From positions 288,001 through 352,000 of the forward strand of contig CAWIMJ010000050.1 in assembly GCA_963837175.1 (NCBI GenBank): a stretch of 64,000 nucleotides of DNA, read 5' to 3'. The position numbers and the translations under genes are program-made. The notes beneath the pieces were generated by a model, which did not search any database, was not told the origin of the DNA, and saw only the letters and a list, made by a program, of their open reading frames with translations. Positions 1 through 64,000 of the stretch are shown piece by piece (positions within the stretch are counted from its first letter, which is position 1; every line of letters begins with the position of its first letter). The stretch comes from an uncultured Nitrososphaeraceae archaeon (GTDB lineage Archaea > Thermoproteota > Nitrososphaeria > Nitrososphaerales > Nitrososphaeraceae).

Positions 1-962
1 TGATAACGTCCAACTACATCTCCTAGTGCAAATATTCCTTTGATATTGGTTTCAAGATATTGATCTACCAAAACGAAACCGTTTTCATCAAGCTTGACAT
101 CTGTTTTTATGATATCAAGAGAATCTGAAGTAGGTTCTCTTCCAACAGCAATCAATAACTGCTCGGAATTTAATTCTAACATTTTTCCAGAGAATTTATT
201 TTTTGCCACAATATGGAATATATTAGAATCATCCTTAAACACCAATTCTACATTATATCCCAAATATACATTGTACTTTTTGGAAAAAACCTCGGTAAAC
301 TTTTGTGAAATTTCCTTATCCTCCTTTGGAATAAGTACTTCTTCAATCTGGACGATATTAATCTCTGTTCCAAGGCTGCCATAAAAATGAGCTAATTCGC
401 ATGTTATGTATCCTCCACCTATAAAAGTAAGACTACGCGGTTGTCGTTTGAGACGCAAGGATTCATCGCTAGTAATATATCCGCTCTCTTGCAATCCTTT
501 AATTTTTGGAATTTTAGGTCTAGTACCGGAAGCAATCAAAATGTTTTCTGCAGTTATTATGACTTCATCATTCACATTTGTTCCACCAAGAGCAATCATT
601 TTTTTGCCGACAAATCTGCATTCCTTAGCAAAAAGCTTGGGGTTATCAGAATTCTCATATGACTTTCTAATGGCAGCTGAATGAGAATCAGTTATAGTAT
701 TTACTCTTTCAATAATCTTTTCGAAATCGACAGAGAAACCATCAACTTTTATTCCAAAAATACCAGCATTTTTGATTACTTCAGCTACATCTGCACTATG
801 TATTAGTAGTTTTGATGGAATACATCCCCTATTAAGACAGGTGCCACCCATTTTATCTTTTTCAATAATTGCAACCTTAAGTCCATGTTGAGATGCAGCA
901 GCGTTAGCAACATCGAGTCCAGATCCACTTCCAATAACAATAAGATCAAATTTCTCTTGCAA
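1..962 (-). CDS. Dihydrolipoamide dehydrogenase-like pyridine nucleotide-disulfide oxidoreductase (3' end outside window)
   Basis: Not in ORF track. Hand translation from TTG at 962 gives MQEKFDLIVIGSGSG...GGTCLNRGCIPSK (FAD-binding GxGxG, redox CxxxxC) and later IGGGYIxxE. Confidence 0.9.
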   Translation of the reverse strand, partial: MQEKFDLIVIGSGSGLDVANAAASQHGLKVAIIEKDKMGGTCLNRGCIPSKLLIHSADVAEVIKNAGIFGIKVDGFSVDFEKIIERVNTITDSHSAAIRKSYENSDNPKLFAKECRFVGKKMIALGGTNVNDEVIITAENILIASGTRPKIPKIKGLQESGYITSDESLRLKRQPRSLTFIGGGYITCELAHFYGSLGTEINIVQIEEVLIPKEDKEISQKFTEVFSKKYNVYLGYNVELVFKDDSNIFHIVAKNKFSGKMLELNSEQLLIAVGREPTSDSLDIIKTDVKLDENGFVLVDQYLETNIKGIFALGDVVGRY

Positions 963-1653
963 TTTGACTATTATTTAGTTATCCTAGTTTAGATAAAGAT
1001 TTATCCTAAATATCTATTGCTTTTCTCTCAAATCGAATTATCTTTTTCTTCTTTATTTCTTCTAGCTCCATCTGTCTTCTCCCTCTCTCTCCATGCTTTG
1101 TGTTTAGTTTTATTTGAACTTAATAATTCAACAATCCAATATGAACACTCTATAGTAAAAACTACATCAAGTAAGGTAAGGATGGAATATTTGGGAACCA
1201 AACTTTGTTTATAGTTGACTTTATTGTTGCTCAAATAGTTACAATAATGCAGGAAATTGAGGTCAGACATAGCACTGATAATAGCAAAATTCAGAAGCAA
1301 ATAGGAATTTACGATTAAAAAGGGATTGAAATTGTTAGGCAGTAACTGATAGAGTAGAGTATATGGGAAAGACTAAATGGCAAACCGGACATCAAATCAA
1401 AACTATAGTCAGTAAATTGTAGATGTCCTAGTGTGCTTTCTATTGCACTAGACGCAATGGCTGTACCAATCTCATAGCAAATTATTCTAAAATATTTGGA
1501 TATAAGTGGACATAAAATTATTGACTTTAATAATCTTCAAATTATAGCTTGCTTCGAGTTATTTTCCTACACATCCTATAATTTGAAACTTCTCTATCAA
1601 GGAATTAAACCTAAATATGGCAAGACATCTGAGTTAAACAGAACTTATTAATT

Positions 1654-2229
1654 ATGATTGTAAAGCTTCAACTTGTTGGTAGGATATTAATCATATTTAC
1701 CATAGTGCTTAGTGTTTCTATGTATGTAACGGTTAAGCCTTCTATATCGTCTTCTTTTTCAAATGTTGCAGGAGAAGAAGACAATCGAAATTTTCTCAAT
1801 GGTATCGATATTCCAAAGGATACATATTTACAGGCACGAGCTATCGTAAACGGCTTTGAGTTGACTACAGATTTAGCTATTACAGCTGACCAAAAGGCAG
1901 AAGGTTTAGCAGTGAAAGACCATTTAAAAGAAAATGAGGGAATGCTATTTGTTTCTGAACAATCCTCGAGGCAGAGCTTTTGGATGAAAGATATGAAATT
2001 TCCCATTGATATTATTTGGTTGGATAGTAATGGCACAGTAGTTCATATTGAACATACTCTCCAGCCTTGTATTTCTGTTCTAAACCCTGCTGCCTCTATT
2101 CAAAGCTGTCCAATATATACTCCTGATAAAGATTCTCAATATGTATTGGAGACTATAGCAGGTTTTTCTCAAAAGCATAATGTCAAGATAGGAACACATA
2201 TTGACTTCTATTTTGCCTCTACTGCATAA
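1654..2229 (+). CDS. DUF192 family protein with N-terminal membrane anchor
   Basis: GMLF...FWMKDMKFPIDIIWLD...YVLE motif. Confidence 0.85.
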   Translation: MIVKLQLVGRILIIFTIVLSVSMYVTVKPSISSSFSNVAGEEDNRNFLNGIDIPKDTYLQARAIVNGFELTTDLAITADQKAEGLAVKDHLKENEGMLFVSEQSSRQSFWMKDMKFPIDIIWLDSNGTVVHIEHTLQPCISVLNPAASIQSCPIYTPDKDSQYVLETIAGFSQKHNVKIGTHIDFYFASTA

Positions 2230-2326
2230 AAAAGTGCCATATATATGTATATACATATATATATGTATATGTATACATCAGTCTATTCAAGGATAAATCT
2301 ATATCTGAAAGTATCTTATCCCTATT

Positions 2327-2947
2327 ATGCTACTCAAAAGAAATAGAACATCTTCAAAGTACATCTACTATGCACTACATCTATACTTTTCAGGCCTTTC
2401 ACTCAGAAGAGCATCAGAACACCTGTTTCCATTTATAAAAAGGAATCATGTTTCGATATGGAATTGGATTCAACATTTCAAACCAAAAAAGATACTTCAG
2501 AATAAGAGAAAAGTATCTGAATTTCTAATTAGATGAAATACTACTTAAAGTTGCAATCACTATCATGGTTATGGCTTGCCATTGAGCCAATAGATAAGCT
2601 GATTCTCGGTATTATAATTTCTTTTGAGAGAAGCATACTTGTTGCAGAACGATTTCTACAAGAATTAGTTAGAAGATATGAAAGCACCCAGTTTCTACTG
2701 ATGGTGGGACATGGTATCCATATGCATGTAAATTTGCAAAGATAAAACATTCTTCACTCATTCCAAGACAGAACATAATTGAGAGACAGTTTAATACTTT
2801 AAATAAAGAACAAATATATTGATATTATTTTCAATGTAGAAAAGATTAATTTAAATTAGAACATCATGTTAGCAATTGGATGATTAATCAGTTTGTTTAT
2901 CTGCATAATAGAATGCTTATTAAAGAAAAAATTAAGTGAACAGAGCC
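2327..2947 (+). mobile_element. IS6-family transposase pseudogene with right terminal inverted repeat
   Basis: Frameshifted fragments LYFSGLSLRRAS..HVSIWNWIQ, WLWLAIEP..ERSILVAE, STDGGTWYP. Ends in AATTAAGTGAACAGAGCC (2930-2947). Left IR not found. Confidence 0.85.
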
Positions 2948-3211
2948 GCTAATTTCTTAAAAAGAATAAGTATTGGAAAGACATGTTGTACAACTTTAGT
3001 GAGAAATGCATTCTATATTGAAATGCTATAATGGTTTATTGGTCTCATTTTGTCTATATAATTATACTATATTTATGAGAGAACTATTCATAGAATTGAA
3101 TTGAGGCCATGCAATTATTAAGGCCAGTAGCATTAGAGTATATTCTATTAATAAGCCAGTTTCAAAACAATTTATTAGATAATAACGCTAATAATAAAGA
3201 AAAATAACCAG

Positions 3212-3736
3212 CTAATATGACCAGCTTGTTATAAACTTGCCATTACCATCAAATTTTTGAATTTTATGGTTGCCGCTATCAGCTACAAATACATCACCAA
3301 AACTATCCGTACTTATTCCAAGCTGATGACCACTAAACTGTAAATTGCCTGTGCCATTGGAACCCCAGCTTGTTATAAACTTGCCATTACCATCAAATTT
3401 TTGAATTTTATGGTTGCCGCTATCAGCTACAAATACATCACCAAAACTATCCGTACTTATTCCAAGCTGATGACCACTAAACTGTAAATTGCCTGTGCCA
3501 TTGGAACCCCAGCTTGTTATAAACTTGCCATTACCATCAAATTTTTGAATTAGATAATTTCCGCTATCAGCTACAAATACATTACCAAATTTATCTATCA
3601 CCATATCTACAGAGTTAACTGCGGTGCCATCAAGTGATATTTCCGTGCTGTTCAATGCACTAATTCTTTTTGCCTGTCTTGTACTTTCTTGACCTGATGC
3701 TAGATCAATAAATCCATAGTTTATTATGACCAGCAA
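3212..3736 (-). CDS. NHL-repeat (partial beta-propeller) protein, possibly truncated
   Basis: Three VFVADSGNxxIQKFDGNGKFITSW repeats. Confidence 0.8.
   Translation of the reverse strand: MLVIINYGFIDLASGQESTRQAKRISALNSTEISLDGTAVNSVDMVIDKFGNVFVADSGNYLIQKFDGNGKFITSWGSNGTGNLQFSGHQLGISTDSFGDVFVADSGNHKIQKFDGNGKFITSWGSNGTGNLQFSGHQLGISTDSFGDVFVADSGNHKIQKFDGNGKFITSWSY
3221..3580. repeat. 144-bp tandem repeat (two identical units plus a partial diverged one) inside the NHL gene
   Basis: CCAGCTTGTTATAAACTTGCC starts at 3221, 3365 and 3509. Confidence 0.9.
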
Positions 3737-5380
3737 TACATTAAAAAGAAAGCACCTGCAATACCATCTTTGCTATTATTTTTATTCATAATTATATTAT
3801 AGATATTAATTTAATATAAAGACAACGAGATCTTAATATTTGATATCACTAGTATGCGTTATACAGTATTCTATTACCTTCCATTGGGTTTGCATTCAAA
3901 TGATAAAATGTTATTTATAATGGATTACGGCAATGATGATACTATAAATCCCTTACAGTTTCTTTCCTTTATGAACAGTCTATTAAGAAAGTTTATTATT
4001 AGTTTCATCGTTGTATAGTGATATTTAAAAGTGATTTTAGTCGTTCCAATTACTCTCCCTCTCATAAAGAGACATTATACTATCAATTATTTCTCAAAAT
4101 ATCTGAATTTCAAAGTATGTCACATTATAAATTAAAAAGTCCATGGATCACATATATGTCAACTAACACTCGGACAACACGAAGAAAGCCGTCTAGCCTG
4201 TTTGACGTCCTTAGAGGAAATAGCTGTCTTAAATAGAAAATAAAAGTATTTGATGAGTGGACGTGTATGTGGTTTTTTGCTATTACCTATCATATATATT
4301 ACACCACATTCGGATGAATGAGTGTCACTTCAGATTCATGAAATTTTGGCTCCCTCAATAATCTTTTTTCATACAATGATTGTAGCGATGATGTGTTATT
4401 TTTCAGTAATTTAAAGGGATATTAAGAACACTATACATGAAATACATGGCATTTTGCATAAGCAATTCACTCTGAGAATATGTAATATCTAATCAAAATA
4501 CATACATATAATCATCTTCCTAATTGTCCCATTCTAGAATAAACAGCGAAACTTCCCGTTAGGGAATCCTTGAGGAATTATTATAAAAGATAATTATAAG
4601 GCTTTGATCTATAACTTTGAACTCAACTATTTTTTGAGTGGTTATTTCTACTTATTGGTAACGTTTTCCTTAGTCATACTATTGCTATAGTGCTATAGTT
4701 CTTACGTGTGTATTATAACTTGGAATTATCGAGCTAGAAAGAGTGCGGTCATGTAAATGGTTCGTGTAATGAGAAACTAAAATTACATGTGTAATTTGCC
4801 TTTAGTGACTATCATTAAAAACTTGCATGAATATATATCTTATTTTAAATTTGATCTTCTCTATTATTCTTCTAGATAAAATTCTGTTGTCTTCCTCTAG
4901 TAATATTATCATTGATGCTGCTTACCTGCAAACTTTTTATTTATAAAACTGTATATTATTATATCCATATATATTTTAAGAACAAATCAAGACAATCAAT
5001 TTATTATATGCATGTTTAAGCTTATTCGTTTTTAATTTCTGATTTTTCCTTGATGCTGAATTTTTTCAGCGTTTGGCTAGGCGAGAAGATAACTTCTTTA
5101 ACTATGTGTTATCTATAGCGTCCCACTATGTACGTCCTATTCAAGTTATCAAGCGTGTGCGACATACGCTCAGATATCCTAACACTAATCTTGTTATATG
5201 TACATGGGGTTGATTCAGAATTTAGTGAATTCATTTAATCTCATTTAATTCGATAATTCAGCTATCATTAAAAATTACTTAATTATATAGTTAAAAGTTT
5301 TCATTTTTCAAATCTTACCTTCTAAATAAGTGCTAGTAACGCTTTGGTTAGTCTGATATATAATTTACTATAATCAGGAG

Positions 5381-5790
5381 GGCTCTATTAATTTAATTGG
5401 CTCTATTAGCAGCTAACAAATAGCTATTAAATTCTTAAATGATGCAATTTGCATTTATTTACTTTTTATAAACGAAAAGTGGTCCTCATAAAAGGTTTCA
5501 TTTCTATCGTAACAGGCTGAGTTGACCTTTCAACCATGATTCTTTTCTTTTCATATTATGGATGTAAATGATATTATATTTTCTAGAAAGAATCTGCAGG
5601 TTTGAGGATGATACCAGATATCATCGCTATATCTCTTGAAACTATAGTTGATTTCAATATTTGCTTATCATATAGAATACAGAAATTCTTCTGCAATAAG
5701 CGTATATTTCTTTCAAAGAGAATGAGGATTCCACGCCAAGGATAGTCTTATTTGTATATTCAATAGCAACCTAAATCTAAAAGTAATCTT
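5381..5790 (-). mobile_element. Heavily decayed IS6-family transposase remnant
   Basis: Minus-strand fragments VAIEYTNKTILG, IWYHPQTCRFFL, IMVERSTQ, DRNETFYEDHF resemble the IS6 C-terminal half. Degenerate IR GGCTCTATTAATTTAATT at 5381. Confidence 0.65.
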
Positions 5791-6096
5791 GTTCACTTAA
5801 TTTGTGCATTCGTCAATTATAAATTTGATATTCTTCTTTCTTGTTTTGAAAGAAGATTTGTTTATGGTTGGTAGTATTGAACGCATTTCCAGACAGAGAA
5901 GACATGACTCGTTCTGATAAATCCGGATATGCTTTTGATGTGTTTCTATAAGAAGGGTAAGGAAGAAGAGCAAGTACACACTATATAAAACACAATCAAT
6001 ATCTTTGGCAGATGTTATTATATTTCTTCTTTCATATGTTAATATAATTAATAGCATATCTGCAGGTATATTTTTTATTGTCAAGTTAACAGAGCC
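5786..6096. mobile_element. Candidate non-autonomous IS6-derived element (MITE-like, about 310 bp)
   Basis: Left end TGTTCACTTAATTT (5790-5803) is the reverse complement of the IS6 IR near 2929-2942. Right end AAGTTAACAGAGCC (6083-6096). No transposase between. Confidence 0.5.
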
Positions 6097-6117
6097 AATT
6101 ATATAATTGCCTTTATT

Positions 6118-7470
6118 CTATGACTCTTTGCTTATTTCCTCTAATGACTTACCACGAGTATGCAGTCCAAATAATATTATCATAACTACTGCAATCAACG
6201 AGAATAATGATATTGCTGTCATTAAATTCAAAAAGCCATATGGCTGAAGCAAAACAAAGAAAATAGGTCCTAAGGCCGCAACTCCTCGACTTATTCCTTC
6301 AACTATTCCAGAAGCAAAAGAGCGTATTTTAGTAGGAAAACTTTCCGAGGTATAAGCAAGTAAACTAGAGATAAGCCAAGCATTAGATGCAAATGCTATG
6401 AAGCCCGCAGTAACTAGTCCATTAAAATTATCAATTAAAAATCCGCGTAAAATAAAGGCGATGCTCATTATGCTGCTGGCTATTGCAATCTGATGTTTTC
6501 TTTCCAATTTCTCAGCCAATAGAAAGCGATAGGAGTCCTCCTGCTACAAAACCAATACTACTTAAAGTATTAATTGATATTGATTCATTAAGTGAATAAC
6601 CTTGGTTAACATACTCTACAACAAGTAACAACGACGCATAAACCGGTATGAGCACAAGAAACCACACAGCCACAAGGAATAGGATTCTTAACATCACTAG
6701 TCTGTTCTTAAATATTCTGAAGCTGAATTTTTTTAATGGATAAACAGCCTTATCGTCTACCTTTATCGCCGTGATACCTAAAGCCACAAGAACGGAATTT
6801 ATCTGGTCTATTTTTCCATTTGCTAAAAGCCAGCGGAACGACTCCGGCATTTGAATCCTAAACGGCAATGAAATAAAGCGCAACAGTACCTGCTATAGCG
6901 ATTACTATCCGCCAGCTCTCTATCCCAATAATATGACCTTGTTGAATTAATAGAAAGGAGATAGGCCCTGAGGATGTTAGACCTAACCAACCAATTAAAA
7001 TTACCATGGAAGTATATTTACCACGTTTTGATTTCGGTGACATTTCTCCTATGTATGTCGCCACAATTGCTATTTCAGCTCCAATTCCAATTCCAGTTAA
7101 CAATCTAAATAGTGCCATTTGTGTCATATCTTGAGATGCTGCTGCTAAGGCCGAGCCAGCTCCTAAAAGGAGAATCGAAAGTATTAAGGCAGGTTTTCTT
7201 CCATACGAATCAGAGAATACAGTAATGCAAATGGCCCCAATTACATACCCAAATATAGTCATTGATGCACCATAGGCTATTTCAGCGTCTCCAATACTCC
7301 ATGTTGTCTTTAAAATAGGTGAAATATAAGAATAGTTTGTTATGTCGTAATACGCAAAAAAGCTTGCTAGACTTATGGCAATTATTACGCTATTTTTAAG
7401 TGGAATTTTTTGCAAAGCGTCTATTCGCGCTGCTAATTCCCCAGTATAATCATCGTTGCTTTTAATTCTC
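6118..7470 (-). pseudogene. MFS transporter (sugar/aromatic-acid type) split by two frameshifts
   Basis: Three consecutive ORFs with SDSYGRK, YIGEMSPKSKRG, MPESFRWL, ESFPTKIRS and RGKSLEEI. Shifts near 6875 and 6515. Frame continues upstream as ELAARIDAL. Confidence 0.85.
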
Positions 7471-8120
7471 TCACTTCTCCTTTATATAGCCGAAATGAAG
7501 TGAGCGACAGATCTATATTATTTATTTGTCAGCAATCCAATGAAATAATTGCATTTATTAGTTATAGCATATTTATAAACAATCCAAAACAGATGCTGGA
7601 AATATTATTTCTTCTATAGCATCACCAGATTTTGAAATATATTTATGTTTACTTCCTTGTCCTAAAGCAATGACTTTTGCAATTCATTGGTGATTTATTG
7701 TCTGCATGTATAATCTGTTTGTTTTTGGAATGTTAAATTATGAAACAATGATCTTTTAAACCTCGGTTCTTTGTGAGCCTAAGGGTTATTATTGTCACAT
7801 AATTATTATGTGTGGTATGATGCTTTTCTTTCTGTTACTCGCGAACAGTAACCTTAGTACCTGAGTATGTAGGTACAATTCTGTTCATCTAGAATAATCA
7901 ATGGTAAAAAAGAAAAGTTAAAAGTGGATCGTTGTAATCCAATAGCTAACAGTATCTTTATTGTAAGGCAAGCTAAAGATTCCGGTGTTTGGATACTTTT
8001 ATTATATTAAGATAAACAAATCAATAAATAAATTGTTACTTGTAATTTGGTCTACAGTAGATAATATATTATCAAAATATCTTTGGAAATAAACTTTTTT
8101 ATAATATTCTCTAGAAACCG

Positions 8121-8151
8121 ATACGAAAACTATAAAATATACGAAATACGA
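8121..8151 (+). promoter_or_regulatory. TATA-like box flanked by three ATACGA direct repeats upstream of the UbiA gene
   Basis: ATACGA at 8121, 8139 and 8146 around CTATAAAA (8130-8137). GGAGGT Shine-Dalgarno at 8207-8212. Confidence 0.45.
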
Positions 8152-8217
8152 TCATAAAATAACAAAAATGATGAATTGTAAGAAATATTTAAAAAAAGTA
8201 TCCAAAGGAGGTAACAG

Positions 8218-9159
8218 ATGTTGATTTTTAGTTCAGAATCGGCATCCAAAAATAATATTTGCGCGAGAACACGACTCACAAAAACAATTCAGGAACAAGG
8301 AACGCTTTTTTTTCGCACTTTCATACATTATGTAAAAGCTCGAACAGCTCCTATCTACTGCTTTCCTATCGCAACTCTGATATCGGCATTATTAGGATCA
8401 GAAGGAAATCTCAATCCGTATCTAGTTGCTAGTGTGGTTACTGGAAGTTACTGGTTGGGACTTGCTACTTATGTTTATAATGATTTAACAGATTTTGAAG
8501 TAGATAAAATTAATAGAACAAACAGACCATCTATCACCGGTAAAGCAACCAAAAACCAGCTTATTATAACAATTTGTGTGATGTTTACCATTGGCCTAGG
8601 GCTAACAGCATCAATCAATTTTTACACATTTGGTGTTTCAATCATTTTTATCGTATTGGCTATTACTTATTCACATCCTAAATTCAAATTAAAAAATAAA
8701 TTTGCTTTAAAAACTGTGATCACAGCTTCAGGTGCAGGATTATTGTCATTAATAGGAGGAATGGCCATGCTAAATACTTCTTTGCCAATATTATATTCCA
8801 CATTTGCCTTTTTTGTTTTTTATTTTATCTTATCGCCATTAGGAGACATTGGGGATATAATTGGAGACAGAGCAGTTGGAAGACGTACATTTCCAATAGT
8901 TCTTGGGATGAAACCTACTTTGATAATCATGCTCTCAGTACCCATTATGATAATAATTCTTATAGGGCTAAGTTTTGATGCGTTACAAATAAATATAATA
9001 GGAGCATTTTCCGTCATAATTACTGCAGCTGCAGTAATTGCAGTTATTTTAAAGATAAGTAAAAGATTAAATGATGTCCATTATGTAAAATCGCTCAGAC
9101 CAAAAATGAGGTTTTTGAATGTTCTAATGCAAATCTCGATGCTCTTGGCGTTCTTATAA
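8218..9159 (+). CDS. UbiA-family prenyltransferase (DGGGP-synthase-like)
   Basis: NDLTDFEVDKINRTNRP and DIGDIIGDRAVGRRTFP Asp-rich motifs; multiple TM helices. Confidence 0.9.
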   Translation: MLIFSSESASKNNICARTRLTKTIQEQGTLFFRTFIHYVKARTAPIYCFPIATLISALLGSEGNLNPYLVASVVTGSYWLGLATYVYNDLTDFEVDKINRTNRPSITGKATKNQLIITICVMFTIGLGLTASINFYTFGVSIIFIVLAITYSHPKFKLKNKFALKTVITASGAGLLSLIGGMAMLNTSLPILYSTFAFFVFYFILSPLGDIGDIIGDRAVGRRTFPIVLGMKPTLIIMLSVPIMIIILIGLSFDALQINIIGAFSVIITAAAVIAVILKISKRLNDVHYVKSLRPKMRFLNVLMQISMLLAFL

Positions 9160-9167
9160 AATTTCTT

Positions 9168-10148
9168 TTACTTTTCTAATTGGTTGCTATAATATCTTCT
9201 GCTTGCACTAGTCTCGGTCATTAATTTGGTATTATTCTCATTATTAGTACTATTATCCTCATCAAAATCAGTAGAACCAGAAGCCCATAACTTCTGGTAA
9301 TAGTCTAACATTCTTTTAGAAGTTTTTTTATCTCGTATGAAAATAGCACCATGAAAACTTTTCGGTTCATTTGCATTGATTAATTCTATTGCTACTTCAC
9401 TCTTATCAAAGATAGTCATACTAAATGGTACATTAGCCACTCGTCTAGTAACATTGTCAGGATACCAAGGATTTCCTACAACCTTTAAGCGTTCAATAGT
9501 ATTTTTATCATTTAATTGCGTTTGCTTATTATTTTGTTTTTCAAAGAATTGACTAACTAACCCTTTTTCTGCGATGACCTTTACATTTATTCCTGATTTT
9601 GCCTTGCGAAGGATGTTGTTAATTATTATCTCGTTAAAATATCTAGATGCAAGCAGAATCTCATTTTTGGAGAATTCTGTACGCTCAACTATTGCAGTTA
9701 CCATGTCCTCATATGTCAATACAATTTCGATTTTCGAAGGTGCATTTGCTTCTGCATGATTGTTAATCCCTCCAATTATTTTGTCAAGAAAAGTCTCAAT
9801 GTCATTTTCAGAAAACTGATTGCTATGCTTTAAAGTATCAATCATAGCCATCTGTTTTTTATTTCTCAGCTGCTCTATCAATCCTACAATATGTGATTGA
9901 TAAACGACAGATCCAAAAGTAGTATGCATATATTTTCCGTCAGATTTTTCTACTAGTCCATTATTGATAAGTTGTTTTAAGCTTGTATAATATACTTTCT
10001 TAGAAAGGTTTTCACGCTCTGGAGACGATATTTCTGCTAGAAGGCCGCCCTTAGCAGACATAAACAACGACAGATTATTCCGTTTTGATAATACAGTCAG
10101 CAATTTGCTAGACGTATTGATCAATTCTCTATCAATTGCACCTGACAT
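9168..10148 (-). CDS. Winged-helix regulator fused to a TrmB/PLD-like C-terminal domain
   Basis: N-terminal LSKKVYYTSLKQLINNGLVEK..TTFG; C-terminal GINVKVI...MTIFDKSEV...YYQKLW. Confidence 0.7.
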   Translation of the reverse strand: MSGAIDRELINTSSKLLTVLSKRNNLSLFMSAKGGLLAEISSPERENLSKKVYYTSLKQLINNGLVEKSDGKYMHTTFGSVVYQSHIVGLIEQLRNKKQMAMIDTLKHSNQFSENDIETFLDKIIGGINNHAEANAPSKIEIVLTYEDMVTAIVERTEFSKNEILLASRYFNEIIINNILRKAKSGINVKVIAEKGLVSQFFEKQNNKQTQLNDKNTIERLKVVGNPWYPDNVTRRVANVPFSMTIFDKSEVAIELINANEPKSFHGAIFIRDKKTSKRMLDYYQKLWASGSTDFDEDNSTNNENNTKLMTETSASRRYYSNQLEK

Positions 10149-10392
10149 TTAGTCGTTAAAGGATATGATATTGCTAAATATATAGTTATTTTTCTAGCAA
10201 ATTTTTAAGAAAATTACCGCATATCATATTTATTCAGCATATTAAGCTTCTGCATCATGGTAAATACCTGTGCGTAAGTCTTTCTTCTGGTTTTTAGTTT
10301 AATTTTTCTCGAAAAATAGATAATATTAGCTAAGAAACGCTAAATTTCGCTAATAAACATATAAAAACAGAGTTGGGGGTACGTTATATAAA

Positions 10393-10791
10393 ATGCGCCC
10401 ATCACTGCATACAGTCGATAGTGTACTTGCTTCTATTTCTGATAACCAGTCTTTAGAACTGTTCAGATTGATTGCAGTTACAAACGGAACCAGTGAGACT
10501 TTAAGAACCAAAATAAATCTTACTCGTAAACAGTACTATTCAAGATTATCTCGGATGACAAAAGCCGGCATAGTTAAGAGAAAGAATGGAAGGCATTCTT
10601 TGACCGCATTTGGTAAGGTGGTATATGATGCTCAGACTACAATTGAAAAAGCAGTTAACAGCTATTGGAAACTTAAGGCAATTGATTCCCTTGAAATGTC
10701 TGAAGATCTACCGAACGAAGAAAGATTAAAACTTATTGATAATCTATTGGATAGTAAAGATATCAAAGAAATTCTCTATAACAAAGTGTAA
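10393..10791 (+). CDS. Stand-alone winged-helix DNA-binding protein
   Basis: LTRKQYYSRLSRMTKAGIVKRKNGRHSLTAFG. Confidence 0.75.
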   Translation: MRPSLHTVDSVLASISDNQSLELFRLIAVTNGTSETLRTKINLTRKQYYSRLSRMTKAGIVKRKNGRHSLTAFGKVVYDAQTTIEKAVNSYWKLKAIDSLEMSEDLPNEERLKLIDNLLDSKDIKEILYNKV

Positions 10792-11307
10792 ATTATATGC
10801 TTACTTGAATCTTATTGATAGTCCTTATCCAGTAACGTCACTATAGTAATGAGAAATTTATACCTTATCATAATCGCGCAGGTCTATTCATATAATAATA
10901 CTGACATCTCGAAATCTAGCGATGTGTTCTTTGTCTCAAGAATAATTATCATAAAACTGATAAATCAAATGTATTAGCAGCTCAATACTAAGGTTTTCGC
11001 TGCGATATCTTTGCAAGCAAGAGAAGACTCAAAAGAATCAGAATAGTTATGATGAAGAGCTATTTTGAATACTGCTGAGACATGTATGTTAGTCAATCAT
11101 TAAACAAGAGTCTATAATTATCTCATCTCATTGCTTCCTATCGTTAATTAGACAGATGATGCTTAGATACTTAGATACTTTTTGCTTTTCCTATGATCAT
11201 TTAATTGTCCATGATTAAATTTTTTTAATAATTTTTTGTTTATGGCTAGGCATAGCGAATCAATTAAATGCAACGTTGGTTAGAGGTGCTGTAAGGTATT
11301 AAAATCT

Positions 11308-12195
11308 GTGAGTGTAGGCGACTATATCGAAGCATCCAAGCCCCGAATAGTGATAGTTCTGTTAATCACTGCTATAGCATCTATGCTGGCAGCTACTAGA
11401 TTCGACGATACGCCCTCAGTCGCATGGGATATTAGTTTGTGGAAACTAGGATTTCTCACTTTAGCAGGCGCCCTAGCATCTATGGGTTCAAGTGCTCTTA
11501 ATCACTATTATGATAAAGATATCGACAAAATGATGGATAGGACAGCACAAAGACCAATTCCCTCAGGAAGATTACCTGCAAAAAATGTATTAATCTATGG
11601 GCTAGCATTGAGCATTCTCTCGGTTGCCATTGCCTGGTTTACTTTAAATCCTGTTGCCACAGGTATGATTGCTCTTGGCATCTTTTTTTATGTTGTAGTT
11701 TATACGGTATGGTTAAAGCGCAATAATGCATCTAACATTGTTATTGGTGGCTTTGCAGGCAGTGCTGCATCGATGGCGGGATGGGCGACTGCAACAGGAT
11801 CCATAGATCTACTAGGATTTTTAGTTGGCTGGATTGTTTTTATGTGGACTCCTCCGCATTTCTGGTGTTTAGCAATTAAAGCAAAGGAAGAGTATGCCAG
11901 CGTTCGGGTACCTATGCTACCAGTTTTAATTGGCAACGAGAAAACTGCAACCTACATTTTTACAAATACTGCAATTCTATTGCCATATTCTATAGCACTT
12001 TACTTTTTTGGAATGGGACTCCTCTATACAGTCGTTGCCGCCATTTCAGGCTCACTTATGTTATTTTATCATTATAAATTAACAAAAAATCCGACGCCGG
12101 CTTTCGCTTGGAAGGCTTATAAAGTTACCGCACCATATTTAGTTATAATATTTGTTGCAATATCTTTGGATGCACTTTTTTATTATAGAATCTAA
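11308..12195 (+). CDS. cyoE: Heme o synthase (protoheme IX farnesyltransferase)
   Basis: KPRI, NHYYDKDIDKMMDRTAQRPIPSGR, YTVWLKR, WTPPHFW. Confidence 0.95.
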   Translation: MSVGDYIEASKPRIVIVLLITAIASMLAATRFDDTPSVAWDISLWKLGFLTLAGALASMGSSALNHYYDKDIDKMMDRTAQRPIPSGRLPAKNVLIYGLALSILSVAIAWFTLNPVATGMIALGIFFYVVVYTVWLKRNNASNIVIGGFAGSAASMAGWATATGSIDLLGFLVGWIVFMWTPPHFWCLAIKAKEEYASVRVPMLPVLIGNEKTATYIFTNTAILLPYSIALYFFGMGLLYTVVAAISGSLMLFYHYKLTKNPTPAFAWKAYKVTAPYLVIIFVAISLDALFYYRI

Positions 12196-12250
12196 TTTTT
12201 GATGTCTTTTATTGCTATTGACTATTATTATTATTAGTATTATTAGATTA

Positions 12251-12475
12251 TCAAGTTGCGTTAGAATCTATTACCGCTTCAACTCGTCGTTTATCTTTGG
12301 TGACCCATGATACTCGTATTAGCCCATATATTTCTAAGTCTAATAATGTTTTATTCAAATTTGTTTCAGTCAACGAAACACCCTCTTTAATTAGGGTGTT
12401 CAATAGATCGGAATCGTTCATGTTTCCTGCCTGTTTTATTTTCTCGTAAATTAAGTTACGTAAAGGATACTTCAT
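12251..12475 (-). CDS. Small archaeal winged-helix-like protein
   Basis: 74-aa ORF with LNKTLLDLEIYGLIRVSW helix-wing pattern. Confidence 0.7.
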   Translation of the reverse strand: MKYPLRNLIYEKIKQAGNMNDSDLLNTLIKEGVSLTETNLNKTLLDLEIYGLIRVSWVTKDKRRVEAVIDSNAT

Positions 12476-13089
12476 ACCTTATCAGTGACCATGAAGCACT
12501 TTGTTCATTTTAATAGTATCGATCATGAACTGAATTTAAATCAATGTTAATTATAGATAACAACCTAGCAAATGATTATTGAGTATTATTAAAACAACCT
12601 AATATGGATAGGAATTGTAAATATATATTGTGAAGATTCACTTTTACATTAAATCAGATTCAAAAAATCTCTCCCGGTTTGATAACTTATCATTTAGGGT
12701 GGTTTTGTGCTAATATTGTAATTACAGAAACGCGGCTGCTGCATGAATTAATATTCATCAAAATACCTCATTTTTTATACCATATCCTAGAAACGTTTTA
12801 AACTAATAAAATCAGCAAAAGATAGATAATTCCCCATATATCGATAACTCTCTTGCATTTATGCCGCATTTCATAGTCATATCTGATGTTTATCAGCAAT
12901 ATGTCTCCTAACAGATAACTCATTACACCTTTGCCAAGTTTTACTTGAATATAACCCCCCAACTTTCGTAACGTAGATGCAGCAAGGAGCATAGGTACAG
13001 CTCTGTAATATCTCAAGTAAAATTATTAATTTTAACTCCAACTAGAAAAGATTAATTATCTCAAATTTCTCCAAGCTACTCATATAGTA

Positions 13090-14442
13090 ATGACTGATTG
13101 GGATTTGTTGACTCCTGGTATAGGACTTACTTCTATAGGGATTGTGGGAGTGGGGATTGCCCTCTCTGGTATTGCCAAGACATTTCTAGATGGGATGCAT
13201 GCCGTTTCTTTACTGACGATGTTTTTTGGTATGATTTTTCTTGCGTCCGGTTTGTTCAAAGATGGTTTTCCAACCTCAGGAAGGGCAAAGTCAGCTACAT
13301 TTATTACACTTGGTTTTCTAGTAACTTTTGGCTTTACAGCAGCCGTAACTGGCGGTACGCAGACTCCAAGTATTTACGCATATATAGGCTTGATGATGTT
13401 GATTTCGATTCCTGCCACGGTTCTTGTTGTTGCATCTTATAAAAGGACTCCATATATCAAAGCGCTTGCAGTAATTTTCATTGGAGCTGCAATAGTCGGA
13501 GGTTCTGTATTCTATGCATTTGGATTAGTTACACCAAAAACTCCAGGTGGAGAGGAACAGAAGGGAAATACAACCGGGAATAATAGTCAAGAGAAAAAAC
13601 AACAACAACAACAAACTAATAAACCAGTAGAATTGACAAAGGTAACAATATTGCCTGGTGCCTCTGCACAAGGAAATCCATCTTATGATCCAGCGGATCT
13701 CAAGGTTCCAATAGGAGCAGGAATACAGTGGATAAATAATGACAACGTTCCGCATACTGTCACAAGTTTAAAGGATGATGGTAAATCATTTGACTCTTCT
13801 ATAATAAAACCTAATGGAAATTATACACTTGATACATCAGCATTAGGTAACTCGGAATATGAATATTTTTGTACTATCCATCCTTATATGAAAGCCAAAT
13901 TTATAATGAGTACAGGTGCTCCTTCTGCACTGGCCCCAATCGCTCAGAATAATTCTAGTTCTGGAAATACTTCTACAACTGGATCCGAACAGACTACTGC
14001 TGACGTTACTATGAACAATACCTCAATTGGAAATAGTAGTAGAGAGGAAATTAGTACTGCTAAAAATAATAATTATACAAAGGAACAGCCACAAGTATCT
14101 AATACAAATGAAACTTCATCTACTAATATGACAGCCGGTATAGCTACTTCTTCTATCTCAACAGTTTCCATAGCTTCTGGAGCTTCTCTACCATCTAATC
14201 GAGAATTCTATGTTCCAAAGATTGTAGAAACCAGTGTAGGAAGTATGATTACCTGGAAGAATGAAGACTTTACACCTCATACTGTGACCTCGGGAAACAT
14301 GACTACAGGAAAGACTGGGGTTTTTGACTCAAACATTATGCAAAAAGGATCTACCTTTTCATTCTTATTTGATAAAGTTGGTGACTATAATTACTTCTGC
14401 GCAATTCATCCCTTTATGACGGGTAGAATTGTCGTAAAATAA
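13090..14442 (+). CDS. Membrane-anchored protein with two plastocyanin-like type-1 copper domains
   Basis: About 5 N-terminal TM segments; PHTVT...YFCTIHPYM and PHTVT...YFCAIHPFM; Ser/Thr/Asn-rich linker. Confidence 0.9.
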   Translation: MTDWDLLTPGIGLTSIGIVGVGIALSGIAKTFLDGMHAVSLLTMFFGMIFLASGLFKDGFPTSGRAKSATFITLGFLVTFGFTAAVTGGTQTPSIYAYIGLMMLISIPATVLVVASYKRTPYIKALAVIFIGAAIVGGSVFYAFGLVTPKTPGGEEQKGNTTGNNSQEKKQQQQQTNKPVELTKVTILPGASAQGNPSYDPADLKVPIGAGIQWINNDNVPHTVTSLKDDGKSFDSSIIKPNGNYTLDTSALGNSEYEYFCTIHPYMKAKFIMSTGAPSALAPIAQNNSSSGNTSTTGSEQTTADVTMNNTSIGNSSREEISTAKNNNYTKEQPQVSNTNETSSTNMTAGIATSSISTVSIASGASLPSNREFYVPKIVETSVGSMITWKNEDFTPHTVTSGNMTTGKTGVFDSNIMQKGSTFSFLFDKVGDYNYFCAIHPFMTGRIVVK

Positions 14443-14453
14443 AGAAAAGAGTA

Positions 14454-14897
14454 ATGAAAAATTTAAGTAGAGAAACGCAGAACCGAATCAAGTCCTTAAT
14501 TCTTACTCAAATAGAACTTAACAAATTAGTATATTTTGCGAATAAATCATTACCCAATGAATCTTGTGCACTTTTACTGGGCAACTATAATAACGAAAAT
14601 GAAATCAAGGTTATTGACTCACTTGCAATGAGAAATTCTGATGAATCACCTAGAAGCTTTAGAATAGAATCTCAAGAATTAATTAACGGGTATTTGACAG
14701 CAGAGAAGATGAATTTAAATGTAGTTGGAATATTTCATTCACATCCCGCTCCGCCTATCCCGTCGTCAACAGATAAAATTTTTATGGAAATTAATCCTGT
14801 CGTATGGTTGATCTATTCTACTCTTATTAATCAATCTAGAGCATATATTTTTGAACAAAAGATACGCGAAGTGCAATTAAAAGTGATTAAGGAGTAA
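14454..14897 (+). CDS. JAMM/MPN+ (Mov34) metalloprotease
   Basis: PNESCALLLG...GIFHSHPAPPIPSSTD (E, HxH, D motif). Confidence 0.9.
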   Translation: MKNLSRETQNRIKSLILTQIELNKLVYFANKSLPNESCALLLGNYNNENEIKVIDSLAMRNSDESPRSFRIESQELINGYLTAEKMNLNVVGIFHSHPAPPIPSSTDKIFMEINPVVWLIYSTLINQSRAYIFEQKIREVQLKVIKE

Positions 14898-16185
14898 GTC
14901 GCTCGGTATCACGAGGGTACAAAACTACGTCCCTAACGTTTTGTGAATTGGTTAATACCATCATAAGTCTGTCAAAACCAAGTCCCCACCCAGAATGTGG
15001 AGGCATTCCCCAATCAAATGCCTTAAGATGTTCTACGAAGTTAGCAGGGTTCAATCCTTGCTCCGCTAATCTTGCTCTCAATTTAGAAGGATCATGCTGT
15101 CGTCTTCCTCCTGAGACCAGCTCCAAATATCCATATTGCAAGTCAAATGACTTTGAAAGCCTTAAATTATCACCTTTTTCATGAATATAAAAGGGCTTTA
15201 ATTCCAGAGGCCAATCCATAATAAAATAAAAGCCTTGATGTTTTTCTCCAAGCTTTCGGAGGGAAGCATCTGATAAGTCACTGCCAAAATCTATCTTTTC
15301 ATCCTCCTGAGCTAGTTGTTCTAAACATTGTTCATATGTCAATCGGTCTATCTTATGCTCAGGAAGAGAGATTTTACTTGCTCCACCAAGTGCTTTTATC
15401 TCTTCCTTGCAATTCTTTAAAAGTCCCGAAAAAAGATTGCGCAGGACTTCTTCGACGATGTCCATAACGTCTTCATAGTCCATAAATGCAGCTTCAATGT
15501 CTATACTTGTAAATTCTGACAGATGCCTCACAGTGTGTGAGTTCTCTGCCCTAAAGTACGGGCCAATTTCAAAGACTTTGTCAAGAGCCAAAGATAATTG
15601 CTCTTTATATAGTTGAGGGCTCTGAGCTAGGTATGCTTTAGTTTTGAAATATTCAAGACTGAATAAATTAGCTCCTCCTTCGCTTGCACTCCCTATAACC
15701 TTTGGAGTAGTAACCTCAACGAACCCTCTCGATCGCAAGGTTTCTCTGATATTATGGAGAGCTTCCGACCTGAGCCGAAAAATGGCAGATATCTTGGGAT
15801 TTCTTAGATCCAGTGCTCTGCAATCCAAGCGTTTATCAAGCGCAGATTCAACTCTACCTGTGGGATCTATTGGCAAAGGCTGAACTGCTTTAGTAAGAAG
15901 TTTAAACTCCTCCACCTTTACCTCTACTGGAAAGTCTTTAGCTTTGGTATTTTGTACCAAGCCTGATAGGATCACAGCGCTCTGTCTTGGCGTTTCTCTT
16001 GCTAGGTCCAAGTTATCTCCTGTAACTATTGCTTGGGCTGCACCAGAACTATCTCTTATAATTAAAAATGCAAGTCTGCCAAGATCGCGTATGTCTTCTA
16101 TCCAACCAGCTATCTTTACTTTATGATCAACCACACTCTGATTCAGATCACTTGTAAAATGTGATCGATGAATACCTTCTATCAT
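14887..16185 (-). CDS. aspS: Aspartyl-tRNA synthetase, archaeal type
   Basis: YLAQSPQLYK, FRAENSHT.RH, GMPPHSGWGLGFDR class II motifs. Confidence 0.96.
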   Translation of the reverse strand: MIEGIHRSHFTSDLNQSVVDHKVKIAGWIEDIRDLGRLAFLIIRDSSGAAQAIVTGDNLDLARETPRQSAVILSGLVQNTKAKDFPVEVKVEEFKLLTKAVQPLPIDPTGRVESALDKRLDCRALDLRNPKISAIFRLRSEALHNIRETLRSRGFVEVTTPKVIGSASEGGANLFSLEYFKTKAYLAQSPQLYKEQLSLALDKVFEIGPYFRAENSHTVRHLSEFTSIDIEAAFMDYEDVMDIVEEVLRNLFSGLLKNCKEEIKALGGASKISLPEHKIDRLTYEQCLEQLAQEDEKIDFGSDLSDASLRKLGEKHQGFYFIMDWPLELKPFYIHEKGDNLRLSKSFDLQYGYLELVSGGRRQHDPSKLRARLAEQGLNPANFVEHLKAFDWGMPPHSGWGLGFDRLMMVLTNSQNVRDVVLYPRDTERLTP

Positions 16186-16203
16186 AACTTATCTTACTCC
16201 ATT

Positions 16204-16719
16204 TTATCTCCTATTTGACTCTAAATCTACAAGTAGCTCTATATTTCTTACAGTTTTAGTTATTTTCTGTATTTGTTCTACATTAATGTCTGATATTCGC
16301 ATATTCTGTGCGTTGATTATTACCTTAGTTAACTTATTTCCATCTGGAAGCCAAATGAGGTTGATCGTTAGTATTCTAGCCGGAAAGAAAAGGTTTTCTA
16401 GAAATCTCTTATCTGTAGCTTCAGCTTCTATAAACCAAACTTTGCTTTGAAATTGTGCTTGAATTCTTCTAGCCAATTCTGCATTTGCGCGTAAAGTGCT
16501 TAAATCAGATCTTTGTAACACTAAAACTACATCTCCGTTTACTTGATAAGCATTGACCATTGTGAACTTATTGATTTCTTGATCACGTTCTGCTAATTTT
16601 ACAAGTTTCACTGCGCATTCAACATCAACTTGAGTCAAGTGTCCTGACCGAAGTTTATCCTCGCATTTTGAGCAAAGCGTTCCAGTTTTTGCATCAAAAG
16701 AACATATTGGAGTTTTCAA
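16204..16719 (-). CDS. Archaeal NusA-like KH protein with N-terminal Cys motif
   Basis: MKTPICSFDAKTGTLCSKC...INLIWLPDG. Confidence 0.75.
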   Translation of the reverse strand: MKTPICSFDAKTGTLCSKCEDKLRSGHLTQVDVECAVKLVKLAERDQEINKFTMVNAYQVNGDVVLVLQRSDLSTLRANAELARRIQAQFQSKVWFIEAEATDKRFLENLFFPARILTINLIWLPDGNKLTKVIINAQNMRISDINVEQIQKITKTVRNIELLVDLESNRR

Positions 16720-17166
16720 TGATTATTACTTAATACAAGCTTGGGTTATATCATTCAACTGCCAAATCTTTCTTATATTCATATAATAGAAATGAGTTTA
16801 TTTATTATAATAGAGAAAATAGGATGTTAATCAATCATTTCTATTTTTTAGAAGTTCTATATCTATTGGTTTATATTATATTTTAGAATGTAAATTTCTT
16901 TTTGATAGGATATTTTTAGATTTGAAGGTTTACAAGCATATATATGAAAAAGGCTTATTATTTTTATTTCAATATATTTTTTTTAAACTAGGAATAAGAT
17001 TGAATCCTTATAACGATTATTGGTTAAGTAATATATGTCAGCTCCAACTATTTCTGCCATCTCTAAATGGATATGAACAGATCTTTTTCGACTTTTTATA
17101 AAGAAAGAAACTATATGATTCATTTATTAGACTTCAATGTTAAAGAATGACGGTAGCTGACTCACT

Positions 17167-18120
17167 CTGAAAAATGTAAAACTTTCTGTATCAGAACTCA
17201 AAGCATTCTATTTTACTACTAAGGGTATCATAAAGGCGGTAGACGACATTAATTTTGAAATTTTCGATGGTGAATCCTTAGGAATCGCCGGTGAGTCAGC
17301 ATGTGGAAAGAGTAGCCTTGGCGCTGCTCTTTTAAGAATATTGCAACCGCCTGGGAAGATAGCGAGAGGGAGTATCAAGTTAAATGATGAAGATATTATA
17401 CAACTATCAGATTCTGATTTTGACAAAAAAATTCGTTGGAAAAAGATTTCTATGGTTTTTCAGGGTGCTATGAATACGCTTGATCCTGTTTACACGATAG
17501 GGGATCAAATGAAAGAGATCATGGAGCAACATGAGTTTAAAGGAAATATCAATAGTATAATTTCAGAATCTCTAAAACAAGTTGGATTAGATAAGTCTAC
17601 CGTTGAAAAATACCCTCATCAATTAAGTGGAGGAATGAAACAACGCGTAGTCATAGCAATGGCTCTTCTCCTTGATCCGGAGGTGGTGATCGCAGACGAA
17701 CCGACTACTGCATTAGATGTTCTAGTCCAAGCCCAAATAATGAGTTTGCTGAGAAGATTAAAAAATGAAAAAGGAATGACAATAATTCTTATTACACATG
17801 ACCTTGCTGTTATTTCAGAGATCGCTGATAAGATCGCAATAATGTATGCAGGTCAAATTGTAGAATTTGGAACCTCTTCTAACATATATAAAAACGCTAA
17901 GCATCCGTATACTCAAGCATTACTTTCGGCTATTCCCAAATTGCATTCAACTGACAAGCAAATGCACTTCGTTAAAGGCAGTCCACCAAATCTGTTGAAC
18001 ATAATATCGGGCTGCCGGTTCTATTCGCGATGTCCACATGCAATGGAAATTTGTAAAGAGGATCCACCAGAGATCAAAACAGAAAATAATGGCTATGTAA
18101 GATGCTGGCTTTACAAATAA
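17167..18120 (+). CDS. Oligopeptide/dipeptide ABC transporter ATP-binding subunit (OppD/DppD-like)
   Basis: Frame is open upstream of the ORF-track start and includes KAVDDINF and Walker A GESACGKS; LSGGMKQR, IADEPTTALD, HPYT. Start codon uncertain (CTG at 17167). Confidence 0.9.
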   Translation: MKNVKLSVSELKAFYFTTKGIIKAVDDINFEIFDGESLGIAGESACGKSSLGAALLRILQPPGKIARGSIKLNDEDIIQLSDSDFDKKIRWKKISMVFQGAMNTLDPVYTIGDQMKEIMEQHEFKGNINSIISESLKQVGLDKSTVEKYPHQLSGGMKQRVVIAMALLLDPEVVIADEPTTALDVLVQAQIMSLLRRLKNEKGMTIILITHDLAVISEIADKIAIMYAGQIVEFGTSSNIYKNAKHPYTQALLSAIPKLHSTDKQMHFVKGSPPNLLNIISGCRFYSRCPHAMEICKEDPPEIKTENNGYVRCWLYK

Positions 18121-18327
18121 ATTTGATAAAAATTACACGAAAAATTAAACTAATATGTATTAACCATATTGCTTGTGATAAGCAAATACTATAAAAATAT
18201 CAAGTATAGGATATATTGATCACTCATCTGATAGATGACTGCTGATAAAATTTAATAGACACTTCAGGTATTATTCCCGCTTCTTCTATACTCAGGTTTA
18301 TATCTCAATGGGATGTTTAATTAAACA

Positions 18328-19575
18328 ATGATACAGGAAAGCACTCTCGACGTTTTTAAAATTCGGGAAGATTTTCCAATATTGAAACGTAAGATTAACG
18401 GAAATAAAACACTTGTTTATTTTGACAATGCCGCTACTACACAAAAACCGATTTCAGTTATCAATGCAATTGTTGATTATTATACTAATTACAATTCTAA
18501 TATTCATAGGGCTGTACATCAAATGGCAGAAGAAGCCACACTAGAATTTGAAAGCACGAGACAAAAGGTTGCAGAATTCATTAATGCTCGCTCGACAGAT
18601 GAAATAATCTTTACGCGCAACGCAACTGAGGCGATAAATTTAGTATCATATTCTTGGGGTCGGCCAAATATTAACAAAAATGATATAATCGTAATTACAG
18701 AAATTGAACATCATAGCAATATTGTACCTTGGCAAATTCTTGCTGAGGAAAAAGGAGCACTAGTAGAGTACATCGGAATTGACAATGACGGCTATCTGGA
18801 CATGACAGAATATGAAGAAATTATTCAAAGCGATAAAGTAAAATTGGTTTCCATCAGTCATATGTCAAATGTACTAGGTACTATCGTGCCTATAGAGAAA
18901 ATTATCACTAAGGCTCATAGTAAAGGAATTCCAGTGCTTGTAGATGGAGCTCAATCCGTTCCTCACATGCCAGTAGATGTTCAGAGAATGAATTGTGATT
19001 TTTTGGTGTTCTCTGCCCATAAAATGCTCGGCCCTACAGGTGTCGGCGTTCTATATGTAAAAAGAGAGATACTCGATAAAATAAAGCCGTTTATAGGCGG
19101 AGGAGATATGATAAAAGAAGTCCACAAACATGCGATCGTATATAATGATCTACCCTACCGATTCGAAGGGGGGACTCCTAACATTGCAGATGTGATTGGA
19201 TTTGGATCCGCAATAGATTATCTTAATAAAGTTGGCATGGATAAGGTACGGGAACATGAAATTGATATTACCAGTTATGCCATAAAAGTTGTAACTGATG
19301 TCAAGGGAGTTACACTATATGGTCCCTCTAATCCTAGTCATAGAGGTGGAATATTGTCTTTTAATATTTCTGATATTCATCCACATGACCTTGCTACTAT
19401 AATGAATGAACATGGTGTGGCAATAAGATCCGGACATCATTGTGCGCAGATACTCATGGAACGATTGGATGTCTCAGCAACGTCACGAACAAGTTTTTAT
19501 ATCTATAATACGAAAGAAGAGGTCGATATATTCATCAATGCACTTGATTATGCTAGGAGGGTATTTAAAATATGA
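18328..19575 (+). CDS. sufS: Cysteine desulfurase, SufS type
   Basis: YFDNAATTQKP, SAHKMLGPTG, RSGHHCA. Confidence 0.95.
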   Translation: MIQESTLDVFKIREDFPILKRKINGNKTLVYFDNAATTQKPISVINAIVDYYTNYNSNIHRAVHQMAEEATLEFESTRQKVAEFINARSTDEIIFTRNATEAINLVSYSWGRPNINKNDIIVITEIEHHSNIVPWQILAEEKGALVEYIGIDNDGYLDMTEYEEIIQSDKVKLVSISHMSNVLGTIVPIEKIITKAHSKGIPVLVDGAQSVPHMPVDVQRMNCDFLVFSAHKMLGPTGVGVLYVKREILDKIKPFIGGGDMIKEVHKHAIVYNDLPYRFEGGTPNIADVIGFGSAIDYLNKVGMDKVREHEIDITSYAIKVVTDVKGVTLYGPSNPSHRGGILSFNISDIHPHDLATIMNEHGVAIRSGHHCAQILMERLDVSATSRTSFYIYNTKEEVDIFINALDYARRVFKI

Positions 19576-20000
19576 GTGACGATATCTATCGAGAAATTAT
19601 CTTAGACCATTACAGAAATCCCCGAAATAAGGGCAAATTACCACAAGCTGATGTTAGTACACACGATAGCAATCCTCTATGTGGAGATGAAATTGACATT
19701 CATTTGAAGGTTGAACAGGGTAAAATCAAGGATATAAAATTTGAAGGCAGAGGGTGTGCAATTAGTCAGGCTAGTGCTTCTATGCTTACTGAAATGGTTA
19801 TGGATAAACCTTTGACTGCAGTTAAGGATCTGGCTAAGGATGATATTTTAGAAAATATCGGACTTATGAACCTCGGACCTGCAAGAATAAAATGTGCTTT
19901 ACTGTCACTAAAAGTGCTCAAGATGGGTATGATAAACTATTATACAGATAAAGATCCTGACTCTGCAAAGAAAATAGAGGATGATTCAAAACTCTATTAA
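19572..20000 (+). CDS. sufU: SufU/IscU-type Fe-S scaffold / sulfur-transfer protein
   Basis: NPLCGD, GCAISQASAS, RIKCA; ATGA overlap with sufS. Confidence 0.9.
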   Translation: MSDDIYREIILDHYRNPRNKGKLPQADVSTHDSNPLCGDEIDIHLKVEQGKIKDIKFEGRGCAISQASASMLTEMVMDKPLTAVKDLAKDDILENIGLMNLGPARIKCALLSLKVLKMGMINYYTDKDPDSAKKIEDDSKLY

Positions 20001-20254
20001 CATGACATGTGTATAATATTAAATAAGTTCATGATCTATCCAAACTTTTAATTGTATACATATGTAATAATTACTACGGTAGTTAGCTCAGTAATTTTCA
20101 AATGAAAAGGGCTCGTCAGATTATAGATATATTTCAGGCTGCCAATTCGCATTTTATATTATTTAATGCTGAATATAGGATACATATATGTATCTAAACA
20201 GATCGTTAAAATCTTGTTTATTTTCTCTATGAATAAACAATTAAAAATGAATTA

Positions 20255-20989
20255 TTGTTAGAGTATTTAGTATTGATATTGTCTGATTTTTGGCCATCAT
20301 GGATAATTCCAATCAGGTCAACTCAGTTTTTAGTTTTAGTAATTTCCTTTGTTATTCTTACTATACTAGTAATATCAGGCTCCACGTCAGCTATTGATAC
20401 TGTAATTAGCCGGTACTTCAAGTCTATTCAAGGAAATGAGAAATTAGATGCATTAATGATAACGGTTACCACATTTGGAGATGTTTTCTCATTAGTTATC
20501 ATTGCGATTATTCTCACTATAGTTCGAAGAACTAGAAAAATAGGTATGATTTTTCTGCTATTAATTGTTATACTTACGATTCTTATAATGTATATCAAGC
20601 CGTTGGTGGGTAGGCCAATACCACCATATGGATTCCAACCTGAATTGCAGTTATCTAAAAACTTTGAAATTGAAAATGACAGTCCAGTTCCATTTGCACG
20701 TGATCTGTCCTATCCTTCCAATCATGTGGCGCAAGCAACAGCCTTTGCATTTATTATTGGGTTCGCATTGAATAAAAAATCAAGTACCATCGGATTGATA
20801 ATTTGGTTTTTTCCAACAATCATAGCAATCACCAGATTATATGTAATGCAGCATTATCTGACTGATGTAGTAGGAGGGTTTCTTCTGGGATTGATTGTTT
20901 CTATAGTATTGAGTAATGTAATGAGACTTGACGAACCTTTTTTGATGTCAAGATTCAAAGGAAAAGAAGATCAAACCAGAACCTATTAA
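20255..20989 (+). CDS. PAP2-family membrane phosphatase
   Basis: KPLVGRP, SYPSNH, TRLYVMQHYLTDV. Confidence 0.88.
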   Translation: MLEYLVLILSDFWPSWIIPIRSTQFLVLVISFVILTILVISGSTSAIDTVISRYFKSIQGNEKLDALMITVTTFGDVFSLVIIAIILTIVRRTRKIGMIFLLLIVILTILIMYIKPLVGRPIPPYGFQPELQLSKNFEIENDSPVPFARDLSYPSNHVAQATAFAFIIGFALNKKSSTIGLIIWFFPTIIAITRLYVMQHYLTDVVGGFLLGLIVSIVLSNVMRLDEPFLMSRFKGKEDQTRTY

Positions 20990-21351
20990 TAATCTACTAC
21001 ATTGTTTTTAGCAAAGAATCGTTCTTGAACAGTTGGATTGAAAAGAAGCCAGCCATAATGATTTTCATCATGTATATATCTAATTTCTTTAAGGTTTACT
21101 TTTAGTTTATTCTTCTTTAGAGCCAGCAAGAATTCTGCCTGCAGAGCCAGTCCTATATTTTTGGCTTTTGCTGTTAATAATTCTTCTCCTCTAGGAAGTA
21201 ATAATCGATAGCTGAAATTCCCTTGCTCGGTAAGGTTGGCGTATGCTTGTACCATGTTGATCACAGCGCTGTGAATTACTGAATGATCTACAATATCAAT
21301 TGTTTGATGAACGGGAAAATTTATGTATAAGGAAGGATTTATCTTCGTCAT
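20986..21351 (-). CDS. Hypothetical protein
   Basis: 121-aa ATG ORF with globular composition, convergent with PAP2. Confidence 0.65.
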   Translation of the reverse strand: MTKINPSLYINFPVHQTIDIVDHSVIHSAVINMVQAYANLTEQGNFSYRLLLPRGEELLTAKAKNIGLALQAEFLLALKKNKLKVNLKEIRYIHDENHYGWLLFNPTVQERFFAKNNVVDY

Positions 21352-21686
21352 AACATAAATGAAAGCACTCCTGCATAAAATTTTTTAGAAATAAGTGTTT
21401 TCGATTTTGTTTATCTATGGCTGAAGGTCTTAAATTTATTTTATTCTTGTTTTAATGTATATATACACAATTTAGAAATATAGAAAAGTAACTAATTCGT
21501 TCAAATGACTTAATTGTTTACTTTAGTATCTATAGGCATATTAATAATATATCTTTTCATGTCTCCCAAACAAAATAATCTCACCCTTTTAACCCTCGGT
21601 TTTTATTGAAAATATTTCAATAAAATATATTTATACATATATAGCAATATAAATAATGCTCTCTTGTAATAAAAAAGGTATATATA

Positions 21687-22136
21687 TCAATAATTTCTGC
21701 GTTTGGCTGACCAGAAAGCTCTCCCTGATTTTCTCCATTCTCTGTAGTCAGCAAGAATTTGATCATGATCAAACGCAAGTTTTCTCCTTTTTAATTCATC
21801 TACATTCACCCATTCAATATCCTGTGAATCGTCGCCAGGCTTTGGATCTCCGCTGAGAATTGTACCTACGAATACTACCGACAAGATGTGTCCTCTAGGA
21901 TCTCGTTTTGGATCTGAATAAACGCCCAAGATATCAATAGGTTCTACCTCTAATGAGGTCTCTTCGGCTGCTTCACGTTTTACTGCATCTTCTACTTTTT
22001 CGCCTTCATTTACAAAGCCGCCAGGTAAAGCTAGATAATCCTTGAATGGATCTTTTTTTCTTTTTATTAGCAAGATATTAGAATCCTTTTGCAGAATAAC
22101 GTCGACTGTAGGCACAGGATTTTTATGGTCTGCCAT
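21687..22136 (-). CDS. NUDIX hydrolase (ADP-ribose pyrophosphatase-like)
   Basis: Nudix box GGFVNEGEKVEDAVKREAAEETSL; RDPRGH; LAFDH. Confidence 0.92.
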   Translation of the reverse strand: MADHKNPVPTVDVILQKDSNILLIKRKKDPFKDYLALPGGFVNEGEKVEDAVKREAAEETSLEVEPIDILGVYSDPKRDPRGHILSVVFVGTILSGDPKPGDDSQDIEWVNVDELKRRKLAFDHDQILADYREWRKSGRAFWSAKRRNY

Positions 22137-23419
22137 ACATAAAATATTCATTTCATCCTAGTTAATGATATGTACTCTCGCTGTTACGCAAGTGGGAAAG
22201 GCAATGAAATTGGATGATTAGACATCCTTCTTCATTGGTTTGCATTACTCTATTAAATATCATACTTGACGCGGCTCATAAGGTTCCATTTTACAAAGAA
22301 GTTAGATCATCTTGTAATAGTTTTATAAAGAATAAAAAAAGCCAGTAATGTCTTCTACCATAATCATATTTTTTATACTATTTTATACTATACTAACTGC
22401 TCTTAAAAATTGTAATTATGTCTATATTATAATTGGCTTTATTCACTTAATTCCCTATTCCACTAAGCATTTCATTGAAGGCATATTATCGACAAAATTT
22501 CTCATTCATCATTTCTTATATGTTTTAGTTTACGGCATCTTTTCTACAAGAAAGATGGTATCCTTCACAAAATATTCAGTTCTGACTTTATATTCGGAAT
22601 TGTTCGCTCAATAATACTTTTGTAATGAAATCAGTCATAATCTGTTTAGCTTAACAAATTAAAAGCATATGATGGATTTATAGTATCTTTCCACAGCACT
22701 ACCATAATCGTCACCACTAGGAATTGAATGTTTTTTTACGTGTCTTCAAATTAAATCTTGTATAAACCGCCCGCAGCAGCAAGTACATCTTTCCCTCATA
22801 ATAAGAAATTCTAATACCAAAAATCAGATTATCTATTCTTCAATTGATATCTATGACTATGCCTATATTGATTGCCAACTTTAAGTAGTTTTTATTTTTA
22901 TCTATGTTATAAATTCAGAAGATGCTTTTCGTTTTTTGTAACGTCGAATCCAATTCGATAATTAAATATGATTATTTTTTATAAACGGAGATAGATGTTC
23001 TCTGATGTTAGTCTATCAGCGGCTCTGTCTACACAGCATTAACTACTAGTTCTATAATCATATCTTTTCCTTTATTAGTTGTTTTGTGTATTTCAAAATA
23101 GGTGATATTTAATATATATCACCTTATACATGGAATTAAGCTATATAGTCGCTTAAAATCCATTACTCTATCCGTACATTTTAGATATCTTTGGTTATTA
23201 TTGTAAGATTCAGTGAGATAGTGAATTTTACAAATGTCTTACATTTACAAAATGATTACTATGCTTTGCTGATAGCTCGTATTATTGTTGAAGATGATTT
23301 TTATACTTACGTTATTTTGAATATATCTATTGCTTATAGTTAACTGCCTTTAATGGGTAAGTTGAGTTAAACGATTAAAACGCATTAAATGCACTAATTG
23401 TATTATCTGAATTGTATTC

Positions 23420-23539
23420 ATGTTACCATATGACAATGTAAAGATTAAGATAGCTTAGCGCACTCATAATGACCTGAACACAAGTCAGTACGGAGATACT
23501 ATGGATGATATAGTTAACCGGGCTCTCTCGATAGCATAG
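23420..23539 (+). pseudogene. Small ribbon-helix-helix/antitoxin-like gene with one in-frame stop
   Basis: MLPYDNVKIKIA*RTHNDLNTSQYGDTMDDIVNRALSIA*; resembles the archaeal RHH pattern TIKIS..T...L..LG.YGDT.DD.I.RLL. Confidence 0.45.
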
Positions 23540-23591
23540 GCAAAATGATGAGAAACTGCAACTATAAGAAAAATTATATATTCCGGCATGC

Positions 23592-23657
23592 TGTAGTGTA
23601 GCCCGTAATTACACGACTTTACACGATTTTAAAAAATTACACGAGATTTTACACCAC
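23592..23657. repeat. Cluster of short TTACACGA/TTACACCA direct repeats preceded by an inverted GTGTA
   Basis: TGTAGTGTAGcccgtaaTTACACGActTTACACGAttttaaaaaaTTACACGAgattTTACACCAc. Confidence 0.75.
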
Positions 23658-24311
23658 TCTAATTTAATGCACAAATGTTATTAATACACATTAAGCTATT
23701 ACTCTAGTAGGATAGACGCAAACGTCACCATGAAGGGAACAACACCAAGCCAAGGAAAGAAAATTGTTGGTTTTAAAAGTAATACCAAATGAACAGAACA
23801 AGCCCTTAATCACTATGGCTCAGATTTAAAATAAGAAAAAGTGTATCCTATACAAATAATATAATAATTCACTGAATACCTTGAGTTTCCGTAGCTTATC
23901 GTCAAGCTCACAATACAAGATATAGAATTAGAGATAACAAGCTTTCTACAAACAACTAGAATATTTGCCATCGGTAATTTTGATGTCGAAGAAATAGATT
24001 ATAATATATATATACAAATAATACTTTTGTTAACGAAATTTACTACACACATATGAATAGAAAGGGAAACGAAGTGTATTAAAAAGTAAGCATATGATAA
24101 GAAAATAATGAAATTCTTGAAATTATAAATGATAAAAGAAGAATTTAAATTAAATTTCTTTTAAGAAGCTGCTTCTGTATATATTCTATTAAGAAATAGT
24201 AAGAAATTATATAGGTTAAATTATATTAAAAAGTGTTTCTTTGATTACTTGTGGGTAGAAATTTATAATTCACAAATGCACAAGGATGATAACTTCAGTC
24301 CTCCATGATCT

Positions 24312-24578
24312 ATTACTGAAATGGAGATTGCCAAGCAGTTAAAGCTGGATACTCGTCAACCATAGCGATAGATATAGATTAAAAGAATCCAAATAACCTT
24401 TTCTCCGATTTAATCAAGGATGATTTAGCGTTAATAGATAGCCAATGTATAGCCTCAGTGGAAGTAACTGCTAGAGGGCTATGCATTCTATTAAATAGAG
24501 AAAATATATCTCAATAAAGAACACATTCTTTCTTTGAAGATAATAAAAGAGTATAGTGAAACCGAGTTTTTGCTCTAA
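24312..24578 (+). pseudogene. Decayed helix-turn-helix protein gene
   Basis: Fragments across frames: ITEMEIAKQLKLD / SSTIAIDI / FSDLIKDDLALIDSQCIASVE / KEHILSLKIIKEYSETEF. Confidence 0.55.
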
Positions 24579-24818
24579 AATTACAACATATTATATCCAT
24601 TGGTTGAATCCTTCGTCTATAATTACATAATGAAATGATTTTTTGGAGGATTTAAATGAAAATAGCCATCATTGTATCATATTGTTCTCCCTGATCTTTG
24701 CAGTTTAGCTGTTTTTATCACATCGATAGGTTTTCTATTACCTTAATTTAACAGATGAAAATTCTACATACACTAGGCTGCAATATCGTGCAATCTGAAT
24801 TGGATTTCAAAAAAGAAA

Positions 24819-24893
24819 TGCCGGAGGCGGGATTCGAGCCCGCGACCTTTCGATTATGAGTCGAACGCTCTAACCATGCTGAGCTACCCCGGC
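24819..24893 (-). tRNA. tRNA-Met (CAT), probably elongator, intron-less
   Basis: GCCGGGG/CTCCGGC acceptor stem, TAGCTCAG D arm, TTCGA-CTCATAA-TCGAA anticodon arm, GCGGG-CTCGAAT-CCCGC T arm; T-run downstream. Confidence 0.93.
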
Positions 24894-24943
24894 AAGCTCA
24901 GCAGCGTTTCGCATCGAGAATTCTCTTGATACAATAATATAAT

Positions 24944-25579
24944 CTATTCAAACATCCGGCGCATATCGCCTTCAAGTATTCCTGTTCCTGCATGAAGTCT
25001 ATCTATATGTTTTGACAAGGCCTCTTTTGTGTCAAATGGAGATTCACAGTATGGACAAGTCAGGTTAGCAGAGCTGGTATCTTTCATGTAGACAATAGCT
25101 TTTGGATTAATTATACAAACTGGTGTTCCTCGAAGTGCAGTATCTGCTGTAGATAACGTTGCCATTTGGATCTTTTCAAATATATCATCTCTAGAGACCA
25201 TGCCTAGAACAGCTGCATTTGAACTAACTATTATCTGTCTTACATCATTTTTGTCCATAATGGAGAGTGCTTCTTGAACTGAGGTTTTAGGATCGACAGC
25301 AAGTACAGGGCTTGTCATAATTTCGCGAAGTTTGATTTTCGATGGATTTTTACCTTGAGAGATGACTTTGAAAAGTATATCTGTCTTACTTAATATGCCA
25401 ATAACTTCTCCATTATGCGAGGCAAGGACGCTTCGAGTGTTTCTATCCTTCATAAGTTTAGTTGCTTCATCAACAAACTTATCGCTTTCAAGAATAATCA
25501 CGTTTGTATTCAATATGATCTCTATAGGCGAAGATAGAAGTGAAGTAATATTATCTGGAACATAAGACGAATCTTTCAC
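24944..25579 (-). CDS. CBS-pair protein with C-terminal C2H2 zinc finger
   Basis: GILSKTDI, EIMTSP, GMVSRDDI; CPYCESPFDTKEALSKHIDRLH. Confidence 0.88.
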   Translation of the reverse strand: MKDSSYVPDNITSLLSSPIEIILNTNVIILESDKFVDEATKLMKDRNTRSVLASHNGEVIGILSKTDILFKVISQGKNPSKIKLREIMTSPVLAVDPKTSVQEALSIMDKNDVRQIIVSSNAAVLGMVSRDDIFEKIQMATLSTADTALRGTPVCIINPKAIVYMKDTSSANLTCPYCESPFDTKEALSKHIDRLHAGTGILEGDMRRMFE

Positions 25580-25962
25580 ACTGGAGAAAGCTCAATTCAT
25601 TTATTTATAGTTGATCTTTGAAATATTAATTATGCTTTATTTTCAATTAACTGTTTCAGTTCTATAATTAGAACTAACCTCCTCCTCCTTGTACATTATT
25701 GAACTTTACAATGAAATTGTCTCCACTGGCTTGACTTTTTTATAATCTATTATACAGTAATCTTGTATCCCTTGATAAAACTATTAGGAAGGATCCTTAT
25801 AGTTAGAGGTACTAGGGATAGCAACTAGTTCATGAAATATCAAAATATTGATAAATTTACATCAAATTTCCCTATTTATATAAAAAAATGGCTAAAAAAC
25901 TTGAATAATTCCTGGTCCTACTTCCTTATCTATATTCGTTATTCCAAAATATTAGACATTTT

Positions 25963-27723
25963 CTAACTCTCGTCCTGCACTACCCTCATTTCTTGTAACG
26001 GCACTTCCTCTCTAACTGGATAAAATTCTTTTAGCTTGCTGTAGGAATAATCATCAACCCACTTGAATTTGCGTTGAAGAGTAGTAGTGTAAATTTTCTT
26101 CCAGTCTAGATCTACATAATTTAGCCAAGCCCTCATGACACGTGGATCAATATAATTTCTCAGCGAGGTTCCAAGGTTATAATCACGTGTTTCCTTGTGT
26201 AATTTGAGCTGCATTTTTAGCTTTTCCGATCTCTCTTCAAGTTTCTTCTTCTGAATCTCTGTCTTCCACTTCATTGCTGCAATATCAGATCCAATTTTTT
26301 TTAAAGAGTCTTCCTTTTTTCTTATTGACTCTTCAAATTTCTCCAATGCTCTTCTGCTTGCAGGATTCTTTGGATCTATCCCTTTTTTATGATTGCACGT
26401 AATTGCGGCTTTCAGGTTTGCCATTTTCGTAAGATAGATTTTCTCTATTTCTGATGAATTCTTGTCTACCTTTATCTTTGGATCTGAGAGTTCTTCCTTA
26501 ACCGTTTTTGTAGCAATATATGTTCTAAAGACTTTTGCTGTTAATCCCGGGACATTTTTGGGATCAACATTTCGCAGGAATATATTCACCTTGCTAGAAT
26601 TAATGCTATCAAAAATCTGTGAATTACTCTCCTTTTTATTCATAAATAATTTGAGATTCTTGTATAGTCCTTGGGTATCCTGAGAATTAACCTCAAGAGT
26701 TTTTTGCCAAGGCACACTATCTTTTCCCAAGAAATTAAATTCTATTAACTGTTTGCCATTCTTCTCTGGAAATTTAATATGTTCAACTCGCAGAGTAGAT
26801 GCCCCGACAGTGTCAGCTTCTTCAGGATCTTTTTCGTCACCAACTCGCATTGCGAGTTTGAAAATGAGATAACAAACTGTAGCGATCTTCTTCTGATTTA
26901 GGTCATTCGAGTTGAGCATTATCCTGATAATTTGCTTTTGCACTTTGCCGATGTATTTTTCAAGCTTCTTTGCTTTGTCGTATTTTTCTTTGTCATTATT
27001 CTGTCGAAGTATAGCTGAATCATGAAGCCATACATATTTTCTCTTGCCAGTTAGTTTTTCAATCCATGTAGCAAGCCATGTAGACGAGTGATCGTGGACG
27101 ATATTCTTCCACGTTCCCTCTGGAACAGGAGCGTCTTCCCCTAGATTAAGAATCACATCCTGAGCTCTTACTCGTGGCTTCCATTTGCCTCGTAATGGAT
27201 GCTGGCCTCTTCCCATAAATAATCCTGGAGGCTCTACCAACCAATTGGCGATTTCTACTTCTAATCCGTCCACAATCGCCTTACCATAGATTGACTTAAG
27301 TCTTTCTCTCTCTTGCTTTCTCTCCAAAGCTATTTTCCTTTTCTCTTCTCTAGGAAGGTTCTTTATTCTATGTATCTCTGCCTCTTTCAATACATTCTCA
27401 TGATCTACAAGTCTAAATGCTTCAGAAAAATCAATATCTTTTATAGTATCAATACTTTGGAACCTATCAGGAAATAGCATTCTTAAATCATTTAGAAAAT
27501 TTGTTTGAAAAGTAGGATCCTCGATGTAATGTGTATTCTTTTTCTTTGCCCATGCATATATTAGTTCCTCCTGGTCGAGGTTTAGAATGAATCGTTCACC
27601 TCGAATCGTGATACCTATACCTCGTCGTTGATATTCGGGTGGAAAAGCCACGCCTCTATGTTCAAGAGTATTCCATTTTACGTCAGCCATAGAATTAGTG
27701 GCTGTAGTAGCTAAAGATTCCAT
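25963..27723 (-). CDS. DNA topoisomerase IB (eukaryote-like)
   Basis: KWNTLEHRGV, EPPGLFMGRGQHP; catalytic R (MRVG), K (GKDS), R (AKVFRT), H (CNH), Y (NYIDPR). Confidence 0.96.
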   Translation of the reverse strand: MESLATTATNSMADVKWNTLEHRGVAFPPEYQRRGIGITIRGERFILNLDQEELIYAWAKKKNTHYIEDPTFQTNFLNDLRMLFPDRFQSIDTIKDIDFSEAFRLVDHENVLKEAEIHRIKNLPREEKRKIALERKQERERLKSIYGKAIVDGLEVEIANWLVEPPGLFMGRGQHPLRGKWKPRVRAQDVILNLGEDAPVPEGTWKNIVHDHSSTWLATWIEKLTGKRKYVWLHDSAILRQNNDKEKYDKAKKLEKYIGKVQKQIIRIMLNSNDLNQKKIATVCYLIFKLAMRVGDEKDPEEADTVGASTLRVEHIKFPEKNGKQLIEFNFLGKDSVPWQKTLEVNSQDTQGLYKNLKLFMNKKESNSQIFDSINSSKVNIFLRNVDPKNVPGLTAKVFRTYIATKTVKEELSDPKIKVDKNSSEIEKIYLTKMANLKAAITCNHKKGIDPKNPASRRALEKFEESIRKKEDSLKKIGSDIAAMKWKTEIQKKKLEERSEKLKMQLKLHKETRDYNLGTSLRNYIDPRVMRAWLNYVDLDWKKIYTTTLQRKFKWVDDYSYSKLKEFYPVREEVPLQEMRVVQDES

Positions 27724-28793
27724 CTACATTATACAAGATAATAAGCATCTACTATCATTCTTAAACCTTACCTAGCGATTCTTAGTCTGTTGTCTGTTCA
27801 TATTCAACCTTGTCTTTGACATCCGAGCTAATATAATATCGGATGGTGGTTTGGGTAAATCTTATAAAATAGTTTTGATATAGTGGATAAGAAATACTAA
27901 AGGCTAAAGACCCAACATAACTGGACCGACCTGCTACGAAATAACGTCGGGTGTTATAGAATTGGACGATAGTCATTAGGCAAATCAAGGCAATATTTGA
28001 AACAAATTCTACCGTACAGTCAGAAGGCTAAAGTATACTATGAGCGATAGCTAATCACAGAGTGATATCGATATCAACGTTGGTTCCATGGCTGCATAAC
28101 TAGATTCAGTTTCCTTCTGATTGTTTATTAATTCTCAATTTACAATCGAAGGTCTGGAGAACAATAATGACAGAGCTTATACCATTTCTCATTAATGTTT
28201 GTTTAACGTACTTTTCTAAATTAGTAACCCTAATAATTTATATTTAAAAGAATCCAGAATTTCTAGTATTATTTTTCCTTTCATAAAGGATCTTAAATTC
28301 TCTGTAGTGGTTCGCTTTTTTTTCGAAGAGCCAAAAATCAAGGTATATTTCCATGAGTTTAATATCTAGTGGAAGTATACCTCACCTATTGCATCTGAGC
28401 AAATGAACAAAAATCTTCCATCAAATCTTTTGTCCATCAGGATAGATTACATCTGAACAATTCGCAAGTTTGAGAGCAAAACCAGACAGACTTTTTGATA
28501 TCATATAAGTAAATCATGTAAGAAATTGCTCAAATAATGCTTAGAATATACATTTTTATAATGGATATTTGCGAAGAATTTTCGCTAGCGTTAGAATAAC
28601 TAAGGAATGATTCCTCAATAGATATGCATCAATTCTCTCTGCTGTTGTTTGAGCATAATAATACTGTATAGTATTTCTTATATTTAATCTGGAACTCACT
28701 TTATACAGATAGAAAAGATACGGTTGCAATATTGTTGGATTGAATAATAGTTAACTTAAAGTATAATCCCTACTATTTGATCTTTAGAGTATT

Positions 28794-29027
28794 ATGCCGA
28801 GAGCATTCGTATTGTTGAACGCAGATCTTGGTTATGAGTCAACTTTAGCTGCAGATATGAAAAGCATTCCTGGGGTTAAGGAAGCATATGCCGTATATGG
28901 TGTTTATGATATTATGATTAAAGTTGAAGCCGATTCAATGGACAAGTTAAAAGAATTCATCGGCAGTAAAATAAGGAGAGTAAAGGGCGTTAAATCTACG
29001 TTAACGATGCTTATCATGGATAGTTAG
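28794..29027 (+). CDS. Lrp/AsnC ligand-binding-domain protein
   Basis: AFVLLN...GVKEAYAVYGVYDIMIKVEA...IRRVKGVKSTLT. Confidence 0.9.
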   Translation: MPRAFVLLNADLGYESTLAADMKSIPGVKEAYAVYGVYDIMIKVEADSMDKLKEFIGSKIRRVKGVKSTLTMLIMDS

Positions 29028-30304
29028 TTATTTATTGTATTTTTATTTTGGCCTCGATCTCGATATCTAAATATGTCCAGTTTGATCAATTCGTGGTAAG
29101 ATCCAAATTCCTGCGGATCTACTTTGTCTAATTCTATCTCAGAATTATTGTCATAATCTGCTTCTACAGGGTAGATTTTTAGCAATCGATATGTAGTCGA
29201 GCGCTGTGCTGGTATTCTTCCAGCTGATCTTATTATAGATCTAATTTGTTTTGGTTTCATTAATTGCCCAAATTGCGCTCCTGCCGCAGTTGAAATACTT
29301 TCATTCATCAACGTACCTCCAAAATCATTGGCACCTGCAGCAAGTAACAACTGCGACATTCTTGGACCCTCTTTAACCCAGGAAACCTGAATATTGTTGA
29401 TATGACCGTGTAGCATAATGCGTGAAATAGCATGCATTTTAATTACTTCATTGCCGTCTGCTCCAGGTCGAATATTTGGTATTGTATTATGGTTGTACAT
29501 AGGAGCCTCATCGTGAACAAAGCTCAATGGTACAAATTCAGTAAACCCGTGTGTCTCTTTTTGAATACTTCTTATCAAGGAAAGATGGTTGGCTTTATGC
29601 AATGATGACTCGATATGCCCATACATGATCGTCGAGGTAGTAGGAATTTGCATAGAATGCGCAAGCTTTATAATGTTTATCCAGTCTTTAGAAGATATTC
29701 TTCCAGGAGATATAATATCTCGAACTTCTTGATCTAGGATTTCGGCGGCTGTTCCTGGAAGACTGCCTATCCCTGCTTCCTTTAACATTTTCAGGTATTC
29801 TTCAACGGATACTTCAGACCTAATTGCTCCATAGAGTATCTCTTCGGGCGAAAATGCGTGAATATGAATATTAGGTAATTCTTTCTTCACAGCATTACAA
29901 ATGTCTATATATAAATGACCATCCATTTTTGGAGGCAAACCGGCTTGAATGCAGATTTCCGTAGCACCCAGATCTGAGGCTTCTTTAGCTCTTCTAACGA
30001 TCTCTTCTAATGGAAGGAAATAACCTTCTTCTTGACGAAAGTCTCTGCTGAATGCACAAAAACCACAGCGTTTGATACAGACATTTGTGAAATTGATATT
30101 TCTATTTATAACATAGGTTACATTGTTACCAACTGTCCGCTTGCGTAACTCATTGGCAACCAGTACCACAACGTTCATTTCGGTCCCTGTGGAATCAAAG
30201 AGTTGAACTGCTTGCTTCTCTGAAATGGCTTTATTGTTGAGTGCTCGATCTAGAGTGGAGGAAATTAAGGGGTCAATTTCCTTTAAAAGAGAATCAAGAG
30301 TCAA
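29024..30304 (-). CDS. cofH: FO synthase subunit 2 (F420 biosynthesis)
   Basis: NRNINFTNVCIKRCGFCAF, PGTAAEIL, NIQVSWVKEG, GANDFGGTLMNESIS. Confidence 0.95.
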   Translation of the reverse strand: MTLDSLLKEIDPLISSTLDRALNNKAISEKQAVQLFDSTGTEMNVVVLVANELRKRTVGNNVTYVINRNINFTNVCIKRCGFCAFSRDFRQEEGYFLPLEEIVRRAKEASDLGATEICIQAGLPPKMDGHLYIDICNAVKKELPNIHIHAFSPEEILYGAIRSEVSVEEYLKMLKEAGIGSLPGTAAEILDQEVRDIISPGRISSKDWINIIKLAHSMQIPTTSTIMYGHIESSLHKANHLSLIRSIQKETHGFTEFVPLSFVHDEAPMYNHNTIPNIRPGADGNEVIKMHAISRIMLHGHINNIQVSWVKEGPRMSQLLLAAGANDFGGTLMNESISTAAGAQFGQLMKPKQIRSIIRSAGRIPAQRSTTYRLLKIYPVEADYDNNSEIELDKVDPQEFGSYHELIKLDIFRYRDRGQNKNTINN

Positions 30305-31524
30305 TTTATATAATCCTCTCGTACGAGCCCTGATTCATCTGAAAAAACATTCACGTAACTCTTGAGACTGTCTTTTATAAAGCCATTATCTTTTACTATA
30401 AATTCTGGATAGACTGGCAGTCGTGCTCTAAATTTGCAGCCTCTATTTTCAGTAACTTCTTTTACCGATTCAATACTTGGCCAGGGAAATTCTGGATTTA
30501 CATAGTCAATGGTCACAGGAGAAATCCCACCCCAATCATTAATTCCAGCATCCAAGTATTTTCCAAAAACATTAGGATTAAGGTTGGGAGGAACTTGAAT
30601 ATTAACTTCTGGCATTACTAACCTAGCAACCGCTATACTCATTATAAAATAATTATATGTAGGAGGAGTAGAATTTGCCATCCAAGTTTCAGGCTTTGGT
30701 GCAAAGTTTTGCATTATTATCTCTTGTATGTGACCGTATTTTTGATTGATCTCTTCAATCGTAAATAAGGAATCGACAAGTTCTTCCGGGCTTTCACCTA
30801 TTCCAATAAGTAGTCCTGTGGTGAGGGGTATTCTCAATCGTCCTGCATTCTCCAATGCTTTCATTCTCACTTTGGGATTTTTACTTGGAGCATTCTCATG
30901 CGGCATACCCTTTTCGCTCAATCGGTAGCTAGAAGATTCAAGCATCATCCCTAGGCTAACATTGGTCTCTTTCAATAACGACATATCCTTTTTTGTCAGG
31001 CTACCCGCATTAGTATGTGGAAGTAAGCCTGTTTTCTTAAGTACCATTTCACTCAATTCGTTTATGTATTCAACAGTTGATGAACATCTCACTGATTTTA
31101 GCCATACTTTGGCCTCTAGGTATTTCTGCTCAGGCTTTTCGCCTGTTACAAATAATGCTTCAGTACATTGTAATCGTCTACCTGCTTCTGCAATTGCTAT
31201 AACCTGCTCTGGTTTCATCATGCTTATGGAAGTATCATGAGGTTCTTTTTTGTAAGTACAATATGAACATGTATCCCGGCATAGATTAACCAGATTTATG
31301 AAAACCTTACGCGAGTACGTAATTGGACCGATCTTAATTCTATCTCTCATCTTTCGTGCTGTATCTACAATCCCATCAATGCAATCTACAGAATTAATGA
31401 GATTATAAGCGTCTTCTTTCATGATCCGTCTTCCTTCTAAACATTTTTCCAAAATCTCATGGATACTTTGGTACCTGCTAGTAGCGAGCATATCTAAAAT
31501 ATTTTTTCCTAAAGTTAGATTCAT
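30301..31524 (-). CDS. cofG: FO synthase subunit 1
   Basis: TYSRKVF..NLCRDTCSYC, LPHTNAG, IQVPPNL, GINDWGGISPVT.DYVNPE.PWP; overlaps cofH. Confidence 0.95.
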   Translation of the reverse strand: MNLTLGKNILDMLATSRYQSIHEILEKCLEGRRIMKEDAYNLINSVDCIDGIVDTARKMRDRIKIGPITYSRKVFINLVNLCRDTCSYCTYKKEPHDTSISMMKPEQVIAIAEAGRRLQCTEALFVTGEKPEQKYLEAKVWLKSVRCSSTVEYINELSEMVLKKTGLLPHTNAGSLTKKDMSLLKETNVSLGMMLESSSYRLSEKGMPHENAPSKNPKVRMKALENAGRLRIPLTTGLLIGIGESPEELVDSLFTIEEINQKYGHIQEIIMQNFAPKPETWMANSTPPTYNYFIMSIAVARLVMPEVNIQVPPNLNPNVFGKYLDAGINDWGGISPVTIDYVNPEFPWPSIESVKEVTENRGCKFRARLPVYPEFIVKDNGFIKDSLKSYVNVFSDESGLVREDYIN

Positions 31525-31647
31525 GATATTCTTAATAAATAGTTAGGCATCCTGATTTGTTAAGTCTTTTTAATATAGATAAAATATAGTTCATTGAGAT
31601 TATTATATTTCTCTGTATTTATAAGCAATGGTTCTGTACTTCATTTT

Positions 31648-32865
31648 CTAACTGAGAGGATGTTGTTTTTCGCTTATAGTATATTTTCTTCCACGCCAAT
31701 TAACGGCGCCTTTTTTTCTGGCATCGATAATGGCTGTTATAAAAGAGAATGATATAATTGCTCCTCCTACAGGTGAAAATAACGCATATAGAGAATTTTG
31801 ATAAACACCAAGCCTTAATTGAATAACACTGCTCAAAATAATAATTGCAGATGCTACTGCATCGCTCACTATTAAAAGCAAACTTACAATATCCTCTCTA
31901 ACTAGATTTATAAATAATAATGAATACGGTAACAAAACGAATGGTTCAAAAAGGAGGAAAAATATAGCAATCGCCATTAAAGATGCTCCTTTTTTATTCT
32001 GATTGTATAGAGGAATCATTAATCTTCTCAATCCATGCCACAGAGTGTTGAGATCTCTAGCCCAGATTGCTTCAATGTAGCTTTCGCCACGCACCATTTT
32101 TATCATAAATTTTTCTTTTTTTACTTTTCCGCCTAATGCCCCGTCTTCTACAAGCTCATATCTAACTGCTTTATGGGTACCTACCTTTTCATAGGTGCTT
32201 CTAGTTATTATGAAAAAACTACCAAAGAAGTATCCTATTTTTGTCTTGGGATCATTTACTCGTAGAGCAGAAAATCGACTATGTAAAAAAGTTGAGAGCA
32301 TCGGTAATGTGATTTTAGTCCAAAAGTCTTTAGATAGAAGCTTTGGTATAGCAGTTAGGGCATCTAGATTCTCAAAAATCAAATGCTTAATAGACAATGA
32401 CATTGTAGAAGGGAGATGTACAGTATCCGCATCTGTAAAAAGAAGCAAATCACCTCGTGCTCTCAGATAGCCTTGAAAACATGCCCAATTTTTCCCTGCC
32501 CATCCCTCCGGCTTAGATTTCGCATGAACAACTAGAATTCTAGGATCTTTTGCTGCGTATTGCTGCATTATGACTCCAGTCCCATCTGTTGACGAATCGT
32601 TGACTGCAATAATCTCAAAATTTGGATAGTCTTGATTTATTAAACTATCTAAACATTTTGCGATATATTTTTCTTCATTTCGAGCAGGTAAAATTATGCT
32701 AACTTTAGGGAAATTTCTAATATTGGCTGATTTATCATAAGAATCTAACATCGGAGATTGTTTCAAAGATTTTAATACATAGACAATAAGGTATATCCAT
32801 GTAGCAAGAATTCCAAACGAAATAGCAGTTAATAACGAGTTGATTATAGAGAGAATTATTTCCAT
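31648..32865 (-). CDS. Membrane GT2 glycosyltransferase
   Basis: PARNEE, NDSSTDGT, GWAGKNWAC, FTDAD, LVED, VNWRGR. Confidence 0.9.
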   Translation of the reverse strand: MEIILSIINSLLTAISFGILATWIYLIVYVLKSLKQSPMLDSYDKSANIRNFPKVSIILPARNEEKYIAKCLDSLINQDYPNFEIIAVNDSSTDGTGVIMQQYAAKDPRILVVHAKSKPEGWAGKNWACFQGYLRARGDLLLFTDADTVHLPSTMSLSIKHLIFENLDALTAIPKLLSKDFWTKITLPMLSTFLHSRFSALRVNDPKTKIGYFFGSFFIITRSTYEKVGTHKAVRYELVEDGALGGKVKKEKFMIKMVRGESYIEAIWARDLNTLWHGLRRLMIPLYNQNKKGASLMAIAIFFLLFEPFVLLPYSLLFINLVREDIVSLLLIVSDAVASAIIILSSVIQLRLGVYQNSLYALFSPVGGAIISFSFITAIIDARKKGAVNWRGRKYTISEKQHPLS

Positions 32866-33011
32866 GAAAGATCTCTAGCATGGTTATCAACGATTATACA
32901 TATACATTCGCCTTTGATTATTGAAGAGCAGGTAATCGTAATCTATGAATTTCTATCGCTCCTTCTCTAAAAGGAAAACTAATTTTAATAGGAATCTTAA
33001 TTTGTAGCCTT

Positions 33012-33368
33012 ATGAGTAGCTCTGAAGAAGCAGAAGATGATCATTATATCACATTTGAAGACTTTTCGAAAATGCATTTGAAAATTGGTAAAATTATTCA
33101 TGTAGAAAATATCCCAGGGATGAAAAAAGTCTTAAAAGCCATAGTGGATATTGGAATAGATCGAAGAACTATCATAGTCGGCGCGGCAATTTTTTATAAA
33201 CCGGAGGAATTAATCGGCAAAGTCGTAGTTATTTGTACAAATATGGAGCCGCGTAAAATTGGCAATATAATTTCTAACGGAATGTTATTGGCGGCAGATG
33301 GATCTGATGGAAAACCTATCTTTCTCACAATAAATGAAGAAGCTCCAATAGGTGCGAATATTCATTAG
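33012..33368 (+). CDS. tRNA-binding OB-fold protein (Trbp111/CsaA/MetRS C-terminal-like)
   Basis: ITFEDFSKMHLKIGKI...NMEPRKI..IISNGMLLAA. Confidence 0.88.
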   Translation: MSSSEEAEDDHYITFEDFSKMHLKIGKIIHVENIPGMKKVLKAIVDIGIDRRTIIVGAAIFYKPEELIGKVVVICTNMEPRKIGNIISNGMLLAADGSDGKPIFLTINEEAPIGANIH

Positions 33369-33408
33369 AATGTTTAACTATTTTCCTGCAGGAATTGAGA
33401 AAGTCATT

Positions 33409-34320
33409 TTATGAGTGTACTTCCTCTGTATCCATTCCGTTTATTCTAGCCGTAAATGCAGTCACTGCTGTATAATCCAGCTCCGAATATCCCATGTTAT
33501 TTGTTACTCTATAGATCTGTTGAGCAAGAGAAGTAAGAGGTAAAGATACTCCTATGCATTGTGATGTACTTGTGGTAAGTTCTAGGTCTTTAAGCATATT
33601 TTTTAGATAAAAAGAGGGTTGAAAATCATTCTTTACCATTTTTGGGCCTTTGTTTTTGCTAATTCCTGTCTTAAAATAAGTAGCATTAATAATTTTAATA
33701 AAGATTTTAGGGTTTATACTAGCAGCCTTGACTAAAGTTATACCCTCAGACATTGCGCCAGCTATTAGCGCTATGTTCAAGTTCAGAGCCAATTTAACAA
33801 CATTAGCTGATCCATCATCCTCTCCAATGTAAAAAACTGAGTTTGCCAATTTGTCAATGATTGGTTTGACTTTCAGAAATGCGCCTTTAGGACCTGAAAC
33901 CATATGCACTAATTCGCCTTTTTCTGCTGCCATCGGGCCGCCCATTACCGGCATCGCAATAAAATCTATCTGCTTTTGCCTAAGTCGGTCAGCACAATAC
34001 TTTGATTGCTCAGGAGAGATGGTACTTGAATTTGCTATAATTAGCTGCTTCCGACCAGCCGCTATGATACCATTCTTGCCAAAGCATACCTCTTTTACTG
34101 CATCGAAGTCTGTAACACATATTAAAATAAAATCACAATTCAAAGCAACATCTCTGGGAGTTTTCAGTATCATACTTCTGGTTTTGGCAAATGGTCTAGT
34201 TTTTACCATATCACGGTTATAAACACATATCTGATGGCCTGTATTGAGTAATCTAATCGCCATCCGTGATCCCATCAATCCAAGCCCAATCACACCGATT
34301 CTCATAGTAAAAGAGATCAA
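33409..34320 (-). CDS. Beta-hydroxyacid dehydrogenase family NAD(P)-dependent oxidoreductase
   Basis: IGVIGLGLMG, NSSTISP, PVMGG, VKLALN, MLKDL; alternative start ATG 34305. Confidence 0.9.
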   Translation of the reverse strand: MISFTMRIGVIGLGLMGSRMAIRLLNTGHQICVYNRDMVKTRPFAKTRSMILKTPRDVALNCDFILICVTDFDAVKEVCFGKNGIIAAGRKQLIIANSSTISPEQSKYCADRLRQKQIDFIAMPVMGGPMAAEKGELVHMVSGPKGAFLKVKPIIDKLANSVFYIGEDDGSANVVKLALNLNIALIAGAMSEGITLVKAASINPKIFIKIINATYFKTGISKNKGPKMVKNDFQPSFYLKNMLKDLELTTSTSQCIGVSLPLTSLAQQIYRVTNNMGYSELDYTAVTAFTARINGMDTEEVHS

Positions 34321-34876
34321 TTTATAGACGAATAAAAATTCTCACCATAAAGCAATAATACTCTACATTTGATATAGCGTGTTTTTTAAATGTTCAAGGC
34401 AGATTAAGATGTAATCATTCTCTCTGATCTGAATCTCCCGTTTAGTATTTTTCTTTTCAACATTCCTAGATATTATTAGATCAAGTTTTAGGGAGAATGT
34501 AATAATAATAATAATAATACGATCCTTGAGATGGATATATTCCCTTAGCAAGAAATGTGCGAATTTTCAGAACAATTCTGCAATTTTTATCTAATACTTA
34601 TGGCAAGGTATAGGCCGGTTTCTACCGATAGTGATAAACCCTGCTATGATCCTTAAGAAGCATTGTGAAGAACCACTAAGTGTATCAAGGTTAATTGAGA
34701 ATTTTGATGATTTATTCCTCATCTGTTGATAAATTGTACAATTAAATCATCTCTAAATTGATTCAATCTATTATTGACAATTACTATTAAGAGGATCTTT
34801 TTTAGGTTAACAGCCATCTGATTGATTTAGTCGTATGCTCGAGAAATTGATGACAAGAGAAAAGATTAGCATTTTA

Positions 34877-35887
34877 TTATCTCTTTACTGTTGTGCTATT
34901 AACGTTTGCTCCTTGTTCTCCCATTGGAATTTGTATAAACGGAGTAGTACCTGCACTACCACTACCACCACCAGTTACCAGAGGCAATTTACCATCCCAT
35001 CTCTGAGTCTTTAACCATTCTAAATAAGTTGGACTAGTTCGTAGTTGTTGGTCAATTATCTTAATTGCCTGAGATTCTCCTTCAGCTTGTAAAACATTTG
35101 CCTGTCTTATACCATCGGCTCTAGCTACGTTAGCTTTTTGTTCTCCTACCGCTTTTGCTTCATTCTGTTGTGCCTCTATTTCTATCCTTCTCAAGTCATT
35201 TTGTGCTTGTAACGCTCTCTGCTGAGCTTCAACTTTTGCTTCAACTGCTTTTCTAAATTGATCTGAAAATTGGAACTCTGTTATAGATATGGTATCAACT
35301 ACGATATTATAGGGAGCTAGTCTTGATTTGATCTGTTCTTCTATTTGGTTCTTTACAGTTTCTCTCTTTGTAATGAGTTCTTCTGCATTGAATCTAGCAG
35401 TTACTTGTTTAACAGACTCTTGAATTGCTGGAGCAATTACTCTATTACCATATTCAAAACCTAATTGTTGGTAAACAACTTGTGCCCTATCCGGATTTAT
35501 ACGATAATTTAGTGCAACTTGTGTAGTGACATCCTGCAAATCTTTTGATGCTGAAGCAGCATTTTCAACTGTCTTTTGGGTTCTCACTTCCATTTGAATT
35601 ACGCTATCACGAAAAGGTGTTACAAAGTGTATTCCTTCATTTAATGATACACTTGTGTCTACAGCACCAAATTTTAATAAAACACCTCTATATCCTGCAT
35701 CAACTATCTTTACACTGGCACTAACTATAAATAATAATATTATAATGCCTATTATAGCAGGGATTACTATTCGAACAAATGGATTTGACAATCGTCCTCC
35801 CTGTTCAACATTTTCAAGCGGCTCTCCTTCAGGAGTAGTTCTTCTTCGTTCATAAGGCGATCCAGAGCGCCGAAATGGATTTCTCAC
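34877..35887 (-). CDS. Prohibitin/SPFH domain membrane protein
   Basis: TM anchor, GYRGV, EGIHF, SKDLQ, FNAEELITKR, AVEAKVEAQQ, WDGKLP. Confidence 0.92.
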   Translation of the reverse strand: MRNPFRRSGSPYERRRTTPEGEPLENVEQGGRLSNPFVRIVIPAIIGIIILLFIVSASVKIVDAGYRGVLLKFGAVDTSVSLNEGIHFVTPFRDSVIQMEVRTQKTVENAASASKDLQDVTTQVALNYRINPDRAQVVYQQLGFEYGNRVIAPAIQESVKQVTARFNAEELITKRETVKNQIEEQIKSRLAPYNIVVDTISITEFQFSDQFRKAVEAKVEAQQRALQAQNDLRRIEIEAQQNEAKAVGEQKANVARADGIRQANVLQAEGESQAIKIIDQQLRTSPTYLEWLKTQRWDGKLPLVTGGGSGSAGTTPFIQIPMGEQGANVNSTTVKR

Positions 35888-36410
35888 AAATCAATTACTG
35901 TATGAAACCGCATTTAAATTTTTTATTCTGAATCATGATTCTAATCTTGGTGGCAACGAATCTAAGATAATGAGGTTTTAAAATGTATGATATTTTTCGC
36001 TTTTTATAGAAAGGAGGGAGGGATAAACTGAAATAAGAGGGCATCAGGAAAAATAAAAATACAAAATTAAAACATTTCATTCATTGCTGATCACAATATA
36101 CATTTAAAGAAAATAATTTATAAACTAAATCTGAAATTACTCTCCATTATGATTAGTTATCATTCATTACAATTTAAAGATAGCAGCAGTCTTGAACACG
36201 AAATCCTTGAAATTTTACTCACGGTTAGTAGCAGTGGAATAATCTAAAACATCCTATTTGTCTTAATAGCAACAATTGATGACAATCATCAAGCATATTT
36301 TAGAAGCAAAATATATCTATCATTTTCATAATAATTTCTATTTTTCAAAACTTAGTCGTTTAATATTTCCCGTTTATTTGTATGAAGAATTGTTGATACA
36401 ATTGAACGAT

Positions 36411-36782
36411 TTATCTCTTTCCATTCACCAATTCGAGTGTATCTATTGCAATATCCATGACAGTATGCGGATCAACATTTGGTTCTATAGATACAACAAG
36501 TATATTTTTATCCATATAGAATGTTAACATTGAAATCTTTTCGCGTTCTACGTATGCAAATCGTGCTTTTCCCATTGTGTTATCAAATCTCTGTCTCATC
36601 GACTTTCGGATAGCTGTCTGCGCCAGATATAATTCATCATTATCCTGTTCTGTCATGGAATCAAGACCTTTACGCATGCCTCCAGCAAGTAATATACCAG
36701 TATCATCTATAATCCCAGCATAACGTATGTCATCATGTAATGCGAAGACTTCTTCGCATAGCTTTGTAAAATCCATAATCAT
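36411..36782 (-). CDS. Roadblock/profilin-like thaumarchaeal protein (DUF6659-like)
   Basis: IRYAGIID..G.LLAGGMRKG...MRQRFD..MGK..FAYVEREK. Confidence 0.75.
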   Translation of the reverse strand: MIMDFTKLCEEVFALHDDIRYAGIIDDTGILLAGGMRKGLDSMTEQDNDELYLAQTAIRKSMRQRFDNTMGKARFAYVEREKISMLTFYMDKNILVVSIEPNVDPHTVMDIAIDTLELVNGKR

Positions 36783-36994
36783 GTAATGAGAAATTTAACA
36801 TATAAAGAGATAGCTTTTTGTCTAATTGCATCTAATTATGTAGAGCTTAAAACATCGTGGCTCGTACATACAATTGGAAATATTTACAATTATAATTTTT
36901 GCAGTTATTGTAACCCATCTTTCGCGATTGCTTTAGTGAAGTGGTAGAAGCATTAGAGTTCTCTTTGTCTTTTGAACAAAGGTTGATAAAGTCA

Positions 36995-37300
36995 CTACCT
37001 TCTCATATTATAGAGTTTATTGATGATACTTGCTAATTTGAAGTCATAATTGCTAATTCCGTTCACGTCGTGTGTTACCAATTCAATTTTTATACGATTG
37101 TAAACGTTGAACCATTCTGGATGATGATTAATTTTTTCAGCCTCAATTGCTATTTCTGTCATGAAACCAAATGCCTGAACAAAGTTATCAAATTCAAGCG
37201 TCCTATTTAATTTGCCATTTTCGATTATCCAATCGGGATTTTTGCCAATCTCTTTTTTGATTTCCTCGTCAGACAACTTTTTGTATTCTTCTTCAGACAT
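36995..37300 (-). CDS. Pterin-4-alpha-carbinolamine dehydratase
   Basis: AEKINHHPEWFNVYN...THD..GIS..DF.LA. Confidence 0.93.
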   Translation of the reverse strand: MSEEEYKKLSDEEIKKEIGKNPDWIIENGKLNRTLEFDNFVQAFGFMTEIAIEAEKINHHPEWFNVYNRIKIELVTHDVNGISNYDFKLASIINKLYNMRR

Positions 37301-37820
37301 ATTCTATCCATATAATCTCACGTATAAAAGAAGCATGGTTGTCTTCAAAATTAACCATAAGATGAAGGTATAAAGGATCTTACATTATCTAATCGATATT
37401 CAAACAAATATAGAATGTGACGAATTCTTGTATTAGAATATTAATACTATTAGCATAATTTAGTGTGCATAATAAAAATTTCTAAATTTCAGTATTTGCG
37501 ATTCAACTGACTTTTATATTATCCAAATTTATGAATGCTTCATAATTTACCTAATATTATCCATATCGCCTATTATTTCATCAATAAATTATAAAAAAAC
37601 TCTTGAGGAGGCAAAACCAATCGTGGTTAACAAATAGAGGATTGTACCGCATACCCGTAAGTATGTTACAAAGTCATTGGATTTCATCATTATCACTTGC
37701 AAAATAGGGAATGAGTGTGTAATCCTAGTAAGATACGATTCAAACACTGCCGTTTTGATAAAGTGCAAAGGAAATTATAAAAGAATAAAGGAGAAGATTT
37801 GATTAACAAAGGTAAATAAT

Positions 37821-38633
37821 TTGCGACTATTGCATTCCAAAAAAGTGAGAACAAAAATTGACATTAACGATACGGCTAACATAATACTTTTTTTGGCAGC
37901 TTTTCTGGGAATCTGGCAACTTATTTTTATGTTGGGAATATGGCCCAAGGTATCACTGCCGTCACCTGCAATGGTTGCAGAATCTCTTGTAGGTTTAGTT
38001 GCTGATTCTTCCTTAATTGTTGGCATTGTGATAACTATGTGGAGATTAATCGTTGGCTTCTCTATTTCCATCATTATCGGAGTAGGAATTGGATTGGCCA
38101 TGGTCAAATTCACAGATTTCGGAAAGACGATGAGCTCGTTTGCTGTAGGCTTACAATCTTTCCCGAGCATAGCATGGGTTCCTTTTGCAGTATTATTAAT
38201 TGGATTGAACGATTCTGGTATATTGTTCGTTGTAATTATGAGCTCAGTTTTTTCAGTAATGATTTCTACTTATAGCGGAATTCGCAATATTTCACCAATC
38301 TATTTAAATGCAGCTAGAAATATGGGAGCGCACGGAATATCTCTTTTCCGTCATGTAATGATACCTGCTGCTACGCCATCCTTGATTATTGGGATTAGAC
38401 AAGCTTGGTCATTTGCATGGCATGCGTTGATAGGTGCGGAGATGTTGATAACAACATTAGTGGGTTTAGGACACATTTTGTTTGTTGGAAGAGAATTTCA
38501 ACTCATGGGACAAATTATAGCAACAATGATTACAATTTTCGCAATTGGCTTGTTATTTGATAGACTTCTTTTCTCTAAATTAGAAGAAAAGGTGAGGGAT
38601 AGATGGGGATTAAATCAGCAGAATGAACGCTAG
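37821..38633 (+). CDS. ABC transporter permease, nitrate/sulfonate/taurine (SsuC/TauC) type
   Basis: LPSP, FPSIAWVP, AARNMGA (EAA-like), LIGAEM, GLG. Confidence 0.9.
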   Translation: MRLLHSKKVRTKIDINDTANIILFLAAFLGIWQLIFMLGIWPKVSLPSPAMVAESLVGLVADSSLIVGIVITMWRLIVGFSISIIIGVGIGLAMVKFTDFGKTMSSFAVGLQSFPSIAWVPFAVLLIGLNDSGILFVVIMSSVFSVMISTYSGIRNISPIYLNAARNMGAHGISLFRHVMIPAATPSLIIGIRQAWSFAWHALIGAEMLITTLVGLGHILFVGREFQLMGQIIATMITIFAIGLLFDRLLFSKLEEKVRDRWGLNQQNER

Positions 38634-39162
38634 ACAGATAGAGGACTAGTTCTGAAAGGTTATTCAAATATTTTCATCAGATACGTTTAACAGGGTTGGC
38701 GATTTTTGTTAATGCTTGTATAATCGGATATTTGTATTCAATCCAATTTGTAGGCAATATTATCTAAAATGACCGTATGCATATCTTCTATTGACGTACT
38801 GATAACATTTATTTCACATTTTACTACTCTTTAGCTCTCTAGATATCTCTTTTACTTATAAATTGGCCATATCATGTACATCAAGTAAATAATTCATACT
38901 AAAACGCTTAATTGCTGTTACGTTGCCACTATAATAAGATATTGTTAAAATGACGATCTGAGATTATAAAATTGTTAATATTATTGAAGTAATTTTGCCG
39001 TTAGATTTGTTTATAAAGCAAAGTATCGCCTTACGCTCTCTACGAATATATTTGCTATTAAATATTTATGGTAGTCGCATAAATAAGTTGGTGATTACGT
39101 TCAGTCAGATCATCAATTTTAGTTAACCTTCACGGTTTATCCAACAAATTTATGTAAGTCAA

Positions 39163-40272
39163 TCAGTTTTCATATTCGTCCTTTGTTGATTTTTTATTGA
39201 CCTTCTTTGTTTGTTCTTCTAGATCATCTGTTCCCCTTTCGTTTACAGTAAATCTAGTTTCTGAGTATGGATGATATGGCGAATCTATCATCTTTGCAAC
39301 TCTGTTTTCTCCAGATTTTCTAAGGTAAATCCTATAAGTTGAGGCATGTCCTAACACATTTCCTCCAGCTGCTTTTGTTGGATCTCCAAAGAAGGTATCC
39401 GGAGAAGATTGCACTTGATTTGTTATAACTATGGCAATGTTGTAAATTTCTGTGAGTCTTACGAGTTTGTGCAGCATATTATTAAGCCTTTGCTGTCTAT
39501 CAGCCAGTGTACCTCTGCCAGCATATTCAGCTCTATGAAGAGAAATTATACTATCAATTATAACCATTTTCGCTTTAAAATCATTAATATATTTACCAAG
39601 ATCCTTTATTATTAGTTCCAAATGTGAGCTGTTATAGATTTTACATACCGCCACACTTTTCAATATTTGAGAAGGATCGAGACCTCGTGCTCTTGCAATT
39701 TGTTCTACTCTTTCAGGTCTGAATGTACCCTCAGTATCTATATATATTACGCCACCATCAAGTCCTCCTGCTGCAATTGGTTGTCTGGCTGTTGCACATA
39801 GTGTATGACATATCTGTGATTTACCTGAACCAAACTCACCATAGAATTCAGTAACAGCTTGTGTCTCTACACCTCCAAGTAAAAGTTCATCAAGAGCTGT
39901 AAATCCACTGGAACATCGTAGCATAGACTTTCTTTTTTCAAGAGCAGCATCGGCTGTAACAAACTCCTTTTCTAGAACATTAGACTCCCTCAAAAGCTTC
40001 TGAGCTGCCATTATAAATGATGCAGCGCTATCCTTAGAAGAATTAAGGTCTACAGCCAGTTCATCTGAACTTGTTACCGCAAGATCCATTACTGAGACAA
40101 TACCAGCCTCTTTGAGTTTCTTGGCCGTCGTAGGACCAATGCCTTCGATATCTTGGATTTCTAGATCAATAATAGGCGATGAACTTTCAGATATAATATT
40201 TGTATTATTCTTCTGGGCGATGTCATTATCAGATTCGTTCTCCATAGATACTTTTCGATCTACCATTTTCAT
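39163..40272 (-). CDS. radA: DNA recombinase RadA
   Basis: HhH GIGPTTAKKL, Walker A GEFGSGKSQ, YIDTEGTFRPER, GRGTLADRQQ, GGNVLGHASTYR; start 40272 or 40266. Confidence 0.95.
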   Translation of the reverse strand: MKMVDRKVSMENESDNDIAQKNNTNIISESSSPIIDLEIQDIEGIGPTTAKKLKEAGIVSVMDLAVTSSDELAVDLNSSKDSAASFIMAAQKLLRESNVLEKEFVTADAALEKRKSMLRCSSGFTALDELLLGGVETQAVTEFYGEFGSGKSQICHTLCATARQPIAAGGLDGGVIYIDTEGTFRPERVEQIARARGLDPSQILKSVAVCKIYNSSHLELIIKDLGKYINDFKAKMVIIDSIISLHRAEYAGRGTLADRQQRLNNMLHKLVRLTEIYNIAIVITNQVQSSPDTFFGDPTKAAGGNVLGHASTYRIYLRKSGENRVAKMIDSPYHPYSETRFTVNERGTDDLEEQTKKVNKKSTKDEYEN

Positions 40273-40683
40273 GATTGTATAATATTTGCTTATATTAATA
40301 TTGAAAAGTACCATGGAGGGAGGGAGGGAAAAAAAAGAAAGGATACGATTGATTCTCTATATATTATCATATACCTTTCAATCCATATTCTCTCGTTAAA
40401 GAATTATAACATAAGCAAATTCCCCTACAATACAATGCCTACCAGGTTGTTTCTAATTCTGCTTCTGTGTACTAAAGACCAAGGATATCTATAAGTTCTA
40501 TCAAAAGTAAATTTAATGGATTTACTTGATCTTATTGAAAAGGTTCTATCATATAGAAGGTTTGAACAATAAAAATGGTAGATACATCATCGATAACAAT
40601 CGCACAGTTCAGCTTCTGCACAATCGTTAGATAATATCTTGTATATTCTACTTGGATGAGAAAACCAGACAAAAAAGCCGCAC

Positions 40684-41013
40684 CTAAAAAAATAATGAGC
40701 CTATCTGAATAAAAAAACCCAAAGCGATTAATTGTATACCTATACGCTTAGTTCCTAGTATTTTATCACTGATATAACCGACGGGAAAAGGAGTGATCAT
40801 TTGCTCGTCCAAATCGTTTACTGCTCGCGTCTCTAAATCCTCCAGTTTTATTATAGGACTTTCGATATCATCTAGTTGCTTTGTTGGCCTTAATATATTT
40901 GGCTGGTGATTCTTAGATTTTAGTTCCTTTATAATTATCCAAACAAATCCGATAACCTCAAGACCTAATCCCAGAAGGTTCAAAAACAAAGATATCAGTA
41001 AATTGTCTAACAT
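40684..41013 (-). CDS. Hypothetical two-TM membrane protein
   Basis: Hydrophobic N- and C-terminal helices. Confidence 0.6.
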   Translation of the reverse strand: MLDNLLISLFLNLLGLGLEVIGFVWIIIKELKSKNHQPNILRPTKQLDDIESPIIKLEDLETRAVNDLDEQMITPFPVGYISDKILGTKRIGIQLIALGFFIQIGSLFF

Positions 41014-41268
41014 TATAGTTGGTTAATGATTTTATCAAAGACCAAATTAATATTGTTTTACTGATCTTTGGTTGAGTATTTGGTTAAAATATGCACGATT
41101 GGAATATAGCTACATGTCTGACTACTACTACAAACCTTGATAATTCTTTGCTGAGTTTTTATAAGCGAGGATGCCAAGAAGTAAAGTATAAGAGTATAAT
41201 CTATAGCTGATATCTTTTGTTGATGTCCTCTATTTTCCCTAGACGGTGTATAACACTCAGAATAATGG

Positions 41269-41300
41269 GGATTCTAAAGTTAAAGGATTCTAAAGTTAAA
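41269..41300. repeat. Perfect 16-bp tandem duplication
   Basis: GGATTCTAAAGTTAAA twice. Confidence 0.85.
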
Positions 41301-41434
41301 GAATTTTAATTCAGTTAAGACAGCACCAGGAATGGTATAAAGATTTGAGTGAGTCGAATTTATATTGTATGCTAGTAAAATTTTTTCACTTTCGATAATA
41401 TTTTATAAGATTGTATTGCTAATTTAAAGGTAGA

Positions 41435-42508
41435 TTGCAACGAAACGAACTGCTAGGTAAAGAAGCTGAACTCTACTATAAACTTCCAAATGGTAGGATA
41501 AAGTGTACTGCATGTGCTAGATTTTGTGAAATACCTGATGGTAAAATTGGGCTATGCGGCATACGGGGAGTAGTTGAGAACAAATTGCGTTTATTTGTAT
41601 ATGGCAGGGTTATCGCAGGTCATATCGATCCAATAGAGAAAAAACCTGTGACGCATTATAAGCCTGGTACTGCTATATTCTCAATAGCTACAACAGGCTG
41701 TAACTGGCTTTGTAAATATTGTCAAAATCACGATATTTCACAGCGTCGCAAGATAGAAGGTATCCAAATGACTCCTGAGCAGGTTGTAGATACCGCTGTG
41801 AGTTACGGTGCACAAGGAATTGCTTATACGTATAATGAGCCCTCTATCTTTATTGAATTTGCAAAAGATTGTGGTGTAGAAGCTCATAGAAAAGGTATTT
41901 TTAATATTTTTGTTTCAAATGGCTATGATACTCCTGAATCAGTTAGTTTAATGAGCAAATTCCTGGATTGTATAACAGTAGATTTTAAGGGAAGTGGAAA
42001 ACAGGAATTTGTAAGACAATATATTGGAATTCCAAATTCTGAACCAATTTTTCAAACACTAAAAGAAATAAGGGATAAGTCAAGTATTCATACTGAGATC
42101 ACAGATCTCATTGTTCCAAAGGTAGGAGATGATTTAGAATCTGCAAGAAAGCTGTGTAAATTTGTCTACAATGAATTGGGACCAGATACTCCGATTCATT
42201 TTTTGCGATTCCATCCAGATTATAAAATGATGGAATTTGATGATACTCCAATTGCGACACTCGAAAAGCATCATGCTATTGCAAAAGAGGAGGGATTACG
42301 ATATGCCTATATTGGAAATGTTCCAGGCCATCCATTAGAACATACATACTGTCCGGAATGCAAGAATGTTGCTATAGAACGTTACGGATTTAGTATAGGC
42401 TCGTGGAACCTAGATGACAGTAATTGCTGCAAAAACTGCAGTTATCCTATTCCAATTATAGGAAAGCTAACCAAAATTAGAAAGAACCGGTTTGCGTTTC
42501 TTCAGTAG
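41435..42508 (+). CDS. amrS: AmmeMemoRadiSam-system radical SAM enzyme (PflA-like)
   Basis: CTACARFC, DPIEKKP, GCNWLCKYCQN, YTYNEP, RFHPDY, YIGNVPG..EHTYCPEC. Confidence 0.9.
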   Translation: MQRNELLGKEAELYYKLPNGRIKCTACARFCEIPDGKIGLCGIRGVVENKLRLFVYGRVIAGHIDPIEKKPVTHYKPGTAIFSIATTGCNWLCKYCQNHDISQRRKIEGIQMTPEQVVDTAVSYGAQGIAYTYNEPSIFIEFAKDCGVEAHRKGIFNIFVSNGYDTPESVSLMSKFLDCITVDFKGSGKQEFVRQYIGIPNSEPIFQTLKEIRDKSSIHTEITDLIVPKVGDDLESARKLCKFVYNELGPDTPIHFLRFHPDYKMMEFDDTPIATLEKHHAIAKEEGLRYAYIGNVPGHPLEHTYCPECKNVAIERYGFSIGSWNLDDSNCCKNCSYPIPIIGKLTKIRKNRFAFLQ

Positions 42509-43290
42509 AAGTCGATAAAGAGATGGATATTTGAATTTTCTTATCCTTTTCTTGCAATATAAACTATTACGAAATTTTTTGTTTCCTTCTCATATTAAAT
42601 ACACATGTGATGCAGTCATCCGAGGATATGATACAATACTACTAAGAAAAGAGCATTGTTATTTAATTAATTTTCTGGTATTTTGTTTGTTTATTATGAG
42701 ATCAATAGAGTTGTAATGATTTGCTCAGAGATAATACTCAGATAAGTATCCAACAGCTAATTTAGAGGAATATATTAATATTCAGCTATTTTACAGGTTA
42801 TTTTATAGAATCTTCAGATGAGTATTGCTTGAAATAATGTTACAGAAATGCAATAAAAATCAATAATCGGTAGGATCAAATGTTACACTTCAGGAACGTC
42901 TAATTATTTATAGAAGATTAAGTAAACACTTTGTATAAAGAAATTGCAGTACTTCACTAGATTCCAAGATATATAGGAAGAAGAAAATGTAAATATGTAT
43001 AAATGTCTGGTAGTATGAACTGCCTATCCAAAAAGGTCTATCACTTGATGATCTTCAGCATAGTTTCAAACCAATTTCCTTTTAGTAGCAATATGACAAC
43101 ACGTTGAAATTGCGCGTAAGTTACCCCCTTTAAAACCATTTCTTTTTCACTCTCCAAGACCATAACTGTTAACCTATATTCCTTGTTTTTTTCCTAGATG
43201 ACTACAAGAACCATTAATTATCTTTATACCTTAGTAACATATCTTCGTCCACAAGATCAATATTCAAATCGTTTGCGGAATTATATTACT

Positions 43291-43908
43291 TCATACTATT
43301 CCCTTTCCTCCTAATTCTTCGAGAAATGCAATTTCTGACAATCGTTTTCTTTGCCGCGGTGCAAATGCCTTCTCTCTTAGTCCTGTTGGTAATATGAGAT
43401 GTGAATCCTGGTATCCTACTGCTATCATGATGCCTGCTTCAAATTCTTCAGGTATATTGAAAACTTCCCTAGCTTTCTGTACATTAAAGCCCCCCATTTC
43501 GTGCATAATTAGGCCCTGATTAAATGCTTCAAGAAACATATTCTCATTCGCCGCGCCTAAATCATGAAAATGAAGTCTATTATGATTTCCATTATCAGAA
43601 TACGTCTTTCTTGTTATTGCGCAGATGAGAATTGGAGCTCTTTTGGCATAATCATTTATTTCATTTAAGACCGATTGAGCTTTATTTAATTTTTCTGGAT
43701 TATCATTAGTAAAAACAATGTAGCGCCATGGTTGTTCGTTACGTGAAGATGGAGCCCATCTAGCAGCCTCAAGTATAGATAACAATTTTGATTTTTCTAC
43801 AGGTCTTGTAGAAAATGCTCTTGCACTCCATCTTCTTGCTATTATATCATTTATAGGAAAATCAGTCTTTGCAGATTTTGTTAACATTTCTTTGTCAGAG
43901 TGGATCAA
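43291..43908 (-). CDS. Nitroreductase family protein
   Basis: RWSARAF, AARWAPSSRNEQPWRY, HEMGGF. Confidence 0.92.
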   Translation of the reverse strand: MIHSDKEMLTKSAKTDFPINDIIARRWSARAFSTRPVEKSKLLSILEAARWAPSSRNEQPWRYIVFTNDNPEKLNKAQSVLNEINDYAKRAPILICAITRKTYSDNGNHNRLHFHDLGAANENMFLEAFNQGLIMHEMGGFNVQKAREVFNIPEEFEAGIMIAVGYQDSHLILPTGLREKAFAPRQRKRLSEIAFLEELGGKGIV

Positions 43909-44842
43909 TGATTGTCCACACTATTGGTTTATTCCATTATATGGAGGTAACGAAGTAATGTATTCAATAATGCAATTAGCATTAATTAAGTCATACTATA
44001 TTGGCTCATATTAGATACGCAGAATATGATGGAATTATATGACAATAAGTGATAGATCAAAGGAATCATTCTTTGTATAGCTCTAAATAATACTATGAAT
44101 GATCATTTTTTGTTGTTAAAAACAACCTTAGAAAGGTGAAAATGAGATTAATAGAAAACCTGACTCATCAATATATTACAATAATAGCATATTTTTAGAG
44201 TAAATTAATTGGTCTAACTATGACCCTGAAGAATAAAAATAGGCGATTATTTCTGAAAGGTATAATTACATAATACAAATAGAATGGACAACGAATAATT
44301 TTGGTTCATTTTATTGTTCTAATCAGAATTCTTCGGACGCTAATTACACAACAATACAAGATTCTCAGGTCAGACTGCTAGAATAATTAAATTCATGGAA
44401 GTTATAGAATTCATTCATATAAAATAAGTTGAAAATCGAAATTATCATTAAAACATCATCTAATAATAATTGACTATCCATCATCAATTGTCATTTTTGG
44501 TCATGACATCCATGTAGTATAAAGAGACATCTAACTTATCTCTTAATCGCAAACAAAATATCTATTCTTTATTGTATTAGGAACTGAAACGGCCGGGAAG
44601 GGTTTGGTTTATCTTCTTCCTATACTGAGCTGAATTAAATGTTTCAAAATCTGGTAACGATCAGTTGTATATGGTCATTTTTAGCTATTATCAGTTGGCC
44701 CATGCCTAATCACACATTTTATGCCTTGGTAAGTTATAACTAAATTAGTTATAATATTTGAGTTTTATAAATATAAATACATTTTAGAAATAAAACAATA
44801 AATTTAAGAGGAATTAAATGATTAAAGTTAATCGCTTCCTCT

Positions 44843-45175
44843 TTATTCAAGTATGCCCTCATTGTCATATTTTTGCTCAACACATATAGTGAATCCTACA
44901 TGTGCACAGTCGTCTGTATGACATGTCTTACATTGTGGTATTCCAGCATGCGTTTGAACATTTACATCATCGGCAAGGTTTTGATCATATAGTATGGCGT
45001 ACTTATTATTAACAAACTCTTTTAAAATAATGGGATTATTGGTAGATTGTTTGTTCTCAGAACCTAACCATTGCATAAAGGCGGTTGTACCTTGATCTAA
45101 CGAATTACAGGGCAGTACTAATCTAGAATCACTATGATTTCTTTTTGTTTTTGTTATTTTGCTTTTACCAAACAA
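44843..45175 (-). CDS. Hypothetical protein with C-terminal CxxC-x4-CxH (SWIM-like) zinc motif
   Basis: CKTCHTDDCAHVGF; start uncertain. Confidence 0.6.
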   Translation of the reverse strand: MFGKSKITKTKRNHSDSRLVLPCNSLDQGTTAFMQWLGSENKQSTNNPIILKEFVNNKYAILYDQNLADDVNVQTHAGIPQCKTCHTDDCAHVGFTICVEQKYDNEGILE

Positions 45176-45948
45176 CTTTTTATCTGATCTTTTTGAAGCT
45201 GATCAAGCATATCGTAGATATAATTTAATGCAACCCATTAATAAATATATCAATGATTAGGAAATAAAAATGTATTTTCTTTATAGTAAATCATTATATA
45301 TGTAGCTAAAAGATCTGCCATTTGTAACCAGTAAAGTAGAATGGTTTTATGTTTTTATATTTTTGAAATAGAACTTTTTTTTATTCCATCTCTTGGAGAT
45401 GTATTAGTTGTGAAGCTTTATCAAAGAAAGCTTAGCATATGTCAAGAAATTCACTATTATTATTGCTAATTGATCACCAAGTATAGTTCGGAAATAATCT
45501 CTTCAACAGCATTTATAGTCATAGGCAGTAACAACTGGATTGCTCTTTGTCGCAATAATGATACATTGCTCTTTTTTTATATGGCTATCGATTTTAGATC
45601 CACGGCTTCCACTTCCGTTATCTTTGGTTATAGAAGAGCACTGCTATAATTACTAACTCATGTAGAAAGGTGGGTGGTGGAAAATAGTTTGCTGTGACAA
45701 CGAATTTTCCTACAATATTGATAATTATTTATCCACGGCTTGATTTTATTGATGATACTAAGTCACATATCCGGATGGATGATAAAGACTTCTGCAAATA
45801 GGTTAGCAATTCATGTTTTCTTATTCAGAGCCTGCTCTTGATGATATGAAAAGTTGTCTTTTATAGTGATAATTGTTTATTATATTCTAAAGTCAATAGA
45901 TAATAAAATACTTTTAATTAGTGCAATTATTATATTATTATATCGTAA

Positions 45949-46515
45949 ATGGAATTAAACGCCATTCTATTCATATTGTGTCTTCCCATATTATTTTCTT
46001 TATTTTCTAGCGCACATAGTCTTCATTTGGTATATGCAACCTCAGTAGGAGGAGGAGAAGGGCAAAAGCAAGAAAAGGCATCTAGTAAGCTTGATCCTTT
46101 TGATATTGCAGCTAATACTTATGGCTATTTTATAAAACAGTTAAAAAATTTTGAATTCACAGTTAACCTTGATGCCAATCAAATTTTTCCAAACGATGAA
46201 ATAAAGCAAGATATCGTTAGCAAATACAAATCAGCTGAATACAATATTGCCAACTTAAAATATGATCTATTAGGATTTAATATCAGTGCATCAGATATCA
46301 AAATACATGTCGATCCCACAAAAATTGACATAACAAAGACAAGAGTCTATATCCCTGTGATGCTAGCAAACAATGTCAAAGTAAGCAATGGAGTAGTTAA
46401 TTTGGATTTTAACAAAATTGACCTTGGATCAATTTATGCTATTTACGATAGAAATCTAGATAAAATGACAGTTCATATTCCTATGGTTATTGCATACAGG
46501 TATATTCAGCAATGA
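45949..46515 (+). CDS. Hypothetical secreted/membrane-anchored protein
   Basis: Signal-like N-terminus, beta-rich body. Confidence 0.7.
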   Translation: MELNAILFILCLPILFSLFSSAHSLHLVYATSVGGGEGQKQEKASSKLDPFDIAANTYGYFIKQLKNFEFTVNLDANQIFPNDEIKQDIVSKYKSAEYNIANLKYDLLGFNISASDIKIHVDPTKIDITKTRVYIPVMLANNVKVSNGVVNLDFNKIDLGSIYAIYDRNLDKMTVHIPMVIAYRYIQQ

Positions 46516-46653
46516 TGAGATATTCACTGCTACTTGTAAATCATTTTAAACATGAAAGATTTGGTAATATCTTCTTAGAAATCAATAACTAAACAAACTG
46601 TTAATTATAAGTGGTTAAAATATGATTCGCTATAGTAGCAGTAAATCATAAAA

Positions 46654-47160
46654 TTATCTATTTACATTATTAAATTCTGGTGCTATCTTTTCTGCAATTA
46701 TATTTAGCAATTTTTCTCTATATGGGCTTGAATTTGTCCAAACAATTTCAGTAAATCCCCAATCAGCATATTTCTTCAATTTCTTTATTCCTTCTTCTCC
46801 ATTTGAAAAAACAAGCAACTTTCTTCCAATGTATCGTCTCCAATAACCTTACCACTCTTCAATTATTCTTGGATCATGTATTTCTACTTCAATGAAAGCT
46901 TTTATTATGGCCCCTCTCCAAAACCTAATTGATTGCAATGCCTTTTCCTTATTCTCATCATATGAAGTAGGAATGAAGAGTATCTTTTCTAGAGAATCAT
47001 AATCTTTTCCCGATTTTTTTGTACCTTCTTTAACTACAGGTAATAATTTATTTTTTATAGATTCGATATTAAGTTCATTAGTAACAAGTCCGTGGCCTTC
47101 TTCTCCTGCTAGTCTAGCTGATAGGGGTCGGGGTCCAGCAATAAATAATGGAATTGGCCA
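46654..47160 (-). pseudogene. C-terminal half of an F420-dependent LLM-class oxidoreductase (G6PDH-F420-like)
   Basis: Not in ORF track. PIPLFIAGPRPLSARLAGEEGHGLVT...KALQSIRFWRG...HDPRIIEE, then after frameshifts IKKLKKYADWGFTEIV..NSSPYREKLL. No N-terminus. Confidence 0.8.
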
Positions 47161-47256
47161 TATATTATAAAGATAGAAGGAAAACTAGAACAAAACAGTT
47201 TTACCAAAAGCCCGGCATTATCATGATTTATCGCTTCATAAAGTCTGTACAAACTA

Positions 47257-48213
47257 TTAATTTTTCAAAAGGCGACTACGCAAAAAGCAATTGAATCCCT
47301 TTTCATTAACATTTGCAGCCACAAAAATATTATTATGAGATGCATTGTGTTCAATAAACTTTGACTGTCCACGCATTGAACCATTCAACATCACTTCAAT
47401 ATGGCCTTTTTTTAATTTAAATAAAGATGGTTGTTCTAACAATGCAACAGCAAAAACATCATGCAAATTACAAATATCTCGTGTAGAAATTGCAAAATCT
47501 AGTAGGGAAGACATTATTCTTATCAGGGACCTTTTACCTTTAATATTTTTTATCTCTCTGAGGAATTCTGGTCCTACTGCACATACAGGATTCGTAGTGA
47601 CATCTAAGCCAACGAACTTTCTATTTACATTCACATTTTGATTAATTACTATTTTTGCTGCTTCAGGATCACAATAGAAGTTAAATTCTGTAGAATGGTT
47701 GAAACTACCAAAAATTTTATTAGCTAATCCAAATGCGCCGCCCATGACAGAAATTTCTCTTAAATTATTTATTATAGAAGAAGACTTCTTATCTATGAAC
47801 AGCTTTGCAATATTAGTTAGAGGTCCTGTTGCGACAATTGAAACTTCACGTCTCCTATAATTCTTTAAAGTAGATACGATGAAATCAGATAATTGTATCT
47901 TTGAAAGTATTTTTTTATTTTTAGGTACTTCTAATTGTAATCTCCCAAGACCTCCTTTCCCATGGAAACGTTCCTGACGGACTGTTCTTCTTTTGATAAG
48001 AGGTTTTGTTGCTCCCTGCAAAACAGGTATGTCTGTCCTGCCTAATGCATGTAATAGTTTAAGTGTGTTAAGTGCGCCAGCTCTTGAACCGATATTTCCA
48101 TTTACAGTAGTAATCGCTAGAACTTCAATATCTACAGATTGTAATGCTATAATAATCGCTATCGCATCATCGATTCCAGGGTCAACGTCTAAGATGACTT
48201 TATAACTTCTCAT
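47257..48213 (-). CDS. Inosine/uridine-preferring nucleoside hydrolase
   Basis: DVDPGIDDA, GPLTN, MGG, EFNFYCDPEAA, GLDVT, LHD. Confidence 0.92.
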   Translation of the reverse strand: MRSYKVILDVDPGIDDAIAIIIALQSVDIEVLAITTVNGNIGSRAGALNTLKLLHALGRTDIPVLQGATKPLIKRRTVRQERFHGKGGLGRLQLEVPKNKKILSKIQLSDFIVSTLKNYRRREVSIVATGPLTNIAKLFIDKKSSSIINNLREISVMGGAFGLANKIFGSFNHSTEFNFYCDPEAAKIVINQNVNVNRKFVGLDVTTNPVCAVGPEFLREIKNIKGKRSLIRIMSSLLDFAISTRDICNLHDVFAVALLEQPSLFKLKKGHIEVMLNGSMRGQSKFIEHNASHNNIFVAANVNEKGFNCFLRSRLLKN

Positions 48214-48371
48214 TATTGCTAGATGTTAGAAAGAGTATAATCCGTAAGTATTTTTACATTACTTTGGCATATTAGGTTAGTCCACAGAAGACGAATCAAC
48301 ATTGATATTATAATAGAGAGATTTATAAAACAGTTCTAGATTTAATTATCAAAGATACAAATGCTATTACA

Positions 48372-49257
48372 TTGAAGTTCAGATTTGCAAAAAAGTCAGA
48401 CAAGGAAGAAATTTTAAAATTCTGCATTGATACGTTTGAATGGGGAGATTACATCAACCAAGTATGGGACATGTGGTTTTATGAATCAAACGGAGCTTTA
48501 TTCGTAGCAGAGGATGAAACAAGAAACAACAAAGGATCCACAATAGCGTTTTCACATGTGTCATTATGTCCTCACAGAAGAAAGATCTGGCTTGAAGGAA
48601 TTAGAGTAAATCCAGATAACAGACGAAGATCTATAGCAACAGAATTAATAAGAAAAATGTTGTCCTATGGAAAACGAAAAGGAGCAAGAGAGGCGTCTGC
48701 AATAGTAGCCGTGAATAATCTTCCATCACAATTAATGATGAAGAAAAGCGGTTTTAATGTTATATCAAAATGGATCTATTCTAGTTTTGATAATTTCCCC
48801 CAAAAATTTGGGAACTTTAATGCTAGAATTGCTACCTTTAATGACATAAAAAAAATACAAAATTATTTAAAACAATCAGCAACGTACAGAATCATCGGGA
48901 AAGCGCTATGTTAATTCATGGCGATGGTATTCATTTGATTCTAAGAATTTATCAGATATTATTAAACACCGAAAATTGATTATAGCAGAAAATGATATTA
49001 TCGAAGGAATGACAATTATCGATGGAGATGGATATTGGAATAAGAACAATGTCTTTCAAATAGTTTATCTTGACTCTATTAATGTTTCTTCATTATATGA
49101 TCTGATAGGCTTTGCTATGATGTTATTACAATCAGCTCATGATCGGTATAAGAGGATACAGATATTCGCTCCTCAAACAAGCCAGATATCATCGGTTATA
49201 AGAGAATTAAATATAATTAACCCAGATGAATTTTTGTTATATGGAAAGTCAATTTAA
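48372..49257 (+). pseudogene. GNAT acetyltransferase with one frameshift near 48888
   Basis: WGDYI, WLEGIRVNPDNRRRSIA, N.PS; the shifted frame reads SGKRYVNSWRWY and joins ORF 48976..49257. Confidence 0.8.
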
Positions 49258-49572
49258 TACCTTTATAATGACGTTTAGCTCGCACCGGGTATGGATGGAA
49301 GAAAGATAAGAATAGAATTCATGTACTGGTAACAAACGCCCGCTATTGTTATTTGGTCCTTCATCACTTTTCTATCCAAACAAGTCGCTCTCTTGATTCT
49401 CATTCTGAAGCATCTGGATCAGTTGGTATGTCTAATTTGCTTTTAGAATGATAATATATCCAGAATATGTAATGCTAATAAATCTAATATAAATAATAGA
49501 ATAAGATGCTGAAAGTAATATAAAATTTTTCTAAACCTTTAAATCATATGTTCAAATTGGTTTGTATAGAGT

Positions 49573-50649
49573 ATGTCAGATATTATATCATGGGACAAAG
49601 CTATTGACAAAAAAGTAAAGTCAAGTGATAACCAAGATATAGGTAAAGTTCAAAGTATTACAAAGGATTATATTCAAACAAAAGAAGGAACGGTAGCCAA
49701 AAAATATTATTTTATTCCTAAGTATTATTTTCAAGGATATGACGGTGATAATTTATGGGTTTCATTAACCAAAGATCAAATAAAGGCTAAATTTGAGAGA
49801 GAAAAAGAACCTGAGCCTGGTGAGTTACAAACACCCGAGTATGCAGAAAGAAGAACAGCAATTACTAAACAGTATCCTGATTTTGATAGTAATATTCCCC
49901 AATATGCTTCTCCATCTACTTTATCGCCTACGACTTCCTCTACTACTACTGCTGCAGATGACAGTGTTGGTATGCCGTGGGATAAAATTATCGATAAAAA
50001 AGTTAAATCAAGTGACAACCAAGATTTGGGAAAGGTGCAAAGCGTTGCTGCTAATTACATCGAAGCACAAGAAGGCCATCTAAGCAAGAAACGCTACTAT
50101 ATACCTAAACATTATATCCAAGGATTCGACGGCGAGCATTTGCACGCGGCATTAACTAAGGACGAAATAAAAAGTCGTTATGAAAGAGATGCTCCTCCAT
50201 CCGAATCAGAATTTCAGAATCAAGAGAAAACTGAACAAAATCTTCGACAGGGGTCTGCTTCTCCGAAGTCTGTTGAGGGAATACCGTTGATGGCTAAGGA
50301 GCCAGGGCTTGAGCTTCGCGGAGAATATTCAGGTAAATCAGTCAATATTCCATGGGAGGAGGTTATCCATAAACATGTACTCACAAGCGATAACGTTGAC
50401 ATAGGAGAAGTAGATAGAGTAGGAAATGAGTATATAGTAGTTAGAGAAGGTGTGGTAAAGACTCATATCTATTATATTCCAAAAGTTTACATCACCAATT
50501 ATGATGGTAGTACACTTTGGATAAACGCTCCTAGTGGATTAGTAAGTGCTAAATTTGAACGAGAAACAGAGCCAACACCAGAAGACATTAAAAGGCTTGT
50601 AGATGAGGCAAAATCTAAGAGCGGCGCCACAGAGAAGTTTGAAAGCTAA
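49573..50649 (+). CDS. Protein of three PRC-barrel-like repeats
   Basis: W(DK/EE)xIxKxVxxSDNxDxGxV...YYIPKxYxxGxDG occurs three times. Confidence 0.8.
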   Translation: MSDIISWDKAIDKKVKSSDNQDIGKVQSITKDYIQTKEGTVAKKYYFIPKYYFQGYDGDNLWVSLTKDQIKAKFEREKEPEPGELQTPEYAERRTAITKQYPDFDSNIPQYASPSTLSPTTSSTTTAADDSVGMPWDKIIDKKVKSSDNQDLGKVQSVAANYIEAQEGHLSKKRYYIPKHYIQGFDGEHLHAALTKDEIKSRYERDAPPSESEFQNQEKTEQNLRQGSASPKSVEGIPLMAKEPGLELRGEYSGKSVNIPWEEVIHKHVLTSDNVDIGEVDRVGNEYIVVREGVVKTHIYYIPKVYITNYDGSTLWINAPSGLVSAKFERETEPTPEDIKRLVDEAKSKSGATEKFES

Positions 50650-51073
50650 AATGACACTTGATAACTCAAAATACAGACACTTATGATGGGGTTATGTGAA
50701 CCATAAGAAGGGATGGTCGTAGGGGTGGAACTTACGCATCTCGATAGCTGGTACAACAAGTACCTGAAACGATACTAATTTATGAATGAACTGATGTGGA
50801 AGAGGTAGACTGACAATTGGAATACTATCTTTTTGTCATTAATATTAGAACTACTTCTAAAGTTGGTTATATCCTTGACAATACTCTAAATTAAAACACA
50901 CAAATTTGTTATATTTGTCAATTTCAGAATATAGTTTTTTAGTTATATTAGGATGATAGTTTTGTTATTTACCTATTGGAATACAAATTCTCTTGTTATT
51001 TTTCATAATTGACCGTTTCTAGAATGGTTATATTATGCATAATTGTATGATTTCTCACCACAGCAGCATTATC

Positions 51074-51250
51074 TTATTGGGTAAGATCAATAATGCTGTT
51101 TCTGATAATCAATTTTGCCTCTGGCGAAATATTATACCGCTCAAGTACTTTTGTCGGTTCCTTTACAAGTACGTTCCTAAATTCTGGTTCACTAGCAGCT
51201 TTTAGCAGAATTTCGCTAATGACCTCAGCGTCCTTCTGTCGATTATGCAA
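51074..51250 (-). CDS. 58-aa NHLP-leader-like (nitrile-hydratase-type) RiPP precursor candidate
   Basis: Below the ORF-track cutoff. TTG 51250 to TAA 51074: MHNRQKDAEVISEILLKAASEPEFRNVLVKEPTKVLERYNISPEAKLIIRNSIIDLTQ. TTATATAG box about 25-32 nt upstream. Confidence 0.75.
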   Translation of the reverse strand: MHNRQKDAEVISEILLKAASEPEFRNVLVKEPTKVLERYNISPEAKLIIRNSIIDLTQ

Positions 51251-51334
51251 TTAACAAAACGTTTACAAAATCTGCTATATAATCCTAATGCATAATTCGG
51301 AAACTTGATATGAACTAATTTATGGGTTTCATCT
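51251..51334. promoter_or_regulatory. 84-bp divergent promoter region shared by the peptide gene and ycaO
   Basis: Minus-strand TTATATAG (51275-51282) and plus-strand CGGAAA-CTTGATAT (51298-51311), each about 25-30 nt from its start codon. Confidence 0.5.
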
Positions 51335-52660
51335 ATGATTATAGGAGAGTTACGTCTTCAACCGAGGCAGAAATGGACCATTAACGGTACATCGAGAATA
51401 AGCCCTCCTCAAGAAATCCTGAAGAGAATTACTTCTATATCACGAAAGATAGGAGTCACCAGACTTGCTGATATCACTAACATGGATATACTTGGCATTC
51501 CAAATTATTCAGCGGTTCTACCAGGGACTGAAGATTATATATGGGTTTATAGTGGCAAAGGCTCCACTAAGGCTCATGCTAGAGCCAGTGCTCTGATGGA
51601 ATCTATAGAGCGATATTCCTCGCTTCCAAGCGGTGGCCCAAAAAATTTTATCCAAGGCAGCTATGATCAACTATCAAAGTCATTTACAGTTCTTCATCCA
51701 GACAAACTTTTAGAACCAGTTAGATTTCAATATACTAATGACATGCCAATGGATTTTCTTCCTGGTTTTGATCTATTTACAAATGAACAGATATTGGTAC
51801 CGGCATCAATAGCATTATTTCGTTATTCTCCCGTCCCTCCTTTTGTTAATCCCTTTGCATTTCATCATACAAATGGACTTGCATCTGGTAACGTACTAGA
51901 GGAAGCTATTTGTCATTCATTATGTGAGGTGATAGAGCGCGATGCAACCAGTTTGGCTGAACTACGTGCCAGTGCTATCCCTTTTCATTTTTTACGACAC
52001 ATCACAAATACGCTGAAGGCAAAAGGGTATGCGCTAAACTCTATTCCTACAGATAAATATGTGGACGATCCTAATATATTTCCTGATGTAAATATTTCAC
52101 AGATTGAATTTCAACCAGTTAAAGCTTTAGCAAAAAAATTTCTACAATCCAAAATTCCCTTGATTATTAAGGACATTACATCGGACATTGGAATTCCGAC
52201 ATTTAACGCTAGCAGTATCGAATGGATAAGCCATGATTATGGTTATCTTGCCGAAGGGCATGGAACACATCCTGATGCACGTATTGCATTATTGCGTGCT
52301 ATAACAGAGGTATCACAAACTAGAGCCGCTAACATTCAAGGTGCAAGAGATGATCTCCGAAAAATCAAATACGGACAAAACAATACAAATGATAAACGTG
52401 CATGGCAATTTATGCAGTCAGATAAAAACGTAAAATTTTCTGAGATTGCTACGTATTTTAACCAAGATATTCTTGATGATATCAAGTTGATTCTAGAACA
52501 TCTAAAACAGATTGGATTAAAGAGAGCCATCATCGTAAATTTAACTAACGATAGCATTGGAATCCCTGTTGTAAGGGCAGTAGTACCTGGCCTTGAGACT
52601 TTCAAAATCACAAAATCTATCATGGGTTGGCGAGCAAGAAGGTATTTTAAAAATGAATAA
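51335..52660 (+). CDS. ycaO: YcaO-family enzyme, TfuA-associated (thioamide-forming) type
   Basis: GVTRLADIT.MD.LGIP, SGKG....A.ASALMESIER, TNGLASGN..EEA..H.L.EVIERD, RAITEVSQTR, VVRAVVPGLE; no C-terminal PxP. Confidence 0.93.
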   Translation: MIIGELRLQPRQKWTINGTSRISPPQEILKRITSISRKIGVTRLADITNMDILGIPNYSAVLPGTEDYIWVYSGKGSTKAHARASALMESIERYSSLPSGGPKNFIQGSYDQLSKSFTVLHPDKLLEPVRFQYTNDMPMDFLPGFDLFTNEQILVPASIALFRYSPVPPFVNPFAFHHTNGLASGNVLEEAICHSLCEVIERDATSLAELRASAIPFHFLRHITNTLKAKGYALNSIPTDKYVDDPNIFPDVNISQIEFQPVKALAKKFLQSKIPLIIKDITSDIGIPTFNASSIEWISHDYGYLAEGHGTHPDARIALLRAITEVSQTRAANIQGARDDLRKIKYGQNNTNDKRAWQFMQSDKNVKFSEIATYFNQDILDDIKLILEHLKQIGLKRAIIVNLTNDSIGIPVVRAVVPGLETFKITKSIMGWRARRYFKNE

Positions 52661-53318
52661 GCCTATAATATTTCTAGGTCCTAGCCTGAACCACGAGAGA
52701 GCAAGACAAATCTTTCAAGCTGATTTTAGAGGACCCGCAAAAAAGGGCGATCTCTTAAGAATTTCAAGTGTTGTAGATGATACAACGATAGTCTGCCTAG
52801 TAGACGCATTATTTCTCCAAGATTATCCTCCTTCTCCAATAGAAGTCTATCAACTGATGCTAAATAAAAATATAAAACTATTTGGAGCAGCAAGTCTTGG
52901 TGCATTGCGTGCAGTTGAGCTCGAAAAATTTGGAATGATTGGGATCGGAAAAATTTTTGAACTTTATAAGAAAGGCAAACTAACTGCTGATGACGAAGTA
53001 GCAGTTACCTTCACAGAGGGTGAGCACCAACTCCAGTCTGAGGCAATGATAGATATTCGATTTAATTTATTTTTGGCATATAGAAATGGAATAATTAATG
53101 AAATTACAAAAAAAACAGTAGCTAAAGTAGCCAAAAGTATCTATTTTCCATACAGGAATTATATCGATATCCTTGACCAAACAGAAAAGCACTATCCTGC
53201 GATAGCCGACGATCTGAAACTATTTCGAACTTATATTATCAAAAATAGGCAAAGTCTGAAGGAGCGCGATACAATAAAACTAATTAATTATGTAAAGAAG
53301 CTTTTCATTGAATCTTAA
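52653..53318 (+). CDS. tfuA: TfuA-like protein
   Basis: IIFLGPSL, PAKKGD, GAASLGALRAVEL..FGM.G.GKIF, DDEVAV, SEAMIDIR, YFPYR, LKERD; ATG 52653 overlaps the ycaO end by 8 nt. Confidence 0.93.
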   Translation: MNKPIIFLGPSLNHERARQIFQADFRGPAKKGDLLRISSVVDDTTIVCLVDALFLQDYPPSPIEVYQLMLNKNIKLFGAASLGALRAVELEKFGMIGIGKIFELYKKGKLTADDEVAVTFTEGEHQLQSEAMIDIRFNLFLAYRNGIINEITKKTVAKVAKSIYFPYRNYIDILDQTEKHYPAIADDLKLFRTYIIKNRQSLKERDTIKLINYVKKLFIES

Positions 53319-54046
53319 ATTATAACGTATTTGACTAATAATAGTCTAATTCATGAAAATTAGTGCTTCCATTTGCCTTTAATAATGGTGCAAAGTTCTG
53401 ATTTGGCTTGTAACAGGGAGTTGAATGCATGACATACTTTCTTTAGAATGATTATTCTCAAATCGAGAAATTAAAACATATTAAATGACTTGTAAATTTA
53501 GAGTGCAATATTCTATGTCTGCCTACTGTAAACTAGAAAGCGAAAAAATAATGTATGAACGTGAACAATTATCATTTATTTGAAGACTTTTAAAATATCA
53601 TTTCTCTAATATTATGATCTTTAAATTCTGAGTCTATACAAGGGACAAATTACAAGGAACCAGTAGTCAGACGATTAGAGTGATTAGGCAATTCATAGCT
53701 AGGAAGACAACAAATTATATATATTCTAGATATGGATTTTGCTCTTGTTTTCTCTACTAATGGATTTCAATATGCTACTGTAATGGATGTTATAAAAAAA
53801 ATCTACTATAAAAAATATTTTTTAACATGCCAATTTTTTATTATTTTACATGATTCAGATTCTCCTTGCGCTAGATATACTGGTTTCCTCAATAATACAT
53901 ATCAGCAAGTCATCTTCGGATTTTTGTCAATCAGCTTTAAATCATTAAATTGGTCCTGACTCTGTTGGTCTTTAGAAAAACTCTCGTTATTTTTTATATT
54001 TATATTAATAGAATGTATCTATTAACAATGATATCGATCCTTATAA

Positions 54047-54229
54047 TCATCTGATCTTCTCCAATATCACCCTTGACATATTAGTATTGTAACCCACTAC
54101 GCTCTTTATGGTAAAGCCCTCTTGTAATATCTTATCGATTTTAACCCATGGTTCATCTTGTTTGAAGCCTGGAATTATTACAACCTTTATTAATTCTCCA
54201 TCATATTGAATTGACTTGTCATTAGACAT
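54047..54229 (-). CDS. Small hypothetical protein (60 aa)
   Basis: ATG ORF with TTAAATA box upstream. Confidence 0.55.
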   Translation of the reverse strand: MSNDKSIQYDGELIKVVIIPGFKQDEPWVKIDKILQEGFTIKSVVGYNTNMSRVILEKIR

Positions 54230-54587
54230 TATAATTAATAAGAACAAAGAATATTTAATGAATATTATTATACTTTATTAGATGTACGAAGATCCTGCCA
54301 TAACTATTATTATTTTTTCGAAAACTGATAATTATGATAAATCTTATTGTAACATCCTAGTTATAAAATATTTTATACTATCATCAACAATTATATAAAT
54401 TATTATAGGCACGTAGGAAGAAAAAGATCGAAAAAGATCCTAATTATTATGAATCCCATTGATTAACTATTGATGTCCCAATGATATACTTCTTGTTGAG
54501 CTAATTACAATATAATTATATAACCTTATTTTCTAAATCACATAATTTTAAATCTTAGAGAATATATATCACAAAAGAGAATCTAAC

Positions 54588-54887
54588 TTGAGTAATAACA
54601 AGCAATTTCTCTTGCAACAGCTAATGTGGATTGCTATATATTTTGCTATCAGTCTTGCTATTTCAATTATAATTCCGTTTCCATTCTCCCTAGTCGCTAT
54701 AATAGGTGTTGTCTTGTTGCTAAGTTTTTACGTAAGAAAAAGGATGATGAAAAGAATGGGAGTCGGAATGGGAAACTTCTCTATGTTTGGTTCAAGTTCA
54801 GTAAATTATTATTGTATGAGCTGCGGAACAAAACATAATGAAGCAGCCTGCCCTAAATGCGGATCCAAAATGAAAAGAGTTGGATGA
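54588..54887 (+). CDS. Small two-TM protein with C-terminal zinc ribbon
   Basis: CMSCG...CPKCGS. Confidence 0.8.
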   Translation: MSNNKQFLLQQLMWIAIYFAISLAISIIIPFPFSLVAIIGVVLLLSFYVRKRMMKRMGVGMGNFSMFGSSSVNYYCMSCGTKHNEAACPKCGSKMKRVG

Positions 54888-55283
54888 CTAAAACTAACAT
54901 TTCAATTCTTTCTCTAGAATGATTTTAGTCTATGTTCGAATTCTGTTAATCTGCAATTTTTCTAATTAGCTCGCTACCTATAAATTATAAAAAATGATTA
55001 TGATATTCTGCTATAGTTGAGATTTCACGAACTAATTTTAGTTATAGTGCCCAAGTATGCTAGTATTTCAGAAAAGCCGCTCATGATTTGCTAAGCTAAA
55101 TAACTAGAGTTTCCTTGCGGTCGCGCCCTGACAGAATTAGCAATTTAACTTCTATAAAGTTATCTTGCAACAGATCATACTTTTTTTGGTGGTTGAACGA
55201 TAAAAAATTACAATGACTAATATATCTTAGAAATAGTAACAAAACATTACTTTAATATACAAATTTAGAACTAGGATCGTTCG

Positions 55284-56450
55284 ATGGACGCTAGGAATAT
55301 TGGCTTACGAAATATCGAAGTTGCTGATACACGTATTTGTTCCATTGATGGAGAAAACGGTAAATTGATTTACCGTGGTTATGATATCTTAGATTTAGTT
55401 AATCATTCTACCTTTGAAGAAACAGCGTACCTATTATTATTTGGTGAACTACCAAGTCCAGATGAGCTAGAAGATTTTTCAGGAAGATTAAGAGAAGCCC
55501 GTAGTGTTCCTGGGACAGTTATTAGAAATTTAAAAACACGTCCAAAGAGAGCACGTCCTATGGATGTGCTTCAATCAAGTGTCTCAGAATTAGCCGACTA
55601 TGATCTGAATATTGAAGACGATTCAAAAGAAGCCAACATTAGACGAGCAATCATCCTTATCGCAAAAATTCCTACAATTGTCTGTGCGTGGAATAGAATT
55701 CGCACAGGTAATCACATTGTAGACCCCCTGGAGGAAGGATCCCATTCTTCCAATTTTCTTTATATGCTTCGCGGAACACCGCCAACTGCAGAAGAAGCAA
55801 AGGTATTTGACATTTGCCTTATCTTACATGCAGAGCATAGCTTCAATGCATCAACTTTTGCAGCTAGGGAAATAGCTTCAACAAGAGCTCATATGTACGC
55901 TTGTATCGGCGGTGCTATCGGTGCATTATCCGGCGAATTACATGGAGGAGCAAACATACAGGTTATGAAAATGTTGCTTGAAATCGATGACATTTCTAAC
56001 GTAGAGAAATGGATAGAGACTAGATTGCAACAAGGTGGGAGAATTATGGGAATGGGTCATGCCGTGTACAGGACTACAGATCCAAGGGCTGAAATACTTT
56101 CGAGACTCTCAAGATCAATGTCAAAGCAAACAGGCACAAAATGGTTTGAGATTACAGAACGTCTTGAAAACTTCACAAAAAAATACATGCTTGAGAATAA
56201 GAAACAAGCTATTTATCCCAACGTCGACCTATATAGCGCCTCGCTTTATTATAGCATAGGCATTCCTATGGATCTCAATACCCCTATCTTTGCAATTTCA
56301 AGAATTTCGGGTTGGTGTGCACATATAATTGAAGAGAAGTTTGCAGAAGCCGCTCCTAAACCTGCCCTATATAGACCCAAAGCTGTTTACGTAGGAAAAT
56401 ATTGTGGACCTATGGGATGCGAATATACGCCTATACAAAATAGAGAATAA
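55284..56450 (+). CDS. gltA: Citrate synthase
   Basis: GKLIYRGY, HAEHSFNASTF, LSGELHGGAN, GMGHAVY, YPNVD. Confidence 0.95.
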   Translation: MDARNIGLRNIEVADTRICSIDGENGKLIYRGYDILDLVNHSTFEETAYLLLFGELPSPDELEDFSGRLREARSVPGTVIRNLKTRPKRARPMDVLQSSVSELADYDLNIEDDSKEANIRRAIILIAKIPTIVCAWNRIRTGNHIVDPLEEGSHSSNFLYMLRGTPPTAEEAKVFDICLILHAEHSFNASTFAAREIASTRAHMYACIGGAIGALSGELHGGANIQVMKMLLEIDDISNVEKWIETRLQQGGRIMGMGHAVYRTTDPRAEILSRLSRSMSKQTGTKWFEITERLENFTKKYMLENKKQAIYPNVDLYSASLYYSIGIPMDLNTPIFAISRISGWCAHIIEEKFAEAAPKPALYRPKAVYVGKYCGPMGCEYTPIQNRE

Positions 56451-56793
56451 TGGTAAAGCATGATACATTTGATTAGGATAACTGTTTCTAATGATCCCTC
56501 TACAAACCTATTCTTTTTTTTCTTAAACTTATTATTATTTTTCAATAGAGTATTATGTATGCGGCCGATTGTAAATAGAGTTAATTGATCATATTCTATA
56601 TGTTAATTCATACAAATCTATTGTTCATATATTAAGATAGCAAGAAATTAGAAATATCTATATTATAAGCAGCAAATCCCCCATTGAAAAGAATAGGCAG
56701 AAAGCATGGTTTAGTATGATATTTAAATAAATTATCTATTGCTATTAATTACCCAAATCAATAGAAATTTAGATACTCTCTACCTATTATTAC

Positions 56794-57183
56794 ATGAAAA
56801 TGCTTAACAGTATCATCGCTATAGTCGTCATTTCTTTCATGGTGGTTGGCGTGCTTTGGGGAGTAAGCAACATAATTAACCGCCCTGAAGGATCATCATC
56901 AATAAAAAACGTTTCAGGCATTTTGTTAATAGCTCAAAACAATGCATTTAACAATACAAATCCTGATATCTATGCTGCCGTCAATGTACCCGAGAAGCTA
57001 CTAGTAGTCAATAAGGATTTTGTAAGACATGATCTTATTGTAGATGTATTAAAGATTAATACAGCTTATTTGTCTTCTGAGCAGGGTTTTACAACTGCAA
57101 TTGCATCAAAAAAGGCTGGCACATTTGAATACTACTGCTCCTTGCACCCAACCACAATGCGTGGTAAAATAATAGTCAAATAA
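56794..57183 (+). CDS. Membrane-anchored single cupredoxin domain protein
   Basis: N-terminal TM, RHDL, GTFEYYCSLHPTTMRG. Confidence 0.85.
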   Translation: MKMLNSIIAIVVISFMVVGVLWGVSNIINRPEGSSSIKNVSGILLIAQNNAFNNTNPDIYAAVNVPEKLLVVNKDFVRHDLIVDVLKINTAYLSSEQGFTTAIASKKAGTFEYYCSLHPTTMRGKIIVK

Positions 57184-57688
57184 TGATTGCATTCAGCAGC
57201 CAGGTGCAAACATACTCATCGTCTAGAATATTAAGAAGCTTTCTCTATTTAGTGTACCCCCAAATCTTGCCACGAGGCGATAATTATAACGTAATGAAAT
57301 ATTTCGTCATCTTTTATTTCGATTTTCAATAATCTATATAAATATAAATTAATCCTTAAAAATTGATATGTATGAGTAAAGTCCATCAGACTCTAATGTT
57401 TTAATGCAAAAACATATAATATAATTGATCATATGTACGGATTATATGGGTTATATATTGTCTAATTTCTACACTTCCAGTTGGAGGTACTTAATCATTC
57501 ATTCTCTAAAATTATATAACTAGCTCGATTTTACACCTCTCTAAATTCCTAACTAGCCTAGTATTTCTTCATTATACATTGTTCCTATTCTTTTGGCCGT
57601 CTTCATACGAAGGATAATTATTAACATGGTCAACTTCGTAAAGAATAGACATTATAAACAGGAATTTATCATAGATTTATAGAGAATA

Positions 57689-58171
57689 TTGAAAGTATAT
57701 CTTCTTTCTAAGAGTGATAGCTCTTATTTGACTCAAATGATTCAGAAAAAATGGCCAAGGAATATACTGCCTAGAATAAAAAGTTTCAAGGTCTATGAAA
57801 TAGAACCTGACAAGCGCATACTTCAATATGAAGGTTTTATGGCAGTTCAGGTAAATCGTGATACTGTCCTGCCCTTTCTAGGAAGAATCGAAATAATTGA
57901 GAAATTTCCTTCTGTAAAAATAGATATGGGAGCTGTTAGTTTTGTTTGCAACGGAGCCAAAATAATGAGACCTGGTATAACAAAATTTGATAACTTTCAC
58001 AAAGGAGATATTGTTGTTATAAAGGATGAAATACATGAAAAAACATTGGCAGTTGGAATCGCTCTCGAGGATAGCAAAATAGCTAGTAATAACTCAAGGG
58101 GTTATGTGATAGATAATTTACATTATATCAGCGACAAATTTTGGAAGGCACATAAAGAAATTACCTGGTAA
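57689..58171 (+). CDS. PUA-domain RNA-binding protein
   Basis: IDMGAVSFVCNGAKIMRPGI...LAVG...LHYISDKFW. Confidence 0.9.
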   Translation: MKVYLLSKSDSSYLTQMIQKKWPRNILPRIKSFKVYEIEPDKRILQYEGFMAVQVNRDTVLPFLGRIEIIEKFPSVKIDMGAVSFVCNGAKIMRPGITKFDNFHKGDIVVIKDEIHEKTLAVGIALEDSKIASNNSRGYVIDNLHYISDKFWKAHKEITW

Positions 58172-58280
58172 ATACACGGAAATATCCATATTCAAGATTT
58201 AGGTTTAAAGATAAAGATATTTTCATTAGAAGGATATGAAAGCAATACAAATTTAGGGAATTATTACCCTAAAATTTAGG

Positions 58281-58877
58281 CTACACCTTTAATGATTCTT
58301 CTCGGTAACCATTACTATTTATCATCAATAGATCTATGCCGTCTCCACTTGATGCATCTCTTTGTATTGATGATTTTATAGCTTTTATTGCCAGTTCTTT
58401 TGCTTTTTCCTCTGAAAGTTCTTTTTTGTATTCAGCGTCCATAATACCCAGAGCCATTTCAGCTCCTGTGCCTACAGCTGCGTATTCGTCAGGAAGAAGA
58501 GATCCTAAGGGATCTAGTGTATAGATCTGAGGTTTACCATCAACTCCTCCAACGATCACCTGGGTTAATAGTGGAAAAAATCTTCTTTCAAACATTATGA
58601 CTGACATTAATTTTGCAACCGAATTTGGTGCAACATTGCGTTTAGTCTCGAGTTTTCTAATCTTAGCAAGAGCACCTACTTGTCTTACCAGCACTTGCAT
58701 ATCAGCTATCATTCCAGCACACGCAGCACCAACAAATTCGGTAACAGGAAAAGTCTTCTTTGTATTCTTGTTTACAAGAAAATTACCATATGAAACACGC
58801 TTTTCGGCAGCCAAAAGGACGCCGTCTTGATATGAAATTCCCACAGCCGTTGCACCCGGCATAAATTGAAATGCCAT
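58281..58877 (-). CDS. psmB: Proteasome subunit beta
   Basis: GATAVG, AAEKR, GMIADMQ, LDPLGS, AVGTG, RDASSGDGID. Confidence 0.93.
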   Translation of the reverse strand: MAFQFMPGATAVGISYQDGVLLAAEKRVSYGNFLVNKNTKKTFPVTEFVGAACAGMIADMQVLVRQVGALAKIRKLETKRNVAPNSVAKLMSVIMFERRFFPLLTQVIVGGVDGKPQIYTLDPLGSLLPDEYAAVGTGAEMALGIMDAEYKKELSEEKAKELAIKAIKSSIQRDASSGDGIDLLMINSNGYREESLKV

Positions 58878-59021
58878 AGATTTTCAGATTATATCCTATA
58901 GTAGTTAGATTTAGTCCTTTCTATTCTTTATTCCCAGCTGGCTGAACATTGTAGTAGTATGAACAAGAAACAATATATTGAAAAAGTTTGTTGCAGTCTA
59001 ATTGTGGTTGTGGGCAATCAG

Positions 59022-60742
59022 TCATTTCTTTATTACAGAATAATCATGTATTCTAATAGCTTCCGCTACCAATCTATTTTGAAGTTCTAAGGCATTCTTT
59101 CCTTCAGGGTGTTTAGATTCGGCTATAGTCTCGGCTACAATGCTAATTATATGTCTTAATAGGAATTCATCTCCTCTCGCAGCTTCTGCGAGATAAGTTG
59201 AATTGGCCTTATTTACGAAAACTACATTTTCATTAGTGAAACTGTATCTTGAATCTGAATCATCTTCATAAGGGATTACCTTATATCCAATTTTCTTTAA
59301 TGCAAATGTCTTTTTGACTATAGGTTTTCTAACTTTTCTTGTTCGTACCAACGTTCCATTTATATCCTTTTCATCCACCACTTGTACCAATTCTGCTTGT
59401 TGAGAAATAGTGTTGGTCGAGGGTTGATTAATTAGCTGTTCTGAGGATGTATGCTGATATTCCTCTTGCGTTTGTTCTTGTGGTTGTCTAAAATCAATTT
59501 GTGATAAATCTGAAGCGTTCTTATGTGGAAACCCTTGTTTTACCTCACCTGCATCTTCCGCTTGTCCAAAGGTATTTGATAGTCTATAAGTAGAAGGTTC
59601 GTCTGTCGAATAATTTATAATTTCAGAAGGAATTCTTCCTCCTTGATCGATATCAGAACTGAGAACATCCCCTGGTTTTATGATTTCTTTCATATCTATT
59701 ACTTCATAGTCTTGTACTTCTCTTGAGATTCAAGATTCTCGATAATGGCTTGTCCTAGTACTTTGTCGATCTCTCTATAAATTTTAGACTCTTCACGAGT
59801 AATCAGAACATCTTCATATTCGGTCAAACTTGGAATGACTATGTCTATTATGAATGTCTTCATTGTCTGATTGAATTTTGAGTATTCTTCATCCTCTATT
59901 AAAGCAGATTTATCTGCAAACCTTGACGTTAAGGTGTCACATCTAATATGACCTGTCACCCTGTTAAATTTAGTGTCAAAACCAAAGTTGTTACGGGTAA
60001 CAATATGGTTTCCTACCATTATCGCTATTCCTCTCTCATCCTCAGATAATGGCCTCCGTGCAATTACTATTTCGCCACTAATGCGACCATTATCTATATT
60101 TACTGGAATTTTGTGACCCTGTATATCGGGAGCTTTAATCATCTGAGCACCATCAAAATTCCATTCTATAAAGTTCTCACCTTCTTTGACATACACCTCA
60201 AACATAGGGTGTCTCAAAATCGCCAACTTACGAATTTCTTTTGTCAATCTAAAAATGTCAATGACGACTTTTGAATTCTTCATAGTCAGTTCAGTACCAT
60301 TGCGGTCAAGCGTCGGTTCGTTAATATCGTCCAATTCGACATTCCCGCTGAAAAGTTTATCAAGGGTATTACCATCTATTAAAATAGATTTACTGAAATC
60401 ATCACGTCTTGTTCTTATTGTCATATTGTCAAAAGAAGTAAGGAATGATAATCTACCAGTACCGTACCTGCCTGTCCTAATTCGCTTTAACTTGGGAGAA
60501 ATAGAGTCATGTTTTTTATGTGGAGACCCTAAAATCAAAAATTTTTCCATAGCATCTGGATTCATTCCAGCATCGTCTTCGATGATAACCGTACCATTTT
60601 TTAAAAGAGTAACAAGAACCTTCGTAGCATCTTCATCAAAGGCGTTTTCTATTAACTCCTTCACAATTTCATTAGGAGAAATCCAGGTTTTAGTTGCAAA
60701 CTCTCTAAAAAAGGATGGATGTATCTTTAATTCAGAGGTCAT
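59022..60742 (-). pseudogene. GHKL (HSP90/MORC-like) ATPase with one frameshift near 59722
   Basis: KELIENAFDEDA, EDDAGM, GRYGTGRLS, GT Bergerat motifs; alternate frame EVQDYEVIDMKEII joins the two ORFs into about 570 aa. Confidence 0.8.
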
Positions 60743-61537
60743 TTATCAAGTGAGAGGTACTTGCTTTCCTTTATTTATTACTTGTCAAATGAATTTTGAC
60801 AATTTAGTCAGTAGCATTAAGGTTATAAAGTCTAGAATCCGTCAAACTAGTAATTTATAATGATTATAATTCTATGCTATATCTTTGCTATATACATTTT
60901 TGTGTCTACGAGACATCTATAAGGTATTTATGATCACAATCCTTTCAATTAATATTCAATATATTTTTAGATTTTATAAGAAAAGTTTTATATTTCAATA
61001 TATAATGGAATATCGAAAAATAACATGAAATTTTATAGGCGATGAAAGGAGAAGAAAATTCAAGTGTCACCTGCTAACATTTGAAATCATCGTCTTTATG
61101 TGTTAGTTTGCATTTATGCTTGCTCAAGAATAACATAGGCATTTGCATTTTTTAGAGTACTAAGCTTAACAAATACTTTATCACGTAAGAATTCAAAGAT
61201 ATTCAAATTATCTTAGTTAATATCATTCTGATCCAAATATTTTGGATATTAGTAGTTCTTGTGATGAATCCTTCGCTATAATTATTAAAAGTGGTTTACT
61301 AAGAATAATATTGTCACATTTGTATAGGAAACCTAATCCTAGCCGCGTTGAATACTAAACATTAGTCATTATGCGAGTTATATATTATTCCCCATTTTTG
61401 TAGTCTCTGAATTGGATTAACGTTATTATTTATTCTATATTATTATATATTATAAAACTAGTACAACTAGAAAGTTTTTTTTCATATAATGGCTAATTCA
61501 AAAGAATAATTGTCTGGAGTTAGTAATTATTTCTTTG

Positions 61538-62599
61538 TTAATGCGTTTCATTAATATCGTGAGGTAGGAAAAATTGCAAGAATAAACTAATAATGTACAT
61601 TCCAGCTAGCATAATGCCAACCTTGAGCCCAATTTCCTTTTTGAACATAGGTATCAGTGCTATTATTGTAACTGAAGTCACAAGTATAACCTGATAGGCT
61701 AGAAGATTATTCAGACCAATTGATGTGTAAAAGCCACCATGATACATTGCTCCAAACACCGCGACAGCTAATAGTAGCGTGTTATTTAATATCTTTGATC
61801 CTAATACATTTGCCACGGCTATTGTTGCGCCTATGGCGCCCTTTCTAGCTAAAATCATCATAGAAATTTTTTCAGGCATCTCACCTGCTATTGGGCTTAT
61901 GATGATCGCTAGTATAACAGCTGAAATCCCAACCTCTGTAGAAAATCCCTGTAGTGAATGAATAAAGGGTTCAGCGCCTAGCAAGATCCCGACTGTCCCT
62001 GCTAGAAATGCTAGACTCGCTTTTAACATCTGCTTGTCAAATCGATTATTAGGATTGTGTTCTTTTTTTACTTCTACTATCTCCTGACCTCCTATGTTAT
62101 GAAGCAAGTCTGTCGATTTTGTTTTTGATTTTTCAGCCTTCATTTCAATTAGGGCCATTGCCAGATAGGCGACAAACATAACCGCAAAAACAATTCCATC
62201 AATATAATTATAGCCGTCTATGAACAAGACCGCACTTACGACAGCTGTGATGAGAAGAAATATTTTATCCAATTTAAATGGACTCACATCTATGCCCTTT
62301 AAGGGAGCTTTTGAAAGGCGCGTTGTGGCAATAAGCAACATTATAGCCAATCCTAAGGTCATCATCAAAAGATTGCTGCCGAGTCCTGCCGCTACGGCAA
62401 CACCATAGAATCCTCCAGCAGCAGCATAAACGACTATCGCTATCTCAGGAAGTGTCGTTGCCACACTAAGAAGTGTCCTACCAACAAATTTTCCGCCATA
62501 TTTTTTTGAAAGATGCTCTGCGCCATAAGAAAGGATCCAACTAGCCACTGTTAATTCACCAAGCCAAAATAACATTGTAGTCAGATTACTTTCAGCCAA
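61538..62599 (-). CDS. Ca2+/cation antiporter (CaCA, YrbG-like)
   Basis: Alpha repeats ATTLPE...GLGSN and AGEMPE...NVLGS; about 10 TMs. Confidence 0.88.
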   Translation of the reverse strand: MAESNLTTMLFWLGELTVASWILSYGAEHLSKKYGGKFVGRTLLSVATTLPEIAIVVYAAAGGFYGVAVAAGLGSNLLMMTLGLAIMLLIATTRLSKAPLKGIDVSPFKLDKIFLLITAVVSAVLFIDGYNYIDGIVFAVMFVAYLAMALIEMKAEKSKTKSTDLLHNIGGQEIVEVKKEHNPNNRFDKQMLKASLAFLAGTVGILLGAEPFIHSLQGFSTEVGISAVILAIIISPIAGEMPEKISMMILARKGAIGATIAVANVLGSKILNNTLLLAVAVFGAMYHGGFYTSIGLNNLLAYQVILVTSVTIIALIPMFKKEIGLKVGIMLAGMYIISLFLQFFLPHDINETH

Positions 62600-62753
62600 G
62601 CATGAGTTATCCTAAAAAAGGTTAATATAAATCACATTCTACATTTTCAAATCATATATTGAATTGGCTTCCTATTCAAAAGAAATAATAAACTTACATT
62701 TCCGTAGAAAGCACGAACGTTAGTAGAGATATATATACTGACTATTTTAAAGC

Positions 62754-62918
62754 TCAATTAGTAAATGGGGAAAATACCAAGTTCTTGCTCAAGTATTCCA
62801 TGCTTATCAAGACTTTCGCAGTAGGCATTGTAGTTAACATTATCATTAGTGTAGGGACAACAGCACATACTATCATAGTGAGAATTATCAGGACGACTGC
62901 AGTCATCTTTTCAGCCAT
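62754..62918 (-). CDS. 54-aa single-TM small protein
   Basis: Below the ORF-track cutoff. MAEKMTAVVLIILTMIVCAVVPTLMIMLTT...; TTTATATA box about 23-30 nt upstream. Confidence 0.5.
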   Translation of the reverse strand: MAEKMTAVVLIILTMIVCAVVPTLMIMLTTMPTAKVLISMEYLSKNLVFSPFTN

Positions 62919-63459
62919 AAATTAACCTCTTCAAATTGGTTATATAAATTTTAAACAAAATATTTATTATTCTTATATCACTTTAATTTTTATTTCACCT
63001 AAATTCGCCAAAAAATGTTGCTTACGGTAGAGTTAGACTTATTCACAGCGTCTAAAACGTCTTAGAATATACATTAGTCTTTTTCTTTGTATTATTGTAC
63101 TATAAGCAGTATAATGGTATCAGAACGCTAGACAAATAAAAATAGATACAAAAAGGAAAGTAAAATGTTTATTGAGTTATGAGAAAATATCTGGTCCTAT
63201 GAGAAAAACATAGCTGCGATGAGATAGATCTGCCAAGCGCGATCCTCAAAATTATTGGACATTTTATGCAGGTAAATATGAAAGATCTACGCAAATTTAG
63301 AAGATTTGATATGAAGGTAAATGGTTTAATCTCTCATTTTCAGCCATGACCTGATAACTTAAGTGACAGACAGGCAGTTGATTGTTTTACATTATCTTAT
63401 ATCTTATATGTAGGTTTAGTGTATATTATGTGATCTTTTTGATACAAAATAGTTTTCCG

Positions 63460-63762
63460 ATGAGGGAATGGCACGTTGAACACATGGAAAAAATAATTGT
63501 GAAGTACATAAGAGGATTATCGGAGAATGCTTCTGCATGGGAGAAGAGGCAGCACAAACGATACGGCAAAATAACAAATACATGTAGAAGTATTGACTAT
63601 GATATCAAGCACGGAGTTACACATGAAGAAGTTCTTTTGCTTTTACAAAAAATTCGAAACCATTCGTCTTTTTCTAGTCTTCGAAAAAATGAAGGATCTA
63701 TAGAAAGATTAGATGAGGTAGAAAAATACTTTGTCCCATCCAAACGGACGAGCTGGCAGTAA
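63460..63762 (+). CDS. Hypothetical protein
   Basis: ATG 63460 MREWHVEHMEK...; charged helical composition. Confidence 0.65.
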   Translation: MREWHVEHMEKIIVKYIRGLSENASAWEKRQHKRYGKITNTCRSIDYDIKHGVTHEEVLLLLQKIRNHSSFSSLRKNEGSIERLDEVEKYFVPSKRTSWQ

Positions 63763-64000
63763 TATCAACTCCCAACTTAGATTGTATATACATAGATGTA
63801 TATGATTATATGTGTAATTTTTACATAATATAGAGATAATATTATAATATTTACCATGGAAATGTTTGTCATAACGAAATATGTCAAAATGAGTTTGAAT
63901 ATAGTATAAAAGTAAATTATCATTGCTCATGATAATAGTATAATTCTCTCGTCTTTTTGATTTCTTCTTTACACGTTAGGTCAAAAATGATAAGATTTAC

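What the first reader, a model, noticed from the sequence alone, without database searches (positions are those of the whole stretch)
51074..53318. Three-gene archaeal thioamidation locus: ycaO-tfuA plus a hidden divergent NHLP-leader-like peptide
Seen: ycaO and tfuA overlap by 8 nt. Only 84 bp upstream on the other strand lies an unannotated 58-aa ORF, ISEILLKAASEPEFRNVLVKEPTKVLERYNISPEAK. Established: YcaO+TfuA install backbone thioamides on methyl-coenzyme M reductase and on thioviridamide-type RiPPs; nitrile-hydratase-like leaders carry an ll.kA..D.eFR..L..dP..vL signature; ammonia-oxidising archaea lack MCR. Inference: the peptide is the substrate or recognition element of this pair, giving a thioamitide-like pathway in an AOA lineage where I know of no characterised product.
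Basis: partly seen in the sequence, partly recalled or inferred. Interest (0 to 1): 0.88.

Follow-up and report, generated by a model that had tools for sequence, protein, structure and literature searches.

The report
Small NHLP-like partner of archaeal YcaO-TfuA
Next to the thioamide-forming enzyme pair YcaO-TfuA, soil ammonia-oxidising archaea keep a conserved 58-residue helical protein related to peptide-antibiotic leader domains, which makes it a concrete, testable candidate for what these enzymes act on.

Summary
A 58-aa ORF (51074-51250, minus strand, TTG start) lies 84 bp upstream of ycaO and diverges from it. ycaO and tfuA overlap by 8 nt.

The ORF is a real gene under purifying selection. 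It is present in 118 of 121 genomes of its family and is divergent and adjacent to ycaO in 100 of 121. It was found only in the three families of the order that carry this ycaO type.

It is homologous to the NHLP clan (hhalign 99.1% against Os1348-type proteins). It scores below every curated cut-off and ends six residues after the homologous domain, so there is no core peptide, Gly-Gly site or paralogue. AlphaFold2 models it as fully folded, with four helices.

A co-fold places it on YcaO residues 216-247 (ipSAE 0.82, best control 0.00). That segment is an insertion missing from the M. jannaschii YcaO and from a peptide-less YcaO type in the same order.

Neighbouring genes are housekeeping, so this is not a thioamitide-like cluster. 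Best reading: a dedicated YcaO docking partner, most likely a small protein substrate of thioamidation. An activating, non-substrate subunit is the main rival. Nothing here shows a thioamide.

The parts
51074..51250 (-). Gene for a 58-aa small helical protein of the NHLP clan (leader-like domain only); the proposed YcaO partner or substrate
   Evidence: ORF. Purifying selection. 118 of 121 family genomes. hhalign 99.1% against Os1348-type proteins. AF2 pLDDT 90.6 with four helices. Contigs from 4 of 4 RNA libraries overlap it, three of them most of it.
51251..51334 (.). 84-bp divergent intergenic region holding two conserved AT-rich elements. A TATATAA box lies at 51276-51282, 26-32 nt upstream of the TTG of the small gene. 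TTGATATGAAC lies at 51305-51315, 20-30 nt upstream of the ycaO ATG. I infer these are two separate archaeal promoters with short or no leaders.
   Evidence: Sequence. Both elements recur in most of the 22 intergenic regions from the window's own family printed. Their promoter function is inferred and was not tested.
51335..52660 (+). ycaO (441 aa), a TfuA-associated, McrA-thioamidation-like type
   Evidence: PF02624 at 242.7 bits. TIGR03266 at 284.4 bits, below its equivalog cut-off of 365. 120 of 121 family genomes.
51971..52117 (+). Clade-specific insertion of YcaO (residues 213-261: a helix at 215-229 plus a loop). It carries the predicted docking surface for the small protein (residues 216-247).
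   Evidence: Not aligned to M. jannaschii YcaO 6pe3, which has 15 residues where this protein has 49. Deleted in the peptide-less YcaO of family f12. Interface list. AF2 secondary structure.
52653..53318 (+). tfuA (221 aa from the ATG at 52653), overlapping ycaO by 8 nt
   Evidence: PF07812 at 118.7 bits. NF033432 at 198.3 bits, below its cut-off of 235.2. Follows ycaO in all 34 loci that gave a near-full-length tfuA match.

Best explanation
The locus is a three-gene module that is vertically conserved in three families of ammonia-oxidising archaea. It consists of a small folded protein of the NHLP clan, a YcaO with a lineage-specific insertion, and TfuA.

Proposed mechanism:
1. The small protein docks as a folded four-helix domain onto the YcaO insertion (residues about 216-247). 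It uses its invariant A..PEFR motif and its last helix. This would replace the RiPP recognition element that other YcaOs use.
2. YcaO then ATP-activates a backbone amide of the small protein, most likely in or near its family-variable C-terminal tail (residues about 52-58). The co-fold places that tail beside the YcaO C-terminal helix.
3. TfuA supplies sulfide from a thiocarboxylated ThiS-type carrier, giving a thioamide.

The product would be a conserved, probably intracellular, thioamidated mini-protein, not a secreted, leader-cleaved natural product.

Shown here: the gene is real and under selection; clan-level homology; synteny and co-occurrence; the insertion.
Supported by a model only: binding and the interface.
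Inferred: that the small protein is the substrate, the modification site, and the sulfur route.
For: 1. Linkage. The peptide is in 118 of 121 and ycaO in 120 of 121 family genomes. They are adjacent and divergent in 100 of 121.
2. Linkage in other families. In two further families they share a contig and diverge in 8 of 8 (f4) and 7 of 9 (f9) genomes that hold both.
3. Co-occurrence across 201 genomes of the order. Peptide / this ycaO type: f1 40/40 and 40/40, f4 8/9 and 9/9, f9 10/11 and 10/11. Neither was found in f10 (0/40), f13 (0/40) or f15 (0/15).
4. Retention when unlinked. Where linkage is broken (13 of 13 g15 genomes and 1 of 1 g4), both genes are kept, about 0.9-1.0 Mb apart in three single-contig genomes.
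5. Clan homology. The clan's known role is enzyme-docking precursor domains. hhalign gives 99.1%, E 1.3e-18, over 45 columns. The profile finds 281 representatives at E <= 0.001, and 9 of 10 sampled distant ones exceed the NHLP or Os1348 curated cut-offs. PDB profile hits are nitrile hydratase alpha (E 4.9e-7) and the NHLP precursor 9cjx_A (E 1.2e-3).
6. Co-fold. ipSAE 0.82 (runs 0.83, 0.82, 0.81), best of 3 controls 0.00. The runs agree in at least 92% of contacts and the partner's pLDDT is at least 88. In the tool's calibration the mark was reached by 58 of 80 solved complexes and 2 of 110 mismatched pairs. Those counts hold only roughly here because I supplied my own row-matched alignments.
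7. The interface is an insertion. It is absent from M. jannaschii YcaO and from the f12 YcaO, which has no such peptide nearby (f12 peptide hits 1/10, weak, in a 467-aa ORF).
8. No McrA was found and amoA is present, so the known archaeal substrate is missing.
9. ThiS-family genes are present: 3 matches over the cut-off.
10. Precedent in print. NHLP leaders are folded and engage a YcaO by protein-protein contacts (PMC12455567, abstract and the first of two parts of section 4 read). YcaO thioamidates a folded protein, uL16, and enzymes with a static substrate stay conserved (PMC13063428, abstract and Discussion read).
Against: 1. No thioamide, binding or modification was measured. The co-fold is a model.
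2. The listed interface contains no residue of the ATP/Mg motifs (around 85-93 and 198-203), so the pose is a docking pose and is not shown to be catalytically competent.
3. The whole protein, tail included, is modelled as helical at pLDDT 86-95 per 10-residue block after the first (81), so there is no free core.
4. The tail is the least conserved part between families. No conserved residue outside the interface or fold marks a modification site.
5. A mirror-tree test found no peptide-insertion co-variation beyond background: partial r 0.11, and 39% of 300 control windows reach it.
6. The RNA evidence is contigs from RNA libraries, which cannot prove transcription.
Confidence: 0.45

Rival explanations
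1. Non-substrate subunit. The small protein is a leader-only NHLP domain that binds the YcaO insertion in trans. It activates, stabilises or regulates the enzyme, and the true thioamidation substrate is another cellular protein encoded elsewhere.
For: - The protein is fully folded and has no core.
- No homologue is extended at the C-terminus. All 6 of the 10 longer database entries that I read are upstream over-calls ending in the same C-terminus.
- The docking pose lies away from the ATP motifs.
- About 30 of 58 residues are in the interface.
- YcaO-TfuA is near-universal in the family, like a housekeeping function.
- A YcaO paralogue that keeps the insertion but has no peptide gene or tfuA nearby exists in some genomes and could share the small protein.
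- Recalled, not from a call: leader peptides supplied in trans can activate RiPP enzymes.
Against: - No candidate substrate is linked in any of the loci examined.
- No natural leader-only activator is known to me.
- A protein this small has little surface left to recruit a third protein.
- Adjacency to a maturase is the classical signature of a precursor.
Confidence: 0.3
2. Classical RiPP. The 58-aa product is a precursor whose C-terminal residues are thioamidated, cleaved from the NHLP-like leader and released as a thioamitide-like natural product.
For: - NHLP-clan homology.
- Adjacency to YcaO-TfuA.
- The C-terminal tail varies between families.
- A bacterial Os1348-type relative sits directly upstream of a B12-radical-SAM enzyme, the usual precursor arrangement (one locus only).
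Against: - Only about 6 residues follow the domain, and they are modelled as part of helix 4.
- There is no Gly-Gly site.
- The gene is single-copy.
- The tail is nearly invariant (..DLTQ) across most genera of the family.
- No protease, exporter or tailoring gene was found between 43 and 61 kb, and flanks are not conserved.
- The distribution is core-genome-like, not patchy.
Confidence: 0.07
3. Unrelated neighbour. The small helical protein only shares a bidirectional promoter region with ycaO-tfuA, or it is a small DNA-binding regulator of that region.
For: - Each gene seems to have its own promoter element.
- The genes are unlinked in 14 genomes without loss of either.
- The fold searches gave no significant match.
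Against: - The two genes co-occur across three families, and both are missing from the other well-sampled families.
- The co-fold scored 0.82 against 0.00 for controls.
- The predicted contact surface is exactly the clade-specific insertion.
- The protein is homologous to enzyme-docking leader domains.
Confidence: 0.1

Closest known systems
McrA-glycine thioamidation pair YcaO/TfuA of methanogens (TIGR03266 / NF033432; M. jannaschii MJ1094, PDB 6pe3)
   Same: - Best-scoring families for both enzymes.
- Same ycaO-tfuA order, with overlapping genes.
- Nayak et al. 2017 report that homologues from ammonia-oxidising archaea fall in the same YcaO clade (PMC5589413, passage read).
   Different: - Both proteins score below the equivalog cut-offs: 284.4 < 365 and 198.3 < 235.2.
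- No McrA was found in the genome.
- The YcaO has a 49-residue segment where MJ1094 has 15.
- A dedicated small-protein gene accompanies it.
NHLP leaders of proteusin-type precursors, e.g. MprE7 with the YcaO cyclodehydratase MprC (PDB 8tb1; PMC12455567)
   Same: - A folded helical leader-type domain related to nitrile hydratase alpha.
- It engages a YcaO by protein-protein contacts.
- Profile hits to 9cjx_A and 8tb1_A.
- Foldseek TM 0.56 to 8tb1, which is not significant.
   Different: - The paper gives the MprE leaders as 81 aa followed by a core. This protein is 58 aa in total, with no core.
- MprC uses an RRE domain, whereas this YcaO has none and would use an insertion.
- The chemistry would be thioamidation, not azoline formation.
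- 18.2 bits against the TIGR03793 cut-off of 50.9.
Os1348 family NHLP clan proteins (NF038399)
   Same: - Closest family by profile-profile comparison: 99.1%, E 1.3e-18, residues 8-52 against 3-47.
- Closest by language-model features: 0.82, a lead only.
- Shared motif pattern A..DPEFR..L...P...L..Y.(I/L)(S/T).E.K.
   Different: - 17.1 bits against a cut-off of 40.
- The archaeal protein stops at about model position 47-53 of 63 and lacks the variable tails of 10-50 residues seen in the bacterial members.
- The one bacterial locus examined pairs the gene with a B12-radical-SAM enzyme, not a YcaO.
E. coli YcaO thioamidating ribosomal protein uL16 (PMC13063428)
   Same: - A YcaO acting on, or here proposed to act on, a folded, conserved, gene-encoded protein recognised through tertiary structure.
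- Enzyme and partner are both slowly evolving.
- In both cases a co-fold prediction is what pointed to the partner.
   Different: - EcYcaO has no TfuA and uses a TPR domain.
- Its substrate is unlinked and essential.
- The modification was shown by mass spectrometry, whereas here nothing has been measured.
Thioamitide (thioviridamide-type) gene clusters
   Same: YcaO plus TfuA next to a small ORF.
   Different: There is no core peptide. No tailoring, protease or export genes were found. The distribution is conserved and core-genome-like.

Membership tests
NHLP leader peptide family RiPP precursor (TIGR03793) | Score at or above the curated cut-off (50.9 bits) | tested here: not met
   18.2 bits, E 1.7e-3, covering only model positions 3-35 of 77. 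16.3 bits in the genome search. 17 of 19 homologues match at E <= 0.1, best 4.2e-5.
NHLP leader peptide family RiPP precursor (TIGR03793) | Homology to the helical region of nitrile hydratase alpha | tested here: met
   The family profile hits nitrile hydratase alpha chains at E 4.9e-7 to 3e-3 and the NHLP precursor 9cjx_A at 1.2e-3. Distant hits of the profile are bona fide NHLP or Os1348 members in 9 of 10 sampled.
NHLP leader peptide family RiPP precursor (TIGR03793) | A C-terminal core peptide after the leader, classically behind a Gly-Gly-type cleavage site (this feature is recalled, not from a call) | tested here: not met
   The protein ends 6 residues after the homologous region and contains no Gly. 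The 6 of 10 longer database forms that I read are extended only at the N-terminus. The tail is modelled as part of helix 43-57.
NHLP leader peptide family RiPP precursor (TIGR03793) | A gene for a maturation enzyme next to it | tested here: met
   Divergent and adjacent to ycaO-tfuA in 100 of 121 family genomes.
Os1348 family NHLP clan protein (NF038399) | Score at or above the curated cut-off (40 bits) over the 63-position domain | tested here: not met
   17.1 bits over model positions 3-38. Profile-profile homology is nevertheless strong: 99.1%, 45 columns.
Frankia Franean1_4349-type peptide (PF14407) | Score at or above the gathering cut-off (48 bits) | tested here: not met
   13.2 bits, E 0.11.
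YcaO/TfuA backbone-thioamidation pair | A YcaO ATP-dependent domain plus a TfuA gene directly downstream | tested here: met
   PF02624 at 242.7 bits, TIGR00702 at 186.7 bits (above 75.65) and PF07812 at 118.7 bits. 8-nt overlap.
YcaO/TfuA backbone-thioamidation pair | Equivalog-level match to the McrA-glycine thioamidation proteins | tested here: not met
   TIGR03266 at 284.4 bits against 365. NF033432 at 198.3 bits against 235.2.
YcaO/TfuA backbone-thioamidation pair | The known substrate McrA is present | tested here: not met
   No PF02249 match in the genome (91.5% complete). Both methanogen controls matched.
YcaO/TfuA backbone-thioamidation pair | A thioamide is formed on a defined substrate | not testable with these tools
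   This needs mass spectrometry of the small protein (+15.98 Da).
Thioamitide biosynthetic gene cluster | A precursor with a core, plus tailoring, protease or export genes (this list is recalled, not from a call) | tested here: not met
   The neighbours are a nitroreductase, GNAT, nucleoside hydrolase, DUF2171 protein, zinc-ribbon protein, citrate synthase, cupredoxin, PUA protein, proteasome subunit and an HATPase_c_3 protein. Three further ORFs match no family. None is conserved at the locus beyond a few genera.

The most novel reading that the evidence does not exclude
Three families of ammonia-oxidising archaea make a housekeeping thioamidated mini-protein. It would be the third natural protein substrate of YcaO thioamidation, after McrA and uL16, and the first in archaea outside methane metabolism.

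It would be recognised by a new docking mode: a leader-only, folded NHLP-clan domain sitting on a lineage-specific YcaO insertion instead of an RRE.

A bolder extension is pure speculation with no call behind it. Thioamide sulfur is a soft ligand, so the modified protein might serve copper handling in these copper-dependent organisms.
Probability: 0.4. Interest if true: 0.8.

Novelty: new variant of a known kind. Interest (0 to 1): 0.66.

Why it matters
YcaO-TfuA homologues in ammonia-oxidising archaea have been on record since 2017 (PMC5589413), and eight such clusters were counted in 2021 (PMC8120280). In the text I could read, no substrate is named. MCR, the only known archaeal target, was not found in this genome.

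This analysis gives a specific candidate partner that can be cloned, a predicted interface, and a natural negative control: the insertion-less YcaO type. That turns the open question into a one-week co-expression and mass-spectrometry experiment.

If the small protein is modified, protein thioamidation extends to a globally important nitrifier group. It would also show that NHLP-type leader domains can exist as stand-alone proteins. If it is an activating subunit instead, that would be a natural 'leader in trans' system.

Tried and rejected
1. Co-variation test. I compared pairwise distances of the peptide with those of the YcaO insertion, controlling for the rest of YcaO, over 41 genome-matched rows. 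Partial r was 0.11, and 39% of 300 control windows reached it, so there is no specific signal.

2. Fold searches with the small-protein model.
- Foldseek against the PDB gave no hit at E <= 0.001. The best were the DesB C-terminal domain (TM 0.68) and 8tb1 (TM 0.56).
- VIA-align wide gave a best Z of 5.5. Rows included a borosin methyltransferase, LigA (1b4u, Z 5.4), the SonA precursor (9cgw_B, Z 5.1, rmsd 1.4 over 43 residues) and DesB. All are within the noise range the tool states for helical models.
- These are leads only.

3. The sigma-70 promoter and terminator scan is not applicable to archaea and showed no enrichment: 14 sites against 12.2 expected.

4. RNA evidence.
- The run search returned only small shares (0.05-0.20) of the sampled words.
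- I laid four soil metatranscriptome runs from four studies. Contigs span most of the small ORF in three (51075-51230 at the widest), and a fourth covers 51156-51322.
- Scattered pieces of ycaO and tfuA are also covered. Large parts of ycaO and tfuA have no cover, which proves nothing.
- These are contigs from RNA libraries and cannot show strand or transcription.

5. Paralogues in the window's genome: none. The other matches have E 0.33 and 1.27.

6. A phylum-wide sample of 300 further genomes gave only three weak matches (E 4e-5 to 7e-4), in ORFs of 101-128 aa. I did not follow them up.

7. I rejected the thioamitide-cluster reading for the reasons given under rival explanations.

8. Papers.
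- Searches for TfuA/YcaO with 'ammonia-oxidizing archaea', 'Thaumarchaeota' or 'Nitrososphaera', and for thioamide/archaea/NHLP, found no paper describing this small protein.
- The claim 'not in print' rests on these searches only.
- Supplementary tables were closed. Those of PMC8120280 list predicted precursors and may already include this ORF.
- Dong et al. 2019 and Liu et al. 2021 were not held, so I could not read where the McrA peptide binds on the M. jannaschii YcaO.

9. Unpublished genomes.
- G035, G077 and G098 are included in the counts. Without them the counts are 115 of 118, 117 of 118 and 97 of 118.
- G217 gives the single weak f7 hit.
- Locus L016 (from G098) was fetched automatically and printed, but it is in none of the alignments A1-A7.
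Full report
**1. The observation**

One search lists a 58-aa ORF at 51074..51250 on the minus strand with a TTG start. It also lists ycaO at 51335..52660 (441 aa). The longest tfuA frame begins at 52593, but the sequence shows an ATG at 52653.

That ATG is the start supported by homologues: NF033432 aligns to residues 5-216 of the 221-aa form, and tblastn matches of relatives begin at residues 1-7. The ycaO stop is at 52658-52660, so the overlap is 8 nt. The divergent gap is 84 bp.

The genome carries archaeal amoA (393 bits) and gave no McrA match. It is 91.5% complete, and both methanogen controls matched.

**2. The small ORF is a real gene**

- The large protein collection holds 444 proteins of 31-102 aa that match it at E <= 0.01. 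Where they carry a name it is 'hypothetical protein', including two entries from Candidatus Nitrososphaera gargensis. The gene is therefore called by annotation pipelines elsewhere, although nobody has named it.
- Among 23 ungapped homologues, differences fall 3448/2160/8311 on codon positions 1/2/3. In the proposed frame 56% of differing codons are synonymous, against 9% and 4% in the shifted frames.
- The TTG start is supported by position. Relatives in two other families have an ATG at the equivalent place, and most genera of the window's family have a Leu codon there.
- Contigs from four soil metatranscriptome libraries of four studies overlap the ORF. Contigs of relatives in two of them stop matching exactly at the stop codon (loose ends at 51075). 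This fits coding-sequence conservation and is a weak hint of expression. Contigs cannot prove transcription.

**3. What family it belongs to**

Single-sequence scans give only sub-threshold hits:
- TIGR03793 (NHLP): 18.2 bits against a cut-off of 50.9.
- NF038399 (Os1348): 17.1 bits against 40.
- PF14407: 13.2 bits against 48.

The signal is nevertheless consistent. 17 of 19 homologues hit both the NHLP and Os1348 models at E <= 0.1.

A profile of the family finds nitrile hydratase alpha chains (E 4.9e-7 and weaker) and the solved NHLP precursor 9cjx_A (E 1.2e-3) in the PDB. Against 1.84 billion representatives the 44-sequence profile finds 281 proteins at E <= 0.001, of which 35 are at E <= 1e-10. 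Of ten distant hits that I scanned, nine exceed the curated cut-off of NHLP or Os1348.

An hhalign comparison with 23 Os1348-type hits gives 99.1% probability, E 1.3e-18, aligning residues 8-52 with positions 3-47. Clan-level homology is therefore established, while membership in any curated family is not.

The archaeal protein is the leader-like domain alone. It ends six residues after the aligned block and has no Gly. The bacterial relatives carry 10-50 further residues. The ten longer database forms are 103-142 aa. All six that I read are upstream over-calls ending in the same C-terminus.

AlphaFold2 with 44 sequences gives pLDDT 90.6 and four helices (2-20, 22-30, 32-36, 43-57) with no disordered tail. 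Fold searches gave nothing significant.

**4. Linkage and distribution**

In 121 genomes of the family, the peptide is found in 118 and ycaO in 120. The two are adjacent and divergent in 100, with gaps between matched stretches of 84-873 bp and a median of 107.5.

The other 21 genomes are:
- 3 with no peptide match and 1 with no ycaO match.
- 14 where the genes are on different contigs and 3 where they are 0.92-1.0 Mb apart on one contig.
- Of those 17, 14 are all 13 genomes of genus g15 and the only genome of g4. There the genes are truly unlinked, yet both are retained.

In a 201-genome sample of the order:

| Family | Peptide | This ycaO type |
|---|---|---|
| f1 | 40/40 | 40/40 |
| f4 | 8/9 | 9/9 |
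| f9 | 10/11 | 10/11 |
| f10 | 0/40 | 0/40 |
| f13 | 0/40 | 0/40 |
| f15 | 0/15 | 0/15 |

Three f12 genomes (3 of 10) have a more distant ycaO-tfuA (44-46% identity) and no such small protein nearby. The single weak f12 peptide hit lies in a 467-aa ORF on another contig.

In f4 the pair is divergent and adjacent in 8 of 8 genomes that hold both. In f9 it is on the same contig and divergent in 7 of 9. In six of those seven a spacer of 1.0-1.6 kb separates the genes. In the one locus examined, the spacer holds an SBF-family transporter gene.

These are lineages, not independent events, so the co-occurrence amounts to a few gains or losses. A 300-genome sample of other families of the phylum gave three weak hits only.

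Flanking genes are housekeeping: a nucleoside hydrolase, GNAT, DUF2171 repeat protein, citrate synthase, cupredoxin and proteasome subunit. Only the DUF2171 gene recurs, in 11 loci of three genera. The conserved unit is therefore peptide plus ycaO plus tfuA.

**5. The enzyme has a matching insertion**

The M. jannaschii YcaO (PDB 6pe3) aligns to residues 20-212 and 262-434. The window's protein has 49 residues where MJ1094 has 15.

The f12 YcaO, which has no peptide nearby, has a gap of 35-41 columns at the same place. All 41 peptide-associated YcaOs that I aligned carry the segment, including a conserved (F/Y)VDDP motif. AlphaFold2 models it as a helix at 215-229 plus an ordered loop, with pLDDT 78-88.

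**6. Predicted complex**

I co-folded YcaO and the small protein, each given as a 41-row alignment in the same genome order. The result was ipSAE 0.82 (0.83, 0.82, 0.81) against 0.00 for the best of three controls. At least 92% of contacts were shared between runs, and the partner's pLDDT was at least 88.

The tool's verdict is that the model supports binding but does not show it. In its calibration the mark was reached by 58 of 80 solved complexes and 2 of 110 mismatched pairs. Those counts hold only roughly here because the alignments were my own.

- The contact surface on YcaO is 216-220, 222-224, 226-227, 230-235, 237 and 241-247, plus 438-439. Apart from the last two residues, this is the insertion.
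- On the small protein it is residues 4-29 and 45-58. This includes the near-invariant A18 and P22 and the invariant R25, which contact YcaO 219-220 and 242-245.
- No solved complex of this kind is known to me, so a pass from memory seems unlikely.
- No ATP-motif residue is in the list, so the pose shows docking and not catalysis.
- A mirror-tree test for peptide-insertion co-variation was negative.

**7. Mechanism and rivals**

The evidence makes a dedicated physical partnership likely. My estimate is about 0.8 for the substrate, activating-subunit and classical-RiPP readings combined.

Within that, I favour the substrate reading (0.45). The clan's known role is precursor domains that dock on their maturases. 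That role comes from PMC12455567, plus one bacterial Os1348 gene abutting a B12-radical-SAM enzyme. Also, the enzyme lacks its only known archaeal substrate, and the tail lies near the YcaO C-terminal helix that follows the invariant G431 and R433.

The conservation pattern fits the argument in PMC13063428 that YcaOs with a static protein substrate stay conserved. It does not fit a fast-evolving natural product.

The main rival (0.30) is a leader-only activating subunit with the real substrate elsewhere. The absence of a free core and the docking-only pose speak for it.

A cleaved thioamitide-like product (0.07) and an unrelated neighbour or regulator (0.10) are less likely.

TfuA is taken to deliver sulfide from a ThiS-type thiocarboxylate, as summarised in PMC13063428. 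ThiS-family genes are present.

**8. Novelty**

YcaO-TfuA in ammonia oxidisers is already known (PMC5589413, PMC8120280). I did not find three things in any paper searched or as a model in NCBIfam release 20 or Pfam:
- the conserved small NHLP-clan partner;
- its leader-only architecture;
- the matching YcaO insertion.

Supplementary tables that may list it as a predicted precursor were closed. I rate this a new variant of a known kind. Its interest lies mainly in making the function of these enzymes in nitrifying archaea directly testable.

Noticed in passing
L074-L082 (e.g. L074:3158-4540, minus strand): Some genomes of the family carry a second YcaO paralogue (50-63% identical, ORFs of about 457-487 aa). 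In the nine loci fetched, no tfuA and no peptide homologue lies within several kb. In the three I aligned, the paralogue keeps the clade-specific insertion and has an extra Ser-rich segment near residue 360.
   Followed up: partly
L067:3050-4932 (genome G164, family f12): A different, shorter ycaO-tfuA type occurs in 3 of 10 sampled f12 genomes. It is 36% identical to the window's YcaO over the full length (44-46% in the N-terminal half). It lacks the 35-41-residue insertion and has no NHLP-like small gene nearby. It is a natural comparison for binding experiments.
   Followed up: partly
L060:4196-5164 (minus strand), and the equivalent spacers in L061-L065: In one genus of family f9 a spacer of 1.0-1.6 kb separates ycaO from the small gene. 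In L060 it holds a 322-aa SBF-family (sodium/bile-acid-type) transporter gene. The other five spacers were not examined.
   Followed up: partly
window 51305-51315: The element TTGATATGAAC, 20-30 nt upstream of the ycaO start, is nearly invariant across many genera of the family. Family f4 has CATTAATA(A/G)C at the same place. It is conserved far better than the surrounding spacer, so it may be more than a TATA box.
   Followed up: no
window 49573-50649 (+): This 358-aa protein is built of three internal repeats, one of which matches DUF2171 at 53.6 bits. It lies convergent to the small gene and recurs there only in 11 loci of three genera.
   Followed up: partly
L083:7001-9273: In an Anaerolineae MAG, an Os1348-family gene (92 aa) ends where a 665-aa B12-binding radical SAM gene starts. 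The pair is flanked by two large cNMP-binding-domain proteins, one with a weak peptidase M50 match. It looks like an uncharacterised RiPP cluster.
   Followed up: partly
window 56794-57183 (+): A small cupredoxin/plastocyanin-like gene lies 3.5 kb downstream of tfuA. It is not conserved at the locus in other genera, so no link is claimed.
   Followed up: no
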